43,370 nucleotides of DNA. It comes from an archaeon. Lineage in GTDB: Archaea; EX4484-52; B79-G9. The stretch's first letter is position 1; each line of letters begins with the position of its first letter. Positions 1-43,370 of the stretch are shown here, piece by piece. The stretch is taken from NCBI GenBank assembly GCA_043813875.1, contig JBDRKP010000080.1, forward strand, positions 1 to 43,370, in the 5' to 3' direction. The notes beneath the pieces are model-generated. The model was given only the letters and a program-made list of their open reading frames with translations, was not told the DNA's origin and searched no databases. The position numbers and the translations under genes were made by a program.

Positions 1-1139
1 CAACCCACAGGATCGCAGTGATAGAAGGAGACGGCATAGGCCCCGAAATAATCCGCGAAGGCATCAAAGTGATAGATAAAGTCTCCGAACTCCACAACTT
101 CAACATCAAATGGACAAGATACCCGAACGGCGCAGACCACTACTTAAAAACCAAAGAGCTCATAACCGAAGACACCTTAAAGACCATCAAATCAACATCA
201 GAAGCAATATACTTAGGCGCTCTAGGCGACCCGCGCATACAGCCCGGCATCCTCGAGAAAGGGATACTCTTGAAAACCAGATTCTACTTCGACCAGTTCG
301 TGAACCTGAGGCCCATAAAGCTCCTCGAAGGCGTCGACTGCCCCTTAAAAGACAAAGGCCCAAAAGACATAGACTTCACAGTCATCCGCGAGAACACAGA
401 AGACTTCTACGTCGGCATCGGCAACAGGGCAGGCATCGGAAAGACAAGGCAGGAACTGGAAGTAATCAGAAGCTTATACTCAGTAAAATTCGGCCTCGAC
501 ATAGAGACAGAAGGCTCAGAAATCGCATACCAGATCGGAGTATTGAGCCAGAAAGGCTCAGAGCGCGTCATCCGCTACGCATTCGAGAACGCAAAAAAGC
601 AGGGCCACACCCGCCTCACCGCAGTCGACAAGGCAAACGTATTGAGCCACGTCTACAACTACTGGCGCGAGATAGTAGAAAAAGTATCAAAAGAATACCC
701 AAAGATTGAGCACGAATTCAACTACGTCGACGCCATAACCATGTGGTTCGTAAAGACCCCGGAGCATTATCAGACTGTAGTCGCCCCGAACATGTTCGGC
801 GACATAATAACCGACCTCGGCGCCATGATACAAGGCGGATTGGGCCTCGCGCCCGGCGGAAACATAAACCCTGACGGCATCTCCATGTTCGAGCCCATCC
901 ACGGCTCAGCCCCGAAATACAAAGGCATGAACGTAGCGAACCCTCTAGCCACAATCTGGGCAGGCGCAATGATGCTGAACGAGATAGGCGAAGAAAAATC
1001 CGGCGAACTGATCGTAAAATCCATAGAAGAACTGGTAAAACAGAAAAAAGTCCTCACAAAAGACATGGGCGGCACCGCAAAAACAAGCGAAGTAGGGGAT
1101 GAAATAGTGAAGATAGTCACAAGATTAAACAACCAGTAA
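1..1139 (+). CDS. leuB: 3-isopropylmalate dehydrogenase (isocitrate/isopropylmalate dehydrogenase family), 5' end cut by the window edge
   Basis: Frame is open from the window start ([15 protein letters not shown]). RENTED, KAN and [27 protein letters not shown] motifs; directly upstream of the ilv genes. Substrate specificity is inferred from context. Confidence 0.8.
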
Positions 1140-1251
1140 CCAAAAGAAATATAACTCAATCAAAAAAAACAATCAATTCAACAAAACAGACAAGTGACCT
1201 AAAGCGAAGTCAACAATAGTGTGCTTGAGCGAAGCGAAACACACCTGATGC

Positions 1252-1294
1252 TCAAGCTTTCAGAAGCTTGTGATCAAGCTTTCAGAAGATTGTG
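1252..1294. repeat. Tandem duplication (22-bp period) of a palindromic unit TCAAGCTTTCAGAAG(C/A)TTGTG
   Basis: Copies at 1252-1272 and 1274-1294 differ at one base; copy 1 is a perfect CAAGCTT-TCAG-AAGCTTG hairpin. Confidence 0.85.
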
Positions 1295-1302
1295 TGATAA
1301 TC

Positions 1303-3018
1303 ATGAAAGGCTCAGAAATGATCTTAAAGACCTTGATGGACAACGGCATAAGCGAAAGCTTCGGCTACCCCGGCGGTCAGGTAATACCGCTCTTCGACGC
1401 CATCTACAACTCGGGCGGCAAATTCAAAAACATCCTCGTCCGTCACGAACAGGCCGCAGCCCACGCAGCAGACGCATACGCCAGAGTAAAAGGAACGCCT
1501 GGAGTGGCGATTGCAACATCGGGTCCAGGCGCCACCAACCTCATAACCGGCCTCGCGACAGCCCACCTCGACTCATCCCCCCTCATAGCGTTCGGCGGCC
1601 AGGTACCGATAGCGCTCCTCGGCAACGACGCATTCCAGGAATCAGACATGATGGGCATAACCCTCCCCATAACAAAACACAACTACCAGATAAGAGACCC
1701 GAACCAGATAGGCGTCACGATACTGAAATCAATAAAGATAGCGACATCCGGAAGGCCAGGCCCCATATACATAGAATTGCCAAAAGACACCCAGGTAGGC
1801 GTTGTCACAAAAGAGACACCAAAAACCATCCACATCCCCACATACAACCCGACAATGAACGGCCACCCGGAACAGATAAAAAAAGCAGCAAAACTCCTGC
1901 TGGACTCACAAAGGCCGGTAATAATAGCAGGCGGCGGAGTCATAATATCAAACGCATCACAGGATCTCGCCGAACTGGTAGAGACAACCCTGACACCAGT
2001 GACAACAACACTCATGGGCAAAGGCTCATTCCCTGAAAACCACCCGTTATGCCTCGGCATGCTTGGCATGCACGGCAGGAAAGTCGCCAATCACGCGATA
2101 ATCGAATCCGACCTAATAATATCCCTCGGCTGCAGGTTCTCAGACAGGATAACAGGCAGGAAAGACACATACACATGCGGCGCAAAAGTCATCCACATCG
2201 ACATCGACCCCGCAGAGATCGGGAAAAACATCCCCGTAGACATCCCGATAGTCGGCGACATAAGATGCGTCTTAAAAGACTTAAACATCGTCATCAAAAA
2301 ACTGACCAAAAAAAGAAAAGAAACAGAATGGTCAAAAAAAATGAAAGAATTAAACAAGCTCTGCAACTGCGACACAGACATAGACAGCTACCCGATAAAC
2401 CCGAAAAAAATCATGTTCGAACTCAACAAGGCGATCAAAGACACAGACATCATAACAACCGGCGTCGGCCAGCACCAGATGTTTGCAGCCCACTACATCA
2501 AAAGAAAATACCCCCGCACCTTCATCTCAAGCGGCGGCATGGGCACCATGGGCTTCGGCCTCCCCGCAGCCATCGGCGCAAAAACCGCAAAACCCAGCGC
2601 AGAAGTCTTCGACCTTGACGGCGACGGCTCATTCGCGATGAACATCCAGGAACTTGCGACCTTAAAAGAAGAGAACATAAAGGTCATCCCGGTCATATTC
2701 GAAAACAACTACCTCGGCATGGTCAGGCAATGGCTGGAGATATTCTTTGACAGAAGATACTCAAACGTAAACCTCGGCAAAAACACAGACTTCACAAAAA
2801 TCGCACAAGCCTACAACCTGAACGGGATCACGATAGAGCGCTCGGGAGATATAGCGCCCGCATTGAAGCAGGCCATAAAGAACCCGGAATCGACAATAAT
2901 AACAATAAAGATAGAACCAGAATCAAATATCCTCCCCATGCTCCCCCCGGGCGGCAGCATCACCGAAGCATTCGGCGGATGCATAACAAAACAAGGCCAT
3001 TATTTCGACAATATTTAA
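1303..3018 (+). CDS. ilvB: Acetolactate synthase large (catalytic) subunit
   Basis: FGYPGG, RHEQ, TSGPGATN and GDGSF..N ThDP motif. Start placed at ATG 1303 (MKGSE), after GTGAT, rather than at 1270. Confidence 0.95.
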   Translation: MKGSEMILKTLMDNGISESFGYPGGQVIPLFDAIYNSGGKFKNILVRHEQAAAHAADAYARVKGTPGVAIATSGPGATNLITGLATAHLDSSPLIAFGGQVPIALLGNDAFQESDMMGITLPITKHNYQIRDPNQIGVTILKSIKIATSGRPGPIYIELPKDTQVGVVTKETPKTIHIPTYNPTMNGHPEQIKKAAKLLLDSQRPVIIAGGGVIISNASQDLAELVETTLTPVTTTLMGKGSFPENHPLCLGMLGMHGRKVANHAIIESDLIISLGCRFSDRITGRKDTYTCGAKVIHIDIDPAEIGKNIPVDIPIVGDIRCVLKDLNIVIKKLTKKRKETEWSKKMKELNKLCNCDTDIDSYPINPKKIMFELNKAIKDTDIITTGVGQHQMFAAHYIKRKYPRTFISSGGMGTMGFGLPAAIGAKTAKPSAEVFDLDGDGSFAMNIQELATLKEENIKVIPVIFENNYLGMVRQWLEIFFDRRYSNVNLGKNTDFTKIAQAYNLNGITIERSGDIAPALKQAIKNPESTIITIKIEPESNILPMLPPGGSITEAFGGCITKQGHYFDNI

Positions 3019-3034
3019 GGAGGTAAAAAATCAC

Positions 3035-3511
3035 ATGCAGACCAACATCATCGCAATGCTCGTCCTAGACGAACCAGGCGTCCTCACAAAAATATCAGGC
3101 CTCTTCACCCGCCGCGGCTTCAACATAGACACAATCACCGTCGGAAAGACCGAACACAAAGGCATATCACGGATAACAATCAGCCTTCAGGCCAACGAAA
3201 AGACACTAGAGCAGCTCGAAAAGCAGCTCAACAAGATGATAGACATAATAAAAGTTATAAACATAACACACAACTCCATAGTACGCGAACTCTGCCTTGT
3301 GACCATAAACATAAAAGACGAAAACTCAAGACTGGAACTGATAAACTATACAAAGGTATTCCCCGCAAAGATAGTAGACATGAACCACAAGAGCCTGACA
3401 ATGGAATTCATGGACGACCCAAGAAAGATCGAGGAATTCTTAGAAAAGATACAGCCCTTCGGGATAAAAGAGCTCGTAAGGACCGGCATAACAGGCATAA
3501 CCAAAAATTAG
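3035..3511 (+). CDS. ilvN: Acetolactate synthase small (regulatory ACT) subunit
   Basis: DEPGVLTKISGLFTRRGFNIDT...KQLNK...ELVRTG; GGAGGT RBS upstream. Confidence 0.95.
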   Translation: MQTNIIAMLVLDEPGVLTKISGLFTRRGFNIDTITVGKTEHKGISRITISLQANEKTLEQLEKQLNKMIDIIKVINITHNSIVRELCLVTINIKDENSRLELINYTKVFPAKIVDMNHKSLTMEFMDDPRKIEEFLEKIQPFGIKELVRTGITGITKN

Positions 3512-3540
3512 CTGATAATAACAAATAAGAGGTGTAAGAT

Positions 3541-4542
<1,002 letters not shown>

Positions 4543-4568
4543 GCAACAGAGGCTCAAAAGATTTGGAC

Positions 4569-4770
4569 ATGCGCAAAAAATACGACATAACAGCAGGACT
4601 TTCCGGTGCCTTGGGCGCCCTTGCCGTGTGATACATCCCAAAAATACTGAACATAGACGGGCAATAGCCCAAAAATCCTGTTCGCAGGCATACGGATAGT
4701 AATCATAGTGACAGCCCATAGCTACCACATTATAAAAGCCATCTCTGAAAATAGAAGAAAACAGGCATAA
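4569..4770 (+). pseudogene. Degraded small two-helix membrane protein gene
   Basis: MRKKYDITAGLSGALGALAV*YIPKILNIDGQ*PK, then a +1 shift in an A5 run to ILFAGIRIVIIVTAHSYHIIKAISENRRKQA*. It fills the ilvC-DUF296 gap almost exactly. Confidence 0.45.
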
Positions 4771-4772
4771 CC

Positions 4773-5213
4773 ATGAGATACGAACAAGTGACATTAGGCA
4801 GAACATTCATCATGAAATTCGACCACGGCGACGACTTCCTAGAAGAACTAACAAAATTCATCAGACAAAAAAAGATACTTGCAGGCACAATCCAGTTCAT
4901 AGGCGCCCTGAAAAAGGCAGGAGTAGTAGTCGGCCCAGAAAAAGACGAGCTACCAGTAACCCCTATCTGGAAACAGTTAGAAAAACCGCACGAAATAGTC
5001 GGCATCGGCACGATATTCTGGGAAGAAGGCGAACCGAAAATCCACATACATTCAGGCACAGGCCACGACAAAGACGTCTTAGTGACCTGCATAAGAAAAG
5101 ACACAGAAGTCTTCATAGTCATAGAGGCCATAATCCAGGAATACAAGAACACAAGCGCAAGAAGGCAACCAGACAAACAGACCGGCATGAGCCTATTGAC
5201 ATTCGGCAACTGA
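4773..5213 (+). CDS. PPC domain (DUF296) protein
   Basis: GRTFIMKFDHGDD, IGAL, HEIVGIGTIF and HIH motifs; 146 aa. Confidence 0.85.
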   Translation: MRYEQVTLGRTFIMKFDHGDDFLEELTKFIRQKKILAGTIQFIGALKKAGVVVGPEKDELPVTPIWKQLEKPHEIVGIGTIFWEEGEPKIHIHSGTGHDKDVLVTCIRKDTEVFIVIEAIIQEYKNTSARRQPDKQTGMSLLTFGN

Positions 5214-5268
5214 TCTTTAAAAAATCCAGAAAGAATACACAACAATAAACATATCGGAAGTGATAAAA

Positions 5269-6888
5269 ATGCGCTCAGACACGATAAAAAAAGGCATCGA
5301 ACGCGCCCCCCACCGCGCCCTCCTCCGCGCAGACGGCCTGAAAGACGACGACTTCAAAAAACCCTTCATCGCAATAGCAAACTCCTACAACACCATAATC
5401 CCCGGCCACATCCACTTAAACGCCCTCACACAAGAAGTAAAAAGAGGAATAAAAGACGCAGGCGGCGTCCCATTCGAATACGGGGTGCCAGGAATCTGCG
5501 ACGGCATAATCATGGGCCATGGCGGCATGCGCTACTCCCTCGCATCGCGCGAGACAATCGCAGACTGCATCGAATTCATGACAGAATCCCACCAGTTCGA
5601 CGGCTGGGTCGGCGTGACCAACTGCGACAAGATCACCCCTGCGATGCTCATGGCAGCAGCAAGGATAGACATCCCGTCCATAATGCTCACAGGCGGCCCC
5701 ATGGACACAGGTGACCTTAAAGGAAAAGGCTGCGACCTAGTATCAGCATTCGAGGCAGTAGGCCAATATAGTGCAGGCAAATTGACAGAAGACGAACTGA
5801 AATCTATCGAAAAAAACTGCTGCCCAGGCGCAGGCTCATGCGCAGGCCTCTTCACAGCAAACACCATGTCATGCATGACAGAAGCCCTCGGCATGTCACT
5901 CACCGGCTGCGCGACAAGCCTTGCCATATCCGAAAAGAAGAAACAGCTTGCCTACAAGACAGGAAAACAAATAGTAGAGCTAATAAAAAAAGACATCAAG
6001 CCATCAGAAATCATGACAAAAGACGCATTCAAAAACGCGATAACAGTCGACATGGCGATAGGCGGCTCGACAAACTCAGCCCTCCACCTTCCATCAATCG
6101 CAAAAGAACTTGGCATAGACCTCACACTGGACACATTCGACCTCATCTCAAAAACAACCCCCAACATCTGCCACATAAGGCCTGGCGGCACGTACTTCAT
6201 GAAAGACTTCGAGAACGCAGGCGGCATACCCGCAGTCTTAAACAGGCTAAAAGACAGGCTAAAAGACTCAAAGACCGTGAACCTGAAATCAATAAAACAG
6301 ATCGCAGAAGAATCAAAAGTAATAGACCCAGAAATAATAAGGCCGCCAGGCAACCCCTACCACAAGGAAGGCGGGATAGCGGTCCTCAGAGGAAACATTG
6401 CAAAAAACGGCTCAGTCATAAAGCAGTCAGCAGTAAACGAAGACATGCTAATCCACACAGGCCCTGCAGTAGTATTCGAAGACGAAAACACTCTCATGAA
6501 AGCCATAATGGACAAAAAGATCAAAGAAGGCGACATAATAGTCATAAGATACCAAGGAAAGGCAGGCGCTCCCGGCATGCCGGAAATGCTCTCACCCACA
6601 TCCGCAATCATGGGTGCAGGCTATCATAAAGTCGCCCTCATAACCGACGGCAGATTCTCAGGCGGCACAAGAGGCCCATGCATCGGCCACATAGAGCCGG
6701 AAGCATACTTAGGCGGCGAAATCGCAGCAATAAAAGACGGCGACACAATAGAGATAGACATCCCGAACCGCACCTTGAACGTATTGCTCACAGACGATGA
6801 GATAAGACAGCGCATGAAAAAAGCAATTGCGCCAGAACGGGAACTGAAGCCGTTCCTCGCCAAATACCGCAATTCTGTAAGTGCTTGA
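5269..6888 (+). CDS. ilvD: Dihydroxy-acid dehydratase
   Basis: PGHIHL, CDG, NCDKITP, GGSTN, GMPEM, TDGRFSGGTRG motifs; ATG 5269 taken as start. Confidence 0.97.
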   Translation: MRSDTIKKGIERAPHRALLRADGLKDDDFKKPFIAIANSYNTIIPGHIHLNALTQEVKRGIKDAGGVPFEYGVPGICDGIIMGHGGMRYSLASRETIADCIEFMTESHQFDGWVGVTNCDKITPAMLMAAARIDIPSIMLTGGPMDTGDLKGKGCDLVSAFEAVGQYSAGKLTEDELKSIEKNCCPGAGSCAGLFTANTMSCMTEALGMSLTGCATSLAISEKKKQLAYKTGKQIVELIKKDIKPSEIMTKDAFKNAITVDMAIGGSTNSALHLPSIAKELGIDLTLDTFDLISKTTPNICHIRPGGTYFMKDFENAGGIPAVLNRLKDRLKDSKTVNLKSIKQIAEESKVIDPEIIRPPGNPYHKEGGIAVLRGNIAKNGSVIKQSAVNEDMLIHTGPAVVFEDENTLMKAIMDKKIKEGDIIVIRYQGKAGAPGMPEMLSPTSAIMGAGYHKVALITDGRFSGGTRGPCIGHIEPEAYLGGEIAAIKDGDTIEIDIPNRTLNVLLTDDEIRQRMKKAIAPERELKPFLAKYRNSVSA

Positions 6889-6986
6889 CAATCGTCTATT
6901 ACAAGAATCATCATAATCATTCGCCACCCATCGAACAAAAAGCAAACGCATATATGCAGCAGAACCAAACAAATCATATGATAGAC

Positions 6987-7535
6987 ATGAAAAGAACATT
7001 TCTGGCATTATTAATGACCGTAGCAATACTTCTGATAAATGCCAGCTCTGTTTTTGCCTGCTCCTGCGTCGACCCATATCCCCCACAGGAATCACTTGAA
7101 ATATCCACAGCAGTCTTTGCCGGCAAAGTCATCAGCATAGACTATCTGCCAGCAGGGATAATAATCAGTGGCGCAGACCCCGTAAAAATCACCTTTGAAG
7201 TCTCAAGAGTCTGGAAAGGTCCGGAATACAAGAATCTAATTATAACCACAGTAAGAAGCAGCGCAACCTGCGGATACACGTTTGAACTGGAAACAGAATA
7301 CCTCGTCTATGCCGACGGGAAAGAAAACGACCTGACAACAACCATCTGCAGCAGAACAAAACCCATCACAGGCGCAAAAGAAGATCTTGAACAACTAGGC
7401 GAAGGCAACGCACCATCAATTGACGGCTCTAACCAGAACCATTCATCTGGATTTGCCACTATAATCTCTGGTGGCATCGCAATATCAATCCTCATCATAG
7501 TAATCATACTAAGAAGGAAAAAATCAAAAAAGTAA
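6987..7535 (+). CDS. Secreted, C-terminally anchored protein with a TIMP-like CSC N-terminus
   Basis: Signal peptide ending VFA followed by CSC; AVFAGKV, VWKG, CGYTF...YLVY, C-SRT; C-terminal TM helix plus basic tail. Confidence 0.7.
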   Translation: MKRTFLALLMTVAILLINASSVFACSCVDPYPPQESLEISTAVFAGKVISIDYLPAGIIISGADPVKITFEVSRVWKGPEYKNLIITTVRSSATCGYTFELETEYLVYADGKENDLTTTICSRTKPITGAKEDLEQLGEGNAPSIDGSNQNHSSGFATIISGGIAISILIIVIILRRKKSKK

Positions 7536-7596
7536 TCCCGAATCAGTCCAGAATCTTACAAGAAATTATATTAAACAAAACATCCAAAATAACCCT

Positions 7597-8106
7597 ATGC
7601 CAAACGCAGCAACCCACATATTGATACCAATCATACTCATAGACCTCGTGCGCGACTACATGCTGAAAGACAAGAAATCCATCACCACCAACCACCTCCT
7701 GATAGCAGGCATAGCAGGCATCCTTCCCGACATAGACGTTGCTTTGGGCCTTGTGATGACAGCGCTGAAAGGCTCATCGCCGATGATATTCCATCGCCTG
7801 ATAACACACTCAGCAATAATACCCCTGATTATATTTGCAATCGCCATGACAGCCCATCACCTGAAAAAAAAGGAAGCATACATGACAACCCTGATGATAG
7901 CAATCGGATACTCAATCCACTTGGCGCTCGACTTTCTTCTGATAGGATCCATAATGCCCTTATATCCATTCAGCACGCAGGAAATCGGTCTAAATATAAC
8001 AACAGGAGAGACAGCAGGCGTCCTCATGCTCGCCCTGGACACAGTGATCCTCCTTGCATGGCTCATCCACGAGCAGATGAAACACAGGATAATCGACTAC
8101 ATCTGA
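7597..8106 (+). CDS. Membrane-bound metal-dependent hydrolase (YdjM-like)
   Basis: N-terminal TH, LPDID, HR..THS and SIHLALD motifs; hydrophobic. Confidence 0.85.
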   Translation: MPNAATHILIPIILIDLVRDYMLKDKKSITTNHLLIAGIAGILPDIDVALGLVMTALKGSSPMIFHRLITHSAIIPLIIFAIAMTAHHLKKKEAYMTTLMIAIGYSIHLALDFLLIGSIMPLYPFSTQEIGLNITTGETAGVLMLALDTVILLAWLIHEQMKHRIIDYI

Positions 8107-9932
8107 GAACTCTTATCAAGCAGCAGATTGCACCCTTCCTCGAATGCCTCTATGCTTGCAAGAATAATATCCGGGCTGGTGCCCATGGCAATCACAGAAA
8201 TATCATTCTTCTCATCCCTGACAGTCATCTTCACATCGACTGCAGAATCTGAATGCCTGGTCTTGATATCTACAGCATAATCAGCAAGCGCGTAACTAAG
8301 CCCGTTATCTCTTAGCACCTTCTGGAACGCCTTTATCAACGCATCCACAGGCCCGACACCCTCACAGGACTCTTTATACACCTTACCCCCATACTCGAGC
8401 ACAATACATGCGACAGGCGGCTTATTTTTCTCAAGATTCAGGCTGAAATCAACGACTTTGAGCACCTTCTTTGCCCCCTTGCGGATGCTCTTCTCAACAA
8501 TCATCTGAAGATCCGCCCTCTTGATTCTCTTGCCCCTCCCAATAAACGACCTTATATACTCCCTGGCATTAGAGAGGTCTGTATTCGTGAGCTCGACATC
8601 AAACTCCTCCTCAACAATCTTTTTTATCTCCACATCCTTCGGGACACCGGAAATAAGAACCCTGCTATCATCCATGTAAGTATTACAAGACGCGATCTGA
8701 TAATACCTCTTATCAAGGAACCGGTCCACCTCAGAATCGACAGGATCGATCACAGGCGTCACAGGAAGCACCTTGAGCACCGACGATGGGTCCTTAAGTC
8801 CCGCCCCGGTCATGACAATGACAATCCTCTCATCAGCGCCAACCTTCTTCTCACGTACCATCTTATCCAGTGCAGCAAGTCCTGTAGCAGCCGAAGGCTC
8901 GACAAAGATAGATTCAGTCCTCGCAAGAAGCTTCTGGGCATTAAGGATCTCCTCATCAGTCACATCAAGCGCCATGCCGCCCGAATCATATATCGCCTTG
9001 AGTATCTTCTTCCCGTCCAGCGGGTCGCCGACGCATATCGCAGAAGCGACAGTATACGGCTTATCTATTATCTCATAATCATCCTTTCCCTCGTTATACG
9101 CCAAAACGACCGGATTCGCCCCGCTCGCCTGGACCCCGACCATCTGGGGAAGTTCATCAATAAATCCCAACCTCTTATACTCCAAAAACCCCTTCCATAT
9201 AGCAGAAGAATTAGTACCGCACCCTATCGGCACGATAACCTTGTCCGGCGCCCTCCAGTCCAGCTGCTCGACAATCTCATACGCCTCAGACTTCTGCCCT
9301 TCGGCCCTGAACGCATAATCCCCGCACAGGTAAAAATCATGCCTCTTGCTGAGATTGATCACGAGCCTCACAGCATCAGCATAAGTGCCCCTTATCTGTA
9401 TCAGTTTCGCGCCATAAGACAGAGTCTGCGCAAGCTTCCCTATAGGCGTCCCTTCAGGCACGATGACATAGCACGGCAACCCCGCCTTCGAGGCGAAAGC
9501 AGAAACAGATGCCGCCATATTGCCTGTCGATGCGCAGCACACCGCCTTCTTTCCCATCTCAAGCGCCTTCGTGATCTCGACCATCGTCCCCCTGTCCTTG
9601 AACGCTCCCGTAGGATTCGCACCCTCGTATTTCACATACACATGCTTCAGCCCGAGCATCTTAGCCACGCTCCGGCATTCATAAAGAGGCGTATTCCCCT
9701 CGTTCAGGGTCACGATCTTGCTCATATCCTCAATCGGATAGAAATTAAGATACTTAAGCGAACTGATCGGAGCAGTCTTGATAAGATGCTTATTCAGCTT
9801 CTTGAGAATCCTATCATAATCATAGACGACATCCAGTGCCCCGCCGCAATCCAGGCAATTAGAAGACGTCACCAATTCATCCCATTCTTTTCCGCAGTCG
9901 ATACACAAGAGCTTATAGATCTTTTTTTTCAT
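8097..9932 (-). CDS. thrC: Threonine synthase family PLP enzyme fused to a C-terminal LeuA/CimA-type regulatory domain
   Basis: N-terminal CxxC/CxxC; EGNTPL, NPTGAFKDRG, ASTGN, EPSAA and TGAGLKD motifs; then about 200 extra aa with EGVGPVDAL and GTSPDIILASIEAF. Confidence 0.85.
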   Translation of the reverse strand: MKKKIYKLLCIDCGKEWDELVTSSNCLDCGGALDVVYDYDRILKKLNKHLIKTAPISSLKYLNFYPIEDMSKIVTLNEGNTPLYECRSVAKMLGLKHVYVKYEGANPTGAFKDRGTMVEITKALEMGKKAVCCASTGNMAASVSAFASKAGLPCYVIVPEGTPIGKLAQTLSYGAKLIQIRGTYADAVRLVINLSKRHDFYLCGDYAFRAEGQKSEAYEIVEQLDWRAPDKVIVPIGCGTNSSAIWKGFLEYKRLGFIDELPQMVGVQASGANPVVLAYNEGKDDYEIIDKPYTVASAICVGDPLDGKKILKAIYDSGGMALDVTDEEILNAQKLLARTESIFVEPSAATGLAALDKMVREKKVGADERIVIVMTGAGLKDPSSVLKVLPVTPVIDPVDSEVDRFLDKRYYQIASCNTYMDDSRVLISGVPKDVEIKKIVEEEFDVELTNTDLSNAREYIRSFIGRGKRIKRADLQMIVEKSIRKGAKKVLKVVDFSLNLEKNKPPVACIVLEYGGKVYKESCEGVGPVDALIKAFQKVLRDNGLSYALADYAVDIKTRHSDSAVDVKMTVRDEKNDISVIAMGTSPDIILASIEAFEEGCNLLLDKSSQM

Positions 9933-9965
9933 CCTGACACCACAAAGAGATATTTGCCTATTACT

Positions 9966-10355
9966 TCAGTTCGCAATCATAGCGATCGCATCGATCTCTA
10001 TCTTCGCGTTCTTCGGAAGCTTCGCGACACACACAGTAGAACGCGCAGGCTTGCCTAAAGAGAAATAAGACGCATATATTTCATTCACTTTCGCGAAATC
10101 ATTGATATCCACAAGATATATCGTAGTCTTGACGACCTCCTCAAGCGCACTCCCCGCCGCCAGAAGTACAGCAGACAGATTATCAAGCACGCGCCTCGTC
10201 TGAGTCTCAATATCCCCATCGATGAACTGCTGCGTCTTCGGATCAATAGCAATCTGTCCAGACAGATACACCATACTACCCGTCTTCACAGCCTGCGAAT
10301 AAGGCCCGATAGCATTAGGCGCACCATCCGTATTTACAATATCTTTTGAAGTCAT
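9966..10355 (-). CDS. ridA: RidA/YjgF enamine-imine deaminase
   Basis: APNAIGPYSQA, SGQI, VVKTT, PARS and IEIDAIA motifs; start placed at MTSKD about 25 nt downstream of a TTTATAAA box. Confidence 0.93.
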   Translation of the reverse strand: MTSKDIVNTDGAPNAIGPYSQAVKTGSMVYLSGQIAIDPKTQQFIDGDIETQTRRVLDNLSAVLLAAGSALEEVVKTTIYLVDINDFAKVNEIYASYFSLGKPARSTVCVAKLPKNAKIEIDAIAMIAN

Positions 10356-10379
10356 AAAAACCATTAATAATGACACAGA

Positions 10380-10387
10380 TTTATAAA
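10380..10387 (-). promoter_or_regulatory. Archaeal TATA box for ridA-thrC
   Basis: TTTATAAA about 25 nt upstream of the ridA ATG. Confidence 0.6.
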
Positions 10388-10401
10388 TATAGCGAAAGAG
10401 T

Positions 10402-10974
10402 CTAGCGCTCCGACAAAAATCTGAATATTACCGCAACACTCCTGTCCTCTTTCACTTCCTTATCAAGACACATCTTCCTGACCTCATCAAACGTCTTCCA
10501 TTCAGGATGGATGACCTCTCCGTCCTCTGGCTGAGAGCCGGATTTGCTCTCACAGAAATCATCAACGACAAAATAGAAGAGATCCCACACGACAGTAGCG
10601 CCGGATGCCGTAGTATGGATATGCTCAACCCTTTTTGCAATCAGGCCGGTCTCCTCAAGGCACTCTTTTTTAGCAGCATCACGCGCATATCCCATGACAT
10701 CAACGCCCGCATCAAGCGCCCTCTTGTATTCAGCGAGACTGTCAAACACCTTCCCGCCAGGCAGCCGAAAATCAAACCCACGAAGCTCGCTGCGATATTC
10801 CCTGACAAGAAGCATCTTACTCTCCTTCACGATAAGCAACCTGACACCAGGCGAGCGCCGCACAATCTCAAACTCCACCATCTTCCCGCCGACATTCATA
10901 GGTTGTCGGACAACCTCAAAAATCCTGCCCGAATATACTACTTTCTCATCCCCTGCTGGCTTTGGCGCATCCAT
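10402..10974 (-). CDS. NUDIX hydrolase
   Basis: LPGGK...AAKKECLEETG Nudix box with an insertion; start taken at MDAPK. Confidence 0.85.
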   Translation of the reverse strand: MDAPKPAGDEKVVYSGRIFEVVRQPMNVGGKMVEFEIVRRSPGVRLLIVKESKMLLVREYRSELRGFDFRLPGGKVFDSLAEYKRALDAGVDVMGYARDAAKKECLEETGLIAKRVEHIHTTASGATVVWDLFYFVVDDFCESKSGSQPEDGEVIHPEWKTFDEVRKMCLDKEVKEDRSVAVIFRFLSER

Positions 10975-11105
10975 AAAAAAACCTCGAACAGATTTCAATA
11001 ATCAAAAACAAAAACTACCGCACATAATCTTAGAGAACAACATTTTAAATTCTAACGAATAAACACAACATCAGAGCTAAAAAAAAGGAAGATACAGATA
11101 TACAA

Positions 11106-11396
11106 TTACATAAGCCACGATGAAGGATTATTATCATTATATGATTTCAGAACTTCTGAAGCCTGTGATGTAAGAACATAACCACTGTCTGTCTTCTCAA
11201 GAAAGTTACACTTGAATAAATCAGCAACATACTCTCTACAGCTTTCAACATCAATAATAAGATTATTCCGTATCAGATCTTTATTATCCTTATTAATTCC
11301 CCCATAAAAATCCACAATATTCAAGAACCCAAAGACTTCTTTTACAGGCAAATCACCAGAATACATCTCTTTTTGAACTAAAACTGTTTCACTCAT
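11106..11396 (-). CDS. Hypothetical protein, possible winged-helix fold
   Basis: ORF from MSETV; C-terminal YVADLFKCNFLEKTDSGYVLTSQASEVL resembles a wHTH helix-plus-wing. Confidence 0.5.
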   Translation of the reverse strand: MSETVLVQKEMYSGDLPVKEVFGFLNIVDFYGGINKDNKDLIRNNLIIDVESCREYVADLFKCNFLEKTDSGYVLTSQASEVLKSYNDNNPSSWLM

Positions 11397-11484
11397 ACAA
11401 AACACCTTCTTCCATTCCATTATTCTTATCCATACTAAAATAAAAAACAAAATCGAAGTCAATAAGACTATCACAACGTTATGA

Positions 11485-11498
11485 AGATTTATAAATCT
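11485..11498. promoter_or_regulatory. Palindromic TATA element AGATTTATAAATCT in a divergent intergenic region
   Basis: Perfect 14-bp palindrome, further flanked by ACGTTA...TAACGT, between the orphan ORF and ilvE. Confidence 0.5.
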
Positions 11499-11579
11499 AA
11501 CGTCACCCAGAGAAACTGCAATAATCAGGAAAGAAATCTATAAAAACCTAACACACAAAAAATAAGAGAGTGATTACTC

Positions 11580-12494
11580 ATGGCAGACATAAGATCAGAC
11601 AAGATATGGCTTAACGGGAAACTGATAGACTGGGACAAGGCAAACATCCACATCATGACCCACGCCCTCCACTACGGATCATCCGTGTTTGAAGGCGTAA
11701 GATGCTACGAGACAAAGAGAGGCTCCGCGGTATTCCGCTTAAAAGAGCACACAAGGCGCCTCTTCGACTCAGCAAAGATTTACCGCATGAAAATCCCCTA
11801 CACAGAAGACGACATAAACAGCGCCATAAAAGAGACAATAAAGGCGAACAACCTGAAATCATGCTACATCCGCCCGATAATATACAAAAGCACAGGCGGC
11901 ATAGGCCTGAACCCGCTGGGAATAAAGACAGACGCAGCGATAGCAGTCTGGTCATGGGGCGCATACTTAGGCGCTGACGCCCTCGAAAACGGCATAGACG
12001 TCAAAGTGTCCACATGGACGAGGATTGCCGCAAACACCCACCCCGGCCTTTCAAAAGCAGGCGGCAACTACATGAACTCCCAGCTGGCCAAGATGGAAGC
12101 GATAGAAGACGGCTACGCAGAAGCCATATTGCTGAACACTGCCGGCTTCGTAGCAGAAGGCTCAGGAGAGAACATATTCCTCATAAGAGACAATACAATA
12201 CACACGCCAAAAATAAGCGACGGGATACTTCCCGGCATCACAAGAGACTCCATAATAAAAATCGCAGCCGAACTGGGCTACACAGTAAAAGAGACAACAA
12301 TCCCGCGCGAGATGCTCTACATCGCAGACGAGCTGTTCTTCACAGGAACAGCAGCAGAGATGACGCCCATAAGGTCCGTAGACAAGATAACTATCGGTAA
12401 CGGCAAGCGCGGCCCGGTAACAGGAAAGATACAGAAAAGATTCTTCCAAACCTTGAAAGACGGCAAAAGGACAGAATGGTTCGACTTCGTATAG
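11580..12494 (+). CDS. ilvE: Branched-chain amino acid aminotransferase
   Basis: [36 protein letters not shown] and GTAAE motifs. Confidence 0.97.
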
Positions 12495-12579
12495 GACAAC
12501 AGCATCATCTTATTACTTCTTCTCATTCAGACTAAAAGATATTAAAAGATACCAATGGTATTTGTTACTGCTGATTGGA

Positions 12580-13998
12580 ATGAAGAAAAAAGAAAAAAAA
12601 AGCGTCTGTATCGTATTCCCGCGCTACATACTCCACAATTACGGACCACCTCTCGGCGCCCTCTACATATGCTCTGTCCTGAAAGAGAAAGGATATCACG
12701 TCACATTCATAGACGGCACCGTGACCTCGTACGAAAAGACAATAGAACAGCTGAAGCAAAATAAACCCGATATCCTCAACCTCTCAATCCAGACAGTGTT
12801 CGCCGATTTCGCATTCCAGCTAGCAAAAGACTACAGGAAAATAAACCGTAACGCAATAATCATCGCAGGCGGCCCCCACGCATCCATCCTCCCGAAACAG
12901 ACACTAGCCGAAAAAGGTATCGACTTTGTGGTAGTCGGCGAAGGCGAAGAGACATTACCTGATCTTCTCTCAAACATCAAAGACCCTAAAAAAGTAAAAG
13001 GCATCGGCTTCAGGAAAAACAACAAACACTTCTTCACCGAATCAAGAGAGCCGATAAAAGATCTGGACAAAATACCATTCCCTGCCCGAGACATGCTGCA
13101 TGATAACTACTTCAGGACTGGCTCGACATCAATCATCACAAGCAGGGGCTGCCCATTCAACTGCGCCTTCTGCCAGCCCACCCTAAGAAAGATATTCGGC
13201 CCGAAATTCAGGATGCGCACAGTAAAGAAAGTCATCGATGAGATAAAAGACATCAAAAAAACCTTCATGAAAAAAAACAGAGAATTAAAGAGCCTGCACT
13301 TCACAGACGACGGCCTGACATACAACCACAAATGGCTGAAAAACCTAGGTCAGGAGATAATAAAGCAAAAACTCGACATCACATGGACCGCAAACACCCG
13401 CGCAGACACGATGCCCGAGATAGGGCTGCTAAGGCTGCTTAAAAAGTCAGGCCTGACCAAATTCTCAATCGGTGTCGAATCAGGAGACCCCTACATCAGG
13501 AACGAGATCCTCAAGAAAAATGTGAGCCAGGAAAAACTGATCAAAGCATTCGATTTATGCCACGAGGCAGGCATAAAGACCCACGCCTATCTGATGGTCG
13601 GGAGCCCTGAAGAGACGCATGAATCCATCCTTGCGACAGTGAAGCTGCTCGACCGCATAAGGCCCGACGACACGCAGGTCACAATCACCTCCCCTTTGCC
13701 CGAGACATACCTGTACTACCATGCAAAGGAAAAAGACATCATGAAAGTGAAAAGATGGTCTGATTTCGCTTATTACGAAGAAAGCCACCTCGAACTGAAG
13801 AACTTCACGAAGGACGACATCAAGAAGCTCCAGAAAGCGATACACTATACTATCTTTCTTCACAGGAACATGAAAAAAAGAGGGATAGACACGAGATACA
13901 GTTCACTGTTCTCCATCCTGAAAAACCCCATCGTCAACACATCCCTGCGCGGCCTCGACAAAGCAAGACTCCACGCAAAAAAAGCGCTCAGAAGATAG
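12580..13998 (+). CDS. B12-binding domain radical SAM protein
   Basis: PPLG, GGPHAS and GEGE B12-domain motifs; SRGCPFNCAFC cluster motif; GVESG. Confidence 0.9.
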   Translation: MKKKEKKSVCIVFPRYILHNYGPPLGALYICSVLKEKGYHVTFIDGTVTSYEKTIEQLKQNKPDILNLSIQTVFADFAFQLAKDYRKINRNAIIIAGGPHASILPKQTLAEKGIDFVVVGEGEETLPDLLSNIKDPKKVKGIGFRKNNKHFFTESREPIKDLDKIPFPARDMLHDNYFRTGSTSIITSRGCPFNCAFCQPTLRKIFGPKFRMRTVKKVIDEIKDIKKTFMKKNRELKSLHFTDDGLTYNHKWLKNLGQEIIKQKLDITWTANTRADTMPEIGLLRLLKKSGLTKFSIGVESGDPYIRNEILKKNVSQEKLIKAFDLCHEAGIKTHAYLMVGSPEETHESILATVKLLDRIRPDDTQVTITSPLPETYLYYHAKEKDIMKVKRWSDFAYYEESHLELKNFTKDDIKKLQKAIHYTIFLHRNMKKRGIDTRYSSLFSILKNPIVNTSLRGLDKARLHAKKALRR

Positions 13999-14006
13999 AA
14001 CCTCAT

Positions 14007-15731
14007 CTACCAGTGCCGGAACAGATACTGCTTTGTCTCCTCATAGCCGTTCTTCCTTTTCTGTTCCTTTTCCCTGAACTTGCCTATATCATTCATCTTC
14101 TTTGCCACAAGCTTGTTGATATCCGTCGCATAATCATCAAGCAGGACAGACACATGCTGCTCATTGAGGTAGTTTTGATAAAGGACATAATCCGCATCAT
14201 GTTCATATAACTCCATTGCATCCTTCAGCGTTTTTGCCGCGACAATGGTCACAAGATCGCGATTATCCTTCTTCATGTTCCGTATGATCATCTTATTGAT
14301 ATCAGCATCCAAAAGACATGATATGACAAGTTCAGTATTCAGAAAAACCGTATTCCCGAAAAAATCAGGGCTGCTGACAGAATTGTACATATAAGGGATG
14401 CCCTCCTTCTTCAGGATATTGATGCTTTCAGGATCATTCTCAACCACCATCACACTCTTATTCATCGACTTCATCTTCGACAATAATTGGGAGTCAATAT
14501 CATGATATCCGAAAAAAAGCACATGGCAGTCCACATCCTTGTGTTCGACATCCTTTTTCACAAGAACCGCCCGGTCAAACCTGTAAAGATAGCCTTCCAG
14601 ATACCTGTATATCTGCCGGTCATACTTGATGAAATACGAAGACAATATCATCGTCGCGATGACAAGCATTATGCCAAGCCCGCTCATCTGTGCAGGTATT
14701 ACGCCGCCAAAAACGCCGGCAGCAATGATAATGATTCCGAATTCGCTAAGCTGCCCAAGATATATCCCTGCCGTAAAAGACGTCTTTATGTCATATCCCT
14801 TCATCCGGAGCGTGATATAAGTGATGACCGGTTTGATGAAGAGAGAGAGCGGCACTAAAAGCAGTATGAAAAACAGATGGCTCATACTGAATCCGAATTT
14901 CAGCTGGAACCCGAGCCCCACAAAAAACAGCATATTGAAAAAATTGATCAGCGGCCTTAGCCTGCTTGAAATCTCATGCTTGTAGATTGTGTTCGCAAGC
15001 GTTATGCCCCCCACGAAAGCGCCGATAGTCGCCGAATACCCGAGAAGGAGAGCGATCTCCACAAACAGGAAACATACGCCAAGGCTGGAGACGAACAGAA
15101 GCTCAGGATACCTGCTTGCGAACTTGAGCGGGATGTTGAGCCCATACTTCGCAAGAACAAACCCTATGAAAAGCAGTGTTATCCCCTCGATAGGCGCAAG
15201 CGCGATCTTAAAAAGCGACCTCTCCTGCAATACCCCGATAAAACTGAGGGCAAGGATCGCAATCACATCCTGTATTATAAGCGTGCCCAGTATGATCTTG
15301 CCATGAAGCGTAGTCGTCTCCTTTTTATCCTCAAGCCATTTGGCGACAAGCAAAGTGCTCCCGAACATGAACAGCGTTGAAAGATATATCCTCTCCATCA
15401 TGGCAAACCCGGAAAACGATGCGACACTGAACGCCAGAAGGAAAAAAAGCAGAGACTGCACAGCAGACGTTATGAGTATATCTTTCCCGAGATATTTGAG
15501 GCTCTTGAGGTCAAACTCAAGCCCCATGAGGAACAACAGGAACGTGATGCCAAGCTCCGAAAGTATAATCACCTGCTCGCCATCGAAATTATCTCCTGCA
15601 AGGTAAAGCGAAAAGATCAGTCCCGAAAGCACATATCCGACAATGATAGGCTGCCTTGCCATCTTCACGACGAAACATATAGCGACGACTACAAGAAACA
15701 AAAATCCGAAATCCTGTATGAAATTCTGCAT
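14007..15731 (-). CDS. CPA2 cation:proton antiporter (Kef-like) with C-terminal TrkA-N/RCK domain
   Basis: RQPIIVGY, ELGITFLLFLMGLE, LIIQD and QLSEF motifs; soluble C-terminal domain. Start at MQNF after a GGGGGATGG RBS-like sequence. Confidence 0.88.
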   Translation of the reverse strand: MQNFIQDFGFLFLVVVAICFVVKMARQPIIVGYVLSGLIFSLYLAGDNFDGEQVIILSELGITFLLFLMGLEFDLKSLKYLGKDILITSAVQSLLFFLLAFSVASFSGFAMMERIYLSTLFMFGSTLLVAKWLEDKKETTTLHGKIILGTLIIQDVIAILALSFIGVLQERSLFKIALAPIEGITLLFIGFVLAKYGLNIPLKFASRYPELLFVSSLGVCFLFVEIALLLGYSATIGAFVGGITLANTIYKHEISSRLRPLINFFNMLFFVGLGFQLKFGFSMSHLFFILLLVPLSLFIKPVITYITLRMKGYDIKTSFTAGIYLGQLSEFGIIIIAAGVFGGVIPAQMSGLGIMLVIATMILSSYFIKYDRQIYRYLEGYLYRFDRAVLVKKDVEHKDVDCHVLFFGYHDIDSQLLSKMKSMNKSVMVVENDPESINILKKEGIPYMYNSVSSPDFFGNTVFLNTELVISCLLDADINKMIIRNMKKDNRDLVTIVAAKTLKDAMELYEHDADYVLYQNYLNEQHVSVLLDDYATDINKLVAKKMNDIGKFREKEQKRKNGYEETKQYLFRHW

Positions 15732-15893
15732 ATGCAACCATCCCCCTTCAAAAAAAGGTCGCAAGCCACAAATATCTGTAGCCCTGTATATATAGCACGT
15801 GTATTTAAATATTTGATTATTGCCGTTTTGACACAAAAATTAGGGCAAAATGACAAAAAAAATAGAAAGATAAAATACTAAAAAAACAACACA

Positions 15894-16445
15894 TCAAAGC
15901 CCTATCTCACCGGCGATTTCCTTCATCGCTTTGACCGATATCCCGACGAACGCGTCATAAGGGATCCCCGCAGTCTCGCACTCCATGATCATCTCTCGTT
16001 TCGAGCCTGCCGCAAAGCCCTTCTTCTTGAAAGCCTTCTTCACAGTATCATCCGTCACATTGGATATCTTCTTCTCCTTGACCATCGCGCACGCGATAAT
16101 CAGCCCAGTCATCGAATCAGCCGCGACAAGAATATGTTCCATCCTGCTTTGTCTTGCCGGCGCATCCGGATTCATGTAATTATGCGACATGATGGCATGC
16201 AATACCTCATCCGGCGCTTTCCCGCGAAGAATATCTTGCGCAACAACCCCATGCTCCACCGGATTATCCTTAGTCAACTCATAATCAACATCATGCAGAA
16301 GCCCTGTGAGCGCCCACAACTCTTCATCCTCCTTGAGATAGCGCGCAGCCGCCTTCATGATAGCCTCTGTAGAAATCATGTGGTTGATAAGGAAATCACC
16401 CTTAACACGCTCTTTGACCAGCTTTTCAGCTTCTGCCCGATTCAT
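15894..16445 (-). CDS. HDIG/HD-domain metal-dependent phosphohydrolase
   Basis: H...GLLHDVD, HG, SH, AADSMTGLI and FAAG motifs. Confidence 0.88.
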   Translation of the reverse strand: MNRAEAEKLVKERVKGDFLINHMISTEAIMKAAARYLKEDEELWALTGLLHDVDYELTKDNPVEHGVVAQDILRGKAPDEVLHAIMSHNYMNPDAPARQSRMEHILVAADSMTGLIIACAMVKEKKISNVTDDTVKKAFKKKGFAAGSKREMIMECETAGIPYDAFVGISVKAMKEIAGEIGL

Positions 16446-16521
16446 AAAATCACATCCATATCATTTTTCTATAACTATAGAACACAATAATATTAATACC
16501 CTAACCCATCCATGACAGGTA

Positions 16522-17157
16522 TCAGACCCCGAACTCCCTGTCAATTACCTTGATCTCAGCCTTCCTGAGATGCTCAAGCACAGTCGCCTTGCTCAGCCCG
16601 AGCCTTCGAGCAAGCTCCTTTGCAGAAATCCCGCGCGGCCACCGGTAATATCCAAGCGCCACCGCCGACTTCAAGACCATCTCCTGTTGAGAAGACATGT
16701 TGAACCCGTCAAACGTAGACCTCTTCACATAAAGCAGCTCAAAATCCCCGAACTCCTTTATCTCATCCAGAGCATTCCTGATGAACCCTTTTTCCGGCGC
16801 AGCGATAGTCCATATCTCCCACCCGTCCACAAGCGGCACTTTTTTAGGCACAAAGCACTTGTTCTGAAGGACAGTATGCACAACAGAACATATCTTGGAA
16901 GTGTCCGTAAACACCTGCAAAAAAAGCTTCTTGTCTGTCTCCTCGAGCACATCGAACCGGACAACAATATCATTAACCTTGAAATATTTCTTGATATGGC
17001 GCGCCTCATCAGGACAAGAAAGCGCAACCTCGACCACATCCTGCACGAAATCAGGCGTAAGGCTACAAGTGATATGCGTGACAAAAAGAGACTTAAAGCG
17101 CGCAAGCCCCCCTGTCCAGCACCCGCGATGCCGAAGACGAAACTTCCCCTCAAACAT
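16522..17157 (-). CDS. Archaeal transcriptional regulator, bacterio-opsin activator (HTH_10)-type
   Basis: N-terminal HRGCW; C-terminal QEMVLKSAVALGYYRWPR...ELARRLGLSKATVLEHLRKAE. Confidence 0.85.
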   Translation of the reverse strand: MFEGKFRLRHRGCWTGGLARFKSLFVTHITCSLTPDFVQDVVEVALSCPDEARHIKKYFKVNDIVVRFDVLEETDKKLFLQVFTDTSKICSVVHTVLQNKCFVPKKVPLVDGWEIWTIAAPEKGFIRNALDEIKEFGDFELLYVKRSTFDGFNMSSQQEMVLKSAVALGYYRWPRGISAKELARRLGLSKATVLEHLRKAEIKVIDREFGV

Positions 17158-17269
17158 AATAGATATTGCGCATCAAAATATAAAAAAGAAGAAAAATATG
17201 CCTGTGCACCAAAAAAACAGATATTTAAATTCTCCCACCCATAGATACAAAATAGATAGAGTGATTTAC

Positions 17270-17413
17270 ATGGCAAAGCCGATAAGAGCGACACCGAGAT
17301 TGAGGGGCAAAGAAGCAGACGAGTTCCTAAAGAAAATGCATGAAAAAGAGAACTCCCCGATAACAGAGAAGACTATCGAATTAGCGAAACGGCTCGAAAA
17401 GTTCAAGTTTTGA
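17270..17413 (+). CDS. Small 47-aa protein, putative antitoxin of a GNAT toxin
   Basis: MAKPIRATPRLRGKEADEFLKKM...; TATA-like ATTTAAAT at about 17223 and GAGTGA RBS. Resembles small ORFs I associate with archaeal GNAT genes. Confidence 0.6.
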   Translation: MAKPIRATPRLRGKEADEFLKKMHEKENSPITEKTIELAKRLEKFKF

Positions 17414-17705
17414 CGACAGTATTTATTTTCTTGCCGTCACGCCGATATATCAGCAAGTCAATCATATCGCAATACATAGGTATGTTGCCTTTTTCTCTTC
17501 CCTTAAGTACTTCAAATCCCATTCTCTTATAGAAATGGACAGCATCCCTCTTCGCATCAACAATGACAAACCTGCAGCCGATGCCTATGTCCTCGTTCAT
17601 CGCGATAAGCTTTTTCATAACAAAATCAGTAGTAAGCGTACCTATCCCGCGCCGCGCATAATCCTGATGCACGCAAAGCCTGCCGACTTTCAAAGCAGGA
17701 AGCGT
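17403..17705 (-). pseudogene. 5'-truncated GNAT acetyltransferase (TacT/AtaT-like toxin C-terminal half)
   Basis: TLPALKVGRLCVHQDYARRGIGT...GCRFVIVDAK..AVHFYKRMGF; preceded by an in-frame TAG (17706-17708); N-terminal half absent. Confidence 0.75.
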
Positions 17706-17748
17706 CTATCGGCAAGCTACACACGGCGAACTAATAAAAACTGCTAAA

Positions 17749-17773
17749 GAAGACAATATAAAAGACAATATAA
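17749..17773. repeat. Short tandem duplication AAGACAATATAA at the left edge of the RM island
   Basis: gaagacaatata aaagacaatataa, read directly from the sequence. Confidence 0.6.
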
Positions 17774-17793
17774 ATAACAGACATCAAGATAAT

Positions 17794-19320
17794 ATGAGCA
17801 TACTTATGAAAATTCCACAAAAAAAAGATGATGAATCCCTTAGTCAGTACTCGGGGAACTTAGCTAGACTCTTTAATAGCTTAAACTCCAAAAACTCGAA
17901 GAAAAATAAAGGTCAATTCTTCACATCAGTAGAAATAGCCCGATACATGGCAAGTTTAGTAACCGCAAAAAAAAGTAAAATATCCGTCCTCGATCCAGGA
18001 GCCGGCATAGGAATATTATCTTTTGCAGTGATTGAGCAATTAGTCGAAAATAATAGAAATTTAGAAGAATTAAGTCTTATATTATATGAGAATGATGTCG
18101 AAGTCATTCCTTACCTTAAAAAAGCATTAGAAATAGCCAAAGATGAGTTAAAAAATAGAAAAATCAAATTTGTCTATGAAATAATAGAAAAAGATTTTAT
18201 TTCTTCAAATTCGAATGCCCTCAATAATAATTTATCTGAATATTGTGAATCCAAAAAGAATTCTTTCGACATAATTATCTCCAATCCCCCTTACTTTAAA
18301 TTAAATAAAAAGGACGTAAATGCTAAATTCAGGGATATTATATCAGGTCAACCAAATATCTATTTTTTATTCATGGCAATCTCTGCAAAACTGCTTAATG
18401 CTAACGGGGAAATGATATATATCACGCCTCGAAGCTTCTGTTCGGGATTATATTATAGTAAATTCCGAAGTTGGTTGATCGATAAAGTTAGTTTTACCCA
18501 CATCCATTTATTTGAATCCCGAAAAGATCTGTTTTCTTCTGAAAATGTTCTGCAAGAGAACATAATAACTAAGTTCACCAGAGTAAAACAAGATACAATA
18601 ACCATATCCAAAACAACAGATGGCAATTTATCTAATATTCAATCGATTCAGGTCATGAAAAAAGACGTAATATACAAAAGTAACGGGCACATCTTTTTTA
18701 GAATTCCTTCAGATGACAACGAATTAAACGTAATTAAAACCTTGGACAAGTTGCCATATAATTTCTATAAGTTAGGGATAAAGATATCTACCGGGAAAGT
18801 CGTTGCATTTAGAAATAAAGAATATTTAGATAACAATGTCGGTGAGAATTCAGTACCATTAATATGGATGCATAATATCAAGAATGGAAAAATTCAATGG
18901 CCAATAAATAAAAAAAATAAACCTCTTGCAATAAAGAAAAATGCGACTACAAAAAAATTGTTATTAGAAGCAAAAAATTACATTGTTCTCAAAAGGTTCA
19001 CAACAAAAGAACAAAAGAAAAGATTTGATATCGCTCTTATTTACCAGAAAGACTTTGAAAAATATAAGTATTTTGCCTTGGATAATATGGTTAACTACAT
19101 TCATAATCCCGGTCAGCCGCTCAATAAAAACCAGATTAAAGGGATTGCTAAATATTTAAATATGCCAATCGTAGAATTATATTTTAGAATACTAAACGGT
19201 CATACACAAGTGAACGCTAATGAGGTCTATGCATTACCATTTCCATCTTTAGCCGAATTAGAGCTATTCGGCAGTAGCATAAATTGCACGAATAATATTC
19301 CAGTTTTGATGAACCAATGA
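17794..19320 (+). CDS. Type II N6-adenine DNA methyltransferase (BsuBI/PstI, Eco57I-like)
   Basis: GQFFT, LDPGAGIG (motif I), ISNPPY (motif IV), ITPRSFCSG, STGKVVAFR and NGHTQVNA motifs. Confidence 0.92.
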   Translation: MSILMKIPQKKDDESLSQYSGNLARLFNSLNSKNSKKNKGQFFTSVEIARYMASLVTAKKSKISVLDPGAGIGILSFAVIEQLVENNRNLEELSLILYENDVEVIPYLKKALEIAKDELKNRKIKFVYEIIEKDFISSNSNALNNNLSEYCESKKNSFDIIISNPPYFKLNKKDVNAKFRDIISGQPNIYFLFMAISAKLLNANGEMIYITPRSFCSGLYYSKFRSWLIDKVSFTHIHLFESRKDLFSSENVLQENIITKFTRVKQDTITISKTTDGNLSNIQSIQVMKKDVIYKSNGHIFFRIPSDDNELNVIKTLDKLPYNFYKLGIKISTGKVVAFRNKEYLDNNVGENSVPLIWMHNIKNGKIQWPINKKNKPLAIKKNATTKKLLLEAKNYIVLKRFTTKEQKKRFDIALIYQKDFEKYKYFALDNMVNYIHNPGQPLNKNQIKGIAKYLNMPIVELYFRILNGHTQVNANEVYALPFPSLAELELFGSSINCTNNIPVLMNQ

Positions 19321-19351
19321 AAATAAAGGAAAATCCACCTAAGGTTTTAAA

Positions 19352-20284
19352 ATGAATAAAATATCAGAAGCATTAGATTTGTTAAAGCAATTGAATGTCC
19401 CAAAAAAGCAACAAAATGAGAGATCTGCTTTAGCTTTGTTAGCTTTACTTTCTCTAAAAGAAAATGACTCGTGGACGAGTGCTAAAAAGACATTAATCAG
19501 AGTCCACGACATGATGATATTTATCAAAGAAGAATATAATCGTGAATATGCAGAAAATAGCAGAGAAACTTTCAGAAGGCAAACGCTCCATCAATTCGAG
19601 AAAGAGGTAGGTATTGTTGAAAGAAACGCAGACGAACCAACAAGACCGACCAACAGTCCCAATACTACATGGTCAGTTACAGACGATACCTTGAGAATCG
19701 CCAAAAGTTATGGCACACAACGATGGAACACCAAACTGCCGAAATTTCTCAAGAAGATCAAAAGAACAATTATAAGCTATAAAGTAAAAAGAAGTAAAAA
19801 TAAGCTTTCAATTTCCTTAGATGATTCAGAAATTGTGTTCTCACCGGGAAAGCACAATGAACTTCAAATCGATATTTTGAACGATTTTAGAAAAAACTTT
19901 TGCCAAAATGCAGAGGTTTTATACGTGGGTGACACAGCCCACAAAATGCTATACTTGAATGAGCCTCTACTGAAAGAAATCAATCTTGAAATTAAAAAGC
20001 ATGATATTTTGCCAGATATTGTTCTTTTGGACAGACAAAAAGACAGACTATATCTGATTGAGGCTGTTTCATCTCATGGTCCAGTATCAAATAAAAGGTT
20101 AATAGAACTAAACAAATATTTCTCAAAATTAGAATACACGAAAATTTTTGTAAGTGCATTTCCAAGCATTACTGAATTTAAAAGACATGTTGATGACATC
20201 GCATGGGAAACAGAAGTATGGATTTCAGAAATACCCAATCATATGATCCATTTTAATGGTGATAAATTCCTCCGAATGAACTGA
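19352..20284 (+). CDS. BsuBI/PstI family type II restriction endonuclease
   Basis: QQNERSAL, YAENSRETFRRQTLHQF, PTNSP, SPGKHN, YVGDT, PD...IEAVSSHGP, IAWETEVW and HMIHFNG motifs. Confidence 0.93.
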   Translation: MNKISEALDLLKQLNVPKKQQNERSALALLALLSLKENDSWTSAKKTLIRVHDMMIFIKEEYNREYAENSRETFRRQTLHQFEKEVGIVERNADEPTRPTNSPNTTWSVTDDTLRIAKSYGTQRWNTKLPKFLKKIKRTIISYKVKRSKNKLSISLDDSEIVFSPGKHNELQIDILNDFRKNFCQNAEVLYVGDTAHKMLYLNEPLLKEINLEIKKHDILPDIVLLDRQKDRLYLIEAVSSHGPVSNKRLIELNKYFSKLEYTKIFVSAFPSITEFKRHVDDIAWETEVWISEIPNHMIHFNGDKFLRMN

Positions 20285-20390
20285 AAGTTAAATATTATGA
20301 AAAGATTACCACTCCTAAGACAAGTTAACCTTAGATATAGACACACAGGTCCAACAAAGTCTTTGCCCAATAGATGAAAAGAGGATTTAT

Positions 20391-20594
20391 ATGGAACGAA
20401 TAAATAAAGAAGAGATTTTATTTTTAGTAACAAAAGAAGATATGCAAAATGAAGCAGTGGAAAAATTCGGCAGACGCTTGACAGAAGAAGAACTAAATAT
20501 TGCTAGAGAAGGACTCGAAAATGGTCTAACATTCGATATTGGCACGGTTTACAACACAATCTTGTTCGAAATGATAGAAAATACTAAAAATTGA
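20391..20594 (+). CDS. Small acidic hypothetical protein in the RM island
   Basis: 67-aa ORF with GAGGA RBS, same AT-rich composition as the RM genes. Confidence 0.65.
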   Translation: MERINKEEILFLVTKEDMQNEAVEKFGRRLTEEELNIAREGLENGLTFDIGTVYNTILFEMIENTKN

Positions 20595-20656
20595 CGAATA
20601 TTTCACAAAATTTAATAAATAATCGGCACTATTATCACCGATAACGGCGATTGTTA

Positions 20657-23341
20657 ATGAAATTCAAAGAAATAGAACAAAAATGGCAAAAACGCTGGCA
20701 GAAAGACAAGATCTTCAAAGTGACCGAAGACAAGAGCAAGAAAAAATACTACTGCCTTGAGATGTTCCCCTACCCTTCAGGCAAGCTCCACATGGGCCAT
20801 GTCCGGAACTACTCAATCGGCGACTGCCTCGCAAGATACCGCCGCATGCAGGGCTGCAACGTCCTCTACCCCATGGGCTACGACTCACTCGGCCTCCCCG
20901 CAGAGAACGCAGCGATTAAAAACAACAGCCATCCAAAGACCTGGACCGAAAGATGCATCGGCATGATGCGCGAGCAGCAGGACATGATGGGCTTCTCATA
21001 CGACTGGGACAGGGAAGTCGACACCTACAGGCCCGAATACTACCGCTGGAACCAGTGGATATTCCTAAGGCTCATGGAAAAAGGCCTCGTCTACAAAAAA
21101 GAGGCCCCGATAAACTGGTGCGAAAAATGCGCCACAGTCCTCGCAAACGAGCAGGTAGAGGAAGGCAAATGCTGGCGCTGCCACAGCACAGTCACAGAAA
21201 AAAACCTGGAACAATGGTTCTTCAAAATAACCGCCTACGCAGACGAGCTCCTCGACGACCTAAAGAAACTCGAAGGCTGGCCTGAGCGCGTAAAAGTCAT
21301 GCAGAAGAACTGGATCGGAAAATCAGAAGGAACAGAGATCGAATTCAAAATAGACAAAAAAGACCTCACCATCTCCACATTCACCACAAGACCGGACACA
21401 GTATACGGCATAACATACCTCGTCCTCGCCCCTGAGCACCCCCTGATAGAAAAGCTCACCAAAGGCACAGCACACGAAAAGAAAGTACAGGACTTCATAA
21501 AAAAAGTAAAAAAAATGACAACAATAGACCGCACCGACGAGACAAAAGAAAAGAACGGCATATTCACAGGCAGCCACTTCATCAACCCCGCAAACGGTGA
21601 CAAATGCCCCATCTACATCGCAGACTACGCCCTGATGAGCTACGGCACAGGCGCAGTCATGGCCGTCCCCGCTCACGACCAGCGCGACTTCGAATTCGCA
21701 AAAAAATACAAGCTCCCCATAAAAATAGTCATAGAAAAAAAGAACAGCCCGCTAGACCCCAACACCATGAAAAAAGCATACACAGAACCCGGCATCATGA
21801 TCAACTCAGACAAGTTCAACAATATCGACAACGAGCAGGCAAAAGAAAAGATAACACAGCACCTCATAAAGATGGGTGCAGGCAAAAGAACAACCAACTA
21901 CAAGCTAAGAGACTGGCTCCTCTCAAGGCAGAGATACTGGGGCACCCCGATACCCATAATCAACTGCAAGAAATGCGGCGCAGTCCCCGTAAAAGAGTCC
22001 GACCTCCCGATCCTTCTCCCCGAAAACGCGAAATTCACAGGCATTGGAAACCCCTTGGACAGCGTCAAAGAATTCACAGAAACAAAATGCCCGAAATGCG
22101 GCGGCCCCGCGAAAAGAGAGACAGACACCATGGACACCTTCGTCGACTCCTCATGGTACTTCTTTCGCTACACATCGCCAAAAGAGACCACATCCCCGTT
22201 CGACAAAGACGCCGCAAGATACTGGATGCCCGTCGACCAGTACATCGGCGGCATAGAGCACGCCATCCTCCACCTCCTCTACGCAAGATTCTTCACAAAA
22301 GCCCTAAGAGATATCGGCCTGACAGACGCAGACGAGCCCTTCACCCGCCTCCTCGCCCAGGGCATGGTATTGAAAGACGGCGCAAAGATGTCAAAATCAC
22401 TCGGCAACGTAGTAGACCCCGGCGAGATAATAGACAGATACGGCGCAGACACCGCCCGGCTATTCATCCTCTTTGCCGCCCTCCCCGAAAAAGAACTCGA
22501 CTGGGATGACTTGGGCGCAAAAGCCGCCTACAGGTTCCTGAATAAGATATACAGGCTGACAGAATCAAACAAAAAGAACTACACAAAAGGCGACATCGAC
22601 ACGACAGGCCTAGACAACAACACAAAGCACCTCCTCTCAAAGACAGAAAAAGCCATAAAAGAAGTCACAGAAGACATCGAGAACTTCCGCTTAAGCTTCG
22701 CCATAGCAAAGATAATGGCGCTCACAAACGAGATCAGCAAGTACACAGAAAAAACCGAAAATCCGACAAGAATGCAAAAAATCGTACTCTCAAAAGCACT
22801 GGACACCCTCCTCCTCATCATGAGCCCCATCACCCCGCACTTAGCAGAAGAGAACTGGGAAAACCTCGGCAACAAGCCATACCTCTCAGTCCACCCATGG
22901 CCGAAACACGACGAATCCCACATAGACAAAGAGGCAGACCTTGCCGAAGACCTATTGAAATCGATACTCACAGACATAAAAGAGATCCAAAAGATCGTGA
23001 ACAAGACCCCGAAAAAGATAAACATCTACCTAAGCCCATCATACAAATACAAGATCTATCAAATTGCCCTAAGCAAGCCAAAGAACCTGGTAGCAGAGAT
23101 CATGAAAGACCAGGACATAAGAAAAGCAGGAAACGACGCAGTAAAATACGCAACAGCATTGAGCAAGCGCCCCGACCTGAAACCAGTAATGGAAGAATCA
23201 AAAGAAAAAAAGATAATCATCGAAGCAACAGACTTCTTCAAAAAAGAGCTAGACTGCGACATAGAGATAATAGAAAAAGAGACCGGAAGCGAGAAATCAA
23301 AGCGCTCAGAACCCCAGAAACCCGGCATCGAAATCTTGTGA
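20657..23341 (+). CDS. leuS: Leucine--tRNA ligase (bacterial-type core, archaeal-type C-terminal domain)
   Basis: [61 protein letters not shown] and KMSKS motifs. Confidence 0.97.
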
Positions 23342-23469
23342 TTGCCCACATAAAGAAACCAAAAAAAAGAGAGCCGATTCCAGACATATGACAGACAGAT
23401 GAATGGCATAATCACCTCAAACACAACCAGACATAAAGCATAAATTAACAAGAATCCATAACTAATTCT

Positions 23470-24405
23470 ATGCAGGATAAAGACTACGCGATACAATTAA
23501 AAGACGTAAGGAAATCATACGGCAAAGACGAGATCCTGAAAGGCATAACCTTAGACATCGAAAAGAACCAGATATTCGGCATCCTGGGACCCAACGGCGC
23601 AGGCAAATCCACCCTAATCGGCATCCTCTCGACCCTCCTCACGCACGACAGCGGCGAAGTCACAATCCTAGGCATGGACCCAAAAAAAGACAGGGAAAAA
23701 ATAGCAGAAAAGACAAACATAAGCACCGGATCGACAAGCTTCATCTACATCTTCACGCCAAGAGAGATCCTCAGATACTACGGCCTCCTCGACGGCATAA
23801 GACAGCCCCGGCTCGACCAGAAAATCGATGAGCTAATCCGCGACCTGAAAATAACCTCCTTCCAGAACCAGCGCTTCACGACCCTCTCCACAGGCATGAA
23901 GCAGAAAGTCGCCCTCGCAAAATCCCTCATAAACGACCCCGAGATCCTCTACCTCGACGAGCTCACCATCGGCCTCGACATCGAGGTCGCAAGAGACATA
24001 AGAGACTACATAAGGACCCTGAACAAAGAAAAAAAGACAACCATCATCATAACATCCCACAACCTCTTCGAGATTGAAGAGCTCTGCCATAACATCGCCA
24101 TAATAAAAGGCGGAAAGATAATAGCAGAAGGTAAGATAAACGACATAAAAAAGCAGATAGAATTCAGGAACAGGATAACGATCGCCCTCTATGACGAGAA
24201 CATAGACACATCATTCCTGAACGAAATCGAAGACATCACAAGCCACAAGATCTCAGGACCTGAACTAACCATCTACACCAAAGAATCGCCCGAGATAGCA
24301 GAAAAGATAATAGGATTGCTCAAAGAAAGACGCATCAGGATAAAAGACCTCGAGATAAGGAAAGCAAGCCTGCAGGATGTCTTCCTGAAAATCGCAAAAA
24401 GGTGA
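23470..24405 (+). CDS. ABC-2 type exporter ATP-binding subunit
   Basis: GPNGAGKS, LSTGMKQ, LYLDE and TSH motifs. Confidence 0.93.
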   Translation: MQDKDYAIQLKDVRKSYGKDEILKGITLDIEKNQIFGILGPNGAGKSTLIGILSTLLTHDSGEVTILGMDPKKDREKIAEKTNISTGSTSFIYIFTPREILRYYGLLDGIRQPRLDQKIDELIRDLKITSFQNQRFTTLSTGMKQKVALAKSLINDPEILYLDELTIGLDIEVARDIRDYIRTLNKEKKTTIIITSHNLFEIEELCHNIAIIKGGKIIAEGKINDIKKQIEFRNRITIALYDENIDTSFLNEIEDITSHKISGPELTIYTKESPEIAEKIIGLLKERRIRIKDLEIRKASLQDVFLKIAKR

Positions 24406-25190
24406 AATACATTTTCGAGACGAAATACGCACACTTCTACAAGCTCTACATGATGACCATAAAAAGCAGCGGCGAAAAGGCATGGCTCTTCATCTATCCC
24501 TTAGTCGGCCTCTTCTCCATCGGCTTCCTCGCCGCCTACCTAAGATCAGTCGGCGGAGTACTCTCGACAATACACTTCATCCTCATAGGCGTAATCGTCT
24601 GGTCATTCTACGACCTCTGCCAGAAGGCCCCGGTCTACAGCCTCCTCTTCGACATCTGGGATCACTGCCTAAAACACAGCATCGTATCCCGCGCAACCAC
24701 CTACGACTTCATCATAGGTACCTCTGCATTCGGCCTTGTTAGCGCCATCTTCACGACCCTCTACCTAACGGCGGCAAGCATCATCTTCTTCGGCTTCAAC
24801 ATATTCGAAGGCGGCCCAGCAACAATAATCGCCCTCATATCCATCTTCATCTTCGCGACATCAATTGCCCTCCTCATAAACTCCCTCATAATCTCAAAAG
24901 ACAAAGAATACATGGTCCTCACATGGGCGATACCAGGCATAATAATGATATTCTCAGGCATATACTATCCCGTAGAATTCCTGCCAGGCATGGCGATACA
25001 CATATCCTACCTGCTCCCCACCACATACGCCATCACAGCCATCCGCGAATCCTTCGGCTTCACTTCAGCCGTCACAGGCTCCCTCGCAAAAGGCATGCTT
25101 CTCTCGCTCATCTACCTCGCGTTCTCGATAAAGATGTACATGTGGGGAATAAAGAGCGCCAAAAAGACCGGCACCACAATAACAGACTGA
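24402..25190 (+). CDS. ABC-2 type exporter permease
   Basis: Multi-TM protein with FSGIYYPV..LP and LPTTY; GTGA overlap with the ATPase gene. Confidence 0.9.
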   Translation: MKYIFETKYAHFYKLYMMTIKSSGEKAWLFIYPLVGLFSIGFLAAYLRSVGGVLSTIHFILIGVIVWSFYDLCQKAPVYSLLFDIWDHCLKHSIVSRATTYDFIIGTSAFGLVSAIFTTLYLTAASIIFFGFNIFEGGPATIIALISIFIFATSIALLINSLIISKDKEYMVLTWAIPGIIMIFSGIYYPVEFLPGMAIHISYLLPTTYAITAIRESFGFTSAVTGSLAKGMLLSLIYLAFSIKMYMWGIKSAKKTGTTITD

Positions 25191-25404
25191 AATTCACCGG
25201 ATATAGCCCCCAGATATATAAACCAAAATACCCAAAAATATTAAGGTGAAAGACACAAAGAAAGACGAGAGAATGTTCAAAATTCTAAACAACATACTCT
25301 AAAGACCACGAGAATTGACAGAACAATAGACAGACTCGAAAGAAAAACAGACACATACGTAGAAAAAAGAATCATAACCCAAAAAAAACAAAAGATGGAA
25401 TCGC

Positions 25405-26208
25405 ATGATAGACCTAAAAAAAACAGGACTGGACATAGAATACGACGAGAACAAGAAAGAGATGATATTTGAAGGAAAAAAAATCGCACCCACGATCCGC
25501 AGGCTAAAAGACATGGCAGACGTCATAACCGACAAGAAATGGCTGGGGACCGCCGAAAAGGAAATCAGGCTCTACTATATGTTCCGCGATATATCAAAAA
25601 AAGACGACAAAGAGACAATAGAAAAAAACAACCTAAGATACGACATAACAGTCATACCTCCAAACACACTGGGCCGCGAATACATAAAGACAGCAGGCCA
25701 CGCGCACCCACTCATACCGGACACAAGCGTCACCTACACAGAGCTATACGAAGTGATATCAGGCGAAGGCCTGTATCTCCTGCAGAAGACAGACGGCAAC
25801 AAAGTCAGGGACGCGTACTTCATAAAAGCAAAAGCAGGCGAAAAGATAATAATCCCGCCAGGCTACAGCCACATCACAATAAACACAAAAGACACGAGAT
25901 TGATAATGTCAAACTGGGTCGCCCGCAACTTCACATCACTCTATGAAAACATCAGGACCATGAAAGGTGGAGCATACTACGTAACAACAGAAAAGACAAT
26001 AAAAAACCCAGCATACGCCAACAGCTCAAACAAGATAAGATTCAAGAAACCAGACAACCCACAGATACTGGGCTTAAGAAAATCAGAGCCCATATACGGC
26101 ATGATAAAAGACCCGTTCCGCCTGAAATTCCTGACAGAGCCACAGAATCATCACAGGCTGTTCGAAGAGATCATGAAAAAGCCAGCCACAGAAACTCCAA
26201 TCGAATAA
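25405..26208 (+). CDS. pgi: Cupin-type glucose-6-phosphate isomerase family protein
   Basis: YYMFR, RYDITVIPP, EYIKTAGHAH, ELYEVISG and PPGYSHITIN motifs. Confidence 0.8.
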   Translation: MIDLKKTGLDIEYDENKKEMIFEGKKIAPTIRRLKDMADVITDKKWLGTAEKEIRLYYMFRDISKKDDKETIEKNNLRYDITVIPPNTLGREYIKTAGHAHPLIPDTSVTYTELYEVISGEGLYLLQKTDGNKVRDAYFIKAKAGEKIIIPPGYSHITINTKDTRLIMSNWVARNFTSLYENIRTMKGGAYYVTTEKTIKNPAYANSSNKIRFKKPDNPQILGLRKSEPIYGMIKDPFRLKFLTEPQNHHRLFEEIMKKPATETPIE

Positions 26209-26216
26209 CGGACAAA

Positions 26217-26483
26217 TCAATAATTATCAAGATCGCCAAGCAATCCCGTCCTCTTCTTCGCGGGAGTCGCAAACAACCTGTTCTCAAGATGATCCAGCCT
26301 CTTTGCGATAGCTTCCTGCTTCTTATATATCTCAAGCATCCCAAGCCACAACTGCATCATCTGCGGATTATCAGTCCCTTTATAGATATGTTCGTATTTA
26401 GACACCTGTGAAAGCAGGGCATTGAACTTGACAGAATTATCAGTATCCAATTTCGCTCTCCAGTCAAACTTCTCACGAGGCAT
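26217..26483 (-). CDS. Small hypothetical coiled-coil protein
   Basis: 88-aa ORF from MPREK, with TTTATAAT upstream. Confidence 0.65.
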   Translation of the reverse strand: MPREKFDWRAKLDTDNSVKFNALLSQVSKYEHIYKGTDNPQMMQLWLGMLEIYKKQEAIAKRLDHLENRLFATPAKKRTGLLGDLDNY

Positions 26484-26617
26484 ATCCAACAATTAAACGA
26501 TAAATTATAAAAAAGTTCCAGCATGAAACAGGAAAACCTCGTTGTGGCGTTACCACACAGAAACAGCAACGAATATTCAGACCATAAATAGACTTATAAA
26601 ACTTCTCCAAAAATATC

Positions 26618-27310
26618 ATGAATATGAAAGATGGAACATTCGTAGAACTTGAATTCACAGGCAGAATCACCGAGACAGGAGAGATTTTCGACCTGACAGA
26701 TGAACAACTCGCAAAAGAAAACAAGATCTATAACCCGAAAACAAGATACGGTCCAGTGACAATAATCATCGGCGAAAAAATGATCTTAAAAAGCCTGGAA
26801 GACGCCATAAAAAAGATGAAACCACAAGAAAAGAAAAAGATCACATTAAGCCCGGAAGAGTCCTTTGGAAAAAGAAACCCGGACCTCATGAAAGTATTCT
26901 CGCTCGCACATTTCAGGAGCCAGAAAATCACGCCGGTAGTCGGCCAGATCATAACTCTAGGCGACAACGTTTCAGGAAAAGTGCTGTCTGTTTCCGCCGG
27001 CCGCGTGAGAATTGACTTCAACCACCCGCTTGCAGGAAGGACCTTAGAATATGATCTGAAGCTGAACAAAGAGATAACAGAACCTCTAGACAAGATAGAA
27101 AACATAATGAACGGCTCTCTGGGTATCAGCAAAAAAGACATGACAATACAGATGACCAAAGAAAAGGCGACAATAGAGCTAAAGAACGCCGAAAAGATCC
27201 CGAATGAGATCAGATCAAAGATCATAGAATCAATCAAAAAGCACATAAAAGAGATAAAAGACGCAGAAATTATAGCTCCAAAGACAGAAGTTGCCAACAC
27301 GAAAAAGTAA
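26618..27310 (+). CDS. Long-type archaeal FKBP peptidyl-prolyl isomerase (SlyD-like)
   Basis: FTGR..GEIFD.T, PEESFGKR and IDFNHPLAG motifs plus a C-terminal extension. Confidence 0.9.
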   Translation: MNMKDGTFVELEFTGRITETGEIFDLTDEQLAKENKIYNPKTRYGPVTIIIGEKMILKSLEDAIKKMKPQEKKKITLSPEESFGKRNPDLMKVFSLAHFRSQKITPVVGQIITLGDNVSGKVLSVSAGRVRIDFNHPLAGRTLEYDLKLNKEITEPLDKIENIMNGSLGISKKDMTIQMTKEKATIELKNAEKIPNEIRSKIIESIKKHIKEIKDAEIIAPKTEVANTKK

Positions 27311-27408
27311 ATACTTAAAAAACTATCTGCATATTTAACAGCATAGAACCATTTAATGGTAACAAAAACACATAAACACCACAAAAATATAATATGTGAG
27401 GGATAATC

Positions 27409-28530
27409 ATGGACAAAATCATAAAGAATGTGTTGGATGAATCAAGAATAAATGCCGGAACAAAACAGGAACTCCCGGAAAAGCATAACAAATTAGATGA
27501 TAACCTGAAAGAGATACTCAAGAAAAGAAAAGCAGAAATCGTCGTCGTCGGCTGCGGTGGCGCAGGCAACAACACCATAGCAAGGCTCATGCAGGTCGGC
27601 ATCGAAGGCGCAAAAACAATCGCAATAAACACCGACGCCCAGGATCTGCTATACACGGACGCAGACGAGAAAATACTCATCGGAAAAGAGATAACAGAAG
27701 GACTCGGAGCTGGAGCCAATCCTAAAATAGGTGAAGCGGCAGCAAAAGAATCAAAAGAGACAGTAAAAAAGGCTCTGGACGGCGCAGACATGGTATTCGT
27801 GACATGCGGTCTTGGTGGTGGTACAGGTACAGGATCCGCACCCATAGTCGCGGAAATCGCCAAAAAGATAGGCGCTCTCACAGTAGCCATAGTGACGCTC
27901 CCATTCGCCATGGAAGGCAATCACCGTGCGAACAATGCAAAAATCGGCCTTGAGAAACTCGAGGAAGTGGTAGACACACTCATAATCATACCGAACGACA
28001 AGCTGATAGAGATGGTACCGGACGTATCGATAAACACAGCATTCAAAGTCGCAGACGAGATACTGGTAAACGCAGTAAAAGGCATAGCAGAACTCGTAAC
28101 AAAACCCGGTCTCATCAACCTGGACTTCGCAGATATCCGCGCAGTCATGGGCGAAGGAGGCATGGCGATGATAGGCATGGGCCAAAGCGACACAGAAAAC
28201 CGCGCTTACGAAGCAGTCCAGAAAGCTCTCACAAACCCTCTGCTCGAAGTAGACATCGACGGCGCGACCGGAGCGCTCATAAACGTAGCCGGTGGCGGCG
28301 ACCTGACATTGAAAGAGGCAAAAGAAGTCGTGAACGCAGTAACGACAAGACTATCGCCCGACGCCAAGATAATCTGGGGTGCGATGATCCAGCGCGAACT
28401 CGGCGACTCGATCAGAGTGCTTGTGATTGTTACAGGCGTAGAATCCCCGCAGATCTACAGCTCAGAAAAGACATTCAAAAGCGAACACAAAAAAGAGATC
28501 GAGCAAAGACTGGGCATAGACTTCATCTAA
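27409..28530 (+). CDS. ftsZ: Cell division protein FtsZ
   Basis: GCGGAGNN, NTDAQDL, GLGGGTGTG and NLDFAD motifs. Confidence 0.98.
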   Translation: MDKIIKNVLDESRINAGTKQELPEKHNKLDDNLKEILKKRKAEIVVVGCGGAGNNTIARLMQVGIEGAKTIAINTDAQDLLYTDADEKILIGKEITEGLGAGANPKIGEAAAKESKETVKKALDGADMVFVTCGLGGGTGTGSAPIVAEIAKKIGALTVAIVTLPFAMEGNHRANNAKIGLEKLEEVVDTLIIIPNDKLIEMVPDVSINTAFKVADEILVNAVKGIAELVTKPGLINLDFADIRAVMGEGGMAMIGMGQSDTENRAYEAVQKALTNPLLEVDIDGATGALINVAGGGDLTLKEAKEVVNAVTTRLSPDAKIIWGAMIQRELGDSIRVLVIVTGVESPQIYSSEKTFKSEHKKEIEQRLGIDFI

Positions 28531-28537
28531 GCCCGGC

Positions 28538-28578
28538 GCTTTTTTGATTTATTCTTTTAATTTATTTTTTTCTTTTAT
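28538..28578 (+). terminator. Oligo-T archaeal terminator after ftsZ
   Basis: Long T-rich tract right after the stop codon, on an otherwise T-poor strand. Confidence 0.6.
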
Positions 28579-28729
28579 AACCATTATTCTGATTTTATAT
28601 CATCGCGCTCCCGAACCAAGAACAACAAAAACGCACCAAGAAAGGAGCGACAAGTTTTTATTTTTCAACATTCAACTAATCATATAAGCTAGACTTAAAT
28701 ACCTACCAAGTATCTGAATAGATGATATC

Positions 28730-29830
28730 ATGAACAACACAAACCCCACCGGAACAGGAACACTGACAACAACCAACACAGCCTCAGGAATCCAGCCACC
28801 AATAATAGACAACAATGCAAATCCAACATCAACGAAAGCAAACACCGAACCAACAATCTCAAACTACACCGCATCTTCTGCCATCGACAACACACCAACA
28901 ATCAACACAGACCAGGCAATAAACTACACTATGACAACATCAAGCACACCATCCCCTGATCAAGGCAGGATTGGATCAGAGATAACACCACAATACACTG
29001 GAAAAGAGATATTACCAGTTCCATCAACAACATTATACTCAGATAGCATCATAAAAAAAGATACAAAACCCCAAAACACAATCCCAGACTATAATCTGAC
29101 AGGCACCATTCCAGTTCACCCGTCAACAGCGCCACCAAACATACAAAATATTTATTTAAAACCAGAGTTACCGCCATCACTCAATTACACAGGAAAAGCC
29201 ACACAATTCCAAAAAAAATATATTGAGCCAGAAACAGGAGAACTATCCATAAAAGACCTATACAAGCAGGCATTGGACAAGTACAAGATTAAAAAACACG
29301 AGATGAGCCTGAAAGAATTCATAGAAATCCTGACAGACAGCATAGACAAAGAAACCGAAGACACGCAATACATCAGCGCAATAGAGATTGCATTGAAATA
29401 CATGAGCGGTCCGATAAACCCGCATAACACAGACCTCTATGCGCTCGTAACAGGAGACAATACAGATTTCGAAGATTACAAACAAGAAGCAGAAGCATAT
29501 TTAGAATTCTTCAATATGGCAGATATAACATACAAGGACGAAAAACTCACAAAAATCATAGACACAGGATCAGTAGAACTGATGAGACATGTCAGCGCGA
29601 TAACACCCGAAATCAGAGACTACCTGATCGGTTTAGACAAGGACATAACCACATACATCGAAAATAGCAACATCAAAGAAGCAGAACAGGTAGACAACGC
29701 AATCCTCAGATATATGGAATCAAGCACCATACCCGCAATCAAAGATATAAAGATAAACCTGCCGAAAATAACCGACAAATATCCGCTAATCACCCCGGAC
29801 AGGAGCGGAATAATTCCTAAAAGCGCATAA
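28730..29830 (+). CDS. Hypothetical protein with Thr/Pro/Asn-rich N-terminal half
   Basis: 366-aa ORF with host-like codon usage; no motif recognised. Confidence 0.7.
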   Translation: MNNTNPTGTGTLTTTNTASGIQPPIIDNNANPTSTKANTEPTISNYTASSAIDNTPTINTDQAINYTMTTSSTPSPDQGRIGSEITPQYTGKEILPVPSTTLYSDSIIKKDTKPQNTIPDYNLTGTIPVHPSTAPPNIQNIYLKPELPPSLNYTGKATQFQKKYIEPETGELSIKDLYKQALDKYKIKKHEMSLKEFIEILTDSIDKETEDTQYISAIEIALKYMSGPINPHNTDLYALVTGDNTDFEDYKQEAEAYLEFFNMADITYKDEKLTKIIDTGSVELMRHVSAITPEIRDYLIGLDKDITTYIENSNIKEAEQVDNAILRYMESSTIPAIKDIKINLPKITDKYPLITPDRSGIIPKSA

Positions 29831-29840
29831 ATTCAAAACC

Positions 29841-29848
29841 TTTATAAA
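29841..29848 (+). promoter_or_regulatory. TATA box (with upstream A-rich BRE) for the secE-spt5-ribosomal protein operon
   Basis: CAAAACC-TTTATAAA. Confidence 0.6.
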
Positions 29849-29903
29849 TCTAACCCCAAATAAATAAACAACATAATTCAAAGAACCTCACGAACCACAA
29901 CAA

Positions 29904-29989
29904 CGGATTTGCCCGCAAACACTACCTTTGGTAGAAGGGGCTAATTCTTGGCAACAGCCAGAAACCCGGACGAAACTAGAAACAGTTTC
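29904..29989 (+). ncRNA. Candidate structured cis-regulatory leader RNA upstream of secE
   Basis: Nested stems: CGGATTT/AAACCCG, GCCC/GGGC, CTACC/GGTAG, TGGC/GCCA, then GAAACT/AGTTTC. Confidence 0.45.
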
Positions 29990-30011
29990 ATAAAAAATAC
30001 ATGTGGAACCA

Positions 30012-30200
30012 ATGGAACTAAACCTAAAACAGAAAATACAGGAAGGAATGCGCGTCCTGAAGATCACAAAAAAGCCTGCAAAACCCGAATACACCGCAGC
30101 CATAAAGATCACAGGCCTCGGAATACTGCTGATAGGAGCCATCGGCTTATTGATATTCATGCTAGCAAAAATATCCGGATATATACCAAGTTCACTATAA
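30012..30200 (+). CDS. secE: Protein translocase SecE/Sec61-gamma
   Basis: RVLKITKKP..EY...KITGLGILLIGAIG; conserved position before spt5. Confidence 0.93.
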   Translation: MELNLKQKIQEGMRVLKITKKPAKPEYTAAIKITGLGILLIGAIGLLIFMLAKISGYIPSSL

Positions 30201-30220
30201 CCATTAGAAGCGTGTTAAAA

Positions 30221-30652
30221 ATGCCAATATACACAATAAGGACAACAGTAGGTCGTGAAAGAACAGTCCTCGACTCACTTGACGCAAAACTCAAGAACAA
30301 CAGCGCGGGAATCAAAGCAATAATGAGCCCAAGCGAACTGAAAGGATACTTCTTCATAGAAGGCACAGAAGAAGACATCCACAAAGCCATACAGGGAATC
30401 CCGCACATCAAAGGCATAATAAACAAGCCGATACCAGTAGAAGAACTATCCAACTTCTATTCACAGGAAGTAAAAGAGATAACAATCAAAGAAGGCGACA
30501 TCGTCGAAGTCATCGGCGGTCCGTTCAAGCGCGAGAAAGCGAAAATAGTAAGGATAGACGAAACAAAAAGAGAAGCAAGAATAGAACTGGTCGAATCCGC
30601 AGTACCGATTCCGATCACAATCAAACTCGACCTCCTCAAAGCGATACGATAA
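30221..30652 (+). CDS. spt5: Transcription elongation factor Spt5/NusG
   Basis: RTTVGRE, LKGYFFIE and KOW motif GDIVEVIGGPFK; true start is ATG 30221, not 29948. Confidence 0.95.
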   Translation: MPIYTIRTTVGRERTVLDSLDAKLKNNSAGIKAIMSPSELKGYFFIEGTEEDIHKAIQGIPHIKGIINKPIPVEELSNFYSQEVKEITIKEGDIVEVIGGPFKREKAKIVRIDETKREARIELVESAVPIPITIKLDLLKAIR

Positions 30653-30671
30653 TAATGATAAAGGTAATCAC

Positions 30672-31436
30672 ATGGGAAAACAGACAATAGAAGCAATAGT
30701 AGATGGCGGAAAAGCATCCTCAGGCCCGCCTTTGGGACCGGCACTCGGCCCGATGGGCATAAACATAAAAGCAGTGATAGAAGCGATCAACGAAAAAACA
30801 AAAGACTTCAACAACATGAAAGTACCGGTAAAAGTCATAGTTGACAAAGACACAAAAGAATTCAGGATAGAGACAGGAAGCCCTGCAGTCTCCCAGCTCA
30901 TAAAAAAAGAAGCAAAACTCGAGAAACTATCAGGCAAAGCAGGATCCGAAATGGTCGCAGACCTTAAAATAGAACAGATAATCAAGATTGCCAAGATGAA
31001 AGAAGACACACTTCCGGCAAAAACAAGAAAAGACGCAGTAAAGACAGTGATAGGCACATGCTTATCCGGCGGCATACTTGTCGAAGGCAAAGACGCCCGT
31101 GAAACAATTAAAGACGTAAACGCAGGCAAATTTGATGAAAAAATAGCATCCGGAAAAACAGAACTCACCGCCGAAGAGATCAGGCAACAGGAAGAAGAAA
31201 AACGCAGGCTAAAACAAGAACTGGAAGACAAGAGACATGAATACGAAACCAAAGCCAAGCAGATAATAGGCGAAATGAAAGGCAAAGACAATAAAGAAAT
31301 AGAAACAAAGCTCAAAGAAGCAAATATTCCGGAATTGATATACAAATCACTATTACCGACAGAAGAATCCAAACTCAAAGAGGCCGGCAAAGAAGAACCC
31401 AAACCCAAAGAGACAGTCAAAGAGAAGAAAAAATAA
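30672..31436 (+). CDS. rpl11: 50S ribosomal protein uL11 with long charged C-terminal extension
   Basis: GGKASSGPPLGPALGP, VPVKV and GTCLSGG motifs. Confidence 0.95.
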   Translation: MGKQTIEAIVDGGKASSGPPLGPALGPMGINIKAVIEAINEKTKDFNNMKVPVKVIVDKDTKEFRIETGSPAVSQLIKKEAKLEKLSGKAGSEMVADLKIEQIIKIAKMKEDTLPAKTRKDAVKTVIGTCLSGGILVEGKDARETIKDVNAGKFDEKIASGKTELTAEEIRQQEEEKRRLKQELEDKRHEYETKAKQIIGEMKGKDNKEIETKLKEANIPELIYKSLLPTEESKLKEAGKEEPKPKETVKEKKK

Positions 31437-31448
31437 AGGTGCATCAGC

Positions 31449-32087
31449 TTGAACGAGAATGATCTGAACAAAATAATAAAAGAAGTCAAAGAAAAAAGCA
31501 AAAAAAGAAACTTCGTACAATCTATAGACATCTCCATAAACACCAAGCAGATTGACCTGAAAAAGCCGGAAAACAAATTCACAGAAGAGATTCGGCTCCA
31601 GAAAGGCCGTGGGAAAAACATAAAAGTCGCAGTGATTGGCGACAGCCTCATCATAAAATCAAAAGATTTGGCAGATGGACTGATAAACGAAAAAGAACTG
31701 ACAAAGCTTGAAAATGACAAAAAGGAACTCAAAAAGACATTAAACAAATATGACTGTTTCATCGCAGAAGCCCCATTCATGGTCAGGATAGGTAAGAATC
31801 TAGGTAGATTCATGGCGCCAAGAGGCAAGATGCCAAAACCGCTGCCACCTCAGGCCGATCCTGCACCGCTCATAAAACTGCTAAAAAACACGACTAGAGC
31901 AACACTAAAAAACAACTCTGCAATACATTGCGCAATCGGCACCGAAGCAATGAAAGATGAAGACATCATAATCAATCTCAACACAGTAATACAGGCAATC
32001 GAAAAAAAGCTTCCGAACGGCAAAGACAACATCAAGTCAATATACATAAAGACAACGATGGGCGCACCAATAAAAATAAACTACTAG
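31449..32087 (+). CDS. rpl1: 50S ribosomal protein uL1
   Basis: KRNFVQSID, LGRFMAPRGKMP and KTTMG motifs; TTG start after AGGTG. Confidence 0.95.
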   Translation: MNENDLNKIIKEVKEKSKKRNFVQSIDISINTKQIDLKKPENKFTEEIRLQKGRGKNIKVAVIGDSLIIKSKDLADGLINEKELTKLENDKKELKKTLNKYDCFIAEAPFMVRIGKNLGRFMAPRGKMPKPLPPQADPAPLIKLLKNTTRATLKNNSAIHCAIGTEAMKDEDIIINLNTVIQAIEKKLPNGKDNIKSIYIKTTMGAPIKINY

Positions 32088-32096
32088 GTGTAACAA

Positions 32097-33071
32097 ATGG
32101 TACAGGAATGGAAAATAAAAAAAGTTGAAGAACTCACAAAAGAACTTGAAAGCTCACCCGTAGTTGGCATGATTGACCTGCACGGCCTGGGCGCTGCCCA
32201 CCTTCAGCAGATGAAAAAAGACACGCGGGATTCAGCGAAAATCATAGTGACAAAAAAGACAATAATCCTAAGAGCGATCGAGAAATCAAAAAAAGAAAAC
32301 ATCAAAGACCTCACGAAATTCAACCCGCACATACCGGCACTCATACTCTCAAAAGACAATGCATTCAAGCTATACAAACGTCTTGAAAACTCAAAGACAG
32401 AAGCATTCGCAAGAACAGGAGACAAATCACCAAGAGACATCATAGTCCCTGCCGGCGAAACAAGCCTGCCGCCAGGACCAGTGATCAGCGACCTCCAGAA
32501 AGCTGGCCTGAAAGCAATGATACAGGGCGACAAAATCGCCATAAGAGAAGAATCCGTCTTCGTGAAGGAAGGCGAATTGATATCCGACATAAAAGCGAAC
32601 GTATTGATGAAACTCGACATAAAGCCGATGGAGATCGGCTTAAACATTGTCGGAGCACACGAAGGAAACATCGTCTTCGACAAATCCGTATTGGCTATAG
32701 ACACCCAGGAATACATCACAAAGCTCCAGACCGCATACACACAGGCGTTCAACCTTGCATACAATGCAGACATATACACCAAAGAGATCATGCCACAGAA
32801 GATACAGGAAGCATACAAAAACGCAATGAACCTTGGAATAAACAGGGAAATTGAAAACAAAGTCACAATACCATTCATAATCCAGAAAGCAAACACTGAA
32901 ATGCTATCTGTTGCATCGCAATTGCCAGCTGATGTAAGAGGAAGCGCAACAGTGACCATAAATCAGGCACCGGCAGCACAGGATCAGGCAAAAACAGAAG
33001 GAAAGAAACAAGAAGAAAAGCCAAAATCAGACGAAGAAGCCGCATCCGGTCTGGGAGCGCTTTTCGGATAG
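32097..33071 (+). CDS. rplP0: 50S ribosomal protein uL10 (P0)
   Basis: WKIKKVEEL, PAGET..PPGP and C-terminal EEAASGLGALFG. Confidence 0.95.
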   Translation: MVQEWKIKKVEELTKELESSPVVGMIDLHGLGAAHLQQMKKDTRDSAKIIVTKKTIILRAIEKSKKENIKDLTKFNPHIPALILSKDNAFKLYKRLENSKTEAFARTGDKSPRDIIVPAGETSLPPGPVISDLQKAGLKAMIQGDKIAIREESVFVKEGELISDIKANVLMKLDIKPMEIGLNIVGAHEGNIVFDKSVLAIDTQEYITKLQTAYTQAFNLAYNADIYTKEIMPQKIQEAYKNAMNLGINREIENKVTIPFIIQKANTEMLSVASQLPADVRGSATVTINQAPAAQDQAKTEGKKQEEKPKSDEEAASGLGALFG

Positions 33072-33118
33072 AAAAATAAGAAGGACAATATAATATTAAT
33101 GACTCGGAGGAGAGCACC

Positions 33119-33421
33119 ATGGAATACATATACAGTGCAATGCTATTGCACGCAGCAGGCCAAAAAGTAGACGAAGCTTCCGTAAAAAAAGTAATGACCG
33201 CATCAGGCGCAAAAACAGACGAATCAAGAATCAAAGCACTTGTCGCAGCACTTGACGGCGTAAACATCGACGAAGCAATCGCAAAGGCAGCAATCGCACC
33301 ACAGGCATCAGCACCACAAGCTGCAGCAGCACCACATGCAGAGAAAAAAGAAGAAAAGAAAGTCGACAAGACAAAAACAGACGAAGAAGCTGCATCTGGT
33401 TTGGGCGCTCTATTCGGTTAA
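33119..33421 (+). CDS. rpl12: 50S ribosomal stalk protein P1/L12
   Basis: MEYIYSAMLLH, Ala-rich hinge and EEAASGLGALFG. Confidence 0.97.
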   Translation: MEYIYSAMLLHAAGQKVDEASVKKVMTASGAKTDESRIKALVAALDGVNIDEAIAKAAIAPQASAPQAAAAPHAEKKEEKKVDKTKTDEEAASGLGALFG

Positions 33422-33452
33422 AGGCACAAGCCTTTACCGGTTTTATTTATTC
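33415..33452 (+). terminator. Hairpin plus T-tract after rpl12
   Basis: TAAAGGC-ACAA-GCCTTTA followed by TTTTATTTATT. Confidence 0.65.
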
Positions 33453-33714
33453 AGCAATCCCAAATCAGGCGCTTCCTAGTTCTATTTCTATTATAGTTAA
33501 CGTCATTACTAAATGGACAAACTTAGCCAAAAACCAAGAGACGTTAATCTATATGGTGAAGACACGATCTTCAAAAGTTATGTCTTCAACGATAATTTAA
33601 CTACCCGTTTTCAACCGATTCTCACCCATAAAACATAAAAAACTGCCATCTTAACTAGAAGAGACCTTCTCAAAAAGAGAATTCCAAAAAATAGTTAAAA
33701 TAACAGGTGATACG

Positions 33715-34533
33715 ATGACAAAAGAAAACACAAAAGACATAAACATAAGCAATCTCCTAGAGACCCTAAAACAGAACAGACCCATAATCCACCACATCAC
33801 AAACTATGTCACAGTAAACGAATGCGCAAACATCACCCTCGCAATCGGCGCAGCCCCAGTCATGGCCCACGCAAAAGAGGAGGTAGAGGAGATGGTATCA
33901 ATCTCAAACGCCCTCGTCTTAAACATCGGCACCCTGGACCCGGACCAGATAGAATCAATGCTTATCGCCGGCAAAAAAGCAAACGAACTCGGAATCCCCG
34001 TAATCCTTGACCCATGCGGCGCAGGCGCAACAACACTGCGCACAGAAACCGCAAAAAAACTCATAAAACAACTAAACATAGCAATAATCAAAGGCAACGC
34101 AGGCGAAATCGGAACACTAGCAGAAGTAGAGGCAGAAGTACACGGCGTAGAATCCGGCGGCATGTTTGGCGACACCCAAAAAGTCGCGCAATCACTAGCA
34201 AAAAAGACAGGCTCAACCGTAGTCATCACAGGGAAAATCGACATAGTGGCAGACAAAGACCGCATCTACAGGATAGGAAACGGCAGCCCCATGACAGGAA
34301 AAATCACTGGCGGCGGCTGCATGACAGCATCACTGATAGCATCATTCAGAGCCATAGAAAAAGACCCGGTAATTGCATCAGTAGCAGCGCTGGTATGCTT
34401 CGGGATAGCCCAGGAACTCGCAGAAAAACAATCAAAAGGCCCGCTAGACTATAGGAAAAACCTCATCGACGAGCTCGCAAACATGACAAAAGAAAAGATA
34501 GAAGCGCACCAAAACTACGCAAAAGTCATGTAA
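33715..34533 (+). CDS. thiM: Hydroxyethylthiazole kinase
   Basis: HHITNYVT.N, PVMA, LNIGTL, KGNAGEI and TGGGC motifs. Confidence 0.95.
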   Translation: MTKENTKDINISNLLETLKQNRPIIHHITNYVTVNECANITLAIGAAPVMAHAKEEVEEMVSISNALVLNIGTLDPDQIESMLIAGKKANELGIPVILDPCGAGATTLRTETAKKLIKQLNIAIIKGNAGEIGTLAEVEAEVHGVESGGMFGDTQKVAQSLAKKTGSTVVITGKIDIVADKDRIYRIGNGSPMTGKITGGGCMTASLIASFRAIEKDPVIASVAALVCFGIAQELAEKQSKGPLDYRKNLIDELANMTKEKIEAHQNYAKVM

Positions 34534-34622
34534 AAAATCATGAAATTTCGGTATGATTGGGGGATTTCAAGCTTTTTTATTAACTCTGTATACTTTATGT
34601 ACAATAAAAAATCATGAGATTT
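34531..34622. repeat. Two 18-bp direct repeats TAAAAAATCATGA(A/G)ATTT, 56 bp apart
   Basis: Copies at 34531-34548 (overlapping the thiM stop) and 34605-34622; one mismatch; TCATGA palindromic core. Confidence 0.75.
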
Positions 34623-34802
34623 GCGCTTCTTACTCCAGATCAGGATATCAAACATAATAAGTGCGCTTTTTGCCTGAAAACAGCGCATAAAGCCTACAAA
34701 TCCGGCTTGATAGTTGTTACATTCAATTGCCCCCTCACTGATAGTTATTGAAAAGTGCCCGCCTTAAAAAAGAATTAAATAGTCTAACTAATAATAAAAC
34801 GT

Positions 34803-35210
34803 ATGAACAAACGCATTATAATTTTTTTACTGATTTTTATCGCAGGCTCTCTTGCAGGTATGATCGGATATTTGGATGCCAAAATAACTACTTTTGAAGA
34901 ATGTGAGAAAGCCGGCTGGCTGATTCGTAGTATTAGGGTATATGACAGTATAGGCGGCTATGGCTCTATTGAGAAAGAATGCTTACTATGGAATGGCAAG
35001 AGTTTTATAAAACGATCACAAGAACTGACTGACGATCAAAAAAGGGCTGTTGAAATAGCTATTGCTCCTCTAAGTTATCCTACGACAATCATTGAAGTAA
35101 AAAAATTAGACTGTCCTGGCTGTTTTTCTATAACTCTTCAAAGAGATGATAATCAACACCAATTCACTATAGCGCTCAATGACTGGAAAATTACAGACAT
35201 TACAGACTGA
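34803..35210 (+). CDS. Membrane-anchored hypothetical protein with Cys pairs
   Basis: N-terminal TM helix; ITTFEECEKAG...C...GKSF and CPGCF; T-rich codon usage unlike neighbours. Confidence 0.7.
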   Translation: MNKRIIIFLLIFIAGSLAGMIGYLDAKITTFEECEKAGWLIRSIRVYDSIGGYGSIEKECLLWNGKSFIKRSQELTDDQKRAVEIAIAPLSYPTTIIEVKKLDCPGCFSITLQRDDNQHQFTIALNDWKITDITD

Positions 35211-35355
35211 ATAAAAAATCAACGCCGTACACTTTCTTATTTTACAAAAACGCCCGGTTGCAAACTCTTCGCCATATACCCATCCATTCCAATCGTACCA
35301 GACTATTGATATTTATAAATATTGCAACAAAGGCATTTCAGGCCAACACAAAGAC

Positions 35356-35997
35356 ATGCAAGCGGTGAAAAAAATAGAAACACAACCAAAAATCCAAAGA
35401 CTATACCTCATAACAGACAGGCACTTATCAAGACAGGGCGAAGAAAAAGACGCAGAAGACGCCCTAAAAGCAGGGATAAAGATAATCCAGTACCGCGAAA
35501 AAGACCTGCCACAAGAACAGATTCTAAAGACCGCAGAAAAGCTAAGAGCCCTCACAAGAGAATACGGCGCCACACTCATAATCAACGATCACCCAGAAAT
35601 CGCAGAAAAAGTGCACGCAGACGGCCTCCACATAGGCCAGGGCGACACCAACATACATGAAGCAAGAAAGATATTCAAAGGAAAAATAATCGGCGTCTCA
35701 GCAAAAACACTGGAAGAATCAAAAAAAGCAGAACGAGAAGGCGCAACCTACATCGGCCTCGGCCCCATCTTCGACACGGCAACAAAGAATGACGCAGGAC
35801 AAGGAATCGGCCTAAACAAATTAAAAGAAATAAAAAAAACAATAAATATCCCGATAGTAGCGATCGGCGGCATAAACAGACAGAACGCAAAAGAAGTACT
35901 GGAATCAGGCGCAGATTCAATTGCAGTAGTATCCGCGATAATAGGAAAAGACATAAAGATAGAGACAGAAAATCTCATAAAAATCACTGGGCGCTAA
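35356..35997 (+). CDS. thiE: Thiamine-phosphate synthase
   Basis: LYLITD, QYREK, INDH, HIGQGD, TATK and AIGGI motifs. Confidence 0.95.
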
Positions 35998-35998
35998 A

Positions 35999-37237
35999 AT
36001 GACCTTACTAAAAAAAGCAAAAGACGGAACAATAACAAAAGAGATGAAAGAAGTAGCGAGAATTGAGAACCTCGACCCAGAATACATAAGAGAAGGCATA
36101 GCGAAAGGCGCGATAATAATCCCGAAAAACAAAGAGCGGAACACAGACCCGACAGGCATAGGAAAAGGCCTGACAACAAAGATCAACGTCAACATAGGCA
36201 CATCGCAGGACCGCGAGAATTTCGGCGAGGAACTGAAAAAAATGCAGATAGCGATAAGATACGGCGCAGACGCCATCATGGACCTGAGCACCGGTTCTAA
36301 CATCAACAGGCTAAGACAGATGATGATAAAAAAATCAACAATACCTGTCGGGACAGTCCCCATCTACCAGACCGCGACAAAGCACGAAAAGATAACAGAC
36401 ATGACAAAAGAATCCATGTTCGAAGCGATAGAGACACACGCAAAAGACGGCGTAGACTTCATAACAGTCCATTGCGGCGTTACCCAAAAAGTGCTCGAAA
36501 CACTAAAAAACCATCCCCGCACAATAGGGATAGTAAGCCGTGGAGGCTCATTCCTCGCAAGATGGATGGCCCACCACAGAAAAGAGAACCCCTACTACGA
36601 ATACTACGAGGAACTGCTCGGACTTGCAAGGAAATACGACCTTACATTGAGCCTTGGCGATGGTCTAAGACCCGGCTGTATAGCTGACGCCACAGACAGG
36701 AGCCAGGTACAGGAACTCATGACCCTTGGCGAACTGGCGAAAAGAGCATATGAAAGCGACGTCCAGGTGATGATAGAAGGTCCCGGCCACGTGCCGATGG
36801 ATCAGATAGAGACAAACATGAGGCTGGAGAAATCATTATGCAACAACGCTCCATTCTACGTCCTCGGTCCCCTCGTGACAGACATCGCCCCGGGCTACGA
36901 CCACATCACCTCAGCCATCGGCGGCGCAATAGCCGCAGCAAACGGCGCAGACTTCCTCTGCTACGTCACCCCGTCAGAGCACTTGGCCCTCCCGACAGCA
37001 GAAGACGTGAAACAGGGCGTGATAGCCGCAAAAATCGCAGCCCACGCAGCCGACATCGCAAAAGGCATCCAAAGCGCAATCGAACGCGACAGGCAGATGT
37101 CAGAGGCAAGAAAAGCATTGGACTGGAAAAAGCAGCAAGAACTGGCAATAGACCCCGAAGCATTCGGAAAATACCGCAAAGACAAAGACCACGAGACCTG
37201 CACCATGTGCGGCAGATTCTGCTCCATGAAAAGATGA
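35999..37237 (+). CDS. thiC: Phosphomethylpyrimidine synthase
   Basis: [46 protein letters not shown] and CTMCG..C motifs. Confidence 0.96.
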
Positions 37238-37373
37238 TTTAAAAACGCGGGATGGCGCTCAAGCCCAACATCACAAGAATATTTCTCTCAAGAAACAATC
37301 TAAAACACGAAACCGAAACATTTATAATAATTAACCACCACAAAATAGTAACAATAATATCAGGTAGAAAAAT

Positions 37374-37931
37374 ATGCCAACCTCATGGTTCGCCCTCGGT
37401 CGGGAAGAGAATATATGCTACATCGCAAAAATAGACACAAACAATTACACTGAACTAGAAGATATACCGATATACCCTTTTATCGAAAGTGCAATCAGAG
37501 ACACGTGCGGTAGTGATAATCCTCCATGCTGCCTGAACGCTGTGATAGGCACAGATATGACTATTGAGGGCATTAAAAAATCGGTGAATACTGAAGGAAA
37601 TGATACAGATATTGAAAACATCATTCCTTCCAAGAACATATCAGAAATACTCTTCTACGATAAAGCACAATTAGAAGTTATCAAAAAGAAATACTTTAAT
37701 GGAAACGGTTCCAAGAACAGCAGATACAATGACCTCCAAGAAGCAGGCATCTATCGGAGTAATGAGGTTATAGTAGAGTCCCTAAGCAAACCCTACCTTG
37801 CAGATATCACTGGCAACAACACCCCTCTTGTAACAGTCAATACTCCAAGTGACCATTACAAAAAAGACAATAAATATCCAGGATTAGAAATCATTTGTGT
37901 GAAGACGTCAAAGTCTCAACAGAAAAGCTGA
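37374..37931 (+). CDS. Hypothetical protein
   Basis: 185-aa ORF preceded by CGAAACATTTATA (BRE-TATA-like). Confidence 0.6.
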   Translation: MPTSWFALGREENICYIAKIDTNNYTELEDIPIYPFIESAIRDTCGSDNPPCCLNAVIGTDMTIEGIKKSVNTEGNDTDIENIIPSKNISEILFYDKAQLEVIKKKYFNGNGSKNSRYNDLQEAGIYRSNEVIVESLSKPYLADITGNNTPLVTVNTPSDHYKKDNKYPGLEIICVKTSKSQQKS

Positions 37932-38111
37932 AAAAGCGACATCCACGGCCTAGATATAACCGACCTCTGCACCACGAACTCAGAGATATCAGGCCACACC
38001 AAGATAGAGCATGTCTAATACACTTCTCCAATCGTCGGACACCCCAAAGAGGATTATAAAACATTTATATATTTACTACTCCATATCAACGCAACATATG
38101 GTGACAACAAT

Positions 38112-39430
38112 ATGACAGAGATAGAGATAAACAAGGAAATCGACTCGATAACAATGCCGGAGAACTTAAGGATCTCCCAGATGGTAAGAGAACACAGGTC
38201 ATGCTGCGAAAACCCGGCGCACAAATTCGAATACTACAACTTCGCATTCGGCCAGTCGCCGTTCCACATACCTCCCCCGATAACAGAAGCCTTGAGGGCA
38301 AGCGCAGACAACGGCAACTACACAGTCGCAGACGGCATAATGGACCTAAGAAAAGCCATCTCTGGCTTCAACAGGAGGCACTTCGGCCTCGACATCGACC
38401 CGGAACGCATAATGGTAGGCCCCGGCACAAAGCAGCTCATATACCTCGCACTTGAAATCATCAGCGGCGACGTGATAATCCCCTCGCCTTCATGGATAGG
38501 CTACCTCCCCCAGGTAAAGATACTCAAAAAACCATACCACATATACCACCTGAAGCCCGAACACGACTACAGGATAGACCCTGACGGCCTGGAAAGCTTC
38601 CTTGCTGGCCTCCCGAAAATCCAGCACATGCTCATCCTGAACAACCCCCACAACCCCACCGGCGCAGTACACACAAAACAAGAGCTCAAAAAAATAGCAG
38701 ACATCTGCAGGAACCACAACACACTCATCCTCTCAGACGAGATATACGCACTCACCACCTACGACATCAAAAAATTCACAAGCCTGGGAAACATCTATCC
38801 TGAAGGCACCTTCATAACCAACGGCCTCTCAAAAGACCGCTCAGCAGGCGGCTATCGACTTGGCTCATGCATATTCCCACAAAACGACACAGAAAAGATG
38901 AAAAGCGCATTCAAGAAAACAGCAGCAAAATATACACGAACGTAGCCGCCCCCATACAGCACGCAGCGATAACAGCCTACGAGCCCAACAAAGAGATAGA
39001 AGAATACATGAATACAACAAGACAGATCCACAGGATCATGGGCCAGTACACAAGCGAGGAATTCAACAAAATCGACGGGCTAAAAGCCACCACACCACAG
39101 GGCGCATTTTACTTCTTCCTTGACTTCAACGACCTCAAGGACGACCTGAAAAGAAAAGGCGTCAAGACCTCAAACGAGCTCATGCACTCCCTGATATCAG
39201 ACCCTCACCACATAGCGACAGTCACCGGCGATGCATGCATGATAAATCCCGACAACTACGGCGCAAGAATCGCCTTCGTAGACTACGACGGGAAAAAGAC
39301 CTACGACAACTACACAAAAGACCCCCCTAAAACAAAATCAGACGAACAGCACTTCGCAAAAGAGAACGCACCGCTCATGGTAAAAGGCATAGAAGCCCTG
39401 AAAAATTACATAAGATACATCACATCCTGA
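38112..39430 (+). pseudogene. Class I/II PLP aminotransferase split by a single frameshift near 38927-38930
   Basis: ORF1 has NNPHNPTG, SDEIY and GLSK...GYRLG; the C-terminal domain (IYTNVAAPIQ, PQGAFY) continues in the -1 frame. Could be a sequencing error. Confidence 0.85.
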
Positions 39431-39474
39431 ACACATCAACAAGATATATAAAACAAACACAACAATTACACTCC

Positions 39475-39804
39475 ATGATGGAAATGATAGAACAAGACCC
39501 CGCAAAAAGGATAAACAAGAACATAGAACTGATTCTCAATCACGCAACACTCATCGGCAACCACAACCCAAAAACAGAACCAAAATACAGAAACGACATA
39601 AAACAGACAGAATCAGGACTGCCGGAACTACTGAAAATCAGCAGGCATCAAAACACCTCAAAACGCCCATTACCGTTAAGCAATCAAAAAAACCCGCTGG
39701 AACTGAAAGGGCTTGCAATAACAGACCACCTGAAAGAAACAATAGACACTCACCACGGACTGCACAATCCGATAGAACTCATAAGAAAACAGACACGGAT
39801 ATAA
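39475..39804 (+). CDS. Hypothetical protein
   Basis: 109-aa ORF with TATATAAA upstream; no motif. Confidence 0.45.
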   Translation: MMEMIEQDPAKRINKNIELILNHATLIGNHNPKTEPKYRNDIKQTESGLPELLKISRHQNTSKRPLPLSNQKNPLELKGLAITDHLKETIDTHHGLHNPIELIRKQTRI

Positions 39805-39890
39805 ATAAAATCACCATCATTACCGCTTCTTCTACCAAAAAAAAATAACAAAAAATCAGAATAATAAATTCTGATATCCATACAATAACA

Positions 39891-40457
39891 ATGATAAAGC
39901 TTAAAGAAAAATATCTGTGGCTCAAAAAGAACGGCCTTCTTGATACAGACGTAATCATCCCAGCATCACTTGCAACAGCATCTCACCTCATCGCCCTCCA
40001 TCCATTGAACGGAGACGTGAACAGCAACCTTTACGCCATACTGCCGGAAATAGACAACTTGACACACTTCCTTGGCGGATATGCAGTCTCATCGATAGCA
40101 GGAAAACTATACAATCCAATCTCAGCACGATTCAAAGGCATCAAAAAAATACCAGTAGGAAGCTTTGCAATCGGCGCAACCATCTTCTTTGGCGGACTCA
40201 ACGAGATTGGAGAAAAGATACTCTCAGCAACCCCAGGATACGAAATATACTATGAACCGATATCAAATTCAATAAAAGACATGATAGTAAACATCATAGG
40301 TGCATTGACCCAAATACAGATAAGCCGCAGAAGAAAAACAACTCCAGAATTTAAAGATAAAAAAGAATATATACCCCATGACAAAAATATCCGAAATCGG
40401 CGGCGAACAGGCCCTGATAAAACGCATCGAAAAAAAAATCAAAGTAAACCCCAATGA
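39891..40457 (+). CDS. Hypothetical membrane protein, VanZ/DUF2238-like H...E...D motif
   Basis: DNLTHFLGG, GLNEIGE and SIKDMIVNIIG; 3' end overlaps thiL by 80 nt. Confidence 0.6.
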   Translation: MIKLKEKYLWLKKNGLLDTDVIIPASLATASHLIALHPLNGDVNSNLYAILPEIDNLTHFLGGYAVSSIAGKLYNPISARFKGIKKIPVGSFAIGATIFFGGLNEIGEKILSATPGYEIYYEPISNSIKDMIVNIIGALTQIQISRRRKTTPEFKDKKEYIPHDKNIRNRRRTGPDKTHRKKNQSKPQ

Positions 40458-41409
40458 AGTCATCCTCGGCATCGGTGACGACGCAGCCGTGACAAGACCA
40501 CCGGAATCAGGCAAAAACCTTGTACTCACCACAGACATGCTTGTAGAAAACAGCCACTTCTCAAGAGCCACATACACTCCCGAACAGATTGGCAGAAAAT
40601 CAGCCGTCTCAAACATCTCAGACATAGCAGCGATGGGCGCCACCCCAAAACACATGCTCATATCCCTCGCCATACCAGACGACATAACAGTAGAATTCAT
40701 AGACGAACTATACGACGGCATAATCAAAGAGACAGAACAGCACAAAATAAACATAATCGGCGGCAACATCACAGGCTCACCATCAGGCGCACTCATAATA
40801 AACGTCGTCATCATCGGCGAGATAGACACAGAGATCCGTAGATCGGGCGCAAGACCAGGCGACATCCTGATGGTCACAGGCGACCTTGGCAAATCCGGCG
40901 CAGGCCTCTACATCCTCCAGCACAACCCCAGGATCAGCGAAGAATCCAAAAAGACACTAAAAACAGCCCATCTTGAGCCACAGCACCGCCTGAAAGAATC
41001 ACACATACTAAAAAGACTCAACTGCATCACCTCGATGAACGACATAAGTGATGGCCTTGCGACAGAAATAAAAGAGATCTGCGAAGCAAGCGACGTCGGC
41101 GCAATCATCTACAGAGACTTGATACCGACATCCAAAGCGACAGAAGAACTCTTAAAATCCATAGGAAAAGACACAAAAGAAACCGCACTATACGCCGGCG
41201 AAGACTACGAACTCCTCTTCACATCCAAAAAAGAGAATGCAAAAAAAATAATAGAGACCTTAAAAAAAGAGACAGGAACAACCGCAACAATCATCGGAAA
41301 AATGACAGAAGAAAAAAAGATATGCCTCAAAGACGAGAACAACACACAGGAACTAAAAAAAACAGGCTACGACCACTTCAAAGAAAACCCGTTTGACTAC
41401 AAAAAATAA
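40378..41409 (+). CDS. thiL: Thiamine-monophosphate kinase
   Basis: GIGDDAA, TTDMLVE..HF, NISDIAAMG, GGN, DISDGL, GEDYEL and GYDHF motifs. Confidence 0.96.
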   Translation: MTKISEIGGEQALIKRIEKKIKVNPNEVILGIGDDAAVTRPPESGKNLVLTTDMLVENSHFSRATYTPEQIGRKSAVSNISDIAAMGATPKHMLISLAIPDDITVEFIDELYDGIIKETEQHKINIIGGNITGSPSGALIINVVIIGEIDTEIRRSGARPGDILMVTGDLGKSGAGLYILQHNPRISEESKKTLKTAHLEPQHRLKESHILKRLNCITSMNDISDGLATEIKEICEASDVGAIIYRDLIPTSKATEELLKSIGKDTKETALYAGEDYELLFTSKKENAKKIIETLKKETGTTATIIGKMTEEKKICLKDENNTQELKKTGYDHFKENPFDYKK

Positions 41410-41420
41410 CAATAAAGCAA

Positions 41421-42011
41421 CTAAGCAACTTCTTCAGTCGCATTGACATCTTCTTTCACAACAGCCGGCTCTTCTTCAGCATCACTCTCAACATCATCAG
41501 CAGTCCCGTTGCCAGCCTCATCAGTATCATTGGCAGTATAATTATAATTGAACACAGCAGCCATGGCACGTCTCTCGATACAGGCCGGATGCCCTGGAAT
41601 GACTTCACAGACCTTATCCTCTACCTCGCCGGCATCAGACCTATTCAAATCAACATCGCCTAAATAGTTCCCGACATTGATACGAGTATCACCCTCACCA
41701 AAAAGCGTAACAAGATAGACATAACCCTGGTACTTATAAACCAGACTCTCAAGATCACGGTTCAGTTCAAGACAATCAGTCCCGCACAACGGATCAGACT
41801 CAAAAACAACAACACTGCCGCCAGTATTATAGATGGCAGATCGCTGTTGATCTGAGATATCCTCGCCTAAGATAAACTGCCCCGGAAGCTCAACCTCTTT
41901 CTGCCCAGCACTGGAAGAATCAAGAGCAATACCCGCCATCGAAGTCAGAAACAGTATTCCGATCAAGATAACAGCCCATTTTTGATATTTATCAGACTTT
42001 TTTTTAGGCAT
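41421..42011 (-). CDS. Membrane-anchored hypothetical protein with Cys pairs and an acidic tail
   Basis: N-terminal TM helix, CGTDC, a second Cys pair and a D/E-rich C-terminus. Confidence 0.7.
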   Translation of the reverse strand: MPKKKSDKYQKWAVILIGILFLTSMAGIALDSSSAGQKEVELPGQFILGEDISDQQRSAIYNTGGSVVVFESDPLCGTDCLELNRDLESLVYKYQGYVYLVTLFGEGDTRINVGNYLGDVDLNRSDAGEVEDKVCEVIPGHPACIERRAMAAVFNYNYTANDTDEAGNGTADDVESDAEEEPAVVKEDVNATEEVA

Positions 42012-42043
42012 TCAGACCACAATAAAACAAATTAAAACAATAC

Positions 42044-42892
42044 TTATTTAGCAGATGGATTTATTAATCTTTCAATAAGGCTCTTTAGCCTGCGCGCCCT
42101 GGAAACATCGAACCCGATCCTTTTGAGCAAAAATTCATCTGCATCCAGCAAATCCAGGACATTGAATATGTTATTCTGGACAAGCCTCTCCCTCTCATTG
42201 CGCGTAAGACCGATAAGTGTCAAAGGATAAGCACGATAATTCTCAATCATTTCATTCAGGCCATGACCGTACGGATAATTCCAAGCCAGTAGTTGGACAT
42301 GCTTGCACTTAGAATACCTCACAGCATGCTCTGAATAGTTCGTATTCGTGACAACCCACGCAGAAGTCGCATTGATGGAATTCCTCGTACCCTGCTTGTA
42401 TCCCCCCACAATATCATCAAGCCGCGCCCACTGCCTCATCGGGACATCAAGACCCGTAAACGTATGATCCCGGTAATGATGCTTGCACTCTATAATCACC
42501 GTCTCCTTCCTGCGCCTTGCAACAACATCAATCTCATGATCAACGCATAGCCCCTGGACCTTGGGCTCCGGGCTGCGCTCAGTATCATAGCCGTCATATC
42601 TAAGCAGCCGCATGATAAAAAACTCAAACTCATGTATTTCAGGATCAAGCTTCGATATAGCATCCTTCAGCTTATACCTCACCGCAGCATCCTTATTTCC
42701 ACTAACCTTCAACTGCTCATGGATCATCGAAAGAATATCCTTGCTAGAGATACCCTCATAAACCTTCCCCTCGACATAATCTGCAATCCTTGAACAGACT
42801 TCCATAGATGCGCCAGCTCGCACGCAGCTGCGAACAATCTTCTGCTTATTAAAATCATCAACCGCCCCATTCATCTTGACAATCTTCACCAT
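42044..42892 (-). CDS. ATP-cone domain plus Mrr-like PD-(D/E)xK nuclease protein
   Basis: IVKMNG...FNKQKI..S ATP cone; FE, HEIDV, IECKHH and VTNT nuclease motifs. Confidence 0.85.
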   Translation of the reverse strand: MVKIVKMNGAVDDFNKQKIVRSCVRAGASMEVCSRIADYVEGKVYEGISSKDILSMIHEQLKVSGNKDAAVRYKLKDAISKLDPEIHEFEFFIMRLLRYDGYDTERSPEPKVQGLCVDHEIDVVARRRKETVIIECKHHYRDHTFTGLDVPMRQWARLDDIVGGYKQGTRNSINATSAWVVTNTNYSEHAVRYSKCKHVQLLAWNYPYGHGLNEMIENYRAYPLTLIGLTRNERERLVQNNIFNVLDLLDADEFLLKRIGFDVSRARRLKSLIERLINPSAK

Positions 42893-42967
42893 AAGAATAA
42901 ATACATCGAAAAGATTATTAAAACTGTGGGTACATTCAATATAAACTATACATCCATCATCAGCAAC

Positions 42968-43042
42968 AGCCCCCTGGTGTAGCGGTAATCATGCGAGGTT
43001 CTGGACCTTGCGACTGCGGTTCGAATCCGCAGGGGGCTACCA
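42968..43042 (+). tRNA. tRNA-Gln (anticodon CTG), intron-less, CCA encoded
   Basis: AGCCCCC/GGGGGCT acceptor stem (A1-U72), anticodon loop TTCTGGA, T arm TGCGG-TTCGAAT-CCGCA, discriminator A plus CCA. Confidence 0.96.
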
Positions 43043-43102
43043 TAGTGCTCAAAATCAAAAAGATATATAAAAGAGATAAGGAATAATATATAAGGTAATG
43101 AT

Positions 43103-43360
43103 ATGGCAAAAAACAAAAAAAGACCGACACCATCCAAAAAACCGATAATAATAGACAAACCCATCATCCAAAAACCAGCTCTTTCAACTAAACCGGCATC
43201 ATCAAAACCAGCAAAAAAAGAAGAAGAAGAAAACGGCATAGCGACATTTCTCTTCGGCCACCCGGTAATCGACAAAAAAGACATAATAGAAATAATAATT
43301 ATGATCACATTCATAGCATTTCTCGTATTCATGTACCTCAAATCAAACGACATCATTTAA
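43103..43360 (+). CDS. Small hypothetical protein, Lys/Pro-rich N-terminus and C-terminal TM helix
   Basis: 85-aa ORF with AGGT RBS-like sequence. Confidence 0.6.
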   Translation: MAKNKKRPTPSKKPIIIDKPIIQKPALSTKPASSKPAKKEEEENGIATFLFGHPVIDKKDIIEIIIMITFIAFLVFMYLKSNDII

Positions 43361-43370
43361 TCAGGCACAA

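Follow-up and report, generated by a model that had tools for sequence, protein, structure and literature searches.

A threonine synthase-like PLP enzyme joined to a LeuA-type allosteric module, a candidate isoleucine entry enzyme of archaea and bacteria

The window analysed, a stretch of 43,370 nucleotides making up contig JBDRKP010000080.1 of the archaeal B79-G9 genome (GenBank:GCA_043813875.1), contains a gene in which a threonine synthase (ThrC)-type PLP domain and a LeuA-type module are joined in one chain. Both halves are textbook domains, and it is their combination that is uncharacterised; literature searches for papers on a ThrC-LeuA_dimer fusion found none, which agrees with the sequence-only reading of this DNA, and the fusion was not mentioned in the Geobacter genome paper or the GapMind paper, both of which were checked for it. 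Based on gene context and co-occurrence, we lean towards the view that the fusion does the work of IlvA (EC 4.3.1.19), as a functional analogue that forms 2-oxobutanoate under allosteric regulation. We give about an even chance to the wider proposal that the family represents a third, unrecognised type of isoleucine entry enzyme, a threonine deaminase evolved from threonine synthase via pocket remodelling and module capture, in lineages annotated without IlvA and citramalate synthase, including many Patescibacteria/CPR, DPANN archaea, Methylomirabilota and apparently Balneolota. The gene and its parts are located as follows.

8097..9932, (-): whole fusion gene, a single uninterrupted open reading frame of 611 aa plus stop
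9822..9920, (-): Zn-ribbon-like N-terminal segment with four Cys (residues 5-37; C10, C13, C26 and C29)
8805..9713, (-): fold-type II PLP domain of threonine-synthase ancestry (residues 74-376; PALP, 247 bits)
9597..9599, (-): K112, the PLP-binding lysine, aligned with K61 of T. thermophilus ThrC (1uim)
8628..8786, (-): family-specific linker (residues 383-435), within the junction profile
8526..8627, (-): LeuA accessory subdomain II-like helices (residues 436-469), from LeuA HMMs and model helices
8121..8525, (-): LeuA_dimer allosteric domain (residues 470-604; PF08502, 86 bits)

The order is thus Zn-ribbon, ThrC-derived PLP domain, linker, LeuA subdomain II and LeuA_dimer. Pfam matched PALP to residues 74-376 (E 3.4e-73, 247 bits) and LeuA_dimer to residues 470-604 (E 2.7e-24, 86 bits vs a gathering cutoff of 24.9), the latter spanning positions 2-130 of the 131 in PF08502, which bears out the earlier claim that both domains lie in this one frame. 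The landmarks then proposed also map correctly: nucleotide 8790 is residue 381, inside TGAGLKDP (375-382), the segment 8655-8470 is residues 426-488, and 8465-8097 comprises residue 490 onwards, stop codon included. The N-terminal segment matched Zn_ribbon_8 weakly (E 0.14); its four cysteines were invariant in 24/24 sequences and the structure model placed strands at residues 6-10 and 32-37. K112 lies in an NPTGxFKDRG motif and was likewise invariant in the 24 fusion sequences, and in the linker region of the model a stretch with pLDDT <50 (377-386) is followed by helices at 399-414.

An assembly chimera, which the sequence-only reading had named as a possible refutation, was rejected, because independent assemblies showed the junction segment (residues ~377-478) unbroken at 79 of 80 related loci and a junction-only profile was restricted to the family. 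In the 80th locus (L014) the junction was interrupted by a contig end. Among 1.84 billion proteins the profile matched 40 representatives, all from the fusion family, 16 of them complete at 601-633 aa, their junction starting at residues 367-394, and the rest fragments. Full-length homologues shared 48-80% identity, and all 120 homologues among the matches listed had both domains and, where the source gives a name, were called "threonine synthase"; the survey suggested earlier hence shows the architecture to be conserved. On a tree the fusion clade groups with short-type ThrCs, and we conclude that these enzymes of ~610 aa are a family of single origin. Atlas clusters with both domains had 509, 240 and 61 members, with Balneolota the commonest phylum in the largest. 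Since Balneolota includes cultured species, the proposal is directly testable.

Full-length LeuA HMMs aligned residues 437/442-608 at model positions 335/344-505 (starts across the models at residues 437-447 and model positions 334-350), the alignment beginning ~30 residues upstream of the Pfam LeuA_dimer domain. In the accessible part of a study of N. meningitidis isopropylmalate synthase, E353, D375 and E385 are labelled accessory subdomain II (PMC9860122). Because the LeuA model positions match the subdomain II so delimited, the alignment supports a likeness to it for residues ~436-469; the resemblance once claimed for all of 426-488 is borne out for this portion, and no such support was obtained for residues 426-435, the LeuA HMMs starting at 437/442. 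In the AF2 model, helices at 433-484, including 433-444 and 450-465 in the subdomain II-like part, precede two beta-beta-beta-alpha units, the first with strands 491-499, 507-514 and 517-524 and helix 528-542, the second with strands 547-557, 564-573 and 578-586 and helix 589-610. Together with the PF08502 match, these units substantiate the LeuA_dimer pattern previously seen in the C-terminal segment. No match to PF00682, the DRE-TIM (HMGL-like) acyltransferase domain, was found in the fusion protein, the catalytic domain being PALP. The transplanted piece is a LeuA/CimA-type allosteric module built from subdomain II together with the regulatory domain, and this makes control of the fusion by a branched-chain amino acid plausible.

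The sole solved match to the regulatory domain was the Ile-binding domain of Leptospira citramalate synthase (3f6g/3f6h), and LeuA models scored 68 bits on the C-terminal half vs 40 bits for CimA models. The effector-site motif, GVGPVDA, is the same as in the LeuA of the B79-G9 genome and is of LeuA type, not CimA type, the corresponding motif being GDGGYDA in Leptospira CimA and GDGGFDA in the CimA-like protein of the B79-G9 genome; judged from this match, leucine may fit the site at least as well as isoleucine. A homodimer was predicted with a score of 0.53 (best control, 0.00), which indicates likeness only, because like complexes have already been solved; of proteins solved as pairs, 20 of 30 attained this score mark, as did 1 of 23 solved as single chains. 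Contacts agreed by at least 92% between runs, with a partner pLDDT of at least 76. The predicted interface runs through residues 525-530 and 586-591, the region of the invariant motifs GVGPVD (525-530) and SPDI (586-589), and solved LeuA/CimA dimers exist, from which the prediction may derive; as predicted, the module would pair with itself at these invariant motifs.

As to the catalytic domain, its best solved matches were all ThrCs (2zsj, 6cgq, 2d1f and 1uim), and a Foldseek search of the whole chain against the PDB returned relatives of the PLP domain only, with target-normalised TM-scores of 0.82-0.85 for ThrC. The fusion scored over the cutoff of the threonine synthase model TIGR00260 (274.1 bits, cutoff 167.1) and narrowly over that of NF006050 (304.7 bits, cutoff 303), and below those of the IlvA models TIGR01127 (105.4 vs 378.75 bits) and TIGR01124 (62.7 vs 411.3 bits). 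The substrate pocket was compared between 24 fusion proteins and 17 canonical ThrCs (6 of the short and 11 of the long type) from fusion-bearing genomes, with T88, N154, S155, R160 and N188 of T. thermophilus ThrC (1uim) as the numbering. Three stretches of the fusion gene cover these positions.

9516..9518, (-): M139, in place of Thr (T88) of the pan-ThrC motif GNT; Met in 24/24 fusions, Thr in 17/17 ThrCs
9306..9323, (-): G204-D205-Y206-A-F-R209, aligned in place of N-S-x-N-P-x-R (N154, S155, R160)
9210..9224, (-): G237-C-G-T-N241 loop, aligned in place of G-N-A-G-N (N188 equivalent to C238)

The five equivalents were T/N/S/R/N in 17/17 canonical ThrCs, whereas the fusions had M/G/D/R in 24/24 with a fifth residue that was mostly Cys, so that only the Arg was kept. 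G204, D205 and R209 were each found in all 24 fusion proteins, against N, S and R in the 17 ThrCs; position 238, Asn in every ThrC, was Cys in 19 of the 24 fusions, the remaining five carrying Asn, Val or Ala, and the following G239, T240 and N241 of the loop were invariant. Residues of the T88/N154/S155/R160/N188 type reportedly hold the phosphate of O-phosphohomoserine, and an Asp at the former Ser155 would presumably repel it. Because four of the five pan-ThrC positions are replaced in 24/24 fusions, comparison of the pockets indicates that the catalytic domain has probably ceased to act as a threonine synthase.

The gene neighbourhood points to the branched-chain pathway. The following genes were identified around the fusion in the window.

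3..6888, (+): branched-chain cluster of leuB, ilvB, ilvN, ilvC, a PCC-domain gene and ilvD (Pfam)
9966..10376, (-): RidA, enamine/imine deaminase family (PF01042, 148 bits), 33 nt upstream of the fusion
10402..10998, (-): NUDIX hydrolase (PF00293), 25 nt upstream of RidA
11580..12494, (+): ilvE, class IV aminotransferase (PF01063)

RidA is a probable operon partner of the fusion, and the NUDIX hydrolase is possibly co-transcribed with both; no NUDIX hydrolase was found near the fusion in the other related loci of the 80-locus survey. In that survey RidA lay directly upstream of the fusion on the same strand in 12 loci (14-211 bp) and ilvE directly downstream on the same strand in 23 (8-217 bp), while IlvD, IlvB and IlvC occurred within 8 kb in 23, 19 and 19 of the 80 loci, respectively. 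This RidA and ilv context recurs in DPANN and CPR genomes, and in a closed genome (G020) RidA and the fusion form an isolated pair. None of the ilv or RidA neighbours probed were found in 44/80 loci, mostly from Methylomirabilota, and the NC10 neighbourhoods gave no pathway clue.

Co-occurrence was surveyed in 31 fusion-bearing genomes, most of them MAGs, with kin among them that are not independent and a completeness figure only for G000 (91.5%). IlvA over cutoff was found in 0/31, as was PF00585, the ACT-like regulatory domain of IlvA, which is also absent in the fusion protein itself. KARI was present in 30/31 and RidA in 31/31. No HMGL-family synthase was found in eight of the genomes, seven of which have KARI and one of which is the closed chromosome G020; Cys/Met gamma-lyase-type enzymes were found in 0/5 genomes tested, and a catalytic-only Ser/Thr-dehydratase-like gene was present in six large genomes. 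Within the phylum of the B79-G9 genome (42 genomes), the fusion occurred in 6 of 11 genomes with KARI and 0 of 31 without it, and IlvA over cutoff was found in 0/42. The B79-G9 genome has a CimA-like synthase (385 bits to a Leptospira CimA model, below cutoff) that adjoins an IleRS-like gene, and therefore the fusion is not the sole possible source of 2-oxobutanoate in this genome.

In the mechanism that we propose, a short-type ThrC PLP domain with its N-terminal Zn-ribbon would have been rebuilt at the substrate pocket and joined via the family-specific linker to the allosteric unit of an isopropylmalate/citramalate synthase. As the isoleucine entry step, the enzyme would take L-threonine through PLP-dependent elimination and deamination, giving 2-aminocrotonate/2-iminobutanoate; RidA would convert this to 2-oxobutanoate, and IlvB/N, IlvC, IlvD and IlvE would take 2-oxobutanoate to isoleucine. 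The LeuA-type module would dimerise and stand in for the ACT-like domains of IlvA, a branched-chain amino acid at its dimer interface throttling the catalytic domain; isoleucine would be the most logical effector, with leucine also possible. Reaction, substrate, effector and the choice between inhibition and activation are all read from context and co-occurrence. That ThrC scaffolds can deaminate threonine to 2-oxobutanoate is described, in the accessible parts of the sources, for Microcystis, T. thermophilus and B. subtilis (PMC12172450; bioRxiv 10.64898/2026.09.15.751699). If the proposal is true, the "threonine synthase" annotation conceals an isoleucine route and, for certain genomes, claims threonine synthesis in error; recognition of the family would correct this systematic mis-annotation and close a pathway gap (no IlvA, no CimA, full ilvBCDE) in reduced-genome bacteria and archaea, and would give a natural case of a synthase turned deaminase by four or five pocket changes. 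That an allosteric module has passed from one catalytic fold, a TIM-barrel acyltransferase, to an unrelated one, a PLP enzyme, also bears on the transplanting of allostery.

The sequence-only reading had taken the fusion for a true threonine synthase, converting O-phosphohomoserine to threonine under branched-chain amino-acid feedback, and this we consider unlikely. The scores over the TIGR00260 and, narrowly, the NF006050 cutoffs, the solved relatives that are all ThrCs and the retention of K112 and of R209 (equivalent to R160) speak for it, and the fusion is the sole ThrC homologue over cutoff in 10 of the 31 genomes. Homoserine dehydrogenase was found in three of these (G003, G005 and G017), and there the fusion might make threonine, or the MAGs might be incomplete; a LeuA_dimer protein beside a canonical ThrC in two genomes further hints that the domain can associate with real ThrCs. 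However, four of the five pocket positions are replaced, one of them by Asp, and another ThrC over cutoff is already present in 21/31 genomes. One of these is the B79-G9 genome, where a separate canonical ThrC (460 aa, TIGR00260 249 bits) adjoins an ApgM-type "proposed homoserine kinase" (TIGR02535, 520 bits) and a homoserine dehydrogenase domain is present; in NC10 genomes, hom adjoins a short canonical ThrC. The Homoserine_dh domain was absent in 12/31 genomes, and in seven, including the closed G020, neither homoserine dehydrogenase for substrate supply nor another ThrC was found. Since no IlvA was found in the 31 genomes, threonine made by such a synthase would not be an isoleucine precursor, and branched-chain control and a position among ilv and RidA genes would make little evident sense for a ThrC. 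With the replaced pocket, the separate ThrC and these neighbours, the threonine-synthase function assigned to the catalytic part is not supported.

Formation of 2-oxobutanoate directly from O-phosphohomoserine, by gamma-elimination and then deamination with threonine bypassed, appears quite unlikely. A weakened phosphate site would let the phosphate leave, so that no water is added at C-beta, and product and operon logic would be those of the IlvA analogue. R209 is retained, and the B79-G9 genome has both the homoserine dehydrogenase domain and the proposed homoserine kinase. Retained phosphate is said to steer ThrC to threonine, 2-oxobutanoate forming without it. The conversion of vinylglycine to 2-oxobutanoate by ThrC, given in the accessible part of PMC5501846, also counts for this route. 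Against it, O-phosphohomoserine has no apparent origin in the seven genomes where homoserine dehydrogenase and a further ThrC are both missing, and a phosphate ester should bind less readily with Asp in place of the former Ser155. The least probable explanation, a different fold-type II PLP chemistry whose substrate is a non-phosphorylated amino acid (serine deamination, beta-replacement or racemisation) linked to branched-chain metabolism via its regulator only, would suit a pocket unlike both ThrC and IlvA, the existence of ThrC relatives with other chemistries (the cysteate synthase model, 96.6 bits to the fusion, and CapA2, 9k3c, a Foldseek neighbour of the PLP domain) and the NC10 loci without pathway context, but leaves unexplained both the recurrent RidA-fusion-ilvE-ilvD-ilvB-ilvC order and the source of 2-oxobutanoate in KARI genomes without IlvA, a LeuA/CimA-type synthase or a gamma-lyase.

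As an IlvA analogue, the fusion would resemble IlvA in being a fold-type II PLP enzyme with a C-terminal amino-acid-sensing module, found beside RidA at the place expected of the first ilv operon gene and present where IlvA is absent; unlike IlvA, it has no ACT-like Thr_dehydrat_C domain, its catalytic domain coming from ThrC and its module from LeuA/CimA. With the LeuA/CimA allosteric module it shares subdomain II, LeuA_dimer and the GxGxxD and SPD motifs at predicted dimer contacts, but the catalytic partner of the module is a PLP enzyme, not a DRE-TIM (HMGL-like) barrel, and subdomain I is lacking. Short-type (class I) ThrCs of Aquifex (2zsj), B. subtilis (6cgq), M. tuberculosis (2d1f) and T. 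thermophilus (1uim) have the same fold, are 37-44% identical to the fusion over the aligned PLP domain, and also share the NPTGxFKDRG, EGQK and TGxGLKD motifs and the PLP-binding lysine with it; the fusion differs in its 230-aa C-terminal extension, in T88/N154/S155/N188 being M/G/D/mostly C in the members examined, and in an ilv/RidA context in place of hom/thrB.

Plant ThrC senses S-adenosylmethionine via an N-terminal extension and the dimer interface, and is not known to have a separate ligand-binding domain. The Arabidopsis enzyme (1e5x/2c2b) is a structural neighbour of the fusion and likewise an allosterically controlled member of the ThrC family, but its pocket residues align as those of a normal ThrC; activation by S-adenosylmethionine is described in the accessible parts of PMC9081730 and PMC13381585. 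The "moonlighting" ThrC of Microcystis aeruginosa, as presented in the accessible part of PMC12172450, forms 2-oxobutanoate from threonine with sigmoidal kinetics, is inhibited by isoleucine and alanine, and belongs to a lineage reported only in cyanobacteria. Identity of the fusion with this enzyme was rejected, because that enzyme, at ~433 aa, has no LeuA module: the same part of PMC12172450 nowhere mentions LeuA and describes just a short C-terminal segment (E419-L433). It was also noticed that in two fusion-bearing genomes (G009 and G016) a standalone LeuA_dimer protein adjoins a canonical ThrC.

Pfam scanning of the ORF found PALP and LeuA_dimer domains in one chain, as had been proposed from sequence alone, and the positions given in that sequence-only reading fell on the motifs it had named. 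The features of the gene, in window coordinates or protein residues, were as follows:

Window 8097..9932, minus strand: fusion gene, a single 611-aa ORF
Residues 74-376: PALP domain (Pfam, 247 bits)
Residues 383-435: family-specific linker joining the PLP domain to the LeuA-type piece
Residues 470-604: LeuA_dimer domain (Pfam, 86 bits, gathering cutoff 24.9), in the same chain as PALP

The N-terminal 390 residues were assigned to threonine synthase by NCBIfam (TIGR00260, 274 bits vs cutoff 167). Full-length LeuA models aligned only to residues 437/442-608, corresponding to model positions 335/344-505, and the match was seen again when the C-terminal half was scanned alone. According to PMC9860122, positions ~340-390 of isopropylmalate synthase (IPMS) constitute accessory subdomain II; the appended piece therefore consists of subdomain II plus the regulatory domain, which bears out the resemblance to subdomain II noted earlier for residues ~436-469. 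In an alignment of 24 fusion sequences, K112 (the PLP lysine) never varied, nor did four cysteines near the N terminus or, in the regulatory domain, the motifs GVGPVD (525-530) and SPDI (586-589).

The AlphaFold2 model (mean pLDDT 82.6, pTM 0.71) contained the PLP domain, a low-confidence hinge (377-386), helices (399-484) and then two beta-beta-beta-alpha units. Foldseek ranked ThrC structures at the top (TM-score normalised to target 0.82-0.85). Among solved proteins, the C-terminal half matched by sequence only 3f6g/3f6h (38.6 bits), the regulatory domain through which Leptospira citramalate synthase binds isoleucine. Residues 436-611 were predicted to form a pair with a score of 0.53, vs 0.00 for the best control; for comparison, 20 of 30 solved pairs attained this mark, as did 1 of 23 single chains. 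Contact agreement between runs was at least 92%, pLDDT was at least 76, and the predicted interface included residues 525-530 and 586-591. Solved LeuA/CimA regulatory dimers already exist, so that this predicted pairing shows likeness to them and is no proof of binding.

The fusion architecture is real and widespread. Both Pfam domains were present in all 120 homologues among the matches listed (~606-671 aa, 48-80% identity), and 469 stretches encoded a relative in a search of 185,579 species, each represented by a single genome. The best 80 of these 469 loci belonged to DPANN archaea, Methylomirabilota (NC10), Peregrinibacteria and other Patescibacteria, and a few others, the closest relatives among them (74-83% identity) being labelled Aenigmatarchaeota or Nanohalarchaeota. 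The junction was unbroken in 79 of the 80 and the remaining locus ended at a contig edge, so that an assembly chimera was rejected. A junction-only profile gave 40 matches among 1.84 billion representatives, 16 of them full length with the junction starting at residues 367-394 and the others fragments, and ESM Atlas clusters with both domains had 509, 240 and 61 members, Balneolota being commonest in the largest. Literature searches, which reached few subscription journals, gave no description of a ThrC-LeuA architecture, in agreement with the earlier remark that it was not known to be characterised. It was also noticed that in G034, a genome of the window's genus, the fusion was divided over two contig ends (contigs C55, C178 and C162 involved), and that a third open frame of 379 aa matched fusion alignment positions 8-394 only (272 bits); this could be a copy of the catalytic part alone or stem from contamination, which amounts to 8% in this genome.

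Pocket positions were matched by counting along the alignment to Thermus thermophilus ThrC, whose K61, T88, N154, S155, R160 and N188 corresponded to K112, M139, G204, D205, R209 and C238 of the fusion. The last five of these ThrC residues reportedly hold the substrate phosphate. The canonical set comprised 17 ThrCs, all taken from genomes that carry the fusion and among them that of the window's own genome, G000; 6 were of the short and 11 of the long type, and T/N/S/R/N occupied the five positions in all 17. M/G/D/R at 139/204/205/209 were found in 24 of 24 fusion proteins, position 238 being mostly Cys, and the ThrC loop GNAGN was replaced by GCGTN. As judged from these aligned residues, the catalytic pocket of the fusion is not that of threonine synthase. 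Kept outside the canonical count were a region without a usable ORF (L107) and two NC10 paralogues unlike both groups (L105 and L106, in G025 and G026). The latter belong to a third kind of ThrC-like paralogue, 432-438 aa long, with GNLANS, N-N, Y-Y replacing R, and AAGGS replacing GNAGN. In a PLP-core tree (44 rows, none dropped; midpoint rooting only), the fusion proteins formed one clade (SH-aLRT 99), which grouped with short-type ThrC and away from long-type ThrC, and the NC10 paralogue was sister to the fusion clade (SH-aLRT 93).

From the pocket onward, what the enzyme acts on and makes, which effector it answers to and in which direction it is regulated are all inferred. The fusion would be a homodimer with contacts via both the PLP and the LeuA-type regulatory domains; its remodelled pocket would admit a substrate that bears no phosphate, L-threonine being the simplest choice, and yield 2-aminocrotonate, which RidA would turn into 2-oxobutanoate for IlvBN, IlvC, IlvD and IlvE. 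Between the two regulatory domains, a bound branched-chain amino acid (BCAA) would restrain the PLP domain through subdomain II, as described for IPMS in PMC9860122. Threonine deamination by ThrC has precedents: PMC12172450 describes a Microcystis ThrC (~433 aa) whose deamination of threonine follows sigmoidal kinetics and is subject to isoleucine inhibition, and also in vitro threonine deamination by T. thermophilus and B. subtilis ThrCs. A preprint (bioRxiv 10.64898/2026.09.15.751699) ascribes a weak promiscuous threonine-dehydratase activity to B. subtilis ThrC and cites ilvA revertants that use ThrC dehydratase activity via hom-thrCB derepression.

On balance, we lean towards the fusion being an IlvA analogue assembled from ThrC and LeuA parts, which is better supported than a BCAA-fed-back threonine synthase. 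A genuine threonine synthase under BCAA regulation ('threonine synthase' is what the homologues are called where their source names them) is unlikely; of that proposal the architecture stood, and the catalytic half is probably wrong in view of the M/G/D pocket in 24/24 proteins. A lyase making 2-oxobutanoate directly from O-phosphohomoserine would arrive at the same product from a phosphorylated substrate and is more doubtful still, and a different PLP chemistry altogether appears the least probable.

The gene neighbourhood is consistent with an IlvA analogue. In the window, the minus-strand order was NUDIX, RidA, a 33-nt gap and the fusion; leuB, ilvB, ilvN, ilvC, a PCC-domain gene and ilvD lay on the plus strand to its left, and ilvE to its right. 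When the 80 related loci were probed with G000 proteins (tblastn, E<=1e-8), RidA was immediately upstream of the fusion on the same strand in 12, IlvE immediately downstream in 23, and IlvD, IlvB and IlvC within 8 kb in 23, 19 and 19, respectively. At least one probed RidA/Ilv neighbour was present in 36/80 loci and none in 44/80, mostly NC10. On the closed 1.37-Mb chromosome of G020, RidA and the fusion were an isolated pair. Two Patescibacteria that also have the fusion carried a standalone LeuA_dimer protein (137-138 aa, 86 bits; G016, L109:4598-5011, minus strand; G009, L110:4189-4599, minus strand) encoded immediately upstream of a canonical long-type ThrC; next in order came a protein of 206-229 aa (AAA_33 in one) and a PALP protein of 297 aa. 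The standalone protein may act in trans as a regulatory subunit within a thr operon.

Co-occurrence was surveyed in 31 genomes (G000-G030), mostly MAGs, which we picked from the fusion loci (completeness known for G000 only, 91.5%); since kin genomes are not independent, the counts in this paragraph are descriptive. Neither IlvA over cutoff nor the IlvA regulatory domain PF00585 was found in any of the 31, and catalytic-only dehydratase-like matches (E<=1e-40) occurred in six, all large. RidA was present in 31/31, the IlvC-type enzyme KARI in 30/31, homoserine dehydrogenase in 19/31 and, by count of rows, another ThrC over cutoff in 21/31. LeuA_dimer proteins besides the fusion numbered zero in 7 genomes, one in 21 and two in 3; HMGL-like synthases numbered zero in 8/31 and one in 11/31; and the Cys/Met gamma-lyase type was found in 0 of 5 genomes checked. 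Seven (G008, G010, G011, G012, G013, G019 and G020) had KARI, RidA and the fusion without IlvA or a LeuA/CimA-type synthase, and seven (G006, G008, G011, G012, G013, G018 and G020) had neither homoserine dehydrogenase nor another ThrC. Among 42 genomes of the window's phylum, the fusion occurred in 6 of 11 with KARI and 0 of 31 without; none had IlvA over cutoff, and five of the six IlvA matches at E<=1e-30 were the fusion genes themselves.

PALP genes in G000 itself numbered five: besides the fusion and trpB, there were two cysteine-synthase-like genes and a long-type ThrC (249 bits), the last adjoining a 'proposed homoserine kinase' of the ApgM type (520 bits to TIGR02535). Its LeuA was truncated by a contig end. 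Two gene pairs were located on other contigs:

C54, L113:3271-4494, plus strand: canonical ThrC
C54, L113:4463-5845, minus strand: ApgM-like 'proposed homoserine kinase', convergent with ThrC (~30-nt overlap)
C40, L112:7568-9154, minus strand: CimA-like synthase
C40, L112:3908-6952, minus strand: neighbouring tRNA synthetase

Against the Leptospira CimA model, the CimA-like synthase reached 385 bits, under the cutoff, and its motif GDGGFDA resembled the GDGGYDA of Leptospira CimA; its neighbour was a 1014-aa class-I tRNA synthetase with an archaeal IleRS-type C-terminus (DUF5915), a pairing suggestive of isoleucine supply. A pyruvate route to 2-oxobutanoate is therefore probably also present in G000, which weakens the case for the fusion as the 'only candidate' 2-oxobutanoate source in this genome.

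Elsewhere in the window, positions 17794-20284 encoded an Eco57I-type N6 DNA methylase and a BsuBI/PstI-type restriction endonuclease at a GC of 0.30-0.34, vs ~0.45 elsewhere, and are probably an acquired restriction-modification island. A leucyl-tRNA synthetase at 20651-23341 contained the PF13603 editing domain, which is typical of bacterial LeuRS; because kin genomes are labelled DPANN archaea, it may have been acquired horizontally. AT skew was strongly positive (~0.3-0.5) over most plus-strand coding stretches and near zero at the minus-strand genes (8-10 kb and 14-17 kb), and the coding strands were unusually A-rich.
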